A DNA stretch of 64,000 bases from Candidatus Kapaibacterium sp. (lineage in GTDB: Bacteria; Bacteroidota; Ignavibacteria; Kapaibacteriales; UBA2268), in the NCBI GenBank assembly GCA_963665665.1, contig OY762428.1, positions 2,464,001 to 2,528,000 of the forward strand, written 5' to 3'. The translations under genes were made by a program, and so were the position numbers. The notes beneath the pieces were generated by a model, which did not search any database, was not told the origin of the DNA, and saw only the letters and a list, made by a program, of their open reading frames with translations. Positions 1 through 64,000 of this stretch are shown piece by piece (position 1 is the first letter of the stretch; the number at the start of each line of letters is the position of its first letter).

Positions 1-24
1 TTTTAACAGAATATAGTTTAAATA

Positions 25-50
25 AAAGCCCCGGCATTGTCCGGGGCTTT
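25..50. terminator. Intrinsic terminator-like hairpin
   Basis: aaagccccgg-cattgt-ccggggcttt, 10-bp GC-rich stem with A/T flanks. Confidence 0.65.
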
Positions 51-688
51 GTTATTTGAGATGGAATGATAAATTATTATGACAAAGGCTTCAGTATTAA
101 TTCGACAGGTTAGAAGAGGTTCTCCTGGAAGTTCTCGCCCCTTAATCTTTCGTTAGAAGAAATATACTATACTCGCAAATAGCCACGTGCTTTAGCTTGT
201 GGTTGGGATTCTTATTACATTATCTGGCGAACAAAGATGGATTCTTCGGTCGCTTCGCTCCGTCAGAATGACAACATTACCTGTCCTCCGCTGGCGGGGG
301 TGGACTTCCGGAAAAATTCCCCTCGTTGAGGGGTGGCGAGCGCAGCGAGGCGGGGTGGTTTCTTTTTCCGATTGAAATTATTATAGTTGGCGGGTGTCAT
401 CCTGAGCGAAGCGAAGGATCCATTCTTTATGCATCAGCTACTAAGAAAGATGGATTATTCGGTCGCTTCGCTCCGTCAGAATGACAACATAATACTTCAT
501 TCTGCGGCAATATCCCCCCATTCTTCCACCCCAATGAACAGGCCGCCGGCCTTAATTCCCTATCCTGTGGTTTCAATGAACCGGATAATTTCCTTAATTC
601 AACGCTGTTTTGAACCAGAATCCAAATGTTTGGGCTAATTGCTATGTTGGCAGGACTTTATACTGCCCTGGCCAGAGGTATTGAACTA

Positions 689-979
689 CTGTTTGGCCTT
701 AATGTAGTGAAATTTGGCCTTATTGAGGACTTGTTTGGCCTTACTGAGGACTTGTTTGACCTTATTGAGGTCTTGTTTGACCTTGCTGACAGCGTGTTTG
801 GCCTTACTGACAGCGTGTTTGACCTTGCTGACAGCGTGTTTGGCCTTACTGACAGCGTGTTTGACCTTATTGACAGCTTGGTTGACCTTACTGACAGCTT
901 GGTTGACCTTACTGACAGCCTGGTTGACCTTACTGACAGCCTGGTTGACCTTACTGACAGCTTGGTTGACCTTACTGAT
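689..979 (+). repeat. 21-bp tandem array L (copy A), ~14 units, e.g. ttggttgaccttactgacagc
   Basis: Units read directly; three more degenerate units in the same register at 626-688. Confidence 0.95.
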
Positions 980-980
980 T

Positions 981-1295
981 ATAATCAATGCCTTCAACCA
1001 AGGCGTCAATGCCTTCAACCAAGGCGTCAATGACTCCGACCAAGGCGTCAATGCCTTCAACCAAGGCGTCAATGACTCCGACCAAGGCATCAATAACTCC
1101 GACCAAGGCATCAATAACTCCGACCAAGGCATCAATAACTCCGACCAAGGCATCAATGCCTTCGACCAAGGCATCAATGACTCCGACCAAGGCATCAATG
1201 ACTCCGACCAAGGCATCAATGCCTCCGACCAAGGCATCAATGACTCCGACCAAGGCATCAATGCCTCCGACCAAGGCATCAATAACTTCGACCAA
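981..1295 (-). repeat. 21-bp tandem array R (copy A), ~15 units, minus-strand unit ttggtcggagtcattgatgcc
   Basis: ccgaccaaggcatcaatgact repeated on the + strand; its reverse complement matches the array L unit at about 12 of 21 positions. Confidence 0.95.
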
Positions 1296-2086
1296 GAGTT
1301 CATTATCATCAAACATCGGTGCATTGCTTCTGACCCCTCCCAAACCCTCCCCGAATGAGAGGGCTTTGAAGGAAAATAAGGAGGCAATGGGTTCGACCAA
1401 GGCGTAAATAGAATCAAAAATTGGTTCAATAGGTGCAAACAAGACCTCAATACCTCTGACCCCTCCCAAACACACGCGGTGTGGAACCCTCGCAAGGGGC
1501 CGTGCCTCCCCGAAGGGGAGGGCTTTGAAGAAGAATAAAGCAGCAATAGGTTAAAACTTTGGTTCTTTGCTTCTGACCCTTCCTACCTCACCCCGGTCGC
1601 ATCCTTCGGAAGGAGGGAAAAAGCTCCGTAGGAGCGACACAATCTTCTGACTATGTCGCCCCTACGGGGCTGTTGTTCATCCCGGGATCGATTTTCTACA
1701 AAAATGTCGCGGCTACGCCGCTTTCGATTTTGTCAGAGATTGGGAAATGGAATTCCTGTTTGCTGAGAGGATTCCACCCACAGTACCCTCAGGCAATCGG
1801 GATGGATTCCCAAATAATTTCCCTCTCGAGGGGTGGCGAGCGTAGCGAGGTGGGTTCTTCATACCTTATCTGCCAGAAAATATGGATCCTTCATTCGCTT
1901 CGCTCAATCATAAGAACGGTTTTCTAACTTTTGAGAAAATCCCATCTTTTTATTCACCAAAATTTCTTAGTATCCCCCCAATTCTTTGATTAATAAAGCA
2001 AAAATTCATAAATTATAGCATTAGTAAAGGCATGTTGTTATTCCAAAGAATTGCACATGTCAGTAAGAAATTTTAGGGGAAATGCA

Positions 2087-4300
2087 ATGAAATTCATTTC
2101 AACAATTCTATTTGTAATAATCTTTTTATTATCATTTCATTCCACATTCGCCTTTTCCGGTAATGGCAGCGGAACGGAAGAAGACCCTTACGAAATTACC
2201 AACGTGGAACAGCTACAGGAAATGCAGGACGACCTTACAGCCCATTACGAGCTTGTAAAAACAATAGACGCATGGAGAACTAAAGAATGGAATAAAGATT
2301 TTAACGGAATCTATTTGGGATTCTCTCCAATAGGTTACTATCCGTCAAAATTCACGGGGGTCTTTAATGGAAACGGATTTGAGATAGTTGACCTATATAT
2401 TAATTTCCCCGAAGAAGGATTCATTGGATTATTTGGATATGCATCGGGAGCAACTATTTCTGATGTCAGACTCAGAAATTGCAGCATAAATGGTTCTTAT
2501 TATGTGGGAGGAATATCAGGAGCAAATGAAAACTGTATAATAAATAATTCTCAAACATCCGGAACAATAACTCCATCTAATGGGTATGCTGGTGGACTGG
2601 TTGGGTATAATTATAATAGCGAAATTAATGATTCACATTTTTCCGGTGTTGTTTCAGGTACGGAGACAAATATTGGTGGACTGGTTGGGTACAATTTTGG
2701 CAGCAAAATTAATGATTCCCATTCTTCCGGCGTTGTTTCAGGAACGAAGGCAAATATCGGTGGACTGGTTGGGTTTAACAATGAAAATGGCCAAATAAAA
2801 AACTCCTTTTCTAATTGTGTAGTAAGCGGGTATGAAAATGTTGGTGGGCTGGTTGGATTAAGTGCTATAAATTGTAAAATTAGTGATTCTTATGCAACAG
2901 GTGATGTTGCCGGTATCTTCTACGATGTTGGCGGATTAGTTGGATATAATGCCGATTGTTCAACTGTTGAAAATTCTTATGCAACAGGAAATGTTAATGG
3001 AAAATCCAATGTTGGAGGTTTAATTGGAAGAAACACTGACCATGGCTTTATAAGTTATTGCTACTCGACCGGTGATATTCTGGGGGACGACAGTTATGTT
3101 GGCGGATTAGTAGGGAATAACAAAATATATAGCTTGATTGAATATTCTTATTCCACTTCAAATGTTTCCGCAAAAAATCAAATTGTTGGTGGGCTGGTTG
3201 GATTAATGGAGCTCTTTTGTGAAATCTGGGATTCACATTCCTCCGGTGAAGTTAATGGATATAAGGATATCGGAGGGCTGGTTGGTGAATGTAACTTCGA
3301 TTGTATAATTGGAAATTCATATTCTAATTGTTCTGTTAGTGGAAGTTATAATTATATTGGTGGGTTGGTCGGTTCGCTCCTTTCAAATTGCACAGTTAGT
3401 AATTCTTATTCAACCGGCCAGGTAAAGGGAAAGGACTGGGTTGGTGGTTTAATAGGTTTCAATGGCTACGACATAGAAATCACCAAATGTTATTCAAAAG
3501 GCAATGTATCCGGCAATGACAAAGTAGGTGGATTTATTGGTGGTAACTACGATAGAAGTACTATTAGCAGCTCTATTGCGTTAGGTAATGTGGAAGGGAA
3601 CCAATTAGTTGGAGGGTTTATTGGTGATAACAGGGTTCAAAGCGATATCAAAAATTCATTTGCTCGAGGTAATGTATCCGGATATGATGATTTTATAGGT
3701 GGATTTATTGGCCAAAATGATAGTTCAATTGTAAGAAACTCTTATTATGCAGGAGAAGTTTCGGGCAACAGAGACAATATTGGAGGTTTTGTCGGTATTA
3801 ATATCAGGAGCGGTTCGACTGTAAACTCCTTCTGGGATATTGAATCCAGCGGAATTGACAACTCAGCTGCCGGCATCGGAAAAACAACCGCAGAAATGAA
3901 AACAAAGTCAACATTTACCGATGCGTATTGGGATTTTGATTCAATATGGAGTATTGACGGCGTTACTAATGACGGATACCCCTTCCTTCAGGGAATTGAT
4001 TATACTACCGGGATTGAAGAGAATATCCAAAAAGAAGAAATGTCAATGAATATCAAAGCATGGCCCAACCCATTTAGCGAGAAATTATTTATCAGCCTAA
4101 ATTCCGAATATAGCAGCAATACCAGTATAGACTTGTTTGATATTTTCGGGAACAAAATCATGAATATTTACACGGGAATTATCACTCCGGATCATAAGGA
4201 ATTTGAGATAATTTCAAATAATCTTCCCGCCGGTGTTTATATTATCAGATTAAGAAATGATAAAATTCAGAAATCAATCAAGCTGATACATAGCAGATAG
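2087..4300 (+). CDS. Secreted GLUG-motif repeat protein with C-terminal T9SS (Por) sorting domain
   Basis: Signal peptide MKFISTILF..., GSGTEEDPYEI N-cap, many VGGLVG repeats, C-terminal WPNPF...LPAGVYIIRL; ATG at 2087 preferred over the TTG at 2051. Confidence 0.85.
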   Translation: MKFISTILFVIIFLLSFHSTFAFSGNGSGTEEDPYEITNVEQLQEMQDDLTAHYELVKTIDAWRTKEWNKDFNGIYLGFSPIGYYPSKFTGVFNGNGFEIVDLYINFPEEGFIGLFGYASGATISDVRLRNCSINGSYYVGGISGANENCIINNSQTSGTITPSNGYAGGLVGYNYNSEINDSHFSGVVSGTETNIGGLVGYNFGSKINDSHSSGVVSGTKANIGGLVGFNNENGQIKNSFSNCVVSGYENVGGLVGLSAINCKISDSYATGDVAGIFYDVGGLVGYNADCSTVENSYATGNVNGKSNVGGLIGRNTDHGFISYCYSTGDILGDDSYVGGLVGNNKIYSLIEYSYSTSNVSAKNQIVGGLVGLMELFCEIWDSHSSGEVNGYKDIGGLVGECNFDCIIGNSYSNCSVSGSYNYIGGLVGSLLSNCTVSNSYSTGQVKGKDWVGGLIGFNGYDIEITKCYSKGNVSGNDKVGGFIGGNYDRSTISSSIALGNVEGNQLVGGFIGDNRVQSDIKNSFARGNVSGYDDFIGGFIGQNDSSIVRNSYYAGEVSGNRDNIGGFVGINIRSGSTVNSFWDIESSGIDNSAAGIGKTTAEMKTKSTFTDAYWDFDSIWSIDGVTNDGYPFLQGIDYTTGIEENIQKEEMSMNIKAWPNPFSEKLFISLNSEYSSNTSIDLFDIFGNKIMNIYTGIITPDHKEFEIISNNLPAGVYIIRLRNDKIQKSIKLIHSR

Positions 4301-4312
4301 TATTTGCATTAT

Positions 4313-4341
4313 TCATCCGATGACTTAAAGTCATCGGATGA
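4313..4341. repeat. Perfect hairpin (REP-like/terminator)
   Basis: tcatccgatgactt-a-aagtcatcggatga, 14-bp arms. Confidence 0.75.
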
Positions 4342-4354
4342 GTTACAAATTACG

Positions 4355-4600
4355 GGCGGGGGTGGATTTCCGGAAAATTCCCCTCGTTAAGGGGTGGCGA
4401 GCGCAGCGAGACGGGATGGATTCTTTTTCCGATTGAAGTTATTATAGTTGCCGGAAGGTCATTCTGAGCGCCAGCGAAGAATCCATTCTTCATACATTAT
4501 CTGCGATCAAAGATGGATTCTTCTGTCGCTTCGCTCCGTCAGAATGACAACATTACCTGTCCCCCGCTGGCACCGACGAGTCGGGGAAGGGCGGGGGTGG
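4355..4600 (+). repeat. REP mosaic sharing blocks with 215-490
   Basis: ggcgggggtgga..ccggaaaattcccctcgtt.aggggtggcgagcgcagcgag and aaagatggattcttc.gtcgcttcgctccgtcagaatgacaacattacctgtcc occur at both places. Confidence 0.8.
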
Positions 4601-4644
4601 TTCCCTTTATTTGCTTCTAAACATCTGTGCTTTGCCACTTTTAT

Positions 4645-4687
4645 AATAAAAAAAACCTTCCGAAAGTTTCAAATCTTCGGAAGGTTT
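4645..4687 (-). terminator. Terminator of the fibre/IPTL operon
   Basis: aaaccttccgaa / ttcggaaggttt stem followed on the minus strand by a T run, 20 bp after the stop at 4707. Confidence 0.65.
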
Positions 4688-4706
4688 AACATTAAGCGGA
4701 TTATCT

Positions 4707-5702
4707 TTATATAATAAATTGTTTCCTGATAAAGAAAATGCTAAATACTATAAGCAAGCCTCCCAAGGCTATAGCCGCCCATTCGGTCAGGGTGGGGATA
4801 GCGAAGTTCGGATTAGGCCCGAACAGGGAGAACTGTGTAACTCCCGTAACGGAACTTACATAAAAATTGCTGTTGCCGTCCCAGTTATCAACTGTCGGGG
4901 CGCCGTTGCCGGTCAGGTTGTTCCACCTTGTGCCATGCTTGGAAAGTATATAGCAAACTGTCATCGGGTCTGGCATATCCGGCCCTATGTTAGCCTTAGC
5001 ATAAACAAAGTCAATATCTGCCGGGTCGCTGCCGCCCACCTGCTGAATATCCCACATACAGCGGGAATAAAAGCCGCTGACAAATGGCTGATCAGATTCC
5101 TGGACAAGGCCAACGGAAAAAGTATTGCTTGCCGGGGCGGTGATAACCACCGGACAAAGGCCAAGTTCAGGCGTTCCCACGGTAAAAGTCTGGCTGCTGG
5201 CAGTTGGCATTATCAGGTATCCGTCCTGCGAAAGATCGATATAGCAGCCTCCGGAACATACAATATGCCCGTCTATATAAATATTGCAGCCATTGGGAAC
5301 AAGCTTCTTGCCGTCTGACAGTGTCAGGTCAGTGCCAAAATAGAAATTCCCTTCAAGCACAACCCTCCCGTTTTCAGCTACTCCGTTCAGAGCATCCTGA
5401 ATTCCGCTGAAAGCTGTATAATTCCATGTATGGCCGTCATTGCCTGCACCAGAGGTATAAGTGCTGGATACCCAGACCGTTGCAGGCGCAGGGCTTGGTG
5501 TGGCCCGGTAGAAGAATCCTACCTGGTTTGTATAATTTCCACCCGTAACAACTGATGCAGTCGGCTGGCCGAACGCTCCCCAGTTAGTATAGGTGGTATT
5601 CGTTGCTTTTGCCCCGCCTGCCGGAACATGCTCGCATTCCGTGGTTTGGGAATAAATACTGGCGGAGTAAAAAAGCATGATTATCGCTAAAAAATATTTC
5701 AT
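4707..5702 (-). CDS. Secreted protein with C-terminal IPTL-CTERM sorting signal
   Basis: Signal peptide MKYFLAIIMLFYSASIYSQ; C-terminus IPTLTEWAAIALGGLLIVFSIFFIRKQ (IPTL motif, TM helix, basic residues); ATG 1 nt after the upstream TAA. Confidence 0.8.
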   Translation of the reverse strand: MKYFLAIIMLFYSASIYSQTTECEHVPAGGAKATNTTYTNWGAFGQPTASVVTGGNYTNQVGFFYRATPSPAPATVWVSSTYTSGAGNDGHTWNYTAFSGIQDALNGVAENGRVVLEGNFYFGTDLTLSDGKKLVPNGCNIYIDGHIVCSGGCYIDLSQDGYLIMPTASSQTFTVGTPELGLCPVVITAPASNTFSVGLVQESDQPFVSGFYSRCMWDIQQVGGSDPADIDFVYAKANIGPDMPDPMTVCYILSKHGTRWNNLTGNGAPTVDNWDGNSNFYVSSVTGVTQFSLFGPNPNFAIPTLTEWAAIALGGLLIVFSIFFIRKQFII

Positions 5703-5703
5703 T

Positions 5704-7911
5704 TTATTGATCCTCATTTATCAATATATTTAATTTACGATTTAATTCTTCAATTTTATCATTTTGTTTACGGATATTTTCGTTCATTTCATTTTTCAGT
5801 TTTTCATTTTCCTGCTTCATTTTCTCATTTTCTTCCTTCAACTGCATAATATAAATAGCCTGTGTTTCCACAGTTTCCCAAATCTGGTTTGTAAGGATGC
5901 CAAGGGGCAGTTTGCCGTATTTTTCCCATTCCTCGCGGCCTGTAATTGTGGGCAGGTGGCGGTTCTCGCGGGTAAAGTCTATCATCTCCTGAAGCGAGAG
6001 CATACGGTAGTCCGCGTGTTTCTCCATGTCGCATTCAAGTACCCTGCCGCCAAAGTACCAGTCGAAAACGTAGTCTGTAAGCAGTACGTTATCATCATAA
6101 ACTGCTTCGGCGTTTATTGTGCCATCGCCCTGGTTACCTCCGGTAGGGTCGCCGACAGTCAAACCACCATTTATTTTCGTATTATTTTCTACACTAAGGT
6201 CTCCCTGTACCAGAGTATTTCCTGCGTTGAGCCCCCCCCGCACGTGCAGGTCATTTCCAATTTTCACGTTGTCTGCTATATCCATATCTCCGGCTCCAAT
6301 GCTACCTGCATTAATTGCAGGTGTCTCGACGTGATTGATTTCGTAGGCACATAAGCGGTTATTATTAAGTGAAGCAACAAAAACAAAATTTCTACTTACA
6401 AAAACTGAATTAGGGGAATTAAGATTAGCGTTGGTATATCCCTTTGCCACGATATTATCGGGATTGTGAATATTGAATACGGATAAGTGATTGTTATTGG
6501 TAGATACCACATACGCATAGCTGCCACTCACATAGACAGACTTTGGACCACTAATATTAGTACTAATATAATTCTTGGCAGTAATATTATCCGGGTCACT
6601 TATGTCATAGGTACATAACCGATTATTATCAAATGAAATCACATAAGCATAGTTGCCACTCACATAGACGGAGATAGGCCTATCAAGATTCGTACCTATA
6701 TAATCCTTTGCAACAATATTATCCGGATCGCTTATATCGTATATACACAATCTATCATTACATACGCTTGTTACATACGCATAGCCACCGCTCACATAGA
6801 CAGATTTAGGACAACTAAGATTAGTACTAATATAATCCTTTGCAACAATATTATCCGGATCGCTTATATCGTATATACACAATCTACCATTACATTCGCT
6901 TATTACATACGCATAGCCACCGCTCACATAGACAGAACTTGGACAACTAATATTAGTACTAATATAATCCTTTGGAGTAATATTATCCGGATTACTTATG
7001 TCAAATGCACATAAACGATTATTAGAACTAGATACCACATACGCATAGCTGCCACTCACATAGACGGATTTAGGGTTACTAAGATTAGCACTAGTATAAT
7101 CCTTTGCAGTAACATTATCCGGGTCACTAATATCAAAGATGCAAAAGCGATTGTTATCTCTTGAGACCACATACGCATAGCCACCGCTCACATTGACGGA
7201 GATAGGCCTGTCAAGATTCGTACTGGTATAATCTTTCGGAGTAAGAGGTGCAGAATACATTGCTTCAATATTTATACTAGTAAAACAGGCATCCGCCGGT
7301 GTTGTACCACCAATATTGCCCGGGCTTGCCGGATCAAACGAACTCGCGTCAGCCCATGAAAGCGTTCCACTTCCGTCGGTTGTTAGAACCTGCCCGTTGC
7401 TTCCGTCGGCAGATGGGAATGAATATGCCCCGACTGTAAGGTTTGTAAATTTTCCTGTTCCGGGGGTTGTTGCGCCGATAGCGCCGGGCGCAGCCCATGT
7501 TTTGCCTTCAAGTGCTCCGGAAAAATATGAAAACGGAACGGTTGTTAATCTTGTTCTGGCAAGTGTAGTACCATTAACGCTTACCTCCAGCCATGCCGTA
7601 CCTCCGGCAAAGACTGCGGATGTGAAAGCTTCATCGGTTCCGCTTCCCGTACCGAGAGTTACGGTATAAAGGCCGTAATCCACATCAACTGTTTTTGCCG
7701 CCGCAGCACCTGACGGCCAGAGTTTAGTACCACCTGTTTCGGCGGAATATATGGCAAATGTCATCGGCATGGATGAATTAGTAACGGGATTACCCGAAGC
7801 ATCCAGGAGTTTTCCCTGGTAAGTTATCGTTGTTGTCTGTGCCCAGCCGTTCAGGCTGATAAATAACGCTATTAATGTTAAAATTAGGGGTTTCAAAACA
7901 ATTCCTTTCAT
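5704..7911 (-). CDS. Secreted tail-fibre-like protein with LVIVD repeats and C-terminal chaperone/coiled coil
   Basis: Signal peptide, ITYQGKL N-domain, 44-aa VYVSGxYAYV...FDISDPDN repeats, DYVF...HLP...ETVETQAIYI chaperone-like tail and coiled coil. Confidence 0.75.
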   Translation of the reverse strand: MKGIVLKPLILTLIALFISLNGWAQTTTITYQGKLLDASGNPVTNSSMPMTFAIYSAETGGTKLWPSGAAAAKTVDVDYGLYTVTLGTGSGTDEAFTSAVFAGGTAWLEVSVNGTTLARTRLTTVPFSYFSGALEGKTWAAPGAIGATTPGTGKFTNLTVGAYSFPSADGSNGQVLTTDGSGTLSWADASSFDPASPGNIGGTTPADACFTSINIEAMYSAPLTPKDYTSTNLDRPISVNVSGGYAYVVSRDNNRFCIFDISDPDNVTAKDYTSANLSNPKSVYVSGSYAYVVSSSNNRLCAFDISNPDNITPKDYISTNISCPSSVYVSGGYAYVISECNGRLCIYDISDPDNIVAKDYISTNLSCPKSVYVSGGYAYVTSVCNDRLCIYDISDPDNIVAKDYIGTNLDRPISVYVSGNYAYVISFDNNRLCTYDISDPDNITAKNYISTNISGPKSVYVSGSYAYVVSTNNNHLSVFNIHNPDNIVAKGYTNANLNSPNSVFVSRNFVFVASLNNNRLCAYEINHVETPAINAGSIGAGDMDIADNVKIGNDLHVRGGLNAGNTLVQGDLSVENNTKINGGLTVGDPTGGNQGDGTINAEAVYDDNVLLTDYVFDWYFGGRVLECDMEKHADYRMLSLQEMIDFTRENRHLPTITGREEWEKYGKLPLGILTNQIWETVETQAIYIMQLKEENEKMKQENEKLKNEMNENIRKQNDKIEELNRKLNILINEDQ

Positions 7912-8014
7912 GATTAGTTTGTTTAGGTTTTTAAGTCAATTTCCAATTATTCTGATTTTTTTGAAGAATGGATCCTTCGCTGCGCTCAGGATGACACTTT
8001 TCATTATATTCCTT

Positions 8015-10237
8015 TTATTTCTTTTCATCTATCAGCATTTGAAGTTGTTCTTTAATCATTTCAATCTCTGATTTCATCTTCTCATTCTCCTGCCTTATCT
8101 CTTGATTTTCTGTTTCAAATTTATCGATTTGCTCTTTTAACTGTATAATATATATAGCCTGAGTTTCCACAGTTTCCCAAATCTGGTTTGTAAGGATGCC
8201 AAGGGGCAGTTTGCCGTATTTCTCCCATTCCTTGCGGCCTGTAATTGTGGGCAGGTGGCGGTTCTCGCGGGTAAAGTCTATCATCTCCTGAAGCGAGAGC
8301 ATACGGTAGTCTGCGTGTTTATCCATGTCGCATTCAAGTACGCTGCCGCCAAAGTACCAGTCGAAAACATAGTCGGTAAGCAATACGTTATCATCATAAA
8401 CTGCTTCGGCGTTTATTGATCCGTCGCCCAGGTTTCCGCCTCTGGGGCTGCCAACCACCAGGCTGTTCAATATGGCAGCATCCACGCTGACTGTGGCACT
8501 GCTTCCGCTTAGTGTTCCGCCAAGGCCGACATTATTTTGAAAATTAGCATTCCAGGCATTAAAACCGCCACAAACGTCCAGGTTATTGCCAATTTTAACG
8601 TTATCTGCTATATCCATATCTCCGGCTCCAATGCTACCGGCAGAAATGGCCGGCGATTGTAGGTGATTTATTTCATATACTGATAAACCGTATGTAAATT
8701 GAGAAGTTGAGAATATATATTTACCGCTGACAAACACCGAGGTTGGCCTGCTAAGGTTTTCATCATTATATCCTTTTGCAATGATATTATCAGGGTCACA
8801 TATATCAAAAATACATAATCGGCCATTTAGATAAGATGCCACGTAGGCATAATTGCCACTGACATACACGGATCGAGGGTAATCAAGATTTGCACTCGTG
8901 TATCCCTTTGCAATGATATTATCAGGGTCACTTATATCAAAAACACATAATCGGTCATTTTGAATAGATGCCACGTAGGCATAATTGCCACTGACATACA
9001 CGGATCGAGGGTAATCAAGATTTGCACTCGTGTATCCCTTTGCAATGATATTATCAGGGTCACTTATATCAAAAATGCATAATCGGTCATTATTCTCATT
9101 TACCACGTAAGCGTAGATGCCCTTTACGTATATACTTTTAGGCGAAGAAAGGTTGGTACTGATATTGTCTTTCCTAATAATATTACTCGGATTGCTTATA
9201 TCAAAAATTAGAAGTGGGATACTACCATAACTTGTTACGTAAGCATGGCTGCCACTTATAAAAACTGATGTGGCATGCCCGGTGGAACCTGTTGATCTGG
9301 AATCACATACAAATGGGTTGTCAGGGTTACTTATATCAACAATTTTCAGATATGTACCAACAATAACATAAGCATAATTACCACTCAGATGAACTGAATT
9401 TACACCTCCTCCGAGGCTTACAAAGCCCTTAGGAACAGGATTATCAGGATTGCTTATGTCAAAAATACATAAGCGATAATTGTTAAGGGTGATTACATAG
9501 GCATAGTTCTCTCTGATCCATACTGAGGATGGCCTGTCGAGGTTGGCAATTGTGTTTCCCCTTGCAAGAAGAGGATTTGTTGATTGAACTTCGATATCCA
9601 TTCCGGTAAATGATGCAGCTGCCGGAGTTGTCCCGCCAATATTGCCCGGGCTTGCCGGATCAAACGAACTCGCGTCAGCCCATGAAAGCGTTCCACTGCC
9701 GTCGGTTGTTAGAACCTGGCCGTTGCTTCCGTCGGCAGATGGGAATGAATATGCCCCGACTGTAAGGTTTGTAAATTTCCCAGTACCGGGGGTAGTTGTT
9801 CCAATATTTCCCGGTGCAGCCCATGTTTTGCCTTCAAGCGCTCCGGAAAAATATGAAAAAGGAACGGTTGTTAATCTTGTTCTGGCAAGGGTAGTTCCAT
9901 TAACGCTTACCTCCAGCCATGCCGAGCCTCCGGCAAAGACTGCGGATGTGAAAGCTTCGTCTGATCCGCTTCCCGTACCGAGAGTTACTGTATAAAGGCC
10001 GTAATCCACGTCAACTATTTTTGCCGCCGCTGAACCGGAGGGCCAGAGTTTAGTACCACCTGTTTCGGCGGAATATATGGCAAATGTCATCGGCATGGAT
10101 GAATTAGTAACGGGATTACCCGAAGCATCCAGGAGTTTCCCCTGGTAAGTTATCGTTGATGTCTGTGCCCAGCCGTTCAGGCTGATAAATAACGCTATTA
10201 ATGTTAAAATTAGGGGTTTCAAAACAATTCCTTTCAT
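8015..10237 (-). CDS. Paralogous secreted tail-fibre-like LVIVD-repeat protein
   Basis: First ~205 aa and the C-terminal domain nearly identical to 5704-7911; repeat core diverged. Confidence 0.75.
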   Translation of the reverse strand: MKGIVLKPLILTLIALFISLNGWAQTSTITYQGKLLDASGNPVTNSSMPMTFAIYSAETGGTKLWPSGSAAAKIVDVDYGLYTVTLGTGSGSDEAFTSAVFAGGSAWLEVSVNGTTLARTRLTTVPFSYFSGALEGKTWAAPGNIGTTTPGTGKFTNLTVGAYSFPSADGSNGQVLTTDGSGTLSWADASSFDPASPGNIGGTTPAAASFTGMDIEVQSTNPLLARGNTIANLDRPSSVWIRENYAYVITLNNYRLCIFDISNPDNPVPKGFVSLGGGVNSVHLSGNYAYVIVGTYLKIVDISNPDNPFVCDSRSTGSTGHATSVFISGSHAYVTSYGSIPLLIFDISNPSNIIRKDNISTNLSSPKSIYVKGIYAYVVNENNDRLCIFDISDPDNIIAKGYTSANLDYPRSVYVSGNYAYVASIQNDRLCVFDISDPDNIIAKGYTSANLDYPRSVYVSGNYAYVASYLNGRLCIFDICDPDNIIAKGYNDENLSRPTSVFVSGKYIFSTSQFTYGLSVYEINHLQSPAISAGSIGAGDMDIADNVKIGNNLDVCGGFNAWNANFQNNVGLGGTLSGSSATVSVDAAILNSLVVGSPRGGNLGDGSINAEAVYDDNVLLTDYVFDWYFGGSVLECDMDKHADYRMLSLQEMIDFTRENRHLPTITGRKEWEKYGKLPLGILTNQIWETVETQAIYIIQLKEQIDKFETENQEIRQENEKMKSEIEMIKEQLQMLIDEKK

Positions 10238-10294
10238 GATTAGTTTGTTTAGGTTTTTAAGTCAATTTCCAATTATTCTGATTTTTTACTTTAT

Positions 10295-10403
10295 GTCATT
10301 CCCCGACAGGTCAGGGGCAGGCTTACGGAGCTTGCGACTGAAGAATCCATCTTTCTTATCAGATATTGTTGATGAATGAATCCTTCGCTGCGCTCAGGAT
10401 GAC
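10295..10403. repeat. REP pair gtcat..tgagc..gaagaatcc / gattcttcgctgcgctcag.atgac with nested ccccgac..ggggcaggc hairpin
   Basis: Same family at 396-486, 4458-4549, ~15280-15352, 15487-15575, 16919-17009 and 22099-22207; half copies at 236-272 and 7969-7996. Confidence 0.8.
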
Positions 10404-10423
10404 ACTTTTCATTTATGTTCATT

Positions 10424-13180
10424 TTATCTCTTTTCATCTATCAGCTTTTGCAGTTTTTCTTCAAGTAACTGAAGCCGTGATTTTAATTCCTGGTTTTCAC
10501 TTTCCAATGTTTCTACTTTTTGAGACAGAGCTTTTACGCCGGCAAGTCCTATACCTGCCACATCGGCCCCGGACAGATAGCTTCTGCTGCGCGGGTTACT
10601 CAGGTCTCCCGTACCGAAAGTATCGTGGAAATCCTCGGAAAAGGGCCATATATGGAATTCATTAGTTCCCTTATAGAACCAACCCTTTAACCTGAGAGTT
10701 TTGATTTTATCCAATATCCCGAATACGTCAAGTTCTTTAAAGCGATCCTTGAATTTTATTGAAGATCCGTTTGTCCATGTACCTCCCGCGCTAAGATATG
10801 CTCCGTTTCCGTTGCTTCCGTCCGTTCCAATCTGGAAAATACCGTTATTGGCAGATTCCCGGTTTATGGTAAATGTGCCGGAGTTCGTTCCTGTATAAAA
10901 TGCCGTATGGTAATTATTCGCAACATCCACATCGTTCCCGAAGGCAAAGCAATAATTCCCGTCAATAGAATTATCTTTACCACCCGGAATAACTGAATAA
11001 TCCTGGCTGATAGTATTTGATTCGCCACCGCAAACCACCGAGAAGGATGCGCTGCTCATAGAATTTTCAATACCCCCGCAAATAACCGAAGCCTCGGATT
11101 CCTCGATTGTATGGAATCCGCCGCCACCGATAAAGGAGCCTATAGACTCATCATCAATTAAATTAAAAGACCCGCCTACTATAACAGCAACTGTTGAACC
11201 TAACATGTGCGGGCCTCCACCACCTACAAATGCACCGTCTCCGGCATTTAGAATGGATGCACCTCCGCCAATAAAGGAGTTCTCGCCATACGCGCCATTC
11301 CCTTCACCACCAACAACAACGGCCCCGATAGCATCAGCTTCATTATATACTCCGCCACCAACAAATGACCATGTATTACTGGAATAGTTCATTTCACCGC
11401 CGCCGATAGTTGCAAACCAGCCGTCGGTTTCATTGGAACCGCCACCCCCAATGAAGGAGTAATCACCATAGGCCCAATTGTATTCACCACCACAGATTGT
11501 TGTGAAGTCATCGCCGGCTTCCTGCCAGTATTCAGCGCTGCCGCCGCCAAGAATAGCCGCCCCGTGAATTGCATCGGAAAATGAATTTGAACTGCTGCCC
11601 ATTAATATATTCGGGCTGGTTGCGTCAGGTTCGAACCTTGCCACACGGTCGTCGTTTACTTTTACTTCAAGGGCATTATTATCTCCTGTGCCGATAAAAT
11701 GTGTTCCGGGAGTAGTTCCCAGGTTACCTGTCAGAGACCAGCCAGCCCCGGAAAAGGTTTGCCATGATACCGTACCGCTTCCGTTGGTAGTCAGTACCTG
11801 GCCGTTGGCCCCGTCAGAACCGGGCATTTGATAATCTCCGATATTAATACCGGTAAATGAAGCTCCGGCAGGAGTTGTCCCACCTACATCACCCGGAGTC
11901 GCCCATGTAACATCAAGTTCCGATCCGTCCCAATTTAATCCTGTGCCGTCTATCTGCGAACCTCGCTCGTCGTAAGCGGTTTTGCCTCTGTCGCCCCGGT
12001 AGGCTGTTGCATTTGTTTCACCGAGCGCCAGAGTAGTTTTATTGTTGAAAGTAGTCCAGTCACCTGAACTCAGATAACCGTCCGCACTACCCGAAGCTTC
12101 ACCAATAGTAATCTGAACGTTGCCTGTTGTCGGGCTTACCGTTAGCGGAGTAGTTCCCGATTCGGCAACTGATGTAACAGGAGCCGACGGAATAGCTGTC
12201 CATGAAACAACACCGCTTCCATTTGTTTGTAATACATAATTTGCCGTGCCGTCAAATTGAGGAAATGTATATGAAGATGTGGAAAGTTTTGTAAATGCAC
12301 CTTCCGCTGCTGTAGTAGTACCAATATTATCAGGAGTACCCCAGGTAACATTTAATTCCGATCCGTCCCAATTTAATCCGGTGCCATCTATCTGCGAGCC
12401 GCGCTCGTCGTAGGCAGCTTTGCCTCTGTCGCCCCGGTAGGCTGTTGCATTTGTTTCACCGAGCGCCAGCGTACTTTTATTATTGAATGTATTCCAGTCG
12501 GTTGAACTAAGGTAGCCGTCTGTTGTTCCGTTTGCCTGGCTTATTGTTATCTCTACATTTCCCGTAGTCGGGGTTACTGTCAGTGGAGTGGTTCCCGATT
12601 CGGCAACTGATGTAACAGGAGCTGAACCCGGACTCTGCCAGCTGACGTTTCCACTTCCGTCCGTAGTCAGTACCTGCCCGTTGCTGCCGTCCGATGCCGG
12701 GAATGAATATGTTCCCACAGTCAGGTTTGTAAATTTTCCGGTACTTGGTGTTGTTGCGCCGATTGCTCCCGGTTCGGCCCAGGTATTGCCGCCAAGCGAT
12801 GATGAATGATATGAGAATGGAACCGTGGTTAACCTGGTTCTTGCAAGGGTAGTTCCGTCCACATTAATTTCAAGCCATGCCTGCCCTCCTGCAAAAACTG
12901 ATGTCGTAAATGCTTCATCGCTTCCCGACCCTGTACCAAGAACAACGGTATAAAGGCCAAGGTCGACATTTACATTTTTAGACGCTACTGCCGTTGGCCA
13001 CAGTTTCGACCCTCCGCTCTGAGCGTTATAAATAGCGAATGTCATCGGCAGTGAAGAATTTGTTATCGGATCGCCTGTTGAATTAAGTAATTTACCCTGG
13101 TAGGTGATGGTGGAAGTCTGTGAATACAGTCCTGTTGATGCTAATAGAATGATCAGCATAATTATTGGGGAGTATCTCAT
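10424..13180 (-). CDS. Secreted tail-fibre-like protein with internal duplication, Gly-Gly repeat head and Peptidase_S74-like intramolecular chaperone
   Basis: Signal peptide, ITYQGKL N-domain, two ~146-aa repeats, IGGGxxN repeats, GGTWTNGSSIKFKD...PFSEDFHDTFG...GVKAL plus coiled coil. Confidence 0.75.
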   Translation of the reverse strand: MRYSPIIMLIILLASTGLYSQTSTITYQGKLLNSTGDPITNSSLPMTFAIYNAQSGGSKLWPTAVASKNVNVDLGLYTVVLGTGSGSDEAFTTSVFAGGQAWLEINVDGTTLARTRLTTVPFSYHSSSLGGNTWAEPGAIGATTPSTGKFTNLTVGTYSFPASDGSNGQVLTTDGSGNVSWQSPGSAPVTSVAESGTTPLTVTPTTGNVEITISQANGTTDGYLSSTDWNTFNNKSTLALGETNATAYRGDRGKAAYDERGSQIDGTGLNWDGSELNVTWGTPDNIGTTTAAEGAFTKLSTSSYTFPQFDGTANYVLQTNGSGVVSWTAIPSAPVTSVAESGTTPLTVSPTTGNVQITIGEASGSADGYLSSGDWTTFNNKTTLALGETNATAYRGDRGKTAYDERGSQIDGTGLNWDGSELDVTWATPGDVGGTTPAGASFTGINIGDYQMPGSDGANGQVLTTNGSGTVSWQTFSGAGWSLTGNLGTTPGTHFIGTGDNNALEVKVNDDRVARFEPDATSPNILMGSSSNSFSDAIHGAAILGGGSAEYWQEAGDDFTTICGGEYNWAYGDYSFIGGGGSNETDGWFATIGGGEMNYSSNTWSFVGGGVYNEADAIGAVVVGGEGNGAYGENSFIGGGASILNAGDGAFVGGGGPHMLGSTVAVIVGGSFNLIDDESIGSFIGGGGFHTIEESEASVICGGIENSMSSASFSVVCGGESNTISQDYSVIPGGKDNSIDGNYCFAFGNDVDVANNYHTAFYTGTNSGTFTINRESANNGIFQIGTDGSNGNGAYLSAGGTWTNGSSIKFKDRFKELDVFGILDKIKTLRLKGWFYKGTNEFHIWPFSEDFHDTFGTGDLSNPRSRSYLSGADVAGIGLAGVKALSQKVETLESENQELKSRLQLLEEKLQKLIDEKR

Positions 13181-13381
13181 TGTTTTTCCCTTATTTATTA
13201 AAATTTGCGTATCTACTACAAACTTAAAAATATTTTTTAATTATCATAATAATATTACAGGAATTTTATTCTATTTCACTAAAGAATTAATTTATTATCA
13301 ATTTTATTATTAAATATTCTGTTCGTAAATTTGAATCTTGTAAAAATTGGATAATAAAAAATTACTAATCAGGAAGAAATA

Positions 13382-14461
13382 ATGATAGATCCGGAGCACT
13401 TGACATTCAAACGCACAATCGTTCACTATATAATACCTAAAAGCGAAGACCAGGAACACGCAACAGCACATGTTGAAACAAAGATGATAAACCTTAACGA
13501 TGCTGTTGCAAGGATTATTCGCCGCAGGCTTACAAAGGCAATGGGTAAAAATTCCAAATCTTTCGAACTGGAAATAATTGATTACGATCATGATTCTTTC
13601 TTCGGGCTATGCCAACCACTCAAACATGCCGAAGACAATAAGTTTATTGAGAATTCCGGTTTGATTGCAGAACTTCTGGCAGGATGCCAGACCAGGAACA
13701 ACATTCCCGGCGGATACATGATTTTTATACAGGCTGAAAACAAAAACGAATCGGCTGTATATATAGTTATAAAAGCAGAACTTCAGGAAGCACTGCGCTA
13801 CGAGGAAGATACCCAGTCAAGACTGCTTGCACTGGATGACCTTATACTCAGCCCTTCTACAAAGTTATATAAAATCGGTATGATATACGAAAGAGACGAA
13901 CCCTCGAAATTATATCCTAATGACAAATTCGGATGTTTTCTCTTTGATGATCAGTTCACTCCTGATGCCAAACCGGCTGAATATTTCTATTCTGATTTTC
14001 TTGGTTACACGATTGAGTCAAATCCAAAAATTCAATCAAAACGATTTTATACTCATACGGAAAACTTTATTAAGAAAAGCGTGGATGATCCGGATATGAA
14101 AGGCGAATTGATGCACGTATTGAAACAGGAATTTGCCGAGCAGAACCACTTCGATGAAATTGCTCCCATGGATTTTGCCAATTCATATTTCCATGATCCT
14201 GAAGTAAAAGATCAGTATTCAGCGGAAGTAGTGCCTTATCTGCCTACAAATATTGTCCGCGATCCGTCTTTATTTAAAAGCAAACTTGAATGGAAGAAAC
14301 TTAACTTCCCGAATAAAGTAAATATTTCAGGGCCGGACAGAACCTTTGATTTCAGTGTGAAAGTAGTTGATTCCAACGAGGAACTGGATGAAATGAATGC
14401 TGAAGATCCAGGTTATACAATTTTGAAGATCAAAGGACGCCCCTTTGAAAGCGACAGTTAA
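13382..14461 (+). CDS. Nucleoid-associated protein, NA37/YejK-like
   Basis: 359 aa; IVHYI N-terminus, IPGG, KLYKIG and EYFYSDFLG motifs recalled for this family. Confidence 0.6.
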   Translation: MIDPEHLTFKRTIVHYIIPKSEDQEHATAHVETKMINLNDAVARIIRRRLTKAMGKNSKSFELEIIDYDHDSFFGLCQPLKHAEDNKFIENSGLIAELLAGCQTRNNIPGGYMIFIQAENKNESAVYIVIKAELQEALRYEEDTQSRLLALDDLILSPSTKLYKIGMIYERDEPSKLYPNDKFGCFLFDDQFTPDAKPAEYFYSDFLGYTIESNPKIQSKRFYTHTENFIKKSVDDPDMKGELMHVLKQEFAEQNHFDEIAPMDFANSYFHDPEVKDQYSAEVVPYLPTNIVRDPSLFKSKLEWKKLNFPNKVNISGPDRTFDFSVKVVDSNEELDEMNAEDPGYTILKIKGRPFESDS

Positions 14462-14489
14462 TAATTTTTTTTTTACAGCCGGATAAACA

Positions 14490-15233
14490 ATGGCAAAAAC
14501 TACTTATGATAAAGATTTCTATAAATCGCAGATGGATGGTTCCAGGCTGTCGGCATCAATTATACTTCCTATGGTATTCAATCTGATAAATCCCAAAAGC
14601 ATGGTTGATATCGGTTGCGGCCTCGGAACCTGGCTTTCAGCTGCAAGTGAACTTGGAATCAAAGATATACTCGGCGTTGACGGGGACTATATTGATAAAG
14701 ATATGCTGTATATACCTTCTGAAAAATTTAATTCCCACGACCTGAAAACAAAATTTTCATCCGACAGAAAATTCGATCTCGCCATATCTCTTGAAGTTGC
14801 CGAACATTTGCCTGATTCAGCGGCAGCAACAATTGTTGATACATTAACTTCTCTTTCCGATACGGTTTTATTTTCAGCCGCCATACCCGGACAGGGAGGT
14901 AATTATCATATAAATGAGCAGTGGCAGGACTACTGGATAGCTAAGTTTGAACAAAAGGGATATAACGCTATTGATTATATCCGGCCCAAAGTATGGGAGA
15001 ATCCCGATGTTGAATTCTGGTATGCCCAGAATAGTTTCATTTTTGCAAATGACAGATCGTTAGATAGAAATCCGGGATTGAAAGATGAAATGGAGAAATG
15101 TTCTAATTTCATTCCGCGGATTGTTCATCCGGAAATATTTGATAAGTTGTCGAATACCGATAATCTGGGATTAAAAGGATGGATGAAAGCATTCCCCGGA
15201 ATATTGAAGGCGTATGCCGGAAGAAAGTTCTAA
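14490..15233 (+). CDS. Class I SAM-dependent methyltransferase, probably glycan-related
   Basis: VDIGCGLGTWL motif I; FDLAISLEVAEHL; FSAAIPGQGG.YHINEQ. Confidence 0.85.
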   Translation: MAKTTYDKDFYKSQMDGSRLSASIILPMVFNLINPKSMVDIGCGLGTWLSAASELGIKDILGVDGDYIDKDMLYIPSEKFNSHDLKTKFSSDRKFDLAISLEVAEHLPDSAAATIVDTLTSLSDTVLFSAAIPGQGGNYHINEQWQDYWIAKFEQKGYNAIDYIRPKVWENPDVEFWYAQNSFIFANDRSLDRNPGLKDEMEKCSNFIPRIVHPEIFDKLSNTDNLGLKGWMKAFPGILKAYAGRKF

Positions 15234-15486
15234 TCACAGCTTTCAATAAGGGCGGGGCTGCTTTTGAATTAAGAAAAGCTGTTATTCTGAGCATTGCAAA
15301 CAATCCATAACCCGCATGAATACTGGGTTCTTCACAACGCTTCAGAATGACAAATCGTAAATATTTTGAATTATCATACATCGTTATTCTCTTTGTTAAA
15401 ATTTTACCCAATACCATTTCATCCCCCTAAATTACTTTGTTACTATTCAGCTGAACTTTGAAAATCTGGAAAAATTGTATAAAGCG

Positions 15487-15575
15487 GTCATTCTGAGCGC
15501 CAGCGAAGAATCCATTCTTCAATAATTCTTTAAGAAAAAGATGGATTCTTCCCTCGCTGGCTCGGTCAGAATGAC
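15487..15575. repeat. REP pair
   Basis: gtcattctgagcgccagcgaagaatcc ... ggattcttccctcgctggctcggtcagaatgac. Confidence 0.8.
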
Positions 15576-15699
15576 ATTTCTCTGTATTTTTCTTCAATAA
15601 CAGCAATATATTTTACCAACCTGAGTAGAAACATTACTTTTATTTCTCGGAAAATTATATTAGCTTTATTCTTTTTTGAAGATATTGAAGATAAAGAAT

Positions 15700-16824
15700 A
15701 TGAAAAGATGTGCAGTAATAATGGCTGGCGGTTCCGGTGAACGGTTCTGGCCGCTTTCAAGGAAGAAAAAACCAAAACAATTATTAAAACTGGCTTCGGC
15801 AGATAAAATGATGATTGAGGAATCAATTGACAGGATTTCCGGTATTATCGAGCCGGATGACATTTTTATTATTACAAGTTCACTTCTCCAGGAACCCATT
15901 CGGGAAAGTTTATCAATTCTTCCCCCGGAAAACATAGTTGCAGAACCATTCAAAAGGAATACTGCTCCCTGCCTGGCTTTGTCAGCTTCGGTTATTTCTG
16001 CAAAGTATTCAGATTTGAAATCAGATGAGATAAGTATTGCTGTCCTGACAGCTGACCAAAGTATTGCACCGATTGATGGCTTTAGAAAAACTGTAAATGC
16101 GGCCCTGGAATATGTTGAAAATAATCCCGTACTATGTACTATTGGTATTCCACCGGTAAGGCCGGAAACCGGATATGGCTACATACAGGCCGGCAGGCAG
16201 TTTAATCCGGATTCGGACAAAATTCAGATTAATCCGGCTGTTCGTTTCACAGAAAAACCAGATATTGAAACAGCTCAGAAATTTGTTGATTCAGGCGATT
16301 ATTTGTGGAACAGCGGAATGTTTTTCTGGCGTTTGGATACATTTATTGATAGTATGACGAAATGCCTTCCTGAAGTAGGAGGAAAGATAAACACCATGGC
16401 AGATAAATATTCAGCTAAAGATGACATGAACATTTCCGGCCCGCTCGTGGAAATTTCCGCTACATTCGAAGCTTTTCCAAATACATCAATAGATTACGGC
16501 TTAATGGAAAAAGCCGAAAATGTTGTTGTGGCGGCAGCAGCTTTTAATTGGGATGATATTGGTTCATGGGATTCACTTCCCAGAATCCGGGAAACTGACG
16601 AAAACAACAATGTGCTTTCGGGGAATACAGCTGTTTTCGACCTGAAAGATTCTGTGATAATAAATGAAGGCGGAAAAGATATCATGGTTTCCGCATTTGG
16701 TTTGGATAATATTGTTGTTGTTGTTACAGGCGATTCCGTTATGGTATGCCCTAAGGACAGGGTTCAGGAAGTGAAGAGATCAGTGGAAATTATCAGGGAT
16801 GCAAGCGGCGAGAAATGGCTTTAG
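15700..16824 (+). CDS. manC: Mannose-1-phosphate guanylyltransferase
   Basis: VIMAGGSGERFWPLSR..PKQ, EPFKRNTAP, PETGYGYI, FTEKPD, WNSGMF, SIDYGLMEK, WDDIGSW; no PMI cupin domain. Confidence 0.92.
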   Translation: MKRCAVIMAGGSGERFWPLSRKKKPKQLLKLASADKMMIEESIDRISGIIEPDDIFIITSSLLQEPIRESLSILPPENIVAEPFKRNTAPCLALSASVISAKYSDLKSDEISIAVLTADQSIAPIDGFRKTVNAALEYVENNPVLCTIGIPPVRPETGYGYIQAGRQFNPDSDKIQINPAVRFTEKPDIETAQKFVDSGDYLWNSGMFFWRLDTFIDSMTKCLPEVGGKINTMADKYSAKDDMNISGPLVEISATFEAFPNTSIDYGLMEKAENVVVAAAAFNWDDIGSWDSLPRIRETDENNNVLSGNTAVFDLKDSVIINEGGKDIMVSAFGLDNIVVVVTGDSVMVCPKDRVQEVKRSVEIIRDASGEKWL

Positions 16825-16918
16825 TGATATTTAAATAAGTTGGAATATGCTCTTTCGGTTATCTAAACCGAAAGAAATTGGATACGGGATGTCTCATTAT
16901 TCTGATTTTTGTGAATTT

Positions 16919-17009
16919 GTCATTCCCCGACAAGCCGAGGGCAGGCTGAACGAAGTGAAGAATCCAATATCCATGCGGGTTATAGATTCTTCGTTACGCT
17001 CAGAATGAC
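16919..17009. repeat. REP pair with nested mini-hairpin
   Basis: gtcatt-ccccgacaagccgagggcaggc-tgaacgaagtgaagaatcc ... gattcttcgttacgctcagaatgac. Confidence 0.75.
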
Positions 17010-17139
17010 ATATATCAGTGCTTTTGAAAAATGGGCATAGCATTTAGAAGTGGTCGAAAACTGTATCTGAATGATTAACACTGCGAAATTAAAACATTTA
17101 AGAAATATTAGAGTTACTAACATTAAATAACAAATAATT

Positions 17140-18477
17140 ATGAACTTTGAACTTGATCTATATCGGGGAATCTTTCTATTAATATCATTGTCAGCGCTCA
17201 TTCTTTTCCTTCTTTTTGCTATTAGCGGAATTAAAGAAAAACGATACAGGGCATTCGGAATAAGCAGTTTAATCACAGTATTAATTCTTTTTATATCTTT
17301 TTTACTATTTGTAAATGATCTGCCGGATATTCTTTTTATCGGAATTGATGTCTTTTCTGTGATTTTTGCAATGCTTTTCTTTCTGCCGATTGATCCATAC
17401 AGGCCGATTAATCAGGGCTGCCCCCTGGAAAAGGTTGACGAGCGTGACACTATGTTTGCAAGGGCAAAATACAATTCCGGAGCAGAAAATTATAATATTT
17501 ATTACAAATTGCGTCCCGATTTGAAAACTGTTGATGATAACATCCGCTCTATGCCGCCGCTTATGGGAGAAAAGAGCAAACTATACAACCCGGCAATTTC
17601 CCGCCAGGTTGATTCTATGTTCGAATTAGAAGGAAAGATGGTTGATTTTGTTGACGGCGATATTTCTGAAAATAAAGTTGAAGATATTGCAGAAAATTTT
17701 TCCAGGATAATCAAAGAATTCGCAAAGGCCCAGGGGGCCGGAGACGTCGGTATAGCCCTGTTGAACCAGGATTATGTTTATTCTCATGCAGGCAAAGGAC
17801 CGGAAGAATGGGGGAGCGAGATAAAATTAAATCACAAATATGCAATTGCCTATGTGCTGGAAATGGATTATAGCGAAATAGAAAAAGCACCTTATCCGGA
17901 AGTGACCCGCGAAACAGCAAAACAATACCTTCAGGCACAAAGGATATCAATATCAATTGCTAATTTTATTCGTGATCTTGGATATCCGGCAAGGGCTCAT
18001 ATATCAGGCTCCAATTACCAGGTAATGCTGCCGCCGGTTGCCGTTGATGCCGGCTTAGGCGAGATTGGCAGGCTGGGCTACCTTGTTTCTGATAAATACG
18101 GCCCCCGTTGTCGAATCGGGCTTGTAACGACTGATTTGCCTCTCGTTCCTGACGAACCTATCGACATAGGGGCCCGGCATTTCTGTGAATTGTGTAAAAA
18201 ATGTGCTTTAAACTGCCCTTCAGGTTCAATTCCACTGGGGGAAAGATCAGTGAGAAACGGAGTAACAAAGTGGCCTCTGGAAATTGAAAGCTGCTACAAA
18301 TACTGGCGAATAATCGGATCCGATTGTGCAATGTGCATGAAGGTATGCCCTTATTCACATCCTGATACATTTATTCACAAAGTTATTAAATATGCAATAT
18401 CTAAATCATATTTTGCAAGGATAGTATCAAATTTCGGAGATGACCTGTTTTACGGAAAAAAATTCAGAATATCGTAG
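17140..18477 (+). CDS. Membrane-anchored reductive-dehalogenase-like (RdhA/QueG superfamily) 2x[4Fe-4S] protein
   Basis: Three N-terminal hydrophobic helices; DERDTMFAR; AVDAGLGEIGRLG...GPR.R...VTTDLPL; FCELCKKCALNCP and CYKYW...CAMCMKVCP. Confidence 0.8.
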   Translation: MNFELDLYRGIFLLISLSALILFLLFAISGIKEKRYRAFGISSLITVLILFISFLLFVNDLPDILFIGIDVFSVIFAMLFFLPIDPYRPINQGCPLEKVDERDTMFARAKYNSGAENYNIYYKLRPDLKTVDDNIRSMPPLMGEKSKLYNPAISRQVDSMFELEGKMVDFVDGDISENKVEDIAENFSRIIKEFAKAQGAGDVGIALLNQDYVYSHAGKGPEEWGSEIKLNHKYAIAYVLEMDYSEIEKAPYPEVTRETAKQYLQAQRISISIANFIRDLGYPARAHISGSNYQVMLPPVAVDAGLGEIGRLGYLVSDKYGPRCRIGLVTTDLPLVPDEPIDIGARHFCELCKKCALNCPSGSIPLGERSVRNGVTKWPLEIESCYKYWRIIGSDCAMCMKVCPYSHPDTFIHKVIKYAISKSYFARIVSNFGDDLFYGKKFRIS

Positions 18478-18581
18478 CTTATATGAAACCGAAGATTTAC
18501 GCTTCATGGTATCAATTTATACTGAGTATCTACAGCTTTTCCGGCTTTTTAACAATTCCCTGCCAAAAAATACCGAAGCGA

Positions 18582-18656
18582 TGTGGCCTTACCTGTAACT
18601 ATCAGTGCGTCCGGCAGGAAATATTCTGCATCTTTGGCAGTATCGGCAATATCCAC
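18582..18656 (-). pseudogene. Possible fragment of a BtpA/SgcQ-family gene
   Basis: Minus strand reads (VD)IADTAKDAEYFLPDALIVTGKAT, resembling the BtpA ETAxAAEFFxxDGVIVTG motif; no start codon, abuts a REP and hits a stop shortly after. Confidence 0.4.
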
Positions 18657-19114
18657 CCCGGCCAGCGGTGGACAGGTGATTAAACCGTTGGGTCAACCCT
18701 TGTGGTTGCCCGAAAAAGAATCCATCTTTGTTCGCAGATAATGTGTGAAGAATCCACCCCGTCCTTCGGGTACCCCTCAAGAGGGGAAGTTTTATAAAAT
18801 CAGCCATCCAGAAAGCGGCGTAGCCGCGACATTTTTGTAGAAAATCGATCCCGGGATTAACAACAGCCCCGTCGGGGCGGCATTTATATATCAGATGTCG
18901 CTCCTACGGAGCTTTTTCCCTCCTTCCGAAGGATCTGGCCGGGTGGAGATAGGAAGGGGCAGAAGCAAAGAACCAATGTTTGATGATATTGCTGCCTTGG
19001 TCCAAATCAAAGAAATAAAACCTCCCCTGTATTCCCCTCCTCCGCGAGGAGGGGATAAGAAATTAAATATCATAGAATTAACTCCCCCTCCTTCTGAAGG
19101 AGGGGGCCGGGGGG

Positions 19115-20470
19115 CATAAGCGCTAACTTAAAGAAAACAAGTAATTCATACTACTTTGCCTTTTTCGATGTCCTTCTTTTAGGCAATTAGAAACATCATC
19201 CCAGTTGTTAATACATTGATACAAAGTAATACCGGGACTGATGATTTTCAATAAAATATCTTTAACAAATACATTTTCACGCCATTGTGATGTACTCCTT
19301 TTATCATTCTCTTTTATTAAACCTGTAGCCCCAGGGGGAAAAACGCTCACCTTCATCGATAATAGCCTGAGTAAGGAGAGCTGTGATCATCTTAGCATAA
19401 AGCCACGCTCGTGCAGAGTTTTTATCTTTTTTTGGTAAATGCCCCAAGCCAAATTGACTTTTTAGTTTTTTAAATGAAATTTCAACCTGCCATCTCATTC
19501 TATATAATTCTAAGATATTATTAGAAGATATATCATTAATCAAAGAAGTCACCAAAACAATATAATCATTAAGTCCTAAAGCTGTAGAACTGATTGTCTG
19601 TTGTTTTCTAGCAAAATTCTTTTTTGCTTTCTTTCTGGATAACTCAGCTTGCTCCTTGCTTTTTTTGATAGCACATATACGTACAGGAATCTTTTTATTT
19701 TTTGAGGAGGAGGAGGAAATATAAAATATTTTGTCAAATATTTGATCTAACTTTAAACTTTTTAATTCTTTAATAATATCAACTTTATCATTTTTACTAT
19801 TATATATTGTAAAACCTTTATGCTTATATCTGACAACAAAATTTGCTTTCTTTCCGAGAATTTCTGAAATACCCTTATAACTGCAATATGCTCTGTCAAT
19901 TAAAAAAAGATCAGAAGAGTTAATTTTGAAATTAGATATAGACTCACCGACTTTTGGGCTGGTAATAATAAATTCGTCACACTTGAGGTTGAACAGATTA
20001 TGGCTGTAATGAAGTCTCCAGTCAGTACCTGTTGACCCCGGCTCAGTAACAACAGACGCATCGATACATCTTACATTGAAATCCGACAGCCATTCTGGGG
20101 AATCTAATGATATCCCCCTATTATGAATCAATCCTAATGCAATCCAGCGAAGCCAATCAGCAGACGTCCTCATTTTTTTTAATAACGCAACATCTGATAT
20201 ATCTATATTTCTTTCATATTTAAGCTTAGTAGCAACCACCCTCATAGAATGCCCCGTTGCTACATGCATAAGTATTGCTCGAAGTTGCTCAGAAGGTGAA
20301 TCAAATGCCCTGCGACGTTGGAAAGCCTGGAGTTCTTTAGCCTTTAATTCCCATCCCAAAGGAAGTAAGGTTGTAACTACATCCCATTCTTCTATATGCT
20401 TGTTGTACTTTTCCATTTACAAATATAAAAAAATTATATATAAAAATCAAACACTAAGTTAGCGCTTATG
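19115..20470 (-). mobile_element. IS4-family insertion sequence, 1356 bp
   Basis: Perfect 16-bp terminal inverted repeats cataagcgctaactta (19115-19130 / 20455-20470); 11-bp target duplication gggccgggggg (19104-19114 / 20471-20481). Confidence 0.92.
19304..20416 (-). CDS. IS4-family DDE transposase
   Basis: IDAS, LIDRAY and YRMRWQVEISFKKLK (Y-R-E-K motif). Confidence 0.92.
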   Translation of the reverse strand: MEKYNKHIEEWDVVTTLLPLGWELKAKELQAFQRRRAFDSPSEQLRAILMHVATGHSMRVVATKLKYERNIDISDVALLKKMRTSADWLRWIALGLIHNRGISLDSPEWLSDFNVRCIDASVVTEPGSTGTDWRLHYSHNLFNLKCDEFIITSPKVGESISNFKINSSDLFLIDRAYCSYKGISEILGKKANFVVRYKHKGFTIYNSKNDKVDIIKELKSLKLDQIFDKIFYISSSSSKNKKIPVRICAIKKSKEQAELSRKKAKKNFARKQQTISSTALGLNDYIVLVTSLINDISSNNILELYRMRWQVEISFKKLKSQFGLGHLPKKDKNSARAWLYAKMITALLTQAIIDEGERFSPWGYRFNKRE

Positions 20471-20510
20471 GGGCCGGGGGGAGGTAGGAAAGGTCGAAAG
20501 CAAAGCACCA

Positions 20511-21035
20511 ATGTTCTAAGTCATTGCAGCCTTGTTCTAAGTCATTGCTGCCTTGTTTGGAGTCATTGCCGCCTTGGTCGGAGTCATTGCTGCCTTGGTC
20601 GAAGTCATTGATGCCTTGGTCGAAGTCATTGATGCCTTGGTCGAAGTCATTGCTGCCTTGGTCGAAGTCATTGCTGCCTTGTTTGGAGTTATTGCTGCCT
20701 TGTTTGAAGCTATTGATGCTTTGGTCGAAGTCATTGCTGCCATGTTCAGAAGCATCGCACCAATGGTTGACGCTATTGCTGCCTTGGTCAGAGGAAAAAC
20801 ACCAATGGTTGACGCTATTGCAGCAATGTTTTGCTTTATTGATGCCTTGTTCGGAGTTATTGCAGCCTTGTTCGGAGTCATTGCAGCCTTGTTTGGAGTC
20901 ATTGCCACCTTGGTCGGAGTCATTGATGCTTTGGTCGAAGTCATTGCAGCCTTGTTCGGAGTCATTGCCGCCTTGGTCGGAGTCATTGATGCTTTGGTCG
21001 AAGTCATTGCTGCCTTGTTTTGGGGTAATGATTGC
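20511..21035 (+). repeat. 21-bp tandem array R (copy B), ~24-25 units, e.g. ttggtcgaagtcattgctgcc
   Basis: Units read directly; same unit family as array R of copy A. Confidence 0.95.
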
Positions 21036-21579
21036 TTGTGTAGCGTTGGAATCCGGAATATTTAACTAATTGTATTATTTATAATATTTGTATAATAAAA
21101 TATATGCTCAAAATCAGTAAATATTTAAGTGTTTGTAGTAAATATATTTATCAGATTATTAAATAATCATATAGATTTACAATATTAATAATATAACTAA
21201 TCAAATAAATAATTCAGACAAGTCATTAATCACTGTTTCTTATAAATTCTTCTTCTTCTTTTATAAAATATTTTATGTATCCAAGAATATATTTTATTGT
21301 CCTAACAAATTAGATATACTGATTAATTAATAGGTTAATACTTATATTTAATAGTTTATAAAATTAATTTAATAAATCATATCAATTATTTAATTATATG
21401 TATAAGATATTTAGTTATTTATATAAAAAGTTTTGTTAGATGAACTATATCAAGGCTTGGATATATTATATAAATTATTATAAATACTATATATTTAATA
21501 TAAATAGTATAATATTTAGTATTTTAGATTGAATATTTGATTATCAGTTCTATCTATAGACTATTCTCATCTCTATCTT

Positions 21580-21894
21580 TGGGATTTCAATGCCAAACAA
21601 GCAAGCAATGAAGCGGAACAAGCAAGCAATGAGGCGGAACAAGACCTCATTGAAGCCAAACAAGCAAGCAATAAGGCCAAACAAGTGAGCAATGAAGCCA
21701 AACAAGACATCAGTAATGCGGAACAAGTGAGCAATGAAGCAGAACAAGACATCAGTAATGTGGAAAAAGTGAGCAATGAAGCCAAACAAGACATCAGTAA
21801 TGCGGAACAAGTGAGCAATGAAGCCGGACAAGTGAGCAATGAAGCAGAACAAGACATCAGTAAGGCCAAATTTCACTACATTAAGGCCAAAGAA
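21580..21894 (-). repeat. 21-bp tandem array L (copy B), ~15 units, minus-strand units ttgtttggcttcattgctcac / ttgttccgcattactgatgtc
   Basis: Units read directly; begins with the same tttggccttaatgtagtgaaatttggcctta as copy A. Confidence 0.92.
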
Positions 21895-22337
21895 TGCTTC
21901 AATACCTCCGGCCAAGACAGTTTAAAGGCCTGCCAACAAATCAATTAGCCCAAACATCATGGTTTTAATTATAAACAGCGTTGAATTAAGGAAATTATCC
22001 GATTCATTGAAACCAGAGGATGGGGAATTAAGGCCGGCGGCCTGTTCATTGGGGTGGAAGAACGGGTAAACTGAGCAAAAGAATGAGGTGATATGTTGTC
22101 ATTCCCCGACACGTCGGGGCAGGCTTCCGGAGCTTGCGACTGAAGAATCCATCTTTCTTAGTAGCTGATGCATAAAGAATGGGTCCTTCGCTGGCGCTCA
22201 GGATGACCTCCCGGCCTGTCATCGTCAAATTCAATAGCCACGTGCTCTATCTCGTGGGTATTATATGAGACATATATTTTGATAAGTAGAAATTCGGCGC
22301 GAGCAGCTAAAGGAGGAGAAAATTAAGGCAAAATCGA

Positions 22338-23471
22338 TTATAAGGCGAGAATATAATTATAAAATTCCATCACATTTTCGGCATGGCGGCGGATGTCGAA
22401 AACTTCCACGGCGCGCTTTCTGCCATTTTCAGATAGATTTGCAGCCATATCTGGATCATTCATCAGCCCGATAATTGTATCGGCAATTGATTCGGGGGAT
22501 TTTTCCGGTATTAGAATACCGGATTTTTCATCCACTGCTTCCCGTACCCCTGATATATCTGTTCCAATGGCAACCGCCCCGCAGGCCATTGCTTCAAACA
22601 TTACCCGGCCCATTCCTTCGGTTCCCTCGTGGGACGGAAGGATAAGCGCGTCGGCAGCCTGCATCCATTCCTGAATATTTGTTTGCGGTGGGAGTATTTT
22701 AATAATATTTGAAGTATTGTATTCTTTGATCTTTAATTGAAGCTTTTCAAAAACCTTCGTATCACTAACCTGGCCGGCCATAATTATCAAGGGCGGAGTT
22801 GATATGTTTTCTTTTATAATACGTGCAGCTTCCGCAATATCCAGTATTCCCTTGCCTTCTTTCATTTGTCCGGCAAAAAGCAGTATAAACCTGTCCTTTG
22901 GAAGGTCAATTTTTTTTCTTAATTCTGCCCTTTCTTCAACAGGTTTGAAAATATCAGTATTAACGCCGTTGAAAATTGTACGGTATTTTTTTGCGAATTC
23001 AGCACTGCCTGAAAATCTCTGTTTGACTCCGTCCGATATGCCGATTATTCCGTCGGCAAGTTTTTCAATTTTCGCGTCTATTCTCTTCTTTAGGGTAAGC
23101 CGCACATGCCATATCATTTTGGCTTTGGTTTTGTTCTTTGCATGGCCGCAAAGGTAGGCGTCGCGCTCAAAATCCGGGTGGATAATGTCAATATCATTAT
23201 CGCGGATAATATTTCTGACTGCTCTCAGGTTCCTGAGATATTTAAAAACATTCTTTGGTTTCAGGCTTGTGAACGGCACATAGAAACATTTGCAGCCCAA
23301 CGATTTCAGGTGTTCCGAAAGTTCTCCGGGTTGCGGCATTATTGCAAAAGGCCGGAATTTTTCGCGGTCAAGGTTTTCAATAAGCGCGGACATGCTTTTC
23401 TGCCCGCCCATTTTAAGAGTTGAAAAATGGCTTACGTAAGAAACATTGACAATATTTTTTTTATTTCCCAT
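22338..23471 (-). CDS. Glycosyltransferase family 4
   Basis: MGGQ N-terminus, IFNGV, FAGQ..EGKG, EGMGRVMFEAMACG. Confidence 0.9.
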   Translation of the reverse strand: MGNKKNIVNVSYVSHFSTLKMGGQKSMSALIENLDREKFRPFAIMPQPGELSEHLKSLGCKCFYVPFTSLKPKNVFKYLRNLRAVRNIIRDNDIDIIHPDFERDAYLCGHAKNKTKAKMIWHVRLTLKKRIDAKIEKLADGIIGISDGVKQRFSGSAEFAKKYRTIFNGVNTDIFKPVEERAELRKKIDLPKDRFILLFAGQMKEGKGILDIAEAARIIKENISTPPLIIMAGQVSDTKVFEKLQLKIKEYNTSNIIKILPPQTNIQEWMQAADALILPSHEGTEGMGRVMFEAMACGAVAIGTDISGVREAVDEKSGILIPEKSPESIADTIIGLMNDPDMAANLSENGRKRAVEVFDIRRHAENVMEFYNYILAL

Positions 23472-24585
23472 CAGTTCCGAGAATTTCCTGGTAGTAATCC
23501 ATTATATTTTGCGCATGAACTCTTACGTCATAGAGTTTCATTGCCCTGTTGTAGCCTGCGTCGGCAATCCGGCGGTAATATTGATTATCTTCCATAAGCC
23601 GTATCAGCGCATCTGCAAGTTCCACGGGATTCTTTTCAGGAACCAAAATGCCGGAATTATCTTCAATTGCTTCGCGAACTCCCATTGTATCAGAGCCTAT
23701 GGCTGCAATTCCGCAGGCCATAGCTTCCTGGAGAACTCGCCCCATCCCTTCAGCGCCGTCGTGGGAGGGAAGCGCCAGCGCGTCGGCGGCCTGCATCCAT
23801 TCGTGGATATTATTCTGCTGCGGAAGTATTTTTACTCTGTCGTTAAGTCCGTGTTCGGATATTTTATTTTTTAAAAGACTTATATGTTCGTCATTTCTTG
23901 GTTTACCGACAAACAGTACAAAAGGTGTTTTTTTATCCTGAGAGTTCATTTTTCCGAGGGCTTCGGCAATATCAATAATGCCCTTTTCAATTTTTATCTG
24001 TCCGGCAAAAAGCAGGATAAAATTGTTGATTGGCAAATTGAGTTTTTTCCTTAGCTCCTTCTTATCTTCAGCAGGTTTGAACAGAGCCGTATCAACGCCG
24101 TTGTATATTACTTTGAAATAATCCATTTCTCTGTCTGTCAGCCTTTGTGCTGTATCGCGGCTGATTCCAATAAATGCGTGGGGTATTTTCCTGTTGATGA
24201 AATCCATAGGCCTGGCTCCAGCCACCCGTATATGCCATATAATTTTCGCTTTGGTTTTATTTTTAATAAATCCGCATGTAATCAGGTCGCGGTCGTGATC
24301 CATGTGCATAATGTCAATATCATTTTCATTGCACAGCTCATTTATCCGGAAAGCCCTGCGCCTGATCTTAACAAAATTTTTTGGTTTAATACCATGTTTT
24401 GGTAAAATATGAACCTTACAGCCAAGCTCACGGGCCTTAGCCGAAAGTTCAGCTTCCTTGGGGGCAAGTACATGAGGAACAACCAGGTCGCGATTCAGGT
24501 GTTGGATCAATGTCATCATTGACCTTTGGCCGCCCATTCTCAGGTGGTCGTAATTGCTTACATAAAGAACATTAATCTTTCTCAT
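23461..24585 (-). CDS. Glycosyltransferase family 4 (paralogue of the neighbouring gene)
   Basis: IYNGVD, FAGQIKIEKG, EGMGRVLQEAMACG. Confidence 0.9.
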   Translation of the reverse strand: MRKINVLYVSNYDHLRMGGQRSMMTLIQHLNRDLVVPHVLAPKEAELSAKARELGCKVHILPKHGIKPKNFVKIRRRAFRINELCNENDIDIMHMDHDRDLITCGFIKNKTKAKIIWHIRVAGARPMDFINRKIPHAFIGISRDTAQRLTDREMDYFKVIYNGVDTALFKPAEDKKELRKKLNLPINNFILLFAGQIKIEKGIIDIAEALGKMNSQDKKTPFVLFVGKPRNDEHISLLKNKISEHGLNDRVKILPQQNNIHEWMQAADALALPSHDGAEGMGRVLQEAMACGIAAIGSDTMGVREAIEDNSGILVPEKNPVELADALIRLMEDNQYYRRIADAGYNRAMKLYDVRVHAQNIMDYYQEILGTDGK

Positions 24586-25357
24586 CAGGAAGCCCTTTAT
24601 TGTTTTTCAGCCCCATCTCAAACAGGAATGCATATTTTAGAAATGTATAGAAAACCGAGCTTGCAGCTGCCAGGAATCCCCTTGCCCCGTCAAGGAAAGC
24701 TTTGCGAATGAAGAAAGAACGTATAAAAGCTATAAACGGGTTAGCTATTATATCGCACAGCCCTGCGTCGCGGCCTTTTTGCTGGTAATCCTCGGCGCGG
24801 AGTTTTGCATATTTTATTGTTCTTTGGAAATGATCCTGCAGGTTCCTATAAGAATAATGTATCAGATCGCCTTTGAGTACTGCTTTTTCTCCATGGACTT
24901 CCAGTTTTTCATGTACTTTCGATCCCGTCCATCGGGGCATAGCTGATTTATGCACAAGCCTGAGCTGCCGGTCGGGCTGCCAGGCATGGTTCAGTATTTT
25001 CCCGAGATAACTTGTTTTCCTGCTGAGGTAGTAGGATTGAATTTTATCGCTGTCAATTGCCTTTTTTATCGAGAAGCGTAGCTCCGGGCTTAGTATCTCG
25101 TCGCAGTCAAGAAATAAAATCCACTGGCCTGTACATTTTTCCAAGGCCGAGTTTTTCTGGGCAGCATAACCTTTCCATTCTTCTTCGAAAACATTTGCGC
25201 CGAGTGATGAAGCTATTTCTATTGTTTTATCAGTCGATCCTGAATCAACAATAATTATTTCGTCGGCAACAGGCAATGCGCTCTCTATCATATCCCCGAT
25301 AATGTGTTCTTCATTTCGGGATATTACCGCTACGGAAAGTTTTATTTGGTCTGACAT
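24572..25357 (-). CDS. Glycosyltransferase family 2 (WaaE/KdtX-like)
   Basis: VDSGSTDKT, GYAAQKN, WILFLDCDE, VHE, LIHYSY. Confidence 0.88.
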   Translation of the reverse strand: MSDQIKLSVAVISRNEEHIIGDMIESALPVADEIIIVDSGSTDKTIEIASSLGANVFEEEWKGYAAQKNSALEKCTGQWILFLDCDEILSPELRFSIKKAIDSDKIQSYYLSRKTSYLGKILNHAWQPDRQLRLVHKSAMPRWTGSKVHEKLEVHGEKAVLKGDLIHYSYRNLQDHFQRTIKYAKLRAEDYQQKGRDAGLCDIIANPFIAFIRSFFIRKAFLDGARGFLAAASSVFYTFLKYAFLFEMGLKNNKGLPDEKD

Positions 25358-25386
25358 TTAAGCGCCTGATAAAAAAGAATGAAAAT

Positions 25387-25428
25387 AAAAAAAACGGCGG
25401 GCAAATAAAAACTATTATTTGCCGCCGT
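25387..25428 (-). terminator. rplS terminator
   Basis: Minus strand acggcggcaaataa...ttatttgcccgccgtttttttt. Confidence 0.7.
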
Positions 25429-25465
25429 ATAGATTCTTTTACAAAAGATTGCAGGGAAAAAGCTA

Positions 25466-25846
25466 TTAGCTGATTTTTGCCCTGATTTTCTTCTCGGACA
25501 TGCCTCGAAGATAATAAAGTTTTGCACGCCTTACGTTACCGTTGCGAACAACAGTAATGCTCTGGAGCATTGGCGAGAATACAGGGAAAATCCTTTCAAC
25601 GCCGATGCCAGCCGAAACTTTACGAACTAAGAATGAAGCGTTGATACCGGAACCGCGGCGTTTAATTACGATGCCTTTGAAGTTCTGGATACGTTCTTTT
25701 TCACCTTCAACTACTCTTACGGCCACGATTACTGTATCGCCGGGTTTGAAATCCGGTACTTCAACATAATTATCGCCGTCTTTTTCCTGCCGGGCGCCAA
25801 TTGCCCTTTCTTTAGCCATTGTATTTACTAAGTCAATCTGATTCAT
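25466..25846 (-). CDS. rplS: 50S ribosomal protein L19
   Basis: [34 protein letters not shown]. Confidence 0.97.
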
Positions 25847-25877
25847 TACTTTCGCTCCTTTAAAAAATCACGAGCAA

Positions 25878-25909
25878 CAAAATTAAACTTATTATTCTTA
25901 AATTCCAAA
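25878..25909 (-). promoter_or_regulatory. Bacteroidota-type housekeeping promoter for rplS
   Basis: Minus strand TTTG-N20-TAATTTTG. Confidence 0.55.
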
Positions 25910-26011
25910 TTATATTTTTCCATATTTGGATTTTTTTCTGTTTTTGGTAAATGCCAACATTATTTCTCAGGATAATGATTTATCATAGGCTGTGCAGAAT
26001 AATTGAATTTT

Positions 26012-28156
26012 CTACATTCTACAGATTATCCTGCAATGTTTTGTCCCGTCTTTATCAGTTTTCCAAACCTGTTTTCTTACAAATCCTTTGCCCGAGACTG
26101 AATATTTAATACCGCATTCGGTTAATATTTGTATTGCCCTTCTTAAACTTAAGCCTTTCAGGCCAGGTTTTTCAATTGCCGGAATATTTTTTCCGCTTAC
26201 CGAATCTGTTTTAAATTTAAGTATTCTGACAGAGACTGATCTGCCTTTTGTTAAAATTTCATCCGGAGCCGGCATCTGGTAAAGTATCAGGCTTTCCGGT
26301 GATTGTTTCGGTGTTATCTTCAACCCCGTTTCATCAAGTAATTTTTCTGCAACAGAGAATTTCAGGCCTCTAAGGTCAGGGGTTCTTATCGTGTCTGTTT
26401 TGGCCTGGTCAGATTGAAATGCATTGCCTGCAAACTCCGGTGCTACAGCAATCCAGCGCATGGTAATATTTCTGAAAATCGGTGCTGCCGACGAGCCTCC
26501 GTAATAATTTGCACGTGGTTTGTCCAGTAGGACTATCATTGCAATTTTTGGATTATCAGCCGGAAAAATTCCCACGAATGATGCCGTGTAGTTTTTTCTG
26601 GTATAGCTCCCGTCTGTCAGCTGTTGGGCGGTGCCGGTTTTACCTGCAATTGGGACACCGTTAATAATGGCATTTTTGCCAGTTCCCTCGTTTACAACGT
26701 CAGTTAATATTTTTAGTAAAGCATTCGATGTTTTTTCCGATACTACCCGCCTTACTTTTTCGGGATTTATTTGGGTGATTGTTTCTCCATCACTGTCAGT
26801 AATTTTTTCAATAACATAAGGTTTCATCATTTCTCCACCGTTAGCTATGGTTGCATAGGAGTTTAATATCTGCAGGGCGGTTGCTGAGATCCCATAGCCG
26901 TGTCCGATGAATCTTTTGGTTGAAGGATACCATTTAGCAGGCTTTCGGACGCTGCCGGAAACCTCGCCCGGTATATCAACATCATGCTTCAGTCCAAACC
27001 CAAAATCACGAATATACTTATAGAAAGTATGAGCAGGTATTGAGTTGGCAATTTCAGCCATAACAATATTGCTTGAATGTATCATGGCATCCTCGAATGT
27101 CAGGTAGGACATCGGGTGGTCATCTCTTATTGAATATTCCTTAAATTTTAACAGGCCGTTGTATGCATTGAAAATCTGCCCCTGCCGAACAATTTTTTCC
27201 TGCATTGCAGCTGCTGCTGTAACAAGTTTGAAAGTGGAACCCGGTTCATACGTATCGGTTATCCCCCTGTTCCGCATAACTCCGGATTGATTTTTGGAAT
27301 ATGTATTAGGATTAAAACCGGGAGTTGAAGCTATAGCAAGAATTTTCCCGGTAGATGGTTCAATTGCAATGCCAATGGCAGCTTCGGCATCATATTTTTT
27401 AAATCCCTCTGATAATTCATATTCCATTATCCTTTGCAGGTTGAAGTCGATCGTAAGATGTAAATTGCTTCCGTGACGTGCAGGAATTACCGGCAATTCC
27501 GCCGAAGGACGCAGGCGGCCGAGTGCATCGCGGTACATTATCATATATCCGCTTCTGCCTTTAAGGGTTGTATCGCAGCTCTTTTCAATACCGCTAATTC
27601 CGATATTGTCAATATCAGTATATCCGAGTAGCTGGGCGCCCACTTCGCCGTAATGATAATTCCTTCTGGGTTCTTCTATTAATATAATACCACGTGAATC
27701 AATTTCCTCCAGTATTTCAATTGTGTTTCCGGGCAATCCTCTTTCCAGCCATACAAATGCTTTTTTTGATCTTTTTATCTTTTTAAGATAAAAATTTTTA
27801 GATTTGCCGCTGATCTTTGAAAGTTCTGCCACGAGCTTCCATCTTTTTTTTCGGTCTTCTTTCTGGTTTAGAATCCTCGGATCGGCTGCAACTGAGATGC
27901 TCCGGACATTCGAGGCAAGCAGAACTCCCTGCCTGTCGTAGATAAAACCTCTTTCGGCACTTAATTCAACCCGTGATTCGTGCTGGCGTTTGGCTTTTTT
28001 TCGGTAATCATCGGCTTTGATTACCTGCAGATAAAATAATTTAACAAATACAAGTATCAGGCCGATACCAACTATGGCCATTACGGTAAGAAATTTCCAA
28101 AATTTCTCTTTTTGGGGGCTGTTGCTGCCCGGAGTGTAAAATTCTTCTTCCTGCAT
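26012..28156 (-). CDS. ftsI: Class B penicillin-binding protein (FtsI/PBP3-like) with PASTA domains
   Basis: N-terminal TM, RGFIYDR, EPGSTFK (SxxK), SSN (SxN), GKTGTAQ (KTG), C-terminal PDLRG/PGLKG PASTA repeats. Confidence 0.8.
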   Translation of the reverse strand: MQEEEFYTPGSNSPQKEKFWKFLTVMAIVGIGLILVFVKLFYLQVIKADDYRKKAKRQHESRVELSAERGFIYDRQGVLLASNVRSISVAADPRILNQKEDRKKRWKLVAELSKISGKSKNFYLKKIKRSKKAFVWLERGLPGNTIEILEEIDSRGIILIEEPRRNYHYGEVGAQLLGYTDIDNIGISGIEKSCDTTLKGRSGYMIMYRDALGRLRPSAELPVIPARHGSNLHLTIDFNLQRIMEYELSEGFKKYDAEAAIGIAIEPSTGKILAIASTPGFNPNTYSKNQSGVMRNRGITDTYEPGSTFKLVTAAAAMQEKIVRQGQIFNAYNGLLKFKEYSIRDDHPMSYLTFEDAMIHSSNIVMAEIANSIPAHTFYKYIRDFGFGLKHDVDIPGEVSGSVRKPAKWYPSTKRFIGHGYGISATALQILNSYATIANGGEMMKPYVIEKITDSDGETITQINPEKVRRVVSEKTSNALLKILTDVVNEGTGKNAIINGVPIAGKTGTAQQLTDGSYTRKNYTASFVGIFPADNPKIAMIVLLDKPRANYYGGSSAAPIFRNITMRWIAVAPEFAGNAFQSDQAKTDTIRTPDLRGLKFSVAEKLLDETGLKITPKQSPESLILYQMPAPDEILTKGRSVSVRILKFKTDSVSGKNIPAIEKPGLKGLSLRRAIQILTECGIKYSVSGKGFVRKQVWKTDKDGTKHCRIICRM

Positions 28157-28536
28157 TTTCTTCTTGCTGCTTAATAATAATACCGAGACGAATTAAAAAT
28201 GAAATTCCCCAATTCATAACGCCTCAATATTAAAAATATGAAATTCAATTGAATTGACAAATAATATAATCAGTTTATATACATAATTTTGTATATTGAA
28301 AATATCAGTGTCGTTGGATTTATACTGTCTTAATTTAAAAAATATTCGATACGGAAAATACGAGGGTAGAAAAAATTTCAAAAAAATAAAAAAAAGTATT
28401 GGATTGTATTAAAAATGTCTTATCTTTGTATTCGTTTTGTTTCGACAACATAGAAACAGTGCTGTCAAACAAAGGAGATCGAAAAAAGATCGTTCGTACT
28501 TTGAAAAGCACAAGTCTTGAAAAATTATAAAAAGCT

Positions 28537-28568
28537 TTTGCAAAATTGAAAATAAATTTCTAATTTTG
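28537..28568 (+). promoter_or_regulatory. Bacteroidota-type promoter of the tRNA-secE operon
   Basis: TTTG-N20-TAATTTTG, 13 bp before tRNA-Tyr. Confidence 0.65.
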
Positions 28569-28581
28569 CACGCTCAAAACC

Positions 28582-28668
28582 GGGTAGGTACCGAAGCGGT
28601 CAAACGGGGCAGACTGTAAATCTGCTGGGCTACGCCCTACGGAGGTTCGAATCCTTCCCTGCCCACCA
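28582..28668 (+). tRNA. tRNA-Tyr(GTA)
   Basis: gcagac-tgtaaa-tctgc anticodon arm, long variable arm, GGTTCGAATCC, encoded CCA. Confidence 0.95.
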
Positions 28669-28676
28669 AATTTTGC

Positions 28677-28749
28677 GCGGGAGTAGCTCAGTTGGTAGAG
28701 CATCAGCCTTCCAAGCTGAGGGTCGCGGGTTCGAGTCTCGTCTCCCGCT
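28677..28749 (+). tRNA. tRNA-Gly(TCC)
   Basis: gcgggag acceptor stem; tcagc-cttccaa-gctga anticodon arm. Confidence 0.95.
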
Positions 28750-28861
28750 CAAACTATAATATCAGGACTTGGCGCCGGCTCGCTTGAGCAGGGACGCGTC
28801 GAAAATTATCGGCAAACACACACTAAGAAAATAGTGGGTTTGCTTTTTTGCTTTTTCATTC

Positions 28862-28934
28862 GCGGGAATAGCTCAGTTGGTAGAGCATCAGCTTCCCAAG
28901 CTGAGGGCCGCGGGTTCGAGTCCCGTTTCCCGCT
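28862..28934 (+). tRNA. tRNA-Gly(CCC)
   Basis: tcagc-ttcccaa-gctga anticodon arm; GGTTCGAGTCC T-arm. Confidence 0.93.
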
Positions 28935-28950
28935 CTGGTCGGTGACAAAT

Positions 28951-29022
28951 GCTGATGTAGCTCAGTGGTAGAGCACGTCCTTGGTAAGGACGAGGTCACG
29001 GGTTCAAGTCCCGTCATCAGCT
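28951..29022 (+). tRNA. tRNA-Thr(GGT)
   Basis: gctgatg acceptor stem; cgtcc-ttggtaa-ggacg anticodon arm. Confidence 0.95.
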
Positions 29023-29041
29023 CTATTGTGAGAATCAATAC

Positions 29042-29114
29042 AGGGGCGTAGCTCAATTGGCAGAGCGACGGTCTCCAAAACCGTAGGCTGCGGGTTCGAT
29101 TCCTGCCGCCCCTG
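29042..29114 (+). tRNA. tRNA-Trp(CCA)
   Basis: acggt-ctccaaa-accgt anticodon arm; canonical position before secE. Confidence 0.95.
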
Positions 29115-29155
29115 CAACTAAATTTAATTTATATATAGCTGGCAGAGCATAAGTT

Positions 29156-29338
29156 ATGATAGCTAAAACAAAAGAGTTCTTAAATGAAGTAGTGGCCGAA
29201 ATGAAAAAGGTTTCATGGCCAACAAGGGAACAGTTAAAAGAATCAACAGGAGTTGTTATCGTGGTAACATTGATAATAACTTTTATTGTTTGGGTAATTG
29301 ATCAGTTCGCAACAATGGGTATTGAACAAATATTCTAA
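29156..29338 (+). CDS. secE: Preprotein translocase subunit SecE
   Basis: EMKKVSWPTREQL plus one TM helix. Confidence 0.95.
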   Translation: MIAKTKEFLNEVVAEMKKVSWPTREQLKESTGVVIVVTLIITFIVWVIDQFATMGIEQIF

Positions 29339-29393
29339 TTCAATGGCCCTTCCCTTTTGCTTCGAATGTTTACTACGATATTGAAAGAATAAC

Positions 29394-29963
29394 ATGAATC
29401 CAAATCCGTACGCACAGGAAAGAAAACTTGAACCAAGATGGTATGCGGTTCGTACTTACACCGGGCACGAAGGCAAGGTACAGGCTTCCCTGGAGGCTGA
29501 AGTAAAAAGATTAGGCCTTGAGGACAGGGTTCTGGATATCGTTATCCCGCAGGAAACTGTTTTTGAAGTAAGAAACGGTAAAAGACGTACAAGAGTTAAA
29601 AACTTCTTTCCGGGATATTTAATGGTACATGTGATTCTCGACCGCAAAGTGCAGGATGTTATATCAAACCTCCCCGCAGTTGTGTCATTCGTTGGCCGCA
29701 GGAACGAACCGGTTCCGTTGCAGCAGCACGAAATAGAAAGAATACTCGGCAGGATTGAAGAAAGAAAATCCATTACAACTATCGAAACAACTTTCCAGGT
29801 TGGAGATCCGGTAAGGGTAATAGACGGGCCTTTTTCCAATTTTAATGGTACAGTGAAAGAAGTTAACAACGAGAAACAGAAACTTAAAGTTGAAGTGGGC
29901 ATCCTGGGCAGGAAAACTCCGGTTGAACTGGATTTCAGCCAGGTTGAAATGGAAAATCACTAA
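29394..29963 (+). CDS. nusG: Transcription factor NusG
   Basis: WYAVRTYTGHE, FFPGY, KOW motif VIDGPF. Confidence 0.97.
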   Translation: MNPNPYAQERKLEPRWYAVRTYTGHEGKVQASLEAEVKRLGLEDRVLDIVIPQETVFEVRNGKRRTRVKNFFPGYLMVHVILDRKVQDVISNLPAVVSFVGRRNEPVPLQQHEIERILGRIEERKSITTIETTFQVGDPVRVIDGPFSNFNGTVKEVNNEKQKLKVEVGILGRKTPVELDFSQVEMENH

Positions 29964-30007
29964 AAAATAAAGATTTAAAAGTATTCACAATATAAAGAAT
30001 TGATAAA

Positions 30008-30436
30008 ATGGCAAAGAAAGTAGCAGGAACATTTAAGTTACAGCTAAAAGCAGGCCAGGCCTCAATGGCTCCTCCGGTTGGCCCGGCTTTCGGTCAGCGC
30101 GGACTTAACGGTATGGAATTCGTTAAGCAGTTCAATGCCCGTACACAAAAAGAAGGCGGAATGCTTCTTCCGGCACTTATTACCTTCTATACAGACAAAA
30201 CATTTACATTTATTGTAAAATCTCCACCCGCGTCAGTTCTTCTTAAAAAGGCTGCCGGTATTGATAGCGGTTCCCCTGAATCCAACAAAGTAAAAGTTGG
30301 CAAGGTAACACGTGCCCAGTGCGAGGAAATCGTTAAGATTAAACAAAACGATCTTAATTCTGCCTCGATGGAATCAGGTGTGGAAATGATAAAAGGTACT
30401 GCCAGGAGTCTGGGGCTCCTTTTCGTAGAGAAGTAA
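30008..30436 (+). CDS. rplK: 50S ribosomal protein L11
   Basis: [25 protein letters not shown]. Confidence 0.97.
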
Positions 30437-30479
30437 TTTATTCCGAAAAGAAATTTTGAAATTAATTGAACGATAAGTC

Positions 30480-31181
30480 ATGAAAAAACATGGTAAAAGA
30501 TATCAGGCCCTGATCGAAAAGTATAATGTAAAAGATTCATTTGCTTTCGAAGAGGCTATAAAACTGGTAAAAACAAATGCTACAGCTAAATTCGACGAAT
30601 CTTTTGAAATTGCGATCAGGCTTGGCGTGGATCCGAGAAAAGCCGACCAGATGGTTCGCGGAACTGTCTCGCTTCCTCATGGTACCGGTAAAACAGTCAG
30701 AGTATTGGTACTCTGTAAATCTCCGAAAGATAAGGAAGCTCTTGATGCCGGTGCAGATCATGCCGGACTTGAAGAATATGTAGAAAAGATCAAAGGCGGA
30801 TGGGCGGATATAGATGTAGTTGTTGCCACTCCCGACGTAATGGCAGAAGTTGGTAAGCTTGGCAGGATTCTCGGCCCACGCGGCCTTATGCCGAATCCGA
30901 AAAGCGGTACTGTTACATTTGATGTTGCTCAGGCTGTTAAAGAAGTTAAAGCAGGTAAAATTGAATATCGCGTAGACAAAACAGCTAATATTCATGTGTC
31001 TGTCGGTAAATGCTCATTTGAAGCCGATAAACTGGCTGACAATCTCCAGACTTTTTATTCCAGCATCATCAAAGCCAAACCGTCAACTGCAAAGGGACGT
31101 TATGTGAAAAGCGTTTATTTCAGCTCTACAATGGGCCCGAGCGTTCATGTTAATGAGCAAACAATTGCAGTAAGTGAATAA
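30480..31181 (+). CDS. rplA: 50S ribosomal protein L1
   Basis: [27 protein letters not shown]. Confidence 0.97.
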
Positions 31182-31204
31182 GGATATACGCACTCGTATA
31201 AATT

Positions 31205-31245
31205 TTTAAAGGCAAAGCTTCTACCGCCAAGGCGGTTTGCCGAAA
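31205..31245 (+). promoter_or_regulatory. Hairpin in the rplA-rplJ gap, possible L10 leader
   Basis: ggcaaa..accgcc-aa-ggcggt-ttgcc stem at the position where L10 leaders usually sit. Confidence 0.35.
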
Positions 31246-31275
31246 ATGTTATAATTATAAATCGGACCAGGTGTT

Positions 31276-31800
31276 ATGGTTACAAGAGAACAAAAAGTTC
31301 AAATCGTAAAAGAACTGGTTGAAAAACTGGCAGATACTCAGGGTATTTATATTGTCGATTACGAGGGTATAACAGTAGAGCAGGCTGTTGAACTCAGAAG
31401 CCTTTTTCGTGAAAAAGGAATTGAGTACAAAGTAGCTAAAAATACTCTCATAAAAAGAGCCTTGAAAGAAGACGGGAAATTCGAATTCCCTGACGAACAG
31501 CTCAAAGGCATGTCAGCTCTTATATTGGGCAAAGACGACCCTGTAGCACCAGCTAAAGTTTTGCAGGAATTCTTCAAGAAGAATGATCTTCCAAAACTTA
31601 AAGGTGCAATTATCGATGGCCAGAAATTTGACGGTTCGCAGCTTAAAGCTCTCGCGGCATTGCCGACAAGAGACGATATGATGGCAGCTATTGTAGGCAG
31701 CCTTGGCGCACCCGCATCGGGTATTGTCGGCTCCATCAATGCAGTTATCCGCGACCTTGCATACCTCGTTGAAGAGGTACATAAGGAAAAAGCAGCTTAA
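31276..31800 (+). CDS. rplJ: 50S ribosomal protein L10
   Basis: YKVAKNTL, LAALPTR; operon position. Confidence 0.95.
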   Translation: MVTREQKVQIVKELVEKLADTQGIYIVDYEGITVEQAVELRSLFREKGIEYKVAKNTLIKRALKEDGKFEFPDEQLKGMSALILGKDDPVAPAKVLQEFFKKNDLPKLKGAIIDGQKFDGSQLKALAALPTRDDMMAAIVGSLGAPASGIVGSINAVIRDLAYLVEEVHKEKAA

Positions 31801-31848
31801 ATAATAAGAAAATAAAATATTTAAATTATAATGTATCAGGAGACTGAA

Positions 31849-32232
31849 ATGTCAGCAATAGTTGAAGAATTACTTGAGAAGATTTCCAATCTTACATTAA
31901 TGGAAGCATCAGAACTTAAAGAAGCCATGGAAGAAAAATTCGGCGTAAGCGCAGCAGCACCAGTAATGATGGCAGGCGGAATGCCGGCAGCCGGCGCAGA
32001 CGCAGCAGCTGAAGAAGAACAGACTGAATTTGACGTTGAACTTACAGAATTCGGCGGCCAGAAGCTTCAGGTTATTAAAGCTGTTCGCGAAATTACAGGC
32101 GTTGGCCTTAAAGAAGCGAAAGACATGGTAGAAGGCGCTCCTAATGTAGTTAAAGAACAGGTTTCTAAAGAAGAAGCAGAAGAAATTAAGAAGAAACTTG
32201 AAGAAGCAGGCGCTAAAGTTACTCTTAAGTAA
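31849..32232 (+). CDS. rplL: 50S ribosomal protein L7/L12
   Basis: [27 protein letters not shown]; AGGAG before the ATG at 31849. Confidence 0.97.
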
Positions 32233-32452
32233 TCCAATAGATTATGATGAATCCGGGAAAGTGGCTTAAAGCCGCTTTCCCAATTGTTCTTTATTTACGG
32301 GGCTTTTAGTTCAGATATATTTTGTACAGGACAGCTTCTTTGAAACTTGACCAGATAAAAATATTTAACGGGGTTTTCTGAGTTTTTCATTTGGGATTAA
32401 TTCAGGAAGTCCTTTTTTTTTCGTTTCGAAAAACCATATCAGGAGGTGTTCA

Positions 32453-35400
32453 GTGGACGCCAACACAACTCCAACTCAAGAACTCAAGATAATGACGAGC
32501 GATGATGGAATTGTCAGACTTAGAGAAAGAGTAAATTTTGCCAAAACAAAACAGTATGCGGGTTACCCTGACCTGCTGAATGTTCAGATAGAATCATTCA
32601 AGGATTTTCTGCAGGAACACGTGCATCCGACCTACAGGAGGCCTATTGGCCTTCAGGGCGCTTTCCAGAATAATTTTCCTATCGAAGATGCAACAGCAGT
32701 ATTCCAACTTGAATTTATTGAATATTATATAGAAAAACCAAAGTACTCGGAAGAAGAATGCCGCGAAAGGGAGCTTACATTTTCCAAGCCTCTGAAGGCT
32801 AAACTAAGGCTTTCCAGCAAGGCCGATAAAGAATCCGAAGATTATATTGATGCCGTGGAGCAGGAAGTATATCTCGGTAACGTTCCTTCGATGACCCCGA
32901 GAGGTACTTTTATTATTAATGGCGCCGAGAGAATTATCGTTAGCCAGATACACCGCTCACCTGGCGTATTTTTTGACGATGCTCTCCACCCAAACGGAAC
33001 CAGAATTTATACTGCAAGAATTATCCCGTTCAGGGGTTCATGGGTGGAATTCACTACCGACATACATGATGTAATGTATGCATATATTGACAGGAAGAAG
33101 AAATTCCCTGTTACTACTTTGCTCAGGGCTCTCGGATTTTCTTCAGATGAAGAATTACTCAACCTCTTTGAACTGGCCGAGGATATAGACCAGGCAGATT
33201 TGAACGAAGATATGATAGGCCGCAGGATTGCCTCTGATGTAATTGATATGAATACCGGCGAGATTATTGCCACAAGGGATAACATACTTGAAAAAGAATT
33301 GTATGAAAAAATGGCCGAAACAGAAATTTTCGGTTTAAGGCTGTTTAAATACTCAGATCCCAATGACGAACCGGTTATAGCAAAAACTTTATTAAAAGAT
33401 GCATCCCGTACAAGGGAAGATGCACTTGAAGCAATATACAGGCAGCTACGTTCATCCGAGCCGCCGGATATTGAAACAGCCGAGGGATTACTTGATAAAT
33501 TATTCTTCAATCCTAAGAGATATGACCTTGGTGTTGTTGGACGCTTCAGGATCAATCAAAAACTTAAACTTGAAATCCCGGTAGAAAATACCACACTTAC
33601 TACTGATGATATAGTAGCAATTATAAAAAGACTTATTGAACTGCACGATAAAAAGCAGGCCGGCGATGATATTGATCACCTTGGTAACAGGCGTGTGCGT
33701 ACCGTGGGCGAGCAGCTTACGGCGCAGCTTAACGTGGGCCTTGCAAGAATGGCCAGAACTATCAGGGAAAGGCTTTCAATTCACGATGGAGAAAATCTTA
33801 CTCCGAGTGAACTCGTGAATGCCAGAACAATAAGTTCTGTTATTAATCAGTTCTTTGGAACTAACCAGCTGTCGCAGTTCATGGACCAGACAAACCCGCT
33901 GGCAGAGCTTACTCATAAAAGAAGAACTTCTGCTTTGGGCCCCGGTGGTCTGACAAGGGAGAGGGCAGGATTCGAGGTACGTGACGTTCACTATACTCAT
34001 TACGGAAGGCTTTGCCCGATTGAAACTCCTGAAGGCCCGAATATCGGCCTTATTTCGTCATTGGCTATTCACTCTAAAATAAACGAGTTAGGGTTTATCG
34101 AAACTCCATACCGGGTTGTTAAGGACGGTATAGTTACTGATGACGTTATATATATTACAGCCGAAAAAGAAGACGGGAAGCTGATTATACCTGCTTCAAC
34201 ACCCCTGGATGAAAATGGAAAAATTATCGGGGAAAGAGTTAAGGCCCGTGTATCAGGTGACTACCAGATGCCGAGCCCCGAAATGGTGGATTATATGGAT
34301 GTTTCCACCGATCAGATAACAAGTGCAGCCGCATCGCTGATACCCTTCCTGGAACATGATGATGCCAACCGTGCTCTTATGGGCTCTAATATGCAACGTC
34401 AGGCAGTTCCGCTTCTCAAACCTAAAGCCCCTGTTGTGGGTACAGGTATGGAAGCCCGTGTAGGTAAAGATTCACGTTCGATGATCCTTGCCGAAGGAAA
34501 AGGCGTGGTTGATTATGTATGCGCTGATTATATAAGAGTAAGATATGAAGATACAAGGTCGCAGGATGAAAGGCTCACTTCATTCGAGCGTAAAGATATT
34601 GTAACTTATCCTTTAACAAAATTCTTCCGTTCGAATCAGGATACATGCCTGAATCAGAGGCCTATCGTAAGGGCCGGACAGCCGGTTGTAAAAGGTATGC
34701 CACTGGCCGACGGTGCTTCTACGGAAACAGGCGAACTTGCTCTGGGGCAAAATATTCTTTGTGCGTTCATGCCCTGGCGCGGTTATAACTTCGAGGATGC
34801 TATTATCCTGAGCCAGAGACTTGTAGCGGAAGATATATTTACTTCAATACATATCGAAGAATTTACACTTCAGGTAAGGGATACTAAGAGAGGCGAAGAG
34901 GAATTTACAAGAGAAATTCCTAACGTTAGTGAAGAAGCTACAAAAGATCTGGATGAAGACGGTATTATCCGTACAGGAGCAAAAGTAAGGGAAGGCGATA
35001 TCCTTATTGGTAAGATCACTCCTAAGGGTGAAACCGATCCGACGCCTGAAGAAAAACTTCTCAGGGCTATTTTTGGTGATAAAGCCGGTGATGTTAAAGA
35101 TGTATCTCTTAAAGCAACTCCGGGCCTGAAAGGTGTTGTAATTAATACAAAACTTTTCACAAGACGCCTGCTTACAATGGATAAGGAACAAAGAGCCCTT
35201 GAGAAAAAACGCCAGGAAGAAGTTGAGATCAGGGAAAGGCATGCAATTAAGAAAATTGATGCTGACTTTGTTAACCGCCTTGGTAAGATACTTGACGGCG
35301 AGAAAGTTCTCGGGCTGAAACTGAAGAACGGTGTTACCGTGTTCCGCGGGGGCGCCCAGGTAACTGTTGATATGGTTATCGCAAAGCAAAGAGAAAAACT

Positions 35401-36295
35401 TCTTAAACCAGAACTTATTGATGTATCCGAAGATATAGTTGAAGATCAGCATAAAATGGAACTTATAAGGGAAATGACAAAGAATTTCCTTTTCCAGCGT
35501 TCCGATATGCAGGCCGATTATCATGCGGAAAAAAATAAATTAGCATCAGGCGATGAACTTCAGCCTGGTATCCTTCAGATGGCTAAAGTTTATATCGCTA
35601 AGAAGCGCAAGCTTCAGGTAGGTGATAAAATGGCCGGCCGCCACGGTAACAAAGGTATTGTTTCAAAAATCGTTCCTAACGAGGACATGCCATTCCTTCC
35701 GGATGGTACACCTGTTGATATAGTTTTGAATCCGCTTGGCGTGCCTTCCCGTATGAACCTCGGGCAGCTTTTCGAAACAGCTCTTGGCTGGGCAAGCGGC
35801 AAATTGAACAATCACTATGCTACACCGATTTTCGATGGTGCTTCATGGGAGCAGGTGGGCGACCAGCTTGAAAAAGCAGGGCTTCCACGCGAAGGTAAGA
35901 TACAGCTCCGCGACGGATATACCGGAGAGCCTTTCCATGAAAAAGTAACTGTCGGGGTGATATATATGCTTAAGTTATCTCACCTTGTTGAAGATAAGAT
36001 TCACGCCCGTTCCATTGGGCCATACTCTCTGATTACACAGCAGCCCCTTGGCGGTAAAGCTCAGTTTGGCGGCCAAAGGCTCGGAGAGATGGAGGTTTGG
36101 GCACTTGAAGCTTATGGAGCTGCTCATACCCTGCAGGAAATGATCACTATGAAATCCGATGATGTTCAGGGCAGAGCCAAAATGTATGAAACCATCGTGA
36201 AAGGTGAGAATATGCCGAACCCGAATATTCCCGAATCGTTTAACGTGCTTGTAAGGGAATTGCAGGGCTTATGCCTTGACCTTAATATTGAATAA
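32453..36295 (+). CDS. rpoB: RNA polymerase beta subunit
   Basis: SQFMDQTNPL, GDKMAGRHGNKG, GGQRLGEMEVWAL. Confidence 0.99.
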   Translation: MDANTTPTQELKIMTSDDGIVRLRERVNFAKTKQYAGYPDLLNVQIESFKDFLQEHVHPTYRRPIGLQGAFQNNFPIEDATAVFQLEFIEYYIEKPKYSEEECRERELTFSKPLKAKLRLSSKADKESEDYIDAVEQEVYLGNVPSMTPRGTFIINGAERIIVSQIHRSPGVFFDDALHPNGTRIYTARIIPFRGSWVEFTTDIHDVMYAYIDRKKKFPVTTLLRALGFSSDEELLNLFELAEDIDQADLNEDMIGRRIASDVIDMNTGEIIATRDNILEKELYEKMAETEIFGLRLFKYSDPNDEPVIAKTLLKDASRTREDALEAIYRQLRSSEPPDIETAEGLLDKLFFNPKRYDLGVVGRFRINQKLKLEIPVENTTLTTDDIVAIIKRLIELHDKKQAGDDIDHLGNRRVRTVGEQLTAQLNVGLARMARTIRERLSIHDGENLTPSELVNARTISSVINQFFGTNQLSQFMDQTNPLAELTHKRRTSALGPGGLTRERAGFEVRDVHYTHYGRLCPIETPEGPNIGLISSLAIHSKINELGFIETPYRVVKDGIVTDDVIYITAEKEDGKLIIPASTPLDENGKIIGERVKARVSGDYQMPSPEMVDYMDVSTDQITSAAASLIPFLEHDDANRALMGSNMQRQAVPLLKPKAPVVGTGMEARVGKDSRSMILAEGKGVVDYVCADYIRVRYEDTRSQDERLTSFERKDIVTYPLTKFFRSNQDTCLNQRPIVRAGQPVVKGMPLADGASTETGELALGQNILCAFMPWRGYNFEDAIILSQRLVAEDIFTSIHIEEFTLQVRDTKRGEEEFTREIPNVSEEATKDLDEDGIIRTGAKVREGDILIGKITPKGETDPTPEEKLLRAIFGDKAGDVKDVSLKATPGLKGVVINTKLFTRRLLTMDKEQRALEKKRQEEVEIRERHAIKKIDADFVNRLGKILDGEKVLGLKLKNGVTVFRGGAQVTVDMVIAKQREKLLKPELIDVSEDIVEDQHKMELIREMTKNFLFQRSDMQADYHAEKNKLASGDELQPGILQMAKVYIAKKRKLQVGDKMAGRHGNKGIVSKIVPNEDMPFLPDGTPVDIVLNPLGVPSRMNLGQLFETALGWASGKLNNHYATPIFDGASWEQVGDQLEKAGLPREGKIQLRDGYTGEPFHEKVTVGVIYMLKLSHLVEDKIHARSIGPYSLITQQPLGGKAQFGGQRLGEMEVWALEAYGAAHTLQEMITMKSDDVQGRAKMYETIVKGENMPNPNIPESFNVLVRELQGLCLDLNIE

Positions 36296-36361
36296 GCGTC
36301 CCGGTATAGTGATTTTGATGATTGAGAATAAATTTTAACATAGATCGAGGAGTTTTATCTT

Positions 36362-39300
36362 ATGCAGTCACATTCAATTCCAAGAAAGGGATTTAGCAGC
36401 ATATCGATAAAAATCGCTTCTCCGGATGATATCCTTAACCGCTCACACGGCGAGGTAACAAAACCGGAAACAATCAATTACAGGTCTTTCAGGCCTGAAA
36501 AAGACGGGCTTTTTTGCGAAAAAATATTCGGCCCGATACGCGATTGGGAATGCGCCTGTGGAAAATATAAAAGAATCAGGTACAAAGGTATCGTCTGTGA
36601 CAGATGTGGTGTTGAAGTAACACAAAAATCCGTTCGCCGCGAACGCATGGGGCATATTATGCTTGCCGTGCCGGTGGTTCATATCTGGTTTCTCCGTACT
36701 CTTCCCAGCAAAATTAGTGCTGTTCTGGGTATGCCGACCAAGGATATTGAAAGAATAGTATATTATGAATCTTATATAGTTGTTCAGCCGGGAAAAACCG
36801 GCCTTCAGCAGAAGGATCTTTTAACTGAAGAGCAATATCTAGAAGTAATGGATACTCTTCCGCCGGAGCAATTTGAAATGGATGTTGATGATCCTAACAA
36901 ATTTATTGCTCTTATTGGCGGTGAGGCTATTAAAGAAATGCTGAAAAGAGTTCAGCCGGAAAAAGATTATCATGAGCTGAAAGAATTACTTAAAGAAGAA
37001 ACCTCGCAGCAGAAAAAAGCTGATCTTCTGAAACGCCTTAGAATACTCGATGCTTTCAAACAGAGTATGAGAGAAGGAATGGAAAACAGGCCCGAGTGGA
37101 TGGTACTGGATGTTATTCCTGTTACTCCGCCGGATTTGCGTCCGCTTGTTCCACTGGAAGGCGGAAGGTTTGCCACTTCTGATCTTAATGACCTTTACAG
37201 AAGGGTTATTATCAGGAATAACAGGCTGAAAAGGCTTATTGATATTAAAGCACCGGAAGTTATCCTCAGGAATGAAAAAAGGATGCTCCAGGAATCAGTT
37301 GACGCCCTGTTCGACAATAGCCGTCGTGCAGTTAGAAGTGAATCGCAGAGAGCATTGAAATCTCTGGCAGATACGCTTAAAGGTAAAACAGGACGTTTTC
37401 GTCAGAACCTGCTTGGTAAACGTGTGGATTATTCCGGCCGTTCTGTTATTGTTGTGGGTCCGGAACTTAAACTTCACGAATGCGGCCTTCCGAAAGATAT
37501 GGCCGTTGAGCTGTTCAAACCATTTATTATCCGCAAACTGATAGAACGCGGACACGTGAAAACAGTGAAAAGTGCTAAGAAGATGGTTGAGCGTAAAACA
37601 AATGAAGTTTGGGATATTCTTGAAAAAGTGATTGAAGGACACCCGGTTATGCTTAACCGTGCTCCAACTCTTCACAGGCTTGGTATCCAGGCATTCCAGC
37701 CGAGGCTTATCGAGGGTAAAGCTATTCAGCTTCATCCGCTTGTATGTACGGCCTTCAACGCTGACTTTGACGGTGACCAGATGGCTGTTCACCTTCCGAT
37801 AAGTTACGAAGCTCAGCTTGAATCACTTCTTCTGATGCTGGCACCGCACAATATCGTGCACACTCAGAATGGCGACCCGATTGCTGTTCCCTCGCAGGAT
37901 ATGGTTCTTGGTGTATATTATATGACTAAGGTTAAGCGCGGCGCTCTTGGCGAAGGAAAAGTATTTTCTTCGACAGAGGAAGTTATTATTGCTTATAATT
38001 CAGAAGCAGTTGAACTTCATGCAAAAATCAGAGTACGTATGAACAAAGCCATGATCGAGACAACTGTTGGCAGGATTATTCTTAACCAGGTTGTTCCGGA
38101 AGAGCTTGGCTTTATCAACGAGCTTTTAACAAAGAAACGCTTGCGTCAGATTATTGGTATTTGCTTCCGTAATGCTGGTTTGGACAAAACTGTCAACTTC
38201 CTTGATGCCCTGAAGCAAACCGGATTTACTCTCGCTACACGTGGAGGCTTATCTGTTAGTGTTGCTGATGTTGTTATTCCGCAGGATAAAGTTACGATTA
38301 TCAATCGGTCGCAGAAAAAAGTTGATGATATATCAATGGCTTATGCCAGTGGTGTTATCAGCTCCGGTGAGCGCTATAATAAAATAATTGATAATTGGTC
38401 TACAGCTACAAATAAAGTAGCCGATCAGTTGTACTCACAATTATCACGGGACAAACAGGGATTCAATACATTCTGGATGATGCTTGACTCCCAGGCCAGG
38501 GGTTCAAAAGAGCAGATCAGACAGCTTGCCGGTATGCGTGGTTTGATGGCTAAACCTAAAAAATCTCTTTCCGGTTCAACCGGTGAATTGATCGAGAACC
38601 CGATTATCTCGAACTTTAAGGAAGGCCTTTCAATCCTTGAATACTTTATTTCAACTCACGGTGCTCGTAAAGGTCTGGCTGATACAGCTCTTAAAACTGC
38701 TGATGCCGGTTACCTTACAAGGAGGCTCCATGACGTTGCCCAGGATGTTATCATTTCAGAATCAGACTGCGGTACTATTCGCGGTGTGGAAATGACAGCC
38801 CTGAAGGAAGGTGAAGAAGTAAAAGAAAGCCTTTACGAACGTATTCTTGGCAGGGTAACTCTTCTTGATGTGGTAGATCCTCTTACAAACGAGATGATAG
38901 CTCGTGCCGGTGATGTTGTTGACGAAAAAATTGCCAGGAGAATTGAACAGACCTCCATTGAAACTGTCACAATTCGTTCAGTACTTACATGCGAATCACG
39001 TCGCGGTGTTTGTGCAAAATGCTATGGCAGGAATATGGCTACTTCCAAACTTGTTGATACAGGCGAGGCTGTTGGAACCATAGCATCACAGTCAATTGGT
39101 GAGCCAGGTACTCAGCTTACTCTTCGTACTTTCCATACCGGTGGTACTGCAATGCTTGTTGCATCCCAGTCTTCTGTTGTTGCGAAGTTTGATGGCCTTA
39201 TCGAATTTGATAATATCAGAACTGTAACCACCCAGGGCGATGAAGAAGAAGTAACTTATGCAATAAGCCGCTCGGGTGTTATTAATATCAAGGATGTTGA

Positions 39301-40642
39301 TTCCGACAGGATATTGACAAAATATGATGTTACCTACGGAGCAGTCCTGAAAGTTAAAGAAGGCGAGGAAATTAAGAAGGGTACTATTATATACGAATGG
39401 GATCCGTACAACTCTACAATTATTACCGAGGTTTCCGGACGTATCAGGTATAAAGACTTGTTGCCAAATATTACATACCGCGAGGTAAATGATGAAACAA
39501 CAGGCCACCAGACAAAAGAAGTTATTGATTCTAAAGATAAAACAAAATCACCTGCTATCGAAGTTGTAGATGACAATGACGAAGTATTGAAAACATACAA
39601 CGTACCTTCAAGGGCTCAGCTTCGTGTGGATGACGGAGATATGATAGGCATGGGTTCCTCTTTGGTTAAAATCCCACGTGACCTTGGCCGTACAAGGGAT
39701 ATTACCGGTGGTTTGCCGAGGGTTACAGAGCTGTTTGAAGCCAGGGCGCCACAAAATCCGGCTGTTGTATCCGATATTGACGGTATTGTTACATTCGGAA
39801 AACCGAAACGAGGCCAGAGAGTGATTGTTGTCACCAGTTTCGATGAAAAAACTGTCCTTGAATACAGTGTTCCGGTTGGTAAATATATCCTTGTTCTTGA
39901 ATCAGATCTTGTACGTGCAGGCGACAGGCTGACTGAAGGCTCGATTAACCCGCATGATATTCTGAGAATAAAAGGCGCAAATGCAGTTCAGGAATATCTT
40001 GTGAACGAGATTCAGGAAGTTTATCGTATGCAGGGTGTGAAGATAAATGATAAACATATCGAAGTTATTGTAAGGCAGATGCTCCAGAAAATTAAGATCA
40101 TCGAATCAGGTGATTCAATATTCCTGGAAAACGATAACGTAGACAGAATCAAGTTTATTGATGAAAATCAGAAACTGAAAAATATGGTTGTGATTACGGA
40201 CAAAGGCGATTCTAAATTCCGTCCGAACCAGCTGCTTCCAAAACGCCAGGTAAGGGAAGTTAATAACGACCTGAAACGCAAAGATAAAGAAATTGCTGCG
40301 TTCAGGCCGGCCGAACCTGCTATTGCCGAACCAATTCTGCTTGGAATCACACAGGCATCATTAACTACTGAGAGCTGGCTCTCGGCTGCTTCCTTCCAGG
40401 AAACAACCAGGGTTCTTTCCGATGCTTCCGTTGCTGCAAAGATTGACGGTCTGATCGGACTAAAAGAGAATATTATTCTTGGCCAGCTTATTCCTGCAGG
40501 TACAGGCCTGCGGCATTATCAGACAATGAATGTCCAAAGTGAGATAGGTAACATTTTTGGAAAGGTGGCAGAAACTCAATCCGAACCTGCTGAAGAAAAA
40601 CAGGAAGATGCAGGTAAAGAAAAAGAGTCAGTTTCAATATAG
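36362..40642 (+). CDS. rpoC: RNA polymerase beta' subunit
   Basis: [12 protein letters not shown], Zn ribbon, [14 protein letters not shown]. Confidence 0.99.
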
Positions 40643-40657
40643 AATTAAATATAATTT

Positions 40658-40686
40658 AAAGCCGCTCTGACGGGCGGCTTTTTTTT
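40658..40686 (+). terminator. rpoC terminator
   Basis: aaagccgctc-tgac-gggcggcttttttt. Confidence 0.85.
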
Positions 40687-40778
40687 GCTCGGGCAATGAT
40701 CGAAATGATAAGGGAGATGACTGAGAAGTCACAAATTGAAATCACACAAATTTTTATTAATTTTTTATCGAGTTTCAA

Positions 40779-42869
40779 ATGGAGCAGATAAAGCAGATTA
40801 GAAACATTGGTATCGCTGCACACATTGATTCAGGAAAAACGACACTTAGCGAAAGAATATTATTTTACACAGGTAAAATACACAGGATTACAGAAGTAAG
40901 GAGTAAAGACGGGGCTGGCCCGACAATGGATTCGATGGACCTTGAAAGAGAAAAAGGTATCACTATCCAGTCGGCGGCCACTTATTGTACATGGGGGGAT
41001 ACCAATATCAATTTGATTGATACTCCCGGTCATATTGATTTTACAGTAGAAGTTGAAAGAGCATTAAGAGTTCTGGATGGCGCGGTTCTTGTTCTTTGCG
41101 GCGTTGCCGGTGTTCAGAGCCAGTCTCTGACTGTTGACAGGCAGATGAAGAGATACAATGTTCCGAGAATTGCCTTTATAAATAAGGTTGACAGGTCCGG
41201 TGCCAACCCGGATAAAGTTGTTTTCCAGTTGGAAGATAAATTGAAACACAGGCCTGTTTTACTTACAATGCCCATAGGCCTGGAGGATCAGTTCCAGGGT
41301 GTTGTTGACCTGCTGAAAATGAAAGCTGTTTATTACAAGGGCGAACAGGGTGAAAAAGTGGAGTATGAAGATATCCCCGCGCACCTGCAGGCCGAGGCTG
41401 AAAAAAGAAGAAAACAGATGATAGAAATTATAGCCGACTATGATGATGTAGTGGCTGAGAAATTCCTGGAAGATGTGGAGCCGGAATATGATGAATTGAT
41501 AGATGCAATCAGGCGTCATACAATCAATCTTCACCTTACACCCGTTCTGGTGGGAACAGCCAAGCAAAATAAAGGAATTCAGACACTTCTTGATGCCGTT
41601 GTCAGTTTCCTTCCTTCACCACTTGATATTGACAATCACGCTCTTGACCTTGACGAGAATGAAGAAAAAGTTGATTTGGAATCTGATCCAAACAAAAAAC
41701 TTGTTGCCAATGCCTTCAAACTTGAGGACGGAAAATACGGACAGCTTACATATATGAGAATTTACCAGGGATCAGTTAAAAAAGGTGACTTTATCGTTAA
41801 CATGAGCAATAAGAAAAAAATAAAAGTTCCAAGGCTTATCAGAATGCATGCAAGCGATATGCATGAAATCGAAGAAGCCGGAGCAGGTGATATTGTTGCT
41901 ATGTTCGGTGTGGATTGTTCATCAGGTGATACTTTTACAGACGGAAGTGTTAATTATTCAATGACTTCCATGTTTGTACCCACCCCTGTTATTGAGCTTA
42001 CAGTGGCCCCGAAGGAAAAATCCTCTCAGGCAAACTTCTCGAAAGCGCTTAACCGCTTCATGAAAGAAGACCCAACCTTCCAGGTAAAAAGAGATGAAGA
42101 AACAGGCGATACTATTATAAGCGGTATGGGTGAACTTCACCTGGATATTTATATTGAAAGGATAAAAAGGGAATATAATTGCGAGATAGTAGTGGGAAGG
42201 CCTAAAGTGGCATACCGCGAAGCAATTTCCAGAAAAGCCGAATTCAATTATACACATAAAAAACAGACCGGCGGTGCCGGACAGTTTGCCCGTGTTGCAG
42301 GGTTTATCGAACCAATCGAAGCTGTTGCCGGTGAAGATTATATGTTTGATAACAAAATTGTGGGCGGCGTTATCCCGAGAGAATACATTCCATCCTGCGA
42401 TAAGGGTTTCAAGGAGCAGCTGAAGGATGGTATTATAATCGAGCAGCCGGTTGTTGGCGTTAAAGTAACAATCAACGACGGGCAGTACCATGCCGTGGAT
42501 TCGTCTGAAATGGCCTTTAAAACAGCTGCAAAATTTGCCATGCGCGAAGCAATTTCCAAAGCCGGGCCGATAATTCTTGAACCTATAATGAAGCTGGAAA
42601 CTGCTGCACCTGAAGAATTCCAGGGTATAGTTATCGGACAGCTTAACCAGCGCAGGGGTATAATTGTTAATACCACTGTGGAAATGGGCTATGTTACGGT
42701 TGAAGCTGAAGTGCCATTGAAAGAGATGTTCGGATATTCTACCGACCTGAGAAGTTCAACACAAGGCAAGGGTGAATTCTCTATGGAGTTCCTCAAATAT
42801 TCACAGGTGCCCAAGGCAGTTCAGGAAGAATTGATAGAAGATTACAGGAAAAATAAAGAAGAGAAGTAA
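40779..42869 (+). CDS. fusA: Elongation factor G, spdEFG1/mtEF-G1-like paralogue
   Basis: [48 protein letters not shown]; intact domain IV loops [10 protein letters not shown] and HAVDSS. Confidence 0.9.
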
Positions 42870-42906
42870 AATATTCGCAATAATTTAAAATATTTTTTAA
42901 AATTTA

Positions 42907-42937
42907 TTTGAAAAAATAAAAACATTGTGTATATTTG
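42907..42937 (+). promoter_or_regulatory. Bacteroidota-type promoter of the str operon
   Basis: TTTG-N19-TATATTTG upstream of rpsL. Confidence 0.65.
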
Positions 42938-43009
42938 TAAGCTCTGTTACCTTTTGTTTGTTTATTGTTTATTTTATTTGATGTTATATTATAAAATTGG
43001 AGTTTTTGA

Positions 43010-43384
43010 GTGCCTACAATAAGTCAGTTAATACGAAAAGGTCGTAAAGCGACAAAGGCTAAGAGTAAATCGGCTGCCCTGAAATCATGCCCGCAAAGGC
43101 GCGGGGTGTGCACACGTGTTTACACAACTACTCCCAAGAAGCCTAACTCGGCACTTAGAAAAGTGGCTCGCGTGAGGTTAACCTCCGGTTTTGAGGTTAC
43201 TGCGTACATTCCGGGTGAAGGCCATAACCTTCAGGAGCACTCCATTGTATATATCAGGGGTGGCAGGGTTAAAGACCTTCCTGGTGTCCGCTATCACGTA
43301 ATCCGCGGTACAGCTGATACTCAGGGCGTTGACGGGAGAAACCAGGGACGTTCGAAATACGGAACTAAGAGACCAAAAAAATAA
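43010..43384 (+). CDS. rpsL: 30S ribosomal protein S12
   Basis: [20 protein letters not shown]; GTG start. Confidence 0.98.
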
Positions 43385-43417
43385 GATTTAGTTAATCATA
43401 AATACAGATGACTTGAG

Positions 43418-43885
43418 ATGAGAAAACGCAGAGCAGAAAAAAGAAAAATCGTTCCGGATCCAAAATATCGTGATGTCCTTATTACAAGGTTCATCAACAA
43501 TATTATGCTGGACGGTAAGAAAAATACTGCAAGGAGACTTCTCTACGATGCATTTGATATCGTTGAGGAAAAAACCAAACAGCCTCCTCTGGAAGTTTTC
43601 AAGCAGGCTATCAACAATGTAGCTCCTGTGCTTGAAGTACGCTCACGCCGAGTGGGTGGCGCAACTTACCAGGTGCCGGTGGAAGTACGCGAGGAAAGAA
43701 GAATCGCCCTTGCTATCCGCTGGATGAAAACATACGCCAAAGCAAGACGCGACAAAACTATGGCTCAGCGCTTAGCTGCTGAATTCATGGCTGCGTCCAA
43801 AGGCGAAGGTTCTTCAGTGAAGAAACGTGATGATACTCACCGCATGGCTGAAGCTAACAAAGCTTTCGCGCATTTCAAGTGGTAG
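43418..43885 (+). CDS. rpsG: 30S ribosomal protein S7
   Basis: [23 protein letters not shown]. Confidence 0.98.
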
Positions 43886-43934
43886 TAACTAATGAAATTG
43901 TTCTTTGTCAACAAAATAGCCTGACACTCGGATT

Positions 43935-45983
43935 ATGCCAAAAGAAATTGCCATATCAAAGATCAGGAACATCGGGATAGCCGCTCATATCGATGCAGGT
44001 AAGACTACGACAACCGAGAGAATCCTTTTCTACAGCGGAAAACTTCACAAAATAGGTGAAGTGGACGACGGAACAGCATTCATGGACTACATGGATCAGG
44101 AAAAAGAAAGAGGTATTACAATCGTATCGGCAGCAACTACCTGCGAATGGCGAGACCATCAGGTGAATATAATCGATACACCCGGACACGTTGACTTCAC
44201 TGCTGAAGTTCAAAGGTCGCTCAGGGTGCTCGACGGAGCCATTGCGATATTTTGCGGAGTAGGGGGTGTTGAACCACAATCAGAAGCTGTCTGGCACCAG
44301 GCAGATATGTATAAGGTTCCGAGAATTGCCTTTATTAATAAAATGGACAGGATCGGAGCTGACTTCTACAGGGTGCTGGATATGATGAGGGAAAGGTTGA
44401 AAGCCAACCCGATACCGGTAGCGATACCAATCGGCGCGACTGAAACCTTTAAAGGTACAATCGACCTTGTCAAAATGAAAGCATTATACTTCGATGTGGA
44501 GAAACAAGGCATTGAGTATAAGGAAGAAGAAATACCCGATGAATACAGAGATGTAGCCGAGGAATACAGGGCAAAAATGATTGAAGCGGTAGCTGAGACC
44601 GATGATGAACTTCTTGATAAATTTTTCGCTGGCGAAGAATTTAACGAAGAAGAGATCAAAACAGGAATAAGAACAGCTGTGATAGAGTTGAAATTTGTTC
44701 CCGTTCTTGTAGGATCTTCGCTAAAAAACGTAGGGGTGCAGCCACTTATGGATGCAATAGTTGATTATCTCCCCTCGCCGAAAGAAGTTAAATATATGCC
44801 CGGGTATGACGTAAATGATCTCGAGAAACAGCTAACCCGCGAGCCAAGGAATAAAGAAAAATTCTCGGCTCTGGCTTTCAAAGCCATAACGGATCAGTTT
44901 GTAGGACGCATAACTTTTATCAGGATTTACTCCGGGAAACTGGAGCTTGGAAAACCGGTTTTCAACCCGGTTGAAAATAAGAAAGAAAAAGTTCTTAAAA
45001 TTCTGAAAATGCATGCAAACAAACGTGAAGAAATAACATCAGCGGGCGCTGGCGAGATTGTGGCGATTTCAGGACTGCGGTTTACAAAAACCGGTGACAC
45101 ACTTTGCGATATTGATGCTCCCATTATTTATGAGAAGATCAATTTCTCGGACCCGGTAATAAACATGGCAGTTGAAGTAAAAACACTGGCAGATCAGGAC
45201 AGGCTGATTGAAGCTCTCGGAAAACTGGCCGAAGAAGATCCGACCTTCAAGTACAATATAGATAAAGAAAGTGGCCAGACTATTATCAGCGGTGTAGGTG
45301 AACTACACTTAGAAGTACTTGTTGAACGCCTTAAAAGGGAGTTCAAAATACCTACCAGAGCGGGTAAACCCCAGGTAGCCTACAGAGAATCAATCAGCAA
45401 TAAAATTAAATGCCAGGGTGAGTTTGACAAAACCACCAGCGGCAAACATCAGTTCGGCAGAATCACATTAGAGATTTCGCCTGCTGAAACGGGTAGCGGG
45501 ATTAGCATTGAAAATGAAATTCCCGATTCCGTGCTTGCCACCGAGTTCGTCGAAGCAGCTAAGAAAGGCGTCATGGACGGCCTGCTTGTCGGCCCTCAGG
45601 GATATCCTATGATAGATGTTCACGTTAAACTTCTAAAAGCAGATTTTAACGATGAATTCTCTACCGAACTGGGATACCAGGTTGCAGCCACAATAGCAGT
45701 AAAGGATGCTTCGAGATCAGCCGCTCCGGTTTTATTAGAACCGATCGTTGACCTTGAAATTGTCAGCCCCGAAGAATATACCGGTGATATTATCGCCGAA
45801 CTTAATGCAAAAAGGGGCAGGATTGACGGGATAGAACAAAGGGGTGCGCTGCAGGTGATAAAAGGAAAATCACCACTTTCAGAGATGTTCGGTTATGTAA
45901 CAAGATTGCGGTCCGTAAGCCAGGGAAGAGCTTCATACACGATGGTCTTCTCACATTACGAACCTGCGATGAACAAGAGATAA
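43935..45983 (+). CDS. fusA: Elongation factor G, divergent str-operon paralogue (EF-G2/recycling-like)
   Basis: [28 protein letters not shown]; domain IV loops altered ([15 protein letters not shown]). Confidence 0.85.
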
Positions 45984-46059
45984 ATTGAAAATTTAAAACA
46001 ATATATACATTGTAATTATCAAACTATTTTTTTAATTAGCAAAATTAGGAGTTTATCCA

Positions 46060-47271
46060 ATGGCTAAGGAAAAATTTGATCGTACCAAACCCCACGTGAA
46101 TGTGGGAACAATCGGTCACGTTGACCACGGTAAGACTACTTTGACAGCAGCTATCACAATGGCTCTCGCAAAGAGAACTGCGGGTGCAGAGATTCGTTCA
46201 TTCGACTCAATCGATAACGCGCCTGAAGAAAAAGCACGTGGTATAACAATTGCTACAGCTCACGTGGAATACGAAACAGACACGCGTCACTATGCACACG
46301 TTGACTGCCCGGGCCACGCTGACTACATTAAAAACATGATCACTGGTGCAGCCCAGATGGACGGTGCAATACTTGTTTGTGCTGCTACAGACGGCCCTAT
46401 GCCCCAGACTCGTGAACACATCCTTCTCGCCCGCCAGGTTGGCGTGCCGAGCCTTGTTGTTTTCATGAACAAAGTTGATATTGCTGATCCGGAACTTCTT
46501 GAACTTATAGATATGGAACTTCGTGAGCTTCTTTCTTCTTACGAATTCCCGGGTGATGATATTCCGATCATTATGGGTTCAGCTCTTCAGGCACTTGAAG
46601 CCGGTTCAACAGATGGTGTTGGCCCTGATGACGAACGTCTGAAATGTATCTATGATCTTATGGACGAAGTTGACAGGTATGTACCGACTCCGATTCGCGA
46701 TACAGAAAAACCATTCCTGATGCCGGTTGAGGACGTATTCTCAATCACAGGCCGCGGAACAGTTGCTACAGGTCGTGTAGAGCGCGGTATTATCAAAGTT
46801 ACTGAAGAAGTTGAAATCGTTGGTTTCGGCCTTCAGAAGAAAACAACTTGTACAGGTGTTGAAATGTTCCGTAAACTTCTTGACGAAGGCCAGGCAGGCG
46901 ACAACGTTGGTCTCCTTCTTCGCGGTATCGACAAGAAAGAAATCGAACGCGGTATGGTTATTGCCAAACCGGGATCAATTACACCTCACCACAAATTCCA
47001 CGCACAGGTTTATGTTCTGAAAAAAGAAGAAGGCGGACGCCATACACCGTTCTTTAGCGGATATCGTCCTCAGTTCTACTTCCGTACAACAGACGTTACC
47101 GGCAACCTTAACCTTCCCGAAGGTGTAGAAATGGTTATGCCTGGTGACAACCTTGACGAACTTTACATTGAACTGATTACACCAGTTGCTATGGAAGAAG
47201 GTCTTCGTTTCGCTATCCGCGAAGGTGGCCGTACAGTGGGCGCCGGTGTTGTAACAAAAATTGACGAATAA
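46060..47271 (+). CDS. tuf: Elongation factor Tu
   Basis: [27 protein letters not shown]. Confidence 0.99.
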
Positions 47272-47346
47272 TATATTCTTTTATAATTCGCGGGCAATAG
47301 CCCGCGAATATAAATTATCCGAAATAAAAGCTTAAGGAACTTAAAA

Positions 47347-47655
47347 GTGGCTACACAAAGGATAAGAATAAAGTTAAAATCGTACGACCATAAACTGATT
47401 GACAAGTCATCAGAGCGAATAGTCCGTACAGTTAAGCAAACGGGCGCTGTAGTATCAGGGCCAATACCCCTGCCTACAAGACGCACAGTATATACTGTAA
47501 ACCGTTCGCCTCACGTTGACAAGAAATCCCGTGAGCAATTTGAAGCCAGGGTACATAAAAGGCTAATAGATATCTTCAGTTCAACACAGAAGACCATAGA
47601 TGCCCTAATGAGACTGGAATTACCGGCGGGCGTAGATGTTGAAGTAAAAGTCTAA
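47347..47655 (+). CDS. rpsJ: 30S ribosomal protein S10
   Basis: [20 protein letters not shown]. Confidence 0.98.
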
Positions 47656-47671
47656 ATAAGGAGTTAATTAA

Positions 47672-48292
47672 ATGACAGGCGCGATTCTTGGTAAAAAAAT
47701 CGGCATGACAAGTTTCTTCGATAATGAAGGAGTTAAGATTCCCTGCACGGTAGTTGAAGCCGGGCCATGTCCGGTGGTTCAGGTTAAATCCAATGAAACT
47801 GACGGATATACATCAGTCCAGATCGGTTTCGGAGAAATCAGGGAAAAGAATGTCAACAAGCCTTTAAAGGGTCACTTCGCCAAAGCGAGCGTTAATCCCA
47901 CTCGTTATTTGAAAGAATTCCGGGCTCCAGGTAAAGATTATAAGGTCGGCGAAGAATTAACAGTTGAACAATTTGAGATCGGGGACAAAGTAAGAGTTTC
48001 CGGTAAATCAAAAGGAAAAGGTTTCCAGGGTGTTATGAAACGCCACAATTTTGGCGGTGTTGGTATGGCCACTCACGGCCAGTCCGACAGGCAGCGCCAC
48101 CCCGGTTCAATTGGTCAGTCTTCATATCCTTCAAGGGTTATGAAAGGGCTCAAAATGGCCGGGCGAATGGGCGGAAAACGAGTAACAGTCAGGAATATTG
48201 AGGTTTTGGAAATTATTCCGGAACAGAATTTGCTGATTCTTAAAGGGTGCGTACCCGGAGCTTCAAATTCACTAATTGAAATAGTAAAGTAA
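47672..48292 (+). CDS. rplC: 50S ribosomal protein L3
   Basis: GKKIGMT, SKGKGFQG. Confidence 0.98.
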   Translation: MTGAILGKKIGMTSFFDNEGVKIPCTVVEAGPCPVVQVKSNETDGYTSVQIGFGEIREKNVNKPLKGHFAKASVNPTRYLKEFRAPGKDYKVGEELTVEQFEIGDKVRVSGKSKGKGFQGVMKRHNFGGVGMATHGQSDRQRHPGSIGQSSYPSRVMKGLKMAGRMGGKRVTVRNIEVLEIIPEQNLLILKGCVPGASNSLIEIVK

Positions 48293-48304
48293 TAAGGCGA
48301 AAAA

Positions 48305-48931
48305 ATGCAGATAGATGTATATACTAAGGACGGACAGCAAAACGGGCAGACAGAGCTGCGCGATGATATTTTTGCTATAGAGCCTAACGAGCATGCCATG
48401 CATCTGGCAGTTGTTTCTTACCTTGCAGCCAAAAGGCAGGGCACGCATAAAACAAAAACGCGTGACGAGGTAAGAGGCGGCGGCAAGAAGCCATGGAGGC
48501 AAAAAGGCAGGGGTACTGCCCGTGCCGGTTCTACACGTTCTCCTCTTTGGGTAGGCGGCGGTACCATTCATGGTCCAAAACCACACAAATATCATGTAGC
48601 ATTACCCAAGAAGCTTAAAAGGCTTGCCAGAAAATCAGCATTTTCCCTCAGATGCTCTGAAAATAATCTGATGATCGTTGAAGATTTCAATCTGGATGCG
48701 ATAAAAACAAAAAGCATGGCCGAAATTTTCGAAAATTTGAAAATCGGCGGGGAAAAAGTACTGGTACTCTTGCCTGGGGAAAACAACAATATCTGGCTTT
48801 CGGCAAGAAATATCCCGAAAGTAAGCGTTCATCCTGCAGACAGGATTTCAACTTATGAAATTCTGAATCATAAGAAAATTCTGCTTTTCAAGAGTGCTAT
48901 AGATACTATAGAGAAAACATTTGGTAACTAA
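48305..48931 (+). CDS. rplD: 50S ribosomal protein L4
   Basis: KPWRQKGRGTARAGS. Confidence 0.98.
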   Translation: MQIDVYTKDGQQNGQTELRDDIFAIEPNEHAMHLAVVSYLAAKRQGTHKTKTRDEVRGGGKKPWRQKGRGTARAGSTRSPLWVGGGTIHGPKPHKYHVALPKKLKRLARKSAFSLRCSENNLMIVEDFNLDAIKTKSMAEIFENLKIGGEKVLVLLPGENNNIWLSARNIPKVSVHPADRISTYEILNHKKILLFKSAIDTIEKTFGN

Positions 48932-48939
48932 TACTCTAA

Positions 48940-49239
48940 GTGATAACAATGATTATTAAAAAGCCCGTTATAACAGAGAAGGCGATGCGACTTACCGAAC
49001 AGAACCAGTATGTTTTCGAAGTCGATCCTAGATCTAACAAGATAGAGATCAAAAAAGAAATCGAAGAGATGTTCGAAGTCAAGGTGAAAAGTGTTCGTAC
49101 AGCCCGTATTAAAGGCAAAAGGAAAGTGCGTATGACTCGCAACGGGTTAATGAGAGGTCACACTCCATTGAAAAAGAAGGCATACGTAACTCTTCATGAA
49201 GGCCACACGATTGAACTGGTTTCAGGGGCTGCGGGCTAA
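48940..49239 (+). CDS. rplW: 50S ribosomal protein L23
   Basis: PVITEKA, KKAYVTL; start may be a few codons downstream. Confidence 0.95.
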   Translation: MITMIIKKPVITEKAMRLTEQNQYVFEVDPRSNKIEIKKEIEEMFEVKVKSVRTARIKGKRKVRMTRNGLMRGHTPLKKKAYVTLHEGHTIELVSGAAG

Positions 49240-49284
49240 TTCAAGTTAGAATTTGTTAATTAAAAATAGATACGGCACGAGAAG

Positions 49285-50124
49285 ATGGCACTAAGAATAT
49301 TAAAACCAATTACACCCGGTACGAGGTTCTACTCGGTAAGCTCTTTTGACGAGATCACTACCGATAAACCTTACAAGAAACTTGTGGCTCCGCTCAAGAA
49401 ATCCGGCGGTAGGAATAATACCGGAAGGATTACTTCACGCCACCGTGGCGGCGGGCACAAGAGAAGGTACAGGATCATTGATTTCAAAAGGAAAAAAATC
49501 GGCATGAAAGCCGTTATTGAAACTATTGAATACGATCCTAACCGCTCTGCAAGGATTGCCCTTCTGAAATATGAAGATGGTGAATATACTTATATCCTCG
49601 CACCGGATAAAGTAAAAGTTGGTGATGTACTTATGTCCGGGCCCGACGCGGAATATCATGACGGGAATTGCCTCCCGCTGAAAAGTATCCCCGTTGGCCT
49701 TACGATACACAACATCGAATTGAAGCCCGGAAAGGGCGGCCAGATAGCAAGAAGCGCGGGCACAAGCGCCCAGCTTGTTGCAGTTGACGAAAAGTTTGCG
49801 CATATTAAAATGCCTTCAGGCGAGATAAGGCTTATTCCGTCGAATTGCTATGCAACTCTCGGCGTTGTTTCCAACCATGACCACGAAAATATCATGCTTG
49901 GTAAAGCCGGACGTACTCGCTGGCTCGGTATCAGGCCCCAGACACGCGGTATGGCTATGAACCCGATAGATCACCCCATGGGCGGTGGCGAGGGTACATC
50001 CAAATCCGGTGGTGGACGCCAGCATCCGACAACACCTTGGGGTAAATACACCAAGGGCCTGAAGACGCGTAAGAAACGCAAGCATTCAAACAAATATATT
50101 GTTCGTGGAAGAAAATCAAAATAG
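49285..50124 (+). CDS. rplB: 50S ribosomal protein L2
   Basis: [21 protein letters not shown]. Confidence 0.98.
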
Positions 50125-50139
50125 AGTGAAGGAAACGTT

Positions 50140-50412
50140 ATGGCCCGCTCACTGAAAAAAGGTTATTTCGTACACTACAAGCTTCAGAAAAAGATAGATA
50201 AACAAAATGAAGCTAATAAGAAAGATGTTATAAAAACGTGGTCGCGAGCCTCCATGATCACTCCTGATTTCGTGGGGCACACGGTTGCGATTCATAACGG
50301 TAAGAATTTTATCCCGGTATATATTACCGAGAACATGGTTGGCCATAAATTCGGAGAATTTTCGCCAACAAGAGTTTACAGAGGACACGCCGGTCACAGA
50401 AAAGGCGGATAA
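50140..50412 (+). CDS. rpsS: 30S ribosomal protein S19
   Basis: [20 protein letters not shown]. Confidence 0.98.
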
Positions 50413-50435
50413 TAGTTTTTTAAATGGAGATAAAA

Positions 50436-50810
50436 ATGGAAGCAAGGGCTCTCAAAAAATACATACGTTCTTCCCCGCGTAAAATGAGATTGGTAATCGA
50501 TCTTATCCGCGGCAAAAGCGCCGAGGAAGCCTTGTCTATTCTCAAGTTCGCCCCTAAACTGGCGGCCCGCGACGCGGAAATGGTCCTTAGGTCTGCAATC
50601 GCCAATTTGTCGAACAATGATGAAGACATAACGCCGGATATTGAAGAAGTTTTCGTTAAGGCAGCCTTCGTTAATCAAGGCCCCGCGATGAAAAGAATTC
50701 AGCCGGCCCCGATGGGCAGAGCGTACAGGATTAGGAAGAGAACTAATCATTTGACTATAGTTGTTTCAACTCAAGAATCACAAGGAGAAGAAATTGGGAC
50801 AGAAAACTAA
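50436..50810 (+). CDS. rplV: 50S ribosomal protein L22
   Basis: SPRKMRLV.DLIRG, MGRAYRIRKRT.H. Confidence 0.96.
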   Translation: MEARALKKYIRSSPRKMRLVIDLIRGKSAEEALSILKFAPKLAARDAEMVLRSAIANLSNNDEDITPDIEEVFVKAAFVNQGPAMKRIQPAPMGRAYRIRKRTNHLTIVVSTQESQGEEIGTEN

Positions 50811-51426
50811 TCCGATCGGGCTTCGCTTGGGAATAATCAGGAACTGGGATGCTAACTGGTTCGACGAATCTAACGTTGCTACTAAACTTTCTGAAGATAT
50901 TAAAGTAAGAAATTACATTAGAAACAGGAAGAAAAAAGCAGGCATCGCCAGGATTATCGTTGAAAGAACAGCAAAACAGCTCAGGATTACAATCAATACG
51001 TCAAGGCCCGGCGTTATTATCGGAAAATCAGGTAAAGACATTACCCAATTGGAAGAAGAGTTGAAAAAACTTACGGGCAAGGATGTAAAAATTCTTATAA
51101 GCGAAGTGAAACGCCCCGAATTGGACGCGTTACTTGTTGCCGATAATATTGCACAGCAGCTCGAAGGCAGAATTTCATTCCGCCGCGCCATGAAGCAGTC
51201 AGTTTCAGCAGCCATGAGAATGGGAGCAGTTGGTATTCGTGTGATGTGCGCAGGCAGGCTCGGCGGTGCCGAGATGGCCAGGACTGAACAGTACAAGGAC
51301 GGCAGGATCCCACTGCATACCCTTCGTGCGGACATCGATTACGGGACGGCAACAGCGCAGACAATTTACGGATCCATTGGAATAAAAGTATGGATCTGTA
51401 AGGGTGAGATAATCGGTAAACAGTAA
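50794..51426 (+). CDS. rpsC: 30S ribosomal protein S3
   Basis: (M)GQKTNPIGLRLG with TTG start after AGGAG; GRIPLHTLRADID. Confidence 0.96.
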   Translation: MGQKTNPIGLRLGIIRNWDANWFDESNVATKLSEDIKVRNYIRNRKKKAGIARIIVERTAKQLRITINTSRPGVIIGKSGKDITQLEEELKKLTGKDVKILISEVKRPELDALLVADNIAQQLEGRISFRRAMKQSVSAAMRMGAVGIRVMCAGRLGGAEMARTEQYKDGRIPLHTLRADIDYGTATAQTIYGSIGIKVWICKGEIIGKQ

Positions 51427-51463
51427 GAAGCAAAATTCGAAATAATATCATTGGGAAATTCTC

Positions 51464-51880
51464 ATGTTAATGCCGAAAAGAGTAAAAAGAAGAAAACCCC
51501 ATCGCGGTAGAATGAGGGGTAAAGCCTGGCGCGGTTCGACTGTCGATTTCGGCGCTTACGGACTGAAGGCACTTGAATGCTGCTGGATGACTAATCGCCA
51601 GATTGAAGCAGCCAGGATCGCTATCAACCGTTATCTGAAACGCGACGGTAAAGTCTGGATCAGGATATTTCCTGATAAAGCTTTTACCAAAAAACCCGCC
51701 GAAACAAGGCAGGGATCAGGTAAAGGAACGCCGGAAGGCTGGGTAGCGGTAATCAAACCGGGCAGGGTACTATTCGAAGTGGATGGTGTAAGCAAAGAGC
51801 GTGCTCAGGAAGCTCTCAGGCTTGCATCCCATAAACTGCCAATTAAGACCAAATTTGTAACACGTATAGATTTGATGTAA
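51464..51880 (+). CDS. rplP: 50S ribosomal protein L16
   Basis: QIEAAR, WIRIFPD, GSGKG. Confidence 0.98.
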
Positions 51881-51881
51881 A

Positions 51882-52094
51882 ATGAAGCCACGTAAAGCAA
51901 GCGATCTTAGGGAATTGACCCAGGCCGAACTGGAGCATTTGTTGCAGGAATCTGAGGAAACTCTGGCAACACAGAACTTCCAGCACGCCCTGAAACAATT
52001 GCAGGATACTTCATATCTTCATATCCTTAAAAAAGATATCGCTAGAATGAAAACTATTTTGAATGAAAGAAAACGTGCACAGCAAAATGGATAA
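51882..52094 (+). CDS. rpmC: 50S ribosomal protein L29
   Basis: [13 protein letters not shown]; operon position. Confidence 0.93.
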
Positions 52095-52437
52095 TAATAT
52101 GGAAGATATTAAAGAATTAGAAACGCAGGAAACCCCGGCGGCCGAGACAACAACTGCTGAACCCACACCTGCACCAGTTGCTGAACGTAAAGCTCAGAAA
52201 AGAGTGCTCACGGGAAAGGTTGTTTCCAATAAAAGCGACAAAACTGTTGTCGTTTTGATTGAACGCCAGGTAAAGCATCCTCTTTATAAGAAATATTATA
52301 AAGAAAGCAAAAAAGTCATGGCACACGACGAGGCAAACGACTGCGGAATCGGCGATACCGTCAGGATTCGCGAGTGCCGTCCGCTCAGCGCCAAAAAGCG
52401 TTGGGAAATGATCGATGTTGTTGAGCGAGCCAAGTAA
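52087..52437 (+). CDS. rpsQ: 30S ribosomal protein S17 with N-terminal extension
   Basis: [27 protein letters not shown]; exact start uncertain. Confidence 0.93.
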
Positions 52438-52450
52438 GAAGGAGATAATA

Positions 52451-52819
52451 ATGGTACAAGAAGAAACAAATTTGATTGTAGCAGATAACTCCGGCGCACG
52501 CAGGATAAGAGTAATCCGAATTCTTGGCGGCCACGGCAAGAAATACGCGAGTGTTGGTGATATTATTGTTGCTTCAGTGAAAGCTGCGATTCCTAATTCG
52601 GAGGTAAAGAAAGGCACTGTGGTTAAAGCAGTTGTTGTTCGTACGAAAAAAGAAGTAGGACGCCGTGACGGCTCTTTCATCAGATTCGACGATAACGCGG
52701 CTGTTATTCTTAACGCGCAGGGCGAGCCAAGAGGCACTCGTATTTTCGGTCCCGTTGCTAGGGAACTAAGAGAAAAGAATTACATGAAAATCGTGTCGCT
52801 GGCGCCGGAAGTTTTATAA
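52451..52819 (+). CDS. rplN: 50S ribosomal protein L14
   Basis: [27 protein letters not shown]. Confidence 0.98.
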
Positions 52820-52857
52820 GGTATATTTTTGTTAATTCAATTGATTGGTTATCAAAG

Positions 52858-53178
52858 ATGAAATTGAAGATTAAAAAAGGTGACATAGTTCAGGTAATAG
52901 CCGGCGCAAACAAAGGCGAGCAAGGCCGCGTCCTGGAAGTGTACCCGGATAAAATGAAGATTCTGGTTGAAAGAGTCAACGAGCGATCAAAACATGAGAG
53001 GCCTAACCCTAAAAATGAAAAGGGCGGCATTGTGAAGAGGGAAATGCCTATTCACTACTCTAATGTTCTGCTCCTTGATAGCGACAAGAATCCTACTAGG
53101 ATCGGTATCAGGCGCGAGGAAAAAGGCGGAAAAATTGCCGCCGTCAGGTACGCGAAGACAAATAACAATGATTTATAA
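52858..53178 (+). CDS. rplX: 50S ribosomal protein L24
   Basis: IKKGD.VQVIAG, EMPIHYSNV. Confidence 0.96.
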   Translation: MKLKIKKGDIVQVIAGANKGEQGRVLEVYPDKMKILVERVNERSKHERPNPKNEKGGIVKREMPIHYSNVLLLDSDKNPTRIGIRREEKGGKIAAVRYAKTNNNDL

Positions 53179-53204
53179 TAAAATAACACAGTTGGCATAA
53201 AATT

Positions 53205-53855
53205 ATGGCAAAGACAAAATCATCAACTAAAGGACAATCGGCATCGAAGAAACTTAAGTTTCAGCCGGAAGGAAAACGTCTGGAAGACGTAAAGGACAAA
53301 ACAGTCCCACCTGCAAGGCTCGTAAGTTTCTATCACGAGAAAGTCGTGCCGGCTATGATGAAGAAATTTGGCTATAAATCAATAATGCAGGTACCTAAAC
53401 TCGAGAAAATATGCATGAATATGGGTATGGGAGATTCCGTTCAGGATCAGAAAGTGCTTCATGGCGCTATCAACGAACTTGAACTGATCTCAGGGCAAAG
53501 GCCTGCTATTTCGAAAGCCAAGAAAGCTATTTCAAACTTCAAGCTCCGCCAGGGCATGCCCATAGGCTGCCATGTAACACTGCGCCGGGCAAGAATGTTT
53601 GAATTTCTTGACAGGTTCATCAATATTGCTTCACCTCGTATCCGTGACTTCAGGGGACTGAGCGACAAAGGATTCGACGGCAGAGGTAATTATAGCGTGG
53701 GCATTAAGGAACAGATCATATTTCCGGAAATTGACGTTGATAAAGTTAACAAAATATCCGGTCTTGATATTACATTTGTAATTAAATGCGAAAATGATGA
53801 AGAAGCTCATGCTCTTCTATCAGAATTCGGATTTCCTTTTCGTAAAAAAGATTGA
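53205..53855 (+). CDS. rplE: 50S ribosomal protein L5 with N-terminal extension
   Basis: [23 protein letters not shown]. Confidence 0.97.
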
Positions 53856-53863
53856 GTTTAAAA

Positions 53864-54133
53864 ATGGCTAAAATCTGTATAGTAGCACGCAACGATAAAA
53901 GAAAAAGGATGGCGGAAAAATACGCCGCCAAGCGAGAAGAACTTAAAGCAGCCGGCGACTGGGAAGGGCTGCAGAAACTCCCGCGCAACAGCGCCCCGGT
54001 TCGTATTCAGAACAGGTGCAATGTTACAGGAAGAGCCCGTAGCGTTTACCGCAAATATGGTCTTTGCAGGAACGTTTTCAGGCAGATGGCTTTAGAAGGG
54101 AAAATACCCGGAATTAAAAAAGCCAGTTGGTAA
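53864..54133 (+). CDS. rpsN: 30S ribosomal protein S14 (long form)
   Basis: [24 protein letters not shown]. Confidence 0.96.
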
Positions 54134-54206
54134 AAAAATAAAAACAACGTAAATTGCTATTTTTTTGACACCCGTGACTGTGGGACAAGATTAACAGAGA
54201 TAAATT

Positions 54207-54602
54207 ATGCCAGTAACAGATCAGATTTCAGATTTCCTAACGCGTATTAGAAACGCGGGAAAAGCAAATCACAAAACTTTAGAGTTACCACACTCTAAAT
54301 TGAAGTTCGCGATCGCCCGGATCCTCAAGGAGCAGGGGTACATCGCGGATTGTGAAGAAACACAGGATAAAGTTCAGGGTACTATTAAAATTACCCTACG
54401 ATATTACAAGAGAAAACCGGCCTTCAGGGAAATGGTGAAAATAAGCAAGCCGGGCCGTCGCGTTTACGCGCCGGTGGACAAGCTGCCGAGAATTAAAAAC
54501 GGCCTTGGAGTAGCTATCATATCCACCTCTAAAGGTGTGATGACAGACAAACAGGCAAAGAAAGCCAATGTCGGCGGCGAAGTTCTATGTTCAGTTTGGT
54601 AG
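54207..54602 (+). CDS. rpsH: 30S ribosomal protein S8
   Basis: DFLTRIRN, SKPGRRVY, STSKG. Confidence 0.98.
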   Translation: MPVTDQISDFLTRIRNAGKANHKTLELPHSKLKFAIARILKEQGYIADCEETQDKVQGTIKITLRYYKRKPAFREMVKISKPGRRVYAPVDKLPRIKNGLGVAIISTSKGVMTDKQAKKANVGGEVLCSVW

Positions 54603-54623
54603 AATTATAATTAGGAGCTTAAA

Positions 54624-55163
54624 GTGTCAAGGATAGGAAAAAATCCGATAGAAATCCCTGACAAGGTTCAGGTAACAATTAGCGACGAAGGCCTTCTGAC
54701 AGCAAAAGGCCCCAAGGGTGAGCTGACTTACCAGCTGCCCGAAGCTATTAATTACAACCTTGAAGGCAATACATTAACTTTTGGAAGAGACAACGAAGAC
54801 CGTAAAGTCAGAGCTCAGCACGGTTTGGCGAGGGCATTGAGCGCAAACTTGATAGAAGGTGTGGTCAATGGATTCGCCAAGACACTTCTTATTGAAGGTG
54901 TGGGCTATAAAGCTGAAATGCGCGGTAACCGTTTGTTCCTTTCCTTAGGTTTTTCACACCCGGTTCTGATCATTCCTCCTGACGGTATCGAGTTCGAAAC
55001 ACCGAAACCTACGATAATAATAATCAAAGGTATCGATAAACAACTCGTCGGCCAGGTGGCCGCTACAGTGCGCAAATTGCGTAAACCCGAACCGTACAAG
55101 GGCAAAGGTATCAGGTACGAGGGTGAGTATATCAGACGTAAAGCTGGTAAGACAGCTGCTTAA
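54624..55163 (+). CDS. rplF: 50S ribosomal protein L6
   Basis: SRIGK.PI, PEPYKGKGI. Confidence 0.98.
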   Translation: MSRIGKNPIEIPDKVQVTISDEGLLTAKGPKGELTYQLPEAINYNLEGNTLTFGRDNEDRKVRAQHGLARALSANLIEGVVNGFAKTLLIEGVGYKAEMRGNRLFLSLGFSHPVLIIPPDGIEFETPKPTIIIIKGIDKQLVGQVAATVRKLRKPEPYKGKGIRYEGEYIRRKAGKTAA

Positions 55164-55192
55164 TTTTTTAAAAAAAATTTGCAGAAGAAAAG

Positions 55193-55564
55193 ATGAAAAA
55201 GCTGAAGATAAGAGCAAAAAGGCAAACTCGCAGAAAGCATCATATAAGGAAACGTATTTTTGGAACTTCCGAGCGTTTAAGGCTGACTGTTTTCAGAAGC
55301 TCGAAGCACATTTACGCACAGATCATCAATGATGATGAATCCCGTACCCTTGTTTCTGCATCAACACTCGACAAAGATGTGATTGAAAAAATCACACCTG
55401 AGATGAAGAAAAAAGAACAAAGCAGGATTGTTGGCGAAATTCTCGGGCAGAAAGCTGTATCCGCCGAAATAAAAAGGGTTGCATTCGACAGGAATGGTTT
55501 CCTTTTTCACGGCAGGATTAAAGAATTAGCTGATGCCGCCAGGAAAGCCGGACTTGAATTTTAA
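55193..55564 (+). CDS. rplR: 50S ribosomal protein L18
   Basis: RL.VFRS.KHIYAQ, FDRNG. Confidence 0.97.
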   Translation: MKKLKIRAKRQTRRKHHIRKRIFGTSERLRLTVFRSSKHIYAQIINDDESRTLVSASTLDKDVIEKITPEMKKKEQSRIVGEILGQKAVSAEIKRVAFDRNGFLFHGRIKELADAARKAGLEF

Positions 55565-55611
55565 AAAGAAAAGAAATTGTATAACGCCAATATTGGCTAA
55601 AGGAGATTATC

Positions 55612-56115
55612 GTGGCAAAAATTAGAGCATCAGAGCTTGAACTTAATGATAAGCTAGTTTATGTCGGAAGGACCGCGAAAGTTGTAAAGGGCGGTCGCCG
55701 TTTTAATTTCTCGGCTATCGTGGTAGTAGGCGACGGGCAGGGCCATGTCGGTTACGGGCTTGGTAAAGCCGGTGAAGTTGTTGACGCGGTAACAAAAGCA
55801 ACGGAATCAGCTAAAAAGAATATTGTAAAAATCAGGCTTCAGGAAAATACCCTGCCTCATGAGGCAATAGGTAAATTCGGCGCTGCAAGAGTTATGATCA
55901 GGCCTGCTACTCCGGGTACAGGTGTGATTGCAGCCGGTGGCGTTCGTGCCATCCTTGAGCTTGCCGGGGTAAAAGACGTTCTTACCAAGAACCTTGGTTC
56001 TTCGAACCCGCACAATACAGTTAAAGCTACAATGGTCGCACTTACTTCAATGGAAGATGCAACAGCAGTAGCTGCACGCAGGGGTATCCCGATTGAGCAG
56101 GTTCTAAACGGTTGA
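55612..56115 (+). CDS. rpsE: 30S ribosomal protein S5
   Basis: KVVKGGRRFNF, PGTGVIA. Confidence 0.98.
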   Translation: MAKIRASELELNDKLVYVGRTAKVVKGGRRFNFSAIVVVGDGQGHVGYGLGKAGEVVDAVTKATESAKKNIVKIRLQENTLPHEAIGKFGAARVMIRPATPGTGVIAAGGVRAILELAGVKDVLTKNLGSSNPHNTVKATMVALTSMEDATAVAARRGIPIEQVLNG

Positions 56116-56159
56116 TCACGTGAATAAAGTTCAGACTTAATAGAATAACAGGTATTAAA

Positions 56160-56345
56160 ATGAGCAAACTAAAAATAACGCAGTTACGCAGCGTGATTAA
56201 AAGAAAGAAAAAGCAAAAGCTTACTATCGAAGCCATGGGGCTGGGCCGCCCGAATAATTCCGCTGTTCTGCCGGATAATCCGCAGACAAGGGGAATGATC
56301 GAAGTGGTTAAGCACCTTGTGAAAGTAGAAGAAATTTCAGAATAA
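56160..56345 (+). CDS. rpmD: 50S ribosomal protein L30
   Basis: LKITQ.RS.I, RGMI..VKHLV. Confidence 0.95.
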   Translation: MSKLKITQLRSVIKRKKKQKLTIEAMGLGRPNNSAVLPDNPQTRGMIEVVKHLVKVEEISE

Positions 56346-56363
56346 TATAAAAGATCGTAACAA

Positions 56364-56822
56364 ATGAAGCATATTGGTAATCTTCAGTTTGCAGATGGGG
56401 CTAAGAAAAAAAGAAAGCGCATTGCCAGGGGCCAGGGCTCCGGCCATGGTGGGACTTCTACCAAAGGCCATAAAGGCCAGAAGTCGCGTGCGGGCGCTAC
56501 TATTCCCCGAGGGTTCGAAGGCGGACAGATGCCATTGAACCGTAGAGTGCCAAAATTTGGGTTTAACAACAGGTTCCGCGTGGAATACCATGTTGTTAAC
56601 GTGGCAAGGCTACAAGAGCTTGTTGACGACAACAAAATTCAGGATAGTGTTGATAATCAGACACTTCTTGACCTTGGTGTTGTTCGCAATGCTAATAAGC
56701 CCGTGAAAATTCTCGGTCAGGGAGACCTTACCGCTAAGTTAAATGTAACAGTTGATAAAGTATCTGAATCAGCTAAACAAAAAATTGAAGCAGCCGGAGG
56801 GACGGTAACTGTAAATGGCTAA
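56364..56822 (+). CDS. rplO: 50S ribosomal protein L15
   Basis: GHKGQKSR, GFEGGQMPL.RR.PK. Confidence 0.98.
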   Translation: MKHIGNLQFADGAKKKRKRIARGQGSGHGGTSTKGHKGQKSRAGATIPRGFEGGQMPLNRRVPKFGFNNRFRVEYHVVNVARLQELVDDNKIQDSVDNQTLLDLGVVRNANKPVKILGQGDLTAKLNVTVDKVSESAKQKIEAAGGTVTVNG

Positions 56823-58134
56823 ATTTGTGGATACGGTTCTAAATATTTTTAAAATAGACGAGCTAAGAGAGAGAATCCTTTTCACTCTCTTGGTTCTTCT
56901 TGTTGTTCGTATCGGCGCCCATATCACGCTACCGGGTATAGACGTTGTTGCTCTAAAGGCAACATCAGGCTCGGACAGCAATACATTATTCGGGCTGTTC
57001 GATATGTTTGTTGGCGGCGCGTTTTCCAATGCCGCTATTTTCGCGCTTGGAATCATGCCTTACATTACTTCTTCAATCGTATTTCAGCTTGCAGGAATTA
57101 TTATTCCTGAAATTCAGAAACTTCAGAAAGAAGGAGAAGAAGGCCGCAAGAAAATTAATAATTATACCAGGATCGGTACGGTTCTTATTTCTGCACTGCA
57201 GGGCTGGGCTGTTAGTATCAAATTGATGAGCCAGCCGGGAGTTGTTCCTGATCCGGGATTCCTTTTCTCGATAACTACTGTATCCATGCTTACTGCCGGA
57301 ACAATATTCCTTATGTGGCTTGGAGAGCAGATTACAGATAAAGGAATTGGTAACGGTATATCACTTATTATCTTTATTGGTATTATTGCAAGGCTGCCTG
57401 CCTCGCTTTACCAGGAATATCAGTTAGTTGTAGTTGGTTCGCGCCACTGGATGGTTGAACTGATAGTACTGGCATTGCTCGTGGGTATTATTGCACTGGT
57501 AATAATGATTACACAGGGCGCCAGAAGAGTTCCTGTGCAATATGCCAAGAGAGTTGTAGGAAGAAAAGTATTTGGCGGAACTACACAGTATATCCCTATC
57601 AAAGTGAATACTGCCAATGTGATGCCTATTATCTTTGCGCAGTCCTTAATGTTCATTCCGAACACGATTGCACAGTTCTTCCCCGAAAGCGATTCAGTTC
57701 GCTGGTTTGCTGAATTATTCAGCCAGCAGTCCTTTGTTTATGCAATTATTTTTGGTGGTATAATTATATTCTTTACATATTTTTATACTGCAATTATTTT
57801 CAATCCAAGGGATATTGCTGACAATATGAAAAAACAGGGCGGTTTTATTCCGGGCATCAGGCCTGGTAAAGCCACAACAGAATATATAGACGGTATTCTT
57901 ACACGCATCACATTGCCGGGATCAATATTCCTTGCAATCGTTGCAGTTCTTCCGGTATTTATCGGTAAGATTTTCTCGGTTACAACATCATTTGCATCAT
58001 TCTTTGGCGGTACAAGTTTGCTGATTATTGTGGGCGTTGCCCTTGATACTTTGCAGCAAATTGAATCATACCTGTTGATGAGGCATTATGACGGGTTTAT
58101 GAAGAGCGGTAAGATGAAAGGCCGTCACTTATAA
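56815..58134 (+). CDS. secY: Preprotein translocase subunit SecY
   Basis: ALGIMPYITSSI, GIGNGISL, IPGIRPG, GGTSLLI. Confidence 0.98.
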   Translation: MAKFVDTVLNIFKIDELRERILFTLLVLLVVRIGAHITLPGIDVVALKATSGSDSNTLFGLFDMFVGGAFSNAAIFALGIMPYITSSIVFQLAGIIIPEIQKLQKEGEEGRKKINNYTRIGTVLISALQGWAVSIKLMSQPGVVPDPGFLFSITTVSMLTAGTIFLMWLGEQITDKGIGNGISLIIFIGIIARLPASLYQEYQLVVVGSRHWMVELIVLALLVGIIALVIMITQGARRVPVQYAKRVVGRKVFGGTTQYIPIKVNTANVMPIIFAQSLMFIPNTIAQFFPESDSVRWFAELFSQQSFVYAIIFGGIIIFFTYFYTAIIFNPRDIADNMKKQGGFIPGIRPGKATTEYIDGILTRITLPGSIFLAIVAVLPVFIGKIFSVTTSFASFFGGTSLLIIVGVALDTLQQIESYLLMRHYDGFMKSGKMKGRHL

Positions 58135-58136
58135 CT

Positions 58137-58940
58137 ATGAGTAACAAGAGAAATAAATATCCGACTTTGATAAAGACGGAAAACGAAATAGACCTTATTG
58201 AAAAATCATGCAGAATTGTTGCTGATACCCTGTCGCTTATGAAAAAATACGTTAAGCCGGGAGTCAAAACAATTGAACTTGACAAAATTGCCGAAGACTA
58301 TATCAGATCCCAGGGAGCTGTTCCGGCATTTAAAGGGTATAAGGTTGATAATAAGTTCTTTCCAAGTACATTGTGCATATCGATCAACGAGCAGGTAGTG
58401 CATGGCATACCTTCGGACCAGGAACTGGTTGAAGGAATGATCGTTTCGATCGATTGCGGAGCTGAGAAAAACGGTTACTTCGGTGACAGCGCCGTTACTT
58501 ATGCAGTAGGTGAAATATCCGAAGAAAACAAAAAGCTGATGAAAGTTACAGAAGAATCATTAATGCTCGGATTAGAGCAGGGTGTTGATGGAAACAAACT
58601 ATATGATATCTCCAGGGCTGTTCAGCAGCATGTTGAAAAAAACGGTTTTTCGGTAACCAGGGAACTGGTTGGGCACGGAATCGGAAGTCACCTTCATGAA
58701 GAGCCTCCGGTACCAAATTTTGTACCCCCGCTTCTTCACAGGGATCAATATCCAAACGTGAAATTGCACAAAGGCATGACAATGGCCATCGAGCCTATGG
58801 TTCATGCTGGTAAGAAGAATATTATCACAGGAAATGACGGCTGGACAATCATAACTGCTGACCGGAAACCGGCGGCACACTTTGAACATACGATTGTAAT
58901 TGACAAAAATAAACCAATAATATTAACTTTAAGAGATTAA
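58137..58940 (+). CDS. map: Methionine aminopeptidase type I
   Basis: VVHGIP, DSA, GHGIG..LHEEP, AHFEHT. Confidence 0.96.
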
Positions 58941-58951
58941 ATAAAGGTATT

Positions 58952-59170
58952 ATGTCAAAACAAGAACAAATCAGATTAGACGGTATTGTAGAAGAAACAC
59001 TGCCAAACACCCAGTTTATCGTGAAATTCGAGAACGGACACACGGTGCTGGCACATATTTCCGGGAAAATGAGGATGAATTTTATCAAAATTCTCCAGGG
59101 TGATAAAGTTACCGTTGAACTTTCACCTTATGATTTGTCAAAAGGCCGGATTGTATACAGATATAAATAA
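58952..59170 (+). CDS. infA: Translation initiation factor IF-1
   Basis: [17 protein letters not shown]. Confidence 0.98.
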
Positions 59171-59198
59171 TTACTAATTTTTTCTTACGGGGAAAAAA

Positions 59199-59315
59199 AT
59201 GAAAGTTCAGGCATCAGTAAAGAAAAGAACAGCAGACGACAAGATCGTTAAAAGAAAAGGTCGTATTTACATAATAAACAAGAAAAACCCTAAAATGAAA
59301 CAGAGGCAGGGATAA
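59199..59315 (+). CDS. rpmJ: 50S ribosomal protein L36, cysteine-free form (not in the ORF track)
   Basis: Manual translation [38 protein letters not shown]. Confidence 0.93.
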
Positions 59316-59388
59316 AGTTTTCCTTTGCCAAACGGGTTTAGAAAAGAAAGTTAATTAAAGAATTACATAATAAATCAGGTGGACTAAA

Positions 59389-59766
59389 GTGGCACGTATT
59401 GCAGGTATAGACCTTCCTAAAAATAAACGTGGAATAATAGGCCTGACGTATATTTTCGGGATTGGAAGAACTACATCCCGGGAGATACTCAGCAGAGCCG
59501 GCATCGATGAATCAAAGAGGGTAAACCAGTGGACAGACGACGAAGTGGCAGCTATTCGCCAGATCGTTGATGAATATAAAACAGAGGGCCAGTTAAGAAC
59601 CGAAGTTCAGATGAATATCAAACGTCTTATGGATGTAGGATGTTATCGTGGCCTGAGACACAGGAGAGGCCTTCCGGCTCACGGGCAGAGAACAAGAACA
59701 AACGCCCGCACAAGAAAAGGCCGTAAGAAAACTGTTGCCGGCAAGAAAAAAGCTATTAAAAAATAA
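59389..59766 (+). CDS. rpsM: 30S ribosomal protein S13
   Basis: [22 protein letters not shown]. Confidence 0.98.
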
Positions 59767-59838
59767 GCTTTGCTTGCAGAATTTACTTAATAAGATTTTT
59801 AGCTTTTATTACGAACATATTTATCAAGGTAAAAAGCT

Positions 59839-60219
59839 GTGGCAAAAAAGAGACAAAAAAAGAGAGTTATTGCTGACATACATGGTAAAGCATTTATCCG
59901 TGCAACCTTCAACAATGTGATGGTAACAATTACTGATATGTACGGCAATGCGCTTTGCTGGTCCTCAGCAGGCAGGAATGGTTTCAGGGGTTCCAAGAAA
60001 AACACTCCCTACGCATCACAGGTATCTGCTGAAAAAGCAGCAAAAGAAGCTTACGATATGGGCCTCAGGAAAGTTGATGTTGTTGTGAAAGGCCCGGGTT
60101 CCGGACGTGAAGCAGCAATCAGGGCTTTAACCCAGGCCGGACTTGAAGTGCACAGTATCGTGGATAAAACACCTATTCCTCATAATGGCTGCAGGCCTCC
60201 GAAGAGAAGAAGGGTGTAA
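59839..60219 (+). CDS. rpsK: 30S ribosomal protein S11
   Basis: [21 protein letters not shown]. Confidence 0.98.
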
Positions 60220-60312
60220 TTACCTGGCACGTTTTTGGCCTTAGGGCTGTTATCAAATTAACCCGGACGGGTGTAGTTAAGCAGATTTTTTCAAAAAATT
60301 GCTGTAAGAGAT

Positions 60313-61323
60313 ATGAATACACAAATGCAGATGCCAGACAGGGTTCAGATTGAAGAATCTTCTTCGGACTTTCATGGAAAATTTATTCTTCAGCCACTGG
60401 AACAGGGCTATGGAGTAACTATTGGTAATGCACTTCGCAGAGTGCTTCTTTCGTCAATACCCGGATCGGCTATTGTCGGTTTGAAAATTACTGATGTTCT
60501 ACATGAATTCCAGACTATTCAGGGCGTTATTGAAGATGTTTCCGAAATTATCTTAAACCTGAAAGAAGTCAGAATTAAAAATCTGGATAAGAAAAACCAG
60601 AGAGTTTTATTGCACCTGAAAGGTCCGAAAGAATGGACTGCAAAAGAAATTCAGGATGCAGCCGAGAGCCTGGAGATTCTGGATCCTGATCACCACATAG
60701 CAACTTTGGCCGAAGACGCTGAATTTGACGTGGAATTAAGAATTGGCAGGGGCAAGGGATATATCCCGGCCGAAGAGCAGCAAATAGTAGATTACCCGAT
60801 CGGGATGCTGCCGATAGATGCCATTTACACACCGATTAAAAATGTTATATACACCGTTGAGCCTTATCGTGTTGGGCAGAGAACCGATTACGAAAGGCTT
60901 ATCCTTGATGTAAGAACCGACGGTACTATTTCAGCTCAGGAAGCTGTTCACCATGCCGCGAAGATTTTAAACGACCATATTAAATTCTTCATAAACTTCG
61001 ATGAATTCGAAGAAGAACAGCAGCAACAGGAATTAGTGGAAGAAGAAGTAAAACTTGCAGAAAGAAAAAGGCTGCAGAAGATACTGCTTACACCTGTTGA
61101 TGAGCTTGAACTTTCCGTTCGTGCACATAACTGCCTTAAGGCAGCAAGCATCAAGAACCTTGCCGAGCTTGTTCAGCTTCAGGAATCAGAACTCCTGAAA
61201 TTCCGTAACTTCGGAAGAAAATCACTTGCTGAGCTCTCGGATGTAGTTCAAAACTTTGGCCTCGAATTCGGTATGAGCGTAGAGCAATACCTGAAGGATG
61301 ACAAGGCCGGCGGCATGGAATAA
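60313..61323 (+). CDS. rpoA: RNA polymerase alpha subunit
   Basis: PLEQGYG.TIGNALRRVLL, LELSVRA.NCL, NFGRKSL. Confidence 0.98.
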   Translation: MNTQMQMPDRVQIEESSSDFHGKFILQPLEQGYGVTIGNALRRVLLSSIPGSAIVGLKITDVLHEFQTIQGVIEDVSEIILNLKEVRIKNLDKKNQRVLLHLKGPKEWTAKEIQDAAESLEILDPDHHIATLAEDAEFDVELRIGRGKGYIPAEEQQIVDYPIGMLPIDAIYTPIKNVIYTVEPYRVGQRTDYERLILDVRTDGTISAQEAVHHAAKILNDHIKFFINFDEFEEEQQQQELVEEEVKLAERKRLQKILLTPVDELELSVRAHNCLKAASIKNLAELVQLQESELLKFRNFGRKSLAELSDVVQNFGLEFGMSVEQYLKDDKAGGME

Positions 61324-61367
61324 AAATAAAAGAGTTAACGAAAATAAAATATTTCAGGTAAAAAGAA

Positions 61368-62027
61368 ATGAGACACAGAAAAAGCGGTAGAAAGCTAAAA
61401 CGTACAAGCAGCCACAAGAAGGCTCTTATGCGCAATTTGGCCACGGCTTTATTTGAGCATAAAAAAATCGAAACTACTGAAGCCAAGGCTAAGGAACTCA
61501 GGCCCTACGCTGAAAGACTTATTACAAAAGCAAAAAAAGCTCTTGCAAGGGAACAGCAGGGACTACTTCCAGAAGGTCAGAAAATTGACATCCACAATCG
61601 CAGGATCGTTGCCAAACATATTAAAACTAAAGCCGTACTCGAAGAATTATTCGATGCTATTGCCCCCGTTGTTGAAAACAGGGCTGGCGGCTATACAAGA
61701 ATAGTTAAAACAGGTTTCCGCAGGGGAGACGCCGGCAGAACTGCAATTATTGAATTAGTTGACTGGTCGGCACCCGTTGACGGAGCCACCGGTTCGAAGA
61801 AAAAGAAATCAACTCCTAAAAAAGCTGCAAAACCTAAAGTAGAAGAGGTTGTTGAGCCTAAAGAAGAAGTTGTTGAAGAAGTAGTAGAAGAAACTCCGGT
61901 TGACGAAGTTGCTACTGAAGAAGCTCCGGCAGAAGTAGTAGAAGAAACTCCGGCAGAAGAAGCAAAAGATGAAGCTCCTGCTGAAGATAAAGCCGAGGGC
62001 GAAGAAGAAGAAAAAAAAGCTGAATAA
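61368..62027 (+). CDS. rplQ: 50S ribosomal protein L17 with long acidic C-terminal tail
   Basis: MRHRK.GRKL.R, GGYTRI.K, RRGDA. Confidence 0.97.
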   Translation: MRHRKSGRKLKRTSSHKKALMRNLATALFEHKKIETTEAKAKELRPYAERLITKAKKALAREQQGLLPEGQKIDIHNRRIVAKHIKTKAVLEELFDAIAPVVENRAGGYTRIVKTGFRRGDAGRTAIIELVDWSAPVDGATGSKKKKSTPKKAAKPKVEEVVEPKEEVVEEVVEETPVDEVATEEAPAEVVEETPAEEAKDEAPAEDKAEGEEEEKKAE

Positions 62028-62049
62028 TATTTAGCAAAAGAATAGATTT

Positions 62050-62075
62050 AAGGCGGCAGATTGCCGCCTTTTTTT
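62050..62075 (+). terminator. Alpha-operon terminator
   Basis: aaggcggca-gat-tgccgccttttttt. Confidence 0.85.
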
Positions 62076-62115
62076 ATTATTTTTGGATTAAGTATTCACT
62101 AACAGGTTTGAACTT

Positions 62116-62808
62116 ATGAATGAAAAACTGATCCTGAAAGCGGAAAAAATTTATAAATCATATAAAACCGGTGATAAACGTGATGTTCCGGTGCTGAAGG
62201 GAATTGATATAGAGATTTTCTCTGGTGATTTTAAAACTGTCATGGGGCCTTCCGGAGCAGGAAAAAGTACACTGCTACATTTACTTGGGCTGATAGATAA
62301 CCCTGACAAAGGAAAAATTTCAATTTTAAACGATAACGAATTCATAGACTATGATAACGTCAGCTCGAAGCGTGCCTCTATGATCAGAAACAGAAAGATT
62401 GGCTTTATATTTCAGTATTTCCAGCTTTTGCCTGAATTTACCGCACTGGAAAATGTGGCTATTCCGGGCATGATTAGTGGGAAATCTATTAAGGAGCTCA
62501 GGCCTGATGGAATGGAACTTCTTAATATGGTAGGAATGGCAGACCGCGCAGAACATAAACCTGCCGAACTTTCCGGAGGTGAGCAGCAAAGAGTTGCAAT
62601 CGCAAGGGCTTTGATAAACAAACCAATGATTGTATTTGCCGACGAGCCAACAGGAAGCCTTGATGCGGCAAACTCTGAGTCGGTTCTGGAATTAATTTCC
62701 ACATTAAGAAAAGATCTTAAGCTGACTTTTCTGGTAGCTACACATAATAAGGATGTTGCAGAAATAGCTGAAAATACCTTATATATCAGGGACGGGAAAT
62801 TTGATTAA
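62116..62808 (+). CDS. ABC transporter ATP-binding protein, LolD-like
   Basis: GPSGAGKST, LSGGEQQRVAIARAL, FADEPTG, ATH. Confidence 0.88.
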   Translation: MNEKLILKAEKIYKSYKTGDKRDVPVLKGIDIEIFSGDFKTVMGPSGAGKSTLLHLLGLIDNPDKGKISILNDNEFIDYDNVSSKRASMIRNRKIGFIFQYFQLLPEFTALENVAIPGMISGKSIKELRPDGMELLNMVGMADRAEHKPAELSGGEQQRVAIARALINKPMIVFADEPTGSLDAANSESVLELISTLRKDLKLTFLVATHNKDVAEIAENTLYIRDGKFD

Positions 62809-63367
62809 GTTTTGATTCCGGTAAAAATCTTTTAGGAACAGTGTATTTGATAATGATTTGAAATACGAACGCTACCAGCAGGCCGAAAATGGCTCCTGCA
62901 AGAATATCACCCGGATAGTGAACGCCACAGTATGTCCTGCTGAATGCAATCATTGCGGCAAGTATCCAGAAAATCCATTGCCTTTTGGGATAGAAAAAAG
63001 CAAGCAAGGCTGCCATAGTAAAACTGTTCGATGAATGAGAAGAGGGAAATGAAAACCCCGGCCCGCAACTTATCAGCAATCTTACATCAGCAAGTTCCCG
63101 GCAGGGCCGCAGGCGTTCGAAAATTTCTTTAAGAACAGAACTGCTTAAATAATCGTTTAGCCCGACAGCAACAATTACTGCTAAAACAGCAATTCTTCCT
63201 TTTGCACCACCCTTCCACAGGCCAAGAATGATAAAAATAATATATACGGGAACCCAGTGCTTAAAATTAGTTATAAACGGCATAATAATATCGAATACAG
63301 GATTGGCCAGTGTCTGGTTAAAAAAGTAAAATATCTGTAAATCTATATTGAGAAAAAGCTCTTGCAT
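62786..63367 (-). CDS. PAP2-family membrane phosphatase
   Basis: K....RLRP, SFPSSH, SRTYCGVHYPGD. Confidence 0.9.
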   Translation of the reverse strand: MQELFLNIDLQIFYFFNQTLANPVFDIIMPFITNFKHWVPVYIIFIILGLWKGGAKGRIAVLAVIVAVGLNDYLSSSVLKEIFERLRPCRELADVRLLISCGPGFSFPSSHSSNSFTMAALLAFFYPKRQWIFWILAAMIAFSRTYCGVHYPGDILAGAIFGLLVAFVFQIIIKYTVPKRFLPESKLNQISRP

Positions 63368-63720
63368 GTGGAAAACTATTGAATTTTGAACAAAATAAAT
63401 TGTAAGTACATGTATAGTAATGTTGATATTTAAATATTAATTATTTATTAATAATTTTCCACAAGATGTGGAAAAGAATGCAAATGATTTCGCCCTATTT
63501 TTTCGTAATTTTCGTGTTACAAAATAGCTGCATTTTAAAATATACGAGGCTGAAAAAACGTTTTATATTGACAGCATAAAATACTTTTTAGGAAGAAAAT
63601 AATAACATGAAACTGTCAAAAATACAATCGTCAGGGAAAAATACCCTCCTAATATTTCAGCAGCAAAAATATTTTCAAGATAGTAAAAAATATGTTACTA
63701 AATAAATAATTGAGGTAGAA

Positions 63721-64000
63721 ATGAAATTTACGCGGCGTTTCACCAGGGATGGCATCAGCCCTTATGATATGTTCGAATATAAGAAGAGGACCTCAGTACT
63801 CAGGAATACAGACGGCTCGGTTGTTTTCGAAATGGAAGATATTGAAGTACCCGTGCAGTGGTCACAGGTATCCACTGATATTCTCGCACAGAAATATTTT
63901 CGTAAAACAGGAGTACCACAGTTTGATGAAAATGGCGATGAACTTTTTGATGACGAAGGGAACAGGATTCTCGGAGCAGAAAATTCAATCAAACAGGTAG
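63721..64000 (+). CDS. nrdJ: Vitamin B12-dependent class II ribonucleotide reductase, 5' part (runs off the window; this frame is not in the ORF track)
   Basis: GAGG RBS, then MKFTRRFT...RNTDGSVVFEMEDIEVPVQWSQVSTDILAQKYFRKTGVP...E.SIKQV. Confidence 0.85.
   Translation, partial: MKFTRRFTRDGISPYDMFEYKKRTSVLRNTDGSVVFEMEDIEVPVQWSQVSTDILAQKYFRKTGVPQFDENGDELFDDEGNRILGAENSIKQV

What the first reader, a model, noticed from the sequence alone, without database searches (positions are those of the whole stretch)
396..1895. Foldback-like composite element: two head-to-head 21-bp arrays inside conserved REP/leader flanks
Seen: a ~1.5 kb unit of REP pair, ~100-bp leader, 21-bp array L (689-979), 21-bp array R (981-1295) and REP modules. 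Array R is a reverse-complement relative of array L (ttggtcggagtcattgatgcc vs ttggttgaccttactgacagc), so the arrays point at each other. A second full copy lies in the opposite orientation at 18715-22207. Known: 21 bp is two helical turns, so repeated sites would all face one side of the DNA, as with iterons and plasmid centromeres. Eukaryotic foldback elements have inverted arms built of tandem repeats. Inference: a multicopy non-autonomous mobile or protein-loading element of a type I do not recognise from bacteria. It is not a CRISPR, since there are no unique spacers.
Basis: partly seen in the sequence, partly recalled or inferred. Interest (0 to 1): 0.82.

Follow-up and report, generated by a model that had tools for sequence, protein, structure and literature searches.

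The report
Multicopy 21-bp lattice repeat element
This is a real, non-coding repeat element present about 53 times in one bacterial genome, built from two opposed arrays of 21-base units kept in one strict register, and it resembles known minisatellite-bearing intergenic repeats more than a gene or an artefact.

Summary
Window 690-978 and 984-1296 are two abutting 21-bp arrays in opposite orientation, and a second rearranged copy lies at 18715-22260.

The 190-bp leader has 53 copies in this 5.46-Mb genome. All 53 lie outside non-array ORFs of at least 150 aa. In 52 of 53 loci, forward units are followed by reverse units.

The new result is a phase lock. The leader, both arrays and, in 13 loci, a 570-bp AT-rich centre all sit on one 21-bp lattice. 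The distance between the arrays is 4 mod 21 in 52 of 52 loci. The leader shows 0 gap openings against 1009 mismatches, while flanking REP modules show 7-18 per 100.

No reading frame is consistently open or clearly constrained. The leader has no conserved RNA fold and no Rfam family matched. No transposase lies inside any copy, and there are no consistent terminal inverted repeats.

The leader and arrays were not found in 40 relatives or in 400 genomes of the class. Contigs of a second organism and of a marine metagenome do carry pieces.

Best reading: a lineage-specific, non-coding, minisatellite-cored dispersed repeat, closest to BrickBuilt of Porphyromonas gingivalis and to BOX elements. 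Its units probably act as reiterated, oriented protein-binding sites. Function and mode of spread are not shown.

The parts
201..380 (.). GC-rich REP-like hairpin modules on the leader side of copy 1
   Evidence: 33-126 genomic matches per 20-bp bin. They carry many indels between copies: 124 gap openings per 669 mismatches.
396..492 (.). REP doublet, a palindromic pair of the GTCATCCTGAGCG..GAAGGATCCAT class
   Evidence: The 380-500 query that contains it gave 153 hits. A doublet lies 50-110 bp upstream of the leader in about 45 of 52 loci. This class is also found in 10 of 24 same-family genomes.
501..690 (+). Conserved 'leader', itself a degenerate 21/42-bp periodic sequence
   Evidence: 53 copies at 82-94% identity. 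0 gap openings in 52 HSPs with 1009 mismatches. Self-identity peaks at lags 42, 21 and 63. No consensus RNA fold, -1.07 kcal/mol. The ATG at 626 is followed by a stop after 11 codons in 37 of 53 copies.
690..978 (+). Array L, forward 21-bp units (CTTGKT N7 AYTG N4)
   Evidence: TRF 730-978, 11.9 copies, 90% matches, 0% indels. All forward units are in phase 19 mod 21 from the leader start in 52 of 52 loci.
976..987 (.). Dyad junction TGATTATAATCA between the arrays
   Evidence: Read directly. This short junction (gap 25) occurs in 4 of 52 loci. Thirty loci have gap 46, five have gap 67 and 13 have an AT-rich centre. All gaps equal 4 mod 21.
984..1296 (-). Array R, the same kind of unit in reverse orientation
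   Evidence: TRF 14.9 copies, 92% matches, 0% indels. In 52 of 52 loci the first reverse unit lies in phase 2 mod 21, and in 48 of 52 every reverse unit does; the other four hold further units at other phases.
1297..1560 (-). Degenerate R-type units interleaved with GC hairpin modules, still in register
   Evidence: 52-182 genomic matches per bin. The unit at 1427-1443 keeps phase 2 beyond a hairpin module.
1560..1727 (.). REP modules, including a REP pair (1621-1722) of the class that flanks the genome's single Y1 transposase gene
   Evidence: 103 hits. The same REP class flanks the PF01797 gene at G000:C1:1821817-1822161 in inverted orientation.
1800..1920 (.). REP-like modules. The stretch 1874-1906 is an inverted half of the left REP
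   Evidence: Inverted repeats 403-431 / 1874-1906. This downstream REP is present in only about 14 of 52 loci.
18715..19114 (.). Copy 2: distal R-side hairpin and REP modules
   Evidence: 18-110 matches per bin.
19115..20470 (-). IS4-like insertion sequence, an unrelated later insertion into copy 2
   Evidence: 370-aa ORF with PF01609 DDE_Tnp_1, 53.6 bits. 7 copies in the genome. Inverted ends CATAAGCGCTAAC and a duplicated GGGCCGGGGGG read.
20518..21017 (+). Copy 2: R-type array
   Evidence: TRF 23.8 copies, 77% matches, 0% indels. In-frame TAA codons lie in its first units.
21018..21591 (.). Copy 2: AT-rich centre, a degenerate 21-bp lattice
   Evidence: GC about 0.20, longest open frame 51 aa. 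13 copies whose cores align with no internal indel at 86-90% ungapped identity. 320 of 320 matched windows have offset 0 mod 21. Self-identity at lag 21 is 0.48-0.50 against 0.32-0.37 at lags 20 and 22.
21592..21853 (-). Copy 2: L-type array of another unit subfamily (L2)
   Evidence: TRF period 21, 12.5 copies; period 42, 6.3 copies.
21860..22066 (-). Copy 2: leader, reverse strand
   Evidence: 88% identity to 501-690. 4 gap openings per 1239 mismatches.
22067..22260 (.). Copy 2: REP doublet and hairpin modules next to the leader
   Evidence: 49-130 matches per bin.

Best explanation
The element is a lineage-specific, non-coding, dispersed repeat with a minisatellite core.

Layout. Each copy is one uninterrupted 21-bp lattice of about 0.8-2 kb with differentiated zones:
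- a fixed, degenerate 190-bp leader;
- an expandable array of forward units;
- a short dyad junction or a 570-bp AT-rich lattice;
- an expandable array of the same kind of unit in reverse;
- degenerate units mixed with GC hairpins.
Older REP hairpins sit beside it, mostly on the leader side.

Shown: the layout, the copy number, the strictly intergenic position, the phase lock, and the lack of a consistent reading frame or conserved leader RNA fold.

Inferred:
(1) Arrays grow and shrink only by whole units, through slippage or unequal exchange.
(2) Whole elements were copied to new intergenic sites by an agent acting in trans, or by recombination among REP-rich intergenic DNA. They persist best between convergent genes.
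(3) The conserved CTTGKT and AYTG blocks, about one helical turn apart on a two-turn repeat, are reiterated, oriented binding sites for one unidentified sequence-specific protein. Two opposed stacks of sites meet at a dyad. Selection on this geometry would remove indels that break the register.
For: Copy number and architecture:
- 53 leaders.
- 52 of 53 loci have forward then reverse units: 39 abutting and 13 with an AT-rich centre.

Phase lock:
- Forward units are in one phase in 52 of 52 loci, and the gap between arrays is 4 mod 21 in 52 of 52.
- The AT-rich centres of 12 of 12 other copies align to the reference at one constant offset of 0, -21 or -42. In total 320 of 320 windows are 0 mod 21.
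- The leader has 0 gap openings per 1009 mismatches. Flanking REP modules of similar divergence have 7.0-18.5 per 100.
- Lag-21 self-identity is seen in the leader and the centre but not in the flanks or a neighbouring gene.
- An unrelated second family (B) is phase-locked too, in 9 of 9 loci.

Non-coding:
- Unit variability has no 3-base periodicity; conservation lies in contiguous blocks.
- The three open frames of the R arrays carry equal numbers of stops (21, 21 and 20) and are broken in 9, 10 and 11 of 57 arrays.
- pN/pS per frame runs from 0.37 to 2.8, and the lowest family A values are 0.47-0.69.
- There are no conserved start codons.
- The AT-rich centres have no open frame over 96 aa.

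Intergenic position:
- 0 of 53 leaders lie inside a non-array ORF of at least 150 aa.
- 21 of 53 lie between convergent genes, against 15.5% of all gene pairs (p = 2e-5).

Dispersal:
- Spacing around the chromosome looks random (CV 0.90 against 0.98 +/- 0.12), and there is no replichore bias (22 against 31).

Precedent: BrickBuilt (PMC4596501; abstract and sections 5 and 7 read).
Against: - No mobility signature was found: no consistent terminal inverted repeats, no demonstrable target duplication, no empty site, and no related transposase.
- The only Y1 (RAYT-type) gene is tied to a different REP class.
- No binding protein is identified. The genome's Rep3-type initiator has its own unrelated 21-bp iterons.
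- One L subfamily (8 loci) lacks the AYTG block, so only CTTGKT is universal.
- The indel-free lattice could partly reflect origin by unit duplication and youth rather than selection. The REP control is imperfect, because REP subfamilies differ in loop length.
- The strand antisense to the leader gives the lowest pN/pS in L, L2 and R. One antisense frame scores just above the Pfam cut-off for Alanine_zipper (28 against 23.1 bits). Small heptad peptides are therefore not excluded.
- Transcription is unknown.
Confidence: 0.5

Rival explanations
1. Small heptad-repeat protein genes. On the strand antisense to the leader, the R array would encode a hydrophobic, acidic repeat protein (IDALVEV)n. 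The L array would encode a hydrophilic, alanine-zipper-like coiled coil ((A/V)xSKVNQ)n ending in AKFHYIKAKQ. The AT-rich centre would be a promoter or spacer.
For: - 21 bp equals 7 codons, and indels are absent from the arrays.
- The lowest pN/pS values all fall on this strand: L2 0.47, R 0.60, L 0.69.
- The antisense L frame hits PF11839 Alanine_zipper at 28 bits, cut-off 23.1.
- C-terminal tails fall into a few conserved classes.
- L arrays have 0-2 stops in four frames.
Against: - There is no conserved start. The R-frame N-termini begin at different in-unit ATGs. The antisense L frame has its first start far inside the R array or inside its own array.
- The R frame is broken in 9 of 57 arrays and is no better protected than two other frames.
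- Variability shows no third-position excess.
- pN/pS of 0.5-0.7 lies within the spread that frame choice alone produces, 0.37-2.8.
- The register is kept mod 21, not merely mod 3, and also across an AT-rich centre full of stops and across a stop-rich leader.
- The protein-language-model recognition score is low (1040) and the best look-alike scores 0.79.
- The Pfam hit is a low-complexity coiled-coil match.
Confidence: 0.13
2. A functional DNA lattice of the host. The arrays would be loading platforms for an oriented nucleoprotein filament, such as an insulator, a boundary, or a centromere- or iteron-like site. They would be kept at about 50-90 sites because the cell uses them, not because they spread selfishly.
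For: - Strict two-turn register over 0.8-2 kb, including the leader and the AT-rich centre.
- Conserved contact-like blocks within variable units.
- Dyad symmetry of the two arrays.
- Two unrelated families share the same 21-bp rule.
- Enrichment between convergent genes.
Against: - Spacing along the chromosome is no more regular than random.
- The element was not found in 40 relatives or in 400 genomes of the class, so it is not a conserved cellular device.
- Array lengths vary widely (1-22 forward and 1-28 reverse motif-matching units per locus), and copies carry IS and hairpin insertions.
- No cognate protein gene was found.
- There is no 10.5-bp AA/TT curvature signal in the centre.
Confidence: 0.2
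3. A transcribed element whose RNA forms a long, interrupted hairpin, or acts as a multi-site sponge for an RNA-binding protein. The convergent design would give the same unit sense to transcripts entering from either side.
For: - L and R can pair. The single-strand fold of 690-1296 is -92.4 kcal/mol, z = -4.2 against 20 shuffles, with about 7 units per arm in 8-10-bp helices.
- Weak sigma-70-like hexamers face outward at the junction on both strands.
- BrickBuilt segments have bidirectional promoter activity (PMC4596501, abstract).
Against: - The leader has no consensus RNA structure: -1.07 kcal/mol and 1 compensatory pair of 12.
- No Rfam match at E up to 1 over window 1-24000, apart from a chance-level sX6 hit.
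- The arms are only about 60% complementary.
- The TATAAT-like junction occurs in only 4 of 52 loci.
- Leader orientation is unrelated to flanking gene direction, 13 against 12 in tandem contexts.
Confidence: 0.12
4. Assembly artefact or collapsed or expanded repeat.
For: Short-read contigs cannot span the arrays.
Against: - The genome is a single 5.46-Mb contig.
- The 53 copies differ from one another by about 11% and have distinct flanks.
- Independent runs of the same organism, of a second organism and of a marine metagenome hold the pieces.
Confidence: 0.02

Closest known systems
BrickBuilt MITE of Porphyromonas gingivalis (PMC4596501; abstract, sections 5 and 7 read)
   Same: It is an element of Bacteroidota. 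It has a conserved leader, a spacer-less tandem minisatellite of about two helical turns (23 nt) with conserved and variable positions, and a tail. It occurs in tens of copies, is always intergenic and is species-restricted. Gene callers predict spurious ORFs in it.
   Different: BrickBuilt has one array and 12-bp IS5-like terminal inverted repeats. It has 0-6% indels within arrays and 19 copies. Here there are two opposed arrays, sometimes around an AT-rich lattice. The 21-bp register is strict and includes the leader. There are no consistent terminal inverted repeats and no IS with matching ends. There are 53 copies, plus a second family.
BOX elements of Streptococcus pneumoniae (boxA-boxB(n)-boxC) (recalled; not read here)
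   Same: Modular intergenic repeat with a variable number of internal tandem units between conserved end modules. About a hundred copies, no encoded transposase.
   Different: The boxB unit is about 45 bp and lies in one orientation. BOX elements are thought to fold as RNA. No phase-locked lattice or opposed arrays are described for them.
REP / BIME / REPIN-RAYT systems
   Same: GC-rich hairpin REPs in mosaics fill the same intergenic regions. One Y1 (RAYT-type) gene flanked by inverted REPs exists in this genome, and its REP class occurs in the element's flank (window 1621-1722).
   Different: The leader and the 21-bp arrays are not palindromic REPs. They are confined to this lineage, whereas the REP doublet class is found in 10 of 24 family members.
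Iteron arrays and type Ib plasmid centromeres (recalled)
   Same: Directly repeated sites of about 19-22 bp on a two-turn spacing, with conserved contact blocks, sometimes beside an AT-rich region.
   Different: Those are single loci next to the gene of their binding protein, with 3-12 sites. Here there are about 50 chromosomal loci with 10-30 sites per arm and no adjacent protein gene. The genome's Rep3 gene has different iterons.
Eukaryotic foldback (FB) transposons (recalled)
   Same: Inverted arms built of tandem short repeats, with or without a central loop.
   Different: FB arms are close inverted copies, and the family is eukaryotic. Here the arms share only the motif blocks (about 57-62% identity), and the element has an asymmetric leader.

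Membership tests
MITE (non-autonomous derivative of an IS) | Terminal inverted repeats at both ends | tested here: not met
   The window copy has inverted REP halves at 403-431 / 1874-1906. Genome-wide, this REP lies upstream of the leader in about 45 of 52 loci and downstream of the R side in only about 14 of 52.
MITE (non-autonomous derivative of an IS) | Target-site duplication flanking each copy | tested here: inconclusive
   The ends cannot be fixed, because the flanks are themselves mosaics of REP modules. No empty site was available.
MITE (non-autonomous derivative of an IS) | A full-length IS in the genome with matching ends | tested here: not met
   The only IS seen at the loci (IS4-like, ends CATAAGCGCTAAC) shares no ends with the element. 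No gene lies in any centre. The genome's IS families were not surveyed exhaustively.
BrickBuilt-type minisatellite element | Leader + spacer-less tandem array + tail, multicopy, intergenic | tested here: met
   The 'tail' here is a second, inverted array plus hairpin modules.
BrickBuilt-type minisatellite element | Sequence homology or IS5-like TIR GAGACCTTTGCA | tested here: not met
   No inverted-repeat pair found in window 180-1930 contains that motif or its reverse complement. The full 180-1930 sequence was not separately searched for this 12-mer. The units differ in length and sequence from the 23-nt units described in PMC4596501.
REP/REPIN-RAYT | Short GC-rich palindromes in inverted pairs, plus a Y1 transposase flanked by them | tested here: met
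   This holds for the flanking modules only. The PF01797 gene scores 75.7 bits and has inverted REPs. The leader and arrays are not such palindromes.
Heptad-repeat protein gene | One frame open in all copies, with a conserved start | tested here: not met
   The R frames are broken in 9-11 of 57 arrays. The ATG at 626 is stopped after 11 codons in 37 of 53 copies. Starts vary between copies.
Heptad-repeat protein gene | dN/dS well below 1 in that frame; third-position excess of variation | tested here: not met
   The lowest family A pN/pS values are 0.47-0.69, within a frame-dependent spread of 0.37-2.8. Entropy by codon position is flat. The test used distinct repeat units, not orthologues, so it is coarse.
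CRISPR array | Repeats separated by unique spacers | tested here: not met
   The units abut with no spacers.
Iteron origin / plasmid centromere | Array next to the gene of its binding protein; binding shown | tested here: not met
   Neighbouring genes are ordinary. The Rep3 gene elsewhere has unrelated iterons. Binding cannot be tested here.
Structured non-coding RNA family | Conserved secondary structure with covariation, or an Rfam match | tested here: not met
   The RNAalifold consensus is -1.07 kcal/mol, and 1 of 12 pairs is compensatory. There is no Rfam match. Only the sense strand of the leader was folded.

The most novel reading that the evidence does not exclude
The elements are bacterial 'chromatin' sites. 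A strict 21-bp (two-turn) DNA lattice would load two opposed, oriented filaments of an unidentified sequence-specific protein, which meet at a dyad or across an AT-rich lattice. This would form insulator- or boundary-like nucleoprotein bodies at about 50-90 intergenic sites. Selection on helical register would explain why leader, arrays and centre tolerate substitutions but no indels other than whole units.
Probability: 0.17. Interest if true: 0.85.

Novelty: new variant of a known kind. Interest (0 to 1): 0.55.

Why it matters
Period-21 arrays make up 1.06% of this genome. They belong to at least two unrelated families that obey the same rule: the register is never broken.

A non-coding sequence that accepts about 11% substitutions but no indels over 190-570 bp in 13-53 copies is unusual for a selfish repeat. 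It points to a constraint on DNA geometry.

If a protein reads this lattice, the element would be a natural, high-copy model for oriented cooperative DNA binding and for how minisatellite-bearing repeats arise and spread in Bacteroidota-like genomes.

In practice, these loci break short-read assemblies and generate spurious heptad 'hypothetical proteins' in annotation.

Tried and rejected
- Expression: no RNA holder was listed for the window, so expression could not be examined.
- Spanning reads: read laying used only short contigs, which cannot show spanning, starts or ends.
- Rfam at E up to 1 over window 1-24000 gave only a chance-level sX6 hit.
- The leader 25-mer had 0 matches in metagenome contigs.
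- Motif-pattern scans gave 16 stretches in genome contigs and 12 in metagenome contigs. These are short period-21 arrays. None shares the leader or REP modules. Only weak array-to-array similarity to Flavobacterium sp. BFFFF2 loci was seen. Because the pattern selected them, they are not evidence of kinship.
- Argonaute idea (21-nt phasing): no Piwi domain in the genome.
- Rep3 initiator as the binder: it has its own different iterons.
- Silent-cassette idea: long ORFs that contain 21n repeats belong to other sequence families.
- Regular chromosomal spacing and replichore bias: neither was found.
- A gene in longer centres: the open frames there are array or hairpin frames.
- 10.5-bp AA/TT curvature in the AT-rich centre: absent.
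- The protein atlas search on the R-array peptide gave nothing above 0.79.
- Literature: two full-text searches found no description of 21-bp opposed arrays. PMC4679880 (TAACTGA intergenic repeats) was seen as a search listing only.
- The search for homologous proteins and structure prediction were not used.
Full report
OBSERVATION

The window holds two abutting period-21 arrays. TRF places them at 730-978 (11.9 copies, 90% matches, 0% indels) and 984-1296 (14.9 copies, 92% matches, 0% indels). A degenerate start runs from 690. The arrays meet at the perfect palindrome TGATTATAATCA.

I put the units of all period-21 arrays of the genome in register: 411 L units in 37 arrays and 693 R-class units in 57 arrays. 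Both kinds conserve the same contiguous blocks, CTTGKT-N7-AYTG-N4, and R is in reverse orientation. A pattern of 2.3 such units matches 340 times forward and 303 times reverse in this genome. It matches 0 times when the pattern is read backwards, and 0 times in 400 other genomes of the same class.

The second copy (18715-22260) is real and inverted, but it differs in three ways. A 570-bp AT-rich stretch separates its arrays. Its L array is of another unit subfamily. An IS4-like element (PF01609; 7 genomic copies; about 11-bp duplication) has landed in its flank.

GENOME-WIDE PICTURE

The window lies in a single 5,458,198-bp contig with GC 38.6%. Of 861 TRF rows, 288 have period 21, 83 have period 42 and 56 have period 63. 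These merge into about 95 loci and cover 57,819 bp, or 1.06% of the genome.

The 190-bp leader has 53 copies at 82-94% identity. In 52 of 53 loci it is followed by forward units and then reverse units. The 53rd locus has a diverged 42-bp R-like array that my pattern misses. Of the 52 loci:
- 39 have abutting arrays (gap 46 in 30, gap 67 in 5, gap 25 in 4);
- 13 have an AT-rich centre with GC 0.17-0.28.

Everything between the flanking genes is repeated DNA. GC-rich REP hairpin modules surround the core. A REP doublet lies 50-110 bp upstream of the leader in about 45 of 52 loci. The same REP lies beyond the R side in only about 14 of 52.

One Y1 (RAYT-type) gene exists in the genome (PF01797, 75.7 bits). 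It is flanked by inverted REPs of the class seen at window 1621-1722.

A second, unrelated pair of 21-bp arrays (family B) has its own 200-bp conserved flank, in 20-22 copies.

THE PHASE LOCK

Measured from the leader start, all forward units fall in one phase (19 mod 21) in 52 of 52 loci. The first reverse unit always lies 4 mod 21 after the last forward unit. This holds whether the gap is 25, 46 or 67 bp, or 592-865 bp across the AT-rich centre. In four loci, some distal reverse units have other phases. One of these is a tandem duplicate of the whole element.

The AT-rich centres of the 12 other copies each align to the window's copy at one constant offset of 0, -21 or -42. Of the well-matched 42-bp windows, 320 of 320 have offset 0 mod 21. 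Same-length pairs are 86-90% identical without any gap.

The centre is itself a degenerate 21-bp array. Its self-identity is 0.48-0.50 at lag 21 against 0.32-0.37 at lags 20 and 22. The leader is one too: lags 42, 21 and 63 are its top three. The REP flanks and a neighbouring gene show no such signal.

As an internal control I counted gap openings in blastn HSPs:

| Module | Gap openings | Mismatches |
|---|---|---|
| Leader (52 HSPs, 9,014 bp, 88.8% identity) | 0 | 1009 |
| Second leader | 4 | 1239 |
| Flanking REP modules (83-90% identity) | 7.0-18.5 per 100 mismatches | |

Family B is also locked: the B2-to-B1 distance is 2 mod 21 in 9 of 9 loci.

The core therefore accepts substitutions but not indels, other than whole units. 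A caveat applies. REP subfamilies differ in loop length, so the control overstates their indel rate. A lattice born by unit duplication also starts out in register.

IS IT A GENE?

Four of six frames are open in each array, simply because the unit lacks stops in them. The evidence on coding is as follows.
- Variability per unit position shows no 3-base periodicity.
- In the R arrays, the three open frames carry 21, 21 and 20 stops and are broken in 9, 10 and 11 of 57 arrays. None is protected.
- pN/pS among distinct units ranges from 0.37 to 2.8 depending only on the frame. The lowest family A values are 0.47 (L2), 0.60 (R) and 0.69 (L), all on the strand antisense to the leader. This is not 'well below 1'.
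- The ATG at 626 is followed by a stop after 11 codons in 37 of 53 copies. It is open in 15, and one copy has no ATG.
- On the antisense strand, the R-frame peptides begin at different in-unit ATGs, and the L-frame has no conserved start.
- Pfam finds nothing, except that the antisense L frame scores 28 bits (cut-off 23.1) for Alanine_zipper, a low-complexity coiled-coil match.
- The protein atlas does not recognise the R peptide (recognition 1040, best 0.79).
- The register is kept mod 21, not just mod 3, and across a stop-rich leader and centre.

I put the heptad-gene reading at about 0.13.

IS IT AN RNA?

The 53 leaders give no consensus fold: -1.07 kcal/mol, 12 pairs, one of them compensatory. 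No Rfam family matches. The two arms can pair as an interrupted hairpin. For 690-1296 folded as single-stranded DNA, the energy is -92.4 kcal/mol and z = -4.2 against 20 shuffles. However, the arms are only about 60% complementary. No RNA run was available.

IS IT MOBILE?

All 53 leaders lie outside non-array ORFs of at least 150 aa. In leader orientation, the flanking genes are arranged as follows:

| Flanking gene arrangement | Loci (of 53) |
|---|---|
| Convergent | 21 |
| Tandem, one direction | 13 |
| Tandem, other direction | 12 |
| Divergent | 7 |

Convergent pairs are 15.5% of all gene pairs, so the enrichment has p = 2e-5. Spacing around the chromosome is as random placement predicts (CV 0.90 against 0.98 +/- 0.12). 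There is no replichore bias (22 against 31, p = 0.27).

Junction type and L-unit subfamily go together. For example, four of the five gap-67 loci (97212, 213513, 805615, 1353142) carry GAGGAC- or GAGGTC-type units. This suggests copying of whole elements. Leader variants, by contrast, occur in mosaic combinations.

I found no consistent terminal inverted repeats, no gene in any centre and no empty site.

DISTRIBUTION

| Sequence searched | Where | Result |
|---|---|---|
| Leader | 40 relatives (24 same family, 16 same order; the genus has no other member held) | 0 of 40 |
| Array motif | 400 genomes of the class | 0 of 400 |
| REP doublet | same-family genomes | 10 of 24 |
| REP doublet | other families of the order | 0 of 16 |

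The REPs are therefore older than the core. Contigs of a second organism carry leader and array pieces, and its flank 1-245 differs by 5 letters. Contigs of a marine metagenome carry them too. The family thus exists beyond this one genome.

COMPARISON WITH KNOWN ELEMENTS

The closest described element is BrickBuilt of P. gingivalis (PMC4596501; abstract and sections 5 and 7 read). It has a leader, a spacer-less 23-nt minisatellite and a tail, in 19 intergenic copies. It also has IS5-like terminal repeats and promoter activity.

BOX elements (recalled) share the plan of an end module, tandem units and a second end module.

The present element differs by:
- its two opposed arrays;
- the optional AT-rich lattice centre;
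- the strict register, which includes the leader;
- the lack of terminal inverted repeats;
- its scale.

It works like an iteron or centromere array in geometry, but it fails the membership test because no adjacent binder gene exists. The genome's Rep3 gene has other iterons.

VERDICT

This is a real, non-coding, lineage-specific dispersed repeat with a phase-locked minisatellite core. I class it as a new variant of the BrickBuilt/BOX kind. Its units most likely act as reiterated, oriented protein-binding sites (confidence 0.5). Function, binder and mode of spread remain to be shown.

Noticed in passing
G000:C1, e.g. 235702-236291, 1574018-1574525, 2720713-2721135: A second family of paired 21-bp arrays (B2 ACACATACCAAGGCTAAGACG followed by B1 GCTCGGGGGAACGCTCGGAAA, same orientation). 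It has its own ~200-bp conserved upstream flank in 20-22 copies. B1 also occurs alone at many sites. The B2-to-B1 distance is 2 mod 21 in 9 of 9 loci. B2 shares ACCAAGGC with the family A R unit.
   Followed up: partly
G000:C1:1742351-1742776 (locus L103): A plasmid-type Rep3_N initiator gene (132 bits, 305-aa frame) lies next to an IS3-like transposase. It has its own 21-bp iterons (CCCCAAATCGGTTGCATTTCG). It lies about 20 kb from the cumulative GC-skew minimum at 1.72 Mb. It may be an integrated replicon, or it may be relevant to the origin.
   Followed up: partly
G000:C1:1821817-1822161 (locus L011 1489-1950): A single Y1 (RAYT-type) transposase gene of 153 aa is flanked by inverted REPs (AGCTCCGTAGGAGCG...). 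The same REP class occurs at window 1621-1722. A second weak PF01797 hit (34 bits) lies inside a 1399-aa frame at 2725416-2725598.
   Followed up: partly
window 19115-20470: IS4-like insertion sequence (370-aa DDE transposase, 7 genomic copies) inserted into a GC hairpin module of copy 2. It has inverted ends CATAAGCGCTAAC and an ~11-bp duplication GGGCCGGGGGG.
   Followed up: yes
window 13382-14461: A gene for a 37-kDa nucleoid-associated protein (PF04245 NA37, 50.4 bits) lies between the two element copies. No link to the arrays was tested.
   Followed up: no
window 2590-2774, 6501-7244, 8769-9091: Coding tandem repeats of 84 bp lie in the GLUG / T9SS-tail protein. Repeats of 132/264/396 bp lie in two LVIVD-repeat proteins. 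These are ordinary protein repeats, unrelated to the 21-bp arrays.
   Followed up: partly
L029, L032, L036, L037 (Flavobacterium sp. BFFFF2 MAG); L027, L034 (Bacteroidales/Bacteroidetes MAGs); L031 (Kapaibacterium MAG): Other Bacteroidota MAGs carry short period-21 arrays that are not inside long ORFs, some at several loci of one MAG. They were found with a motif pattern, so their resemblance to the window units may be selection by the query.
   Followed up: partly
G000:C1:1775223 and 1776619: Two complete elements lie 1396 bp apart in the same orientation, with identical leader variants. This is a tandem duplication of a whole element.
   Followed up: no
G000 as a whole: At 5.46 Mb, the genome is larger than all 24 same-family genomes listed (2.0-4.6 Mb). 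The REP, array and IS families may account for part of the difference.
   Followed up: no
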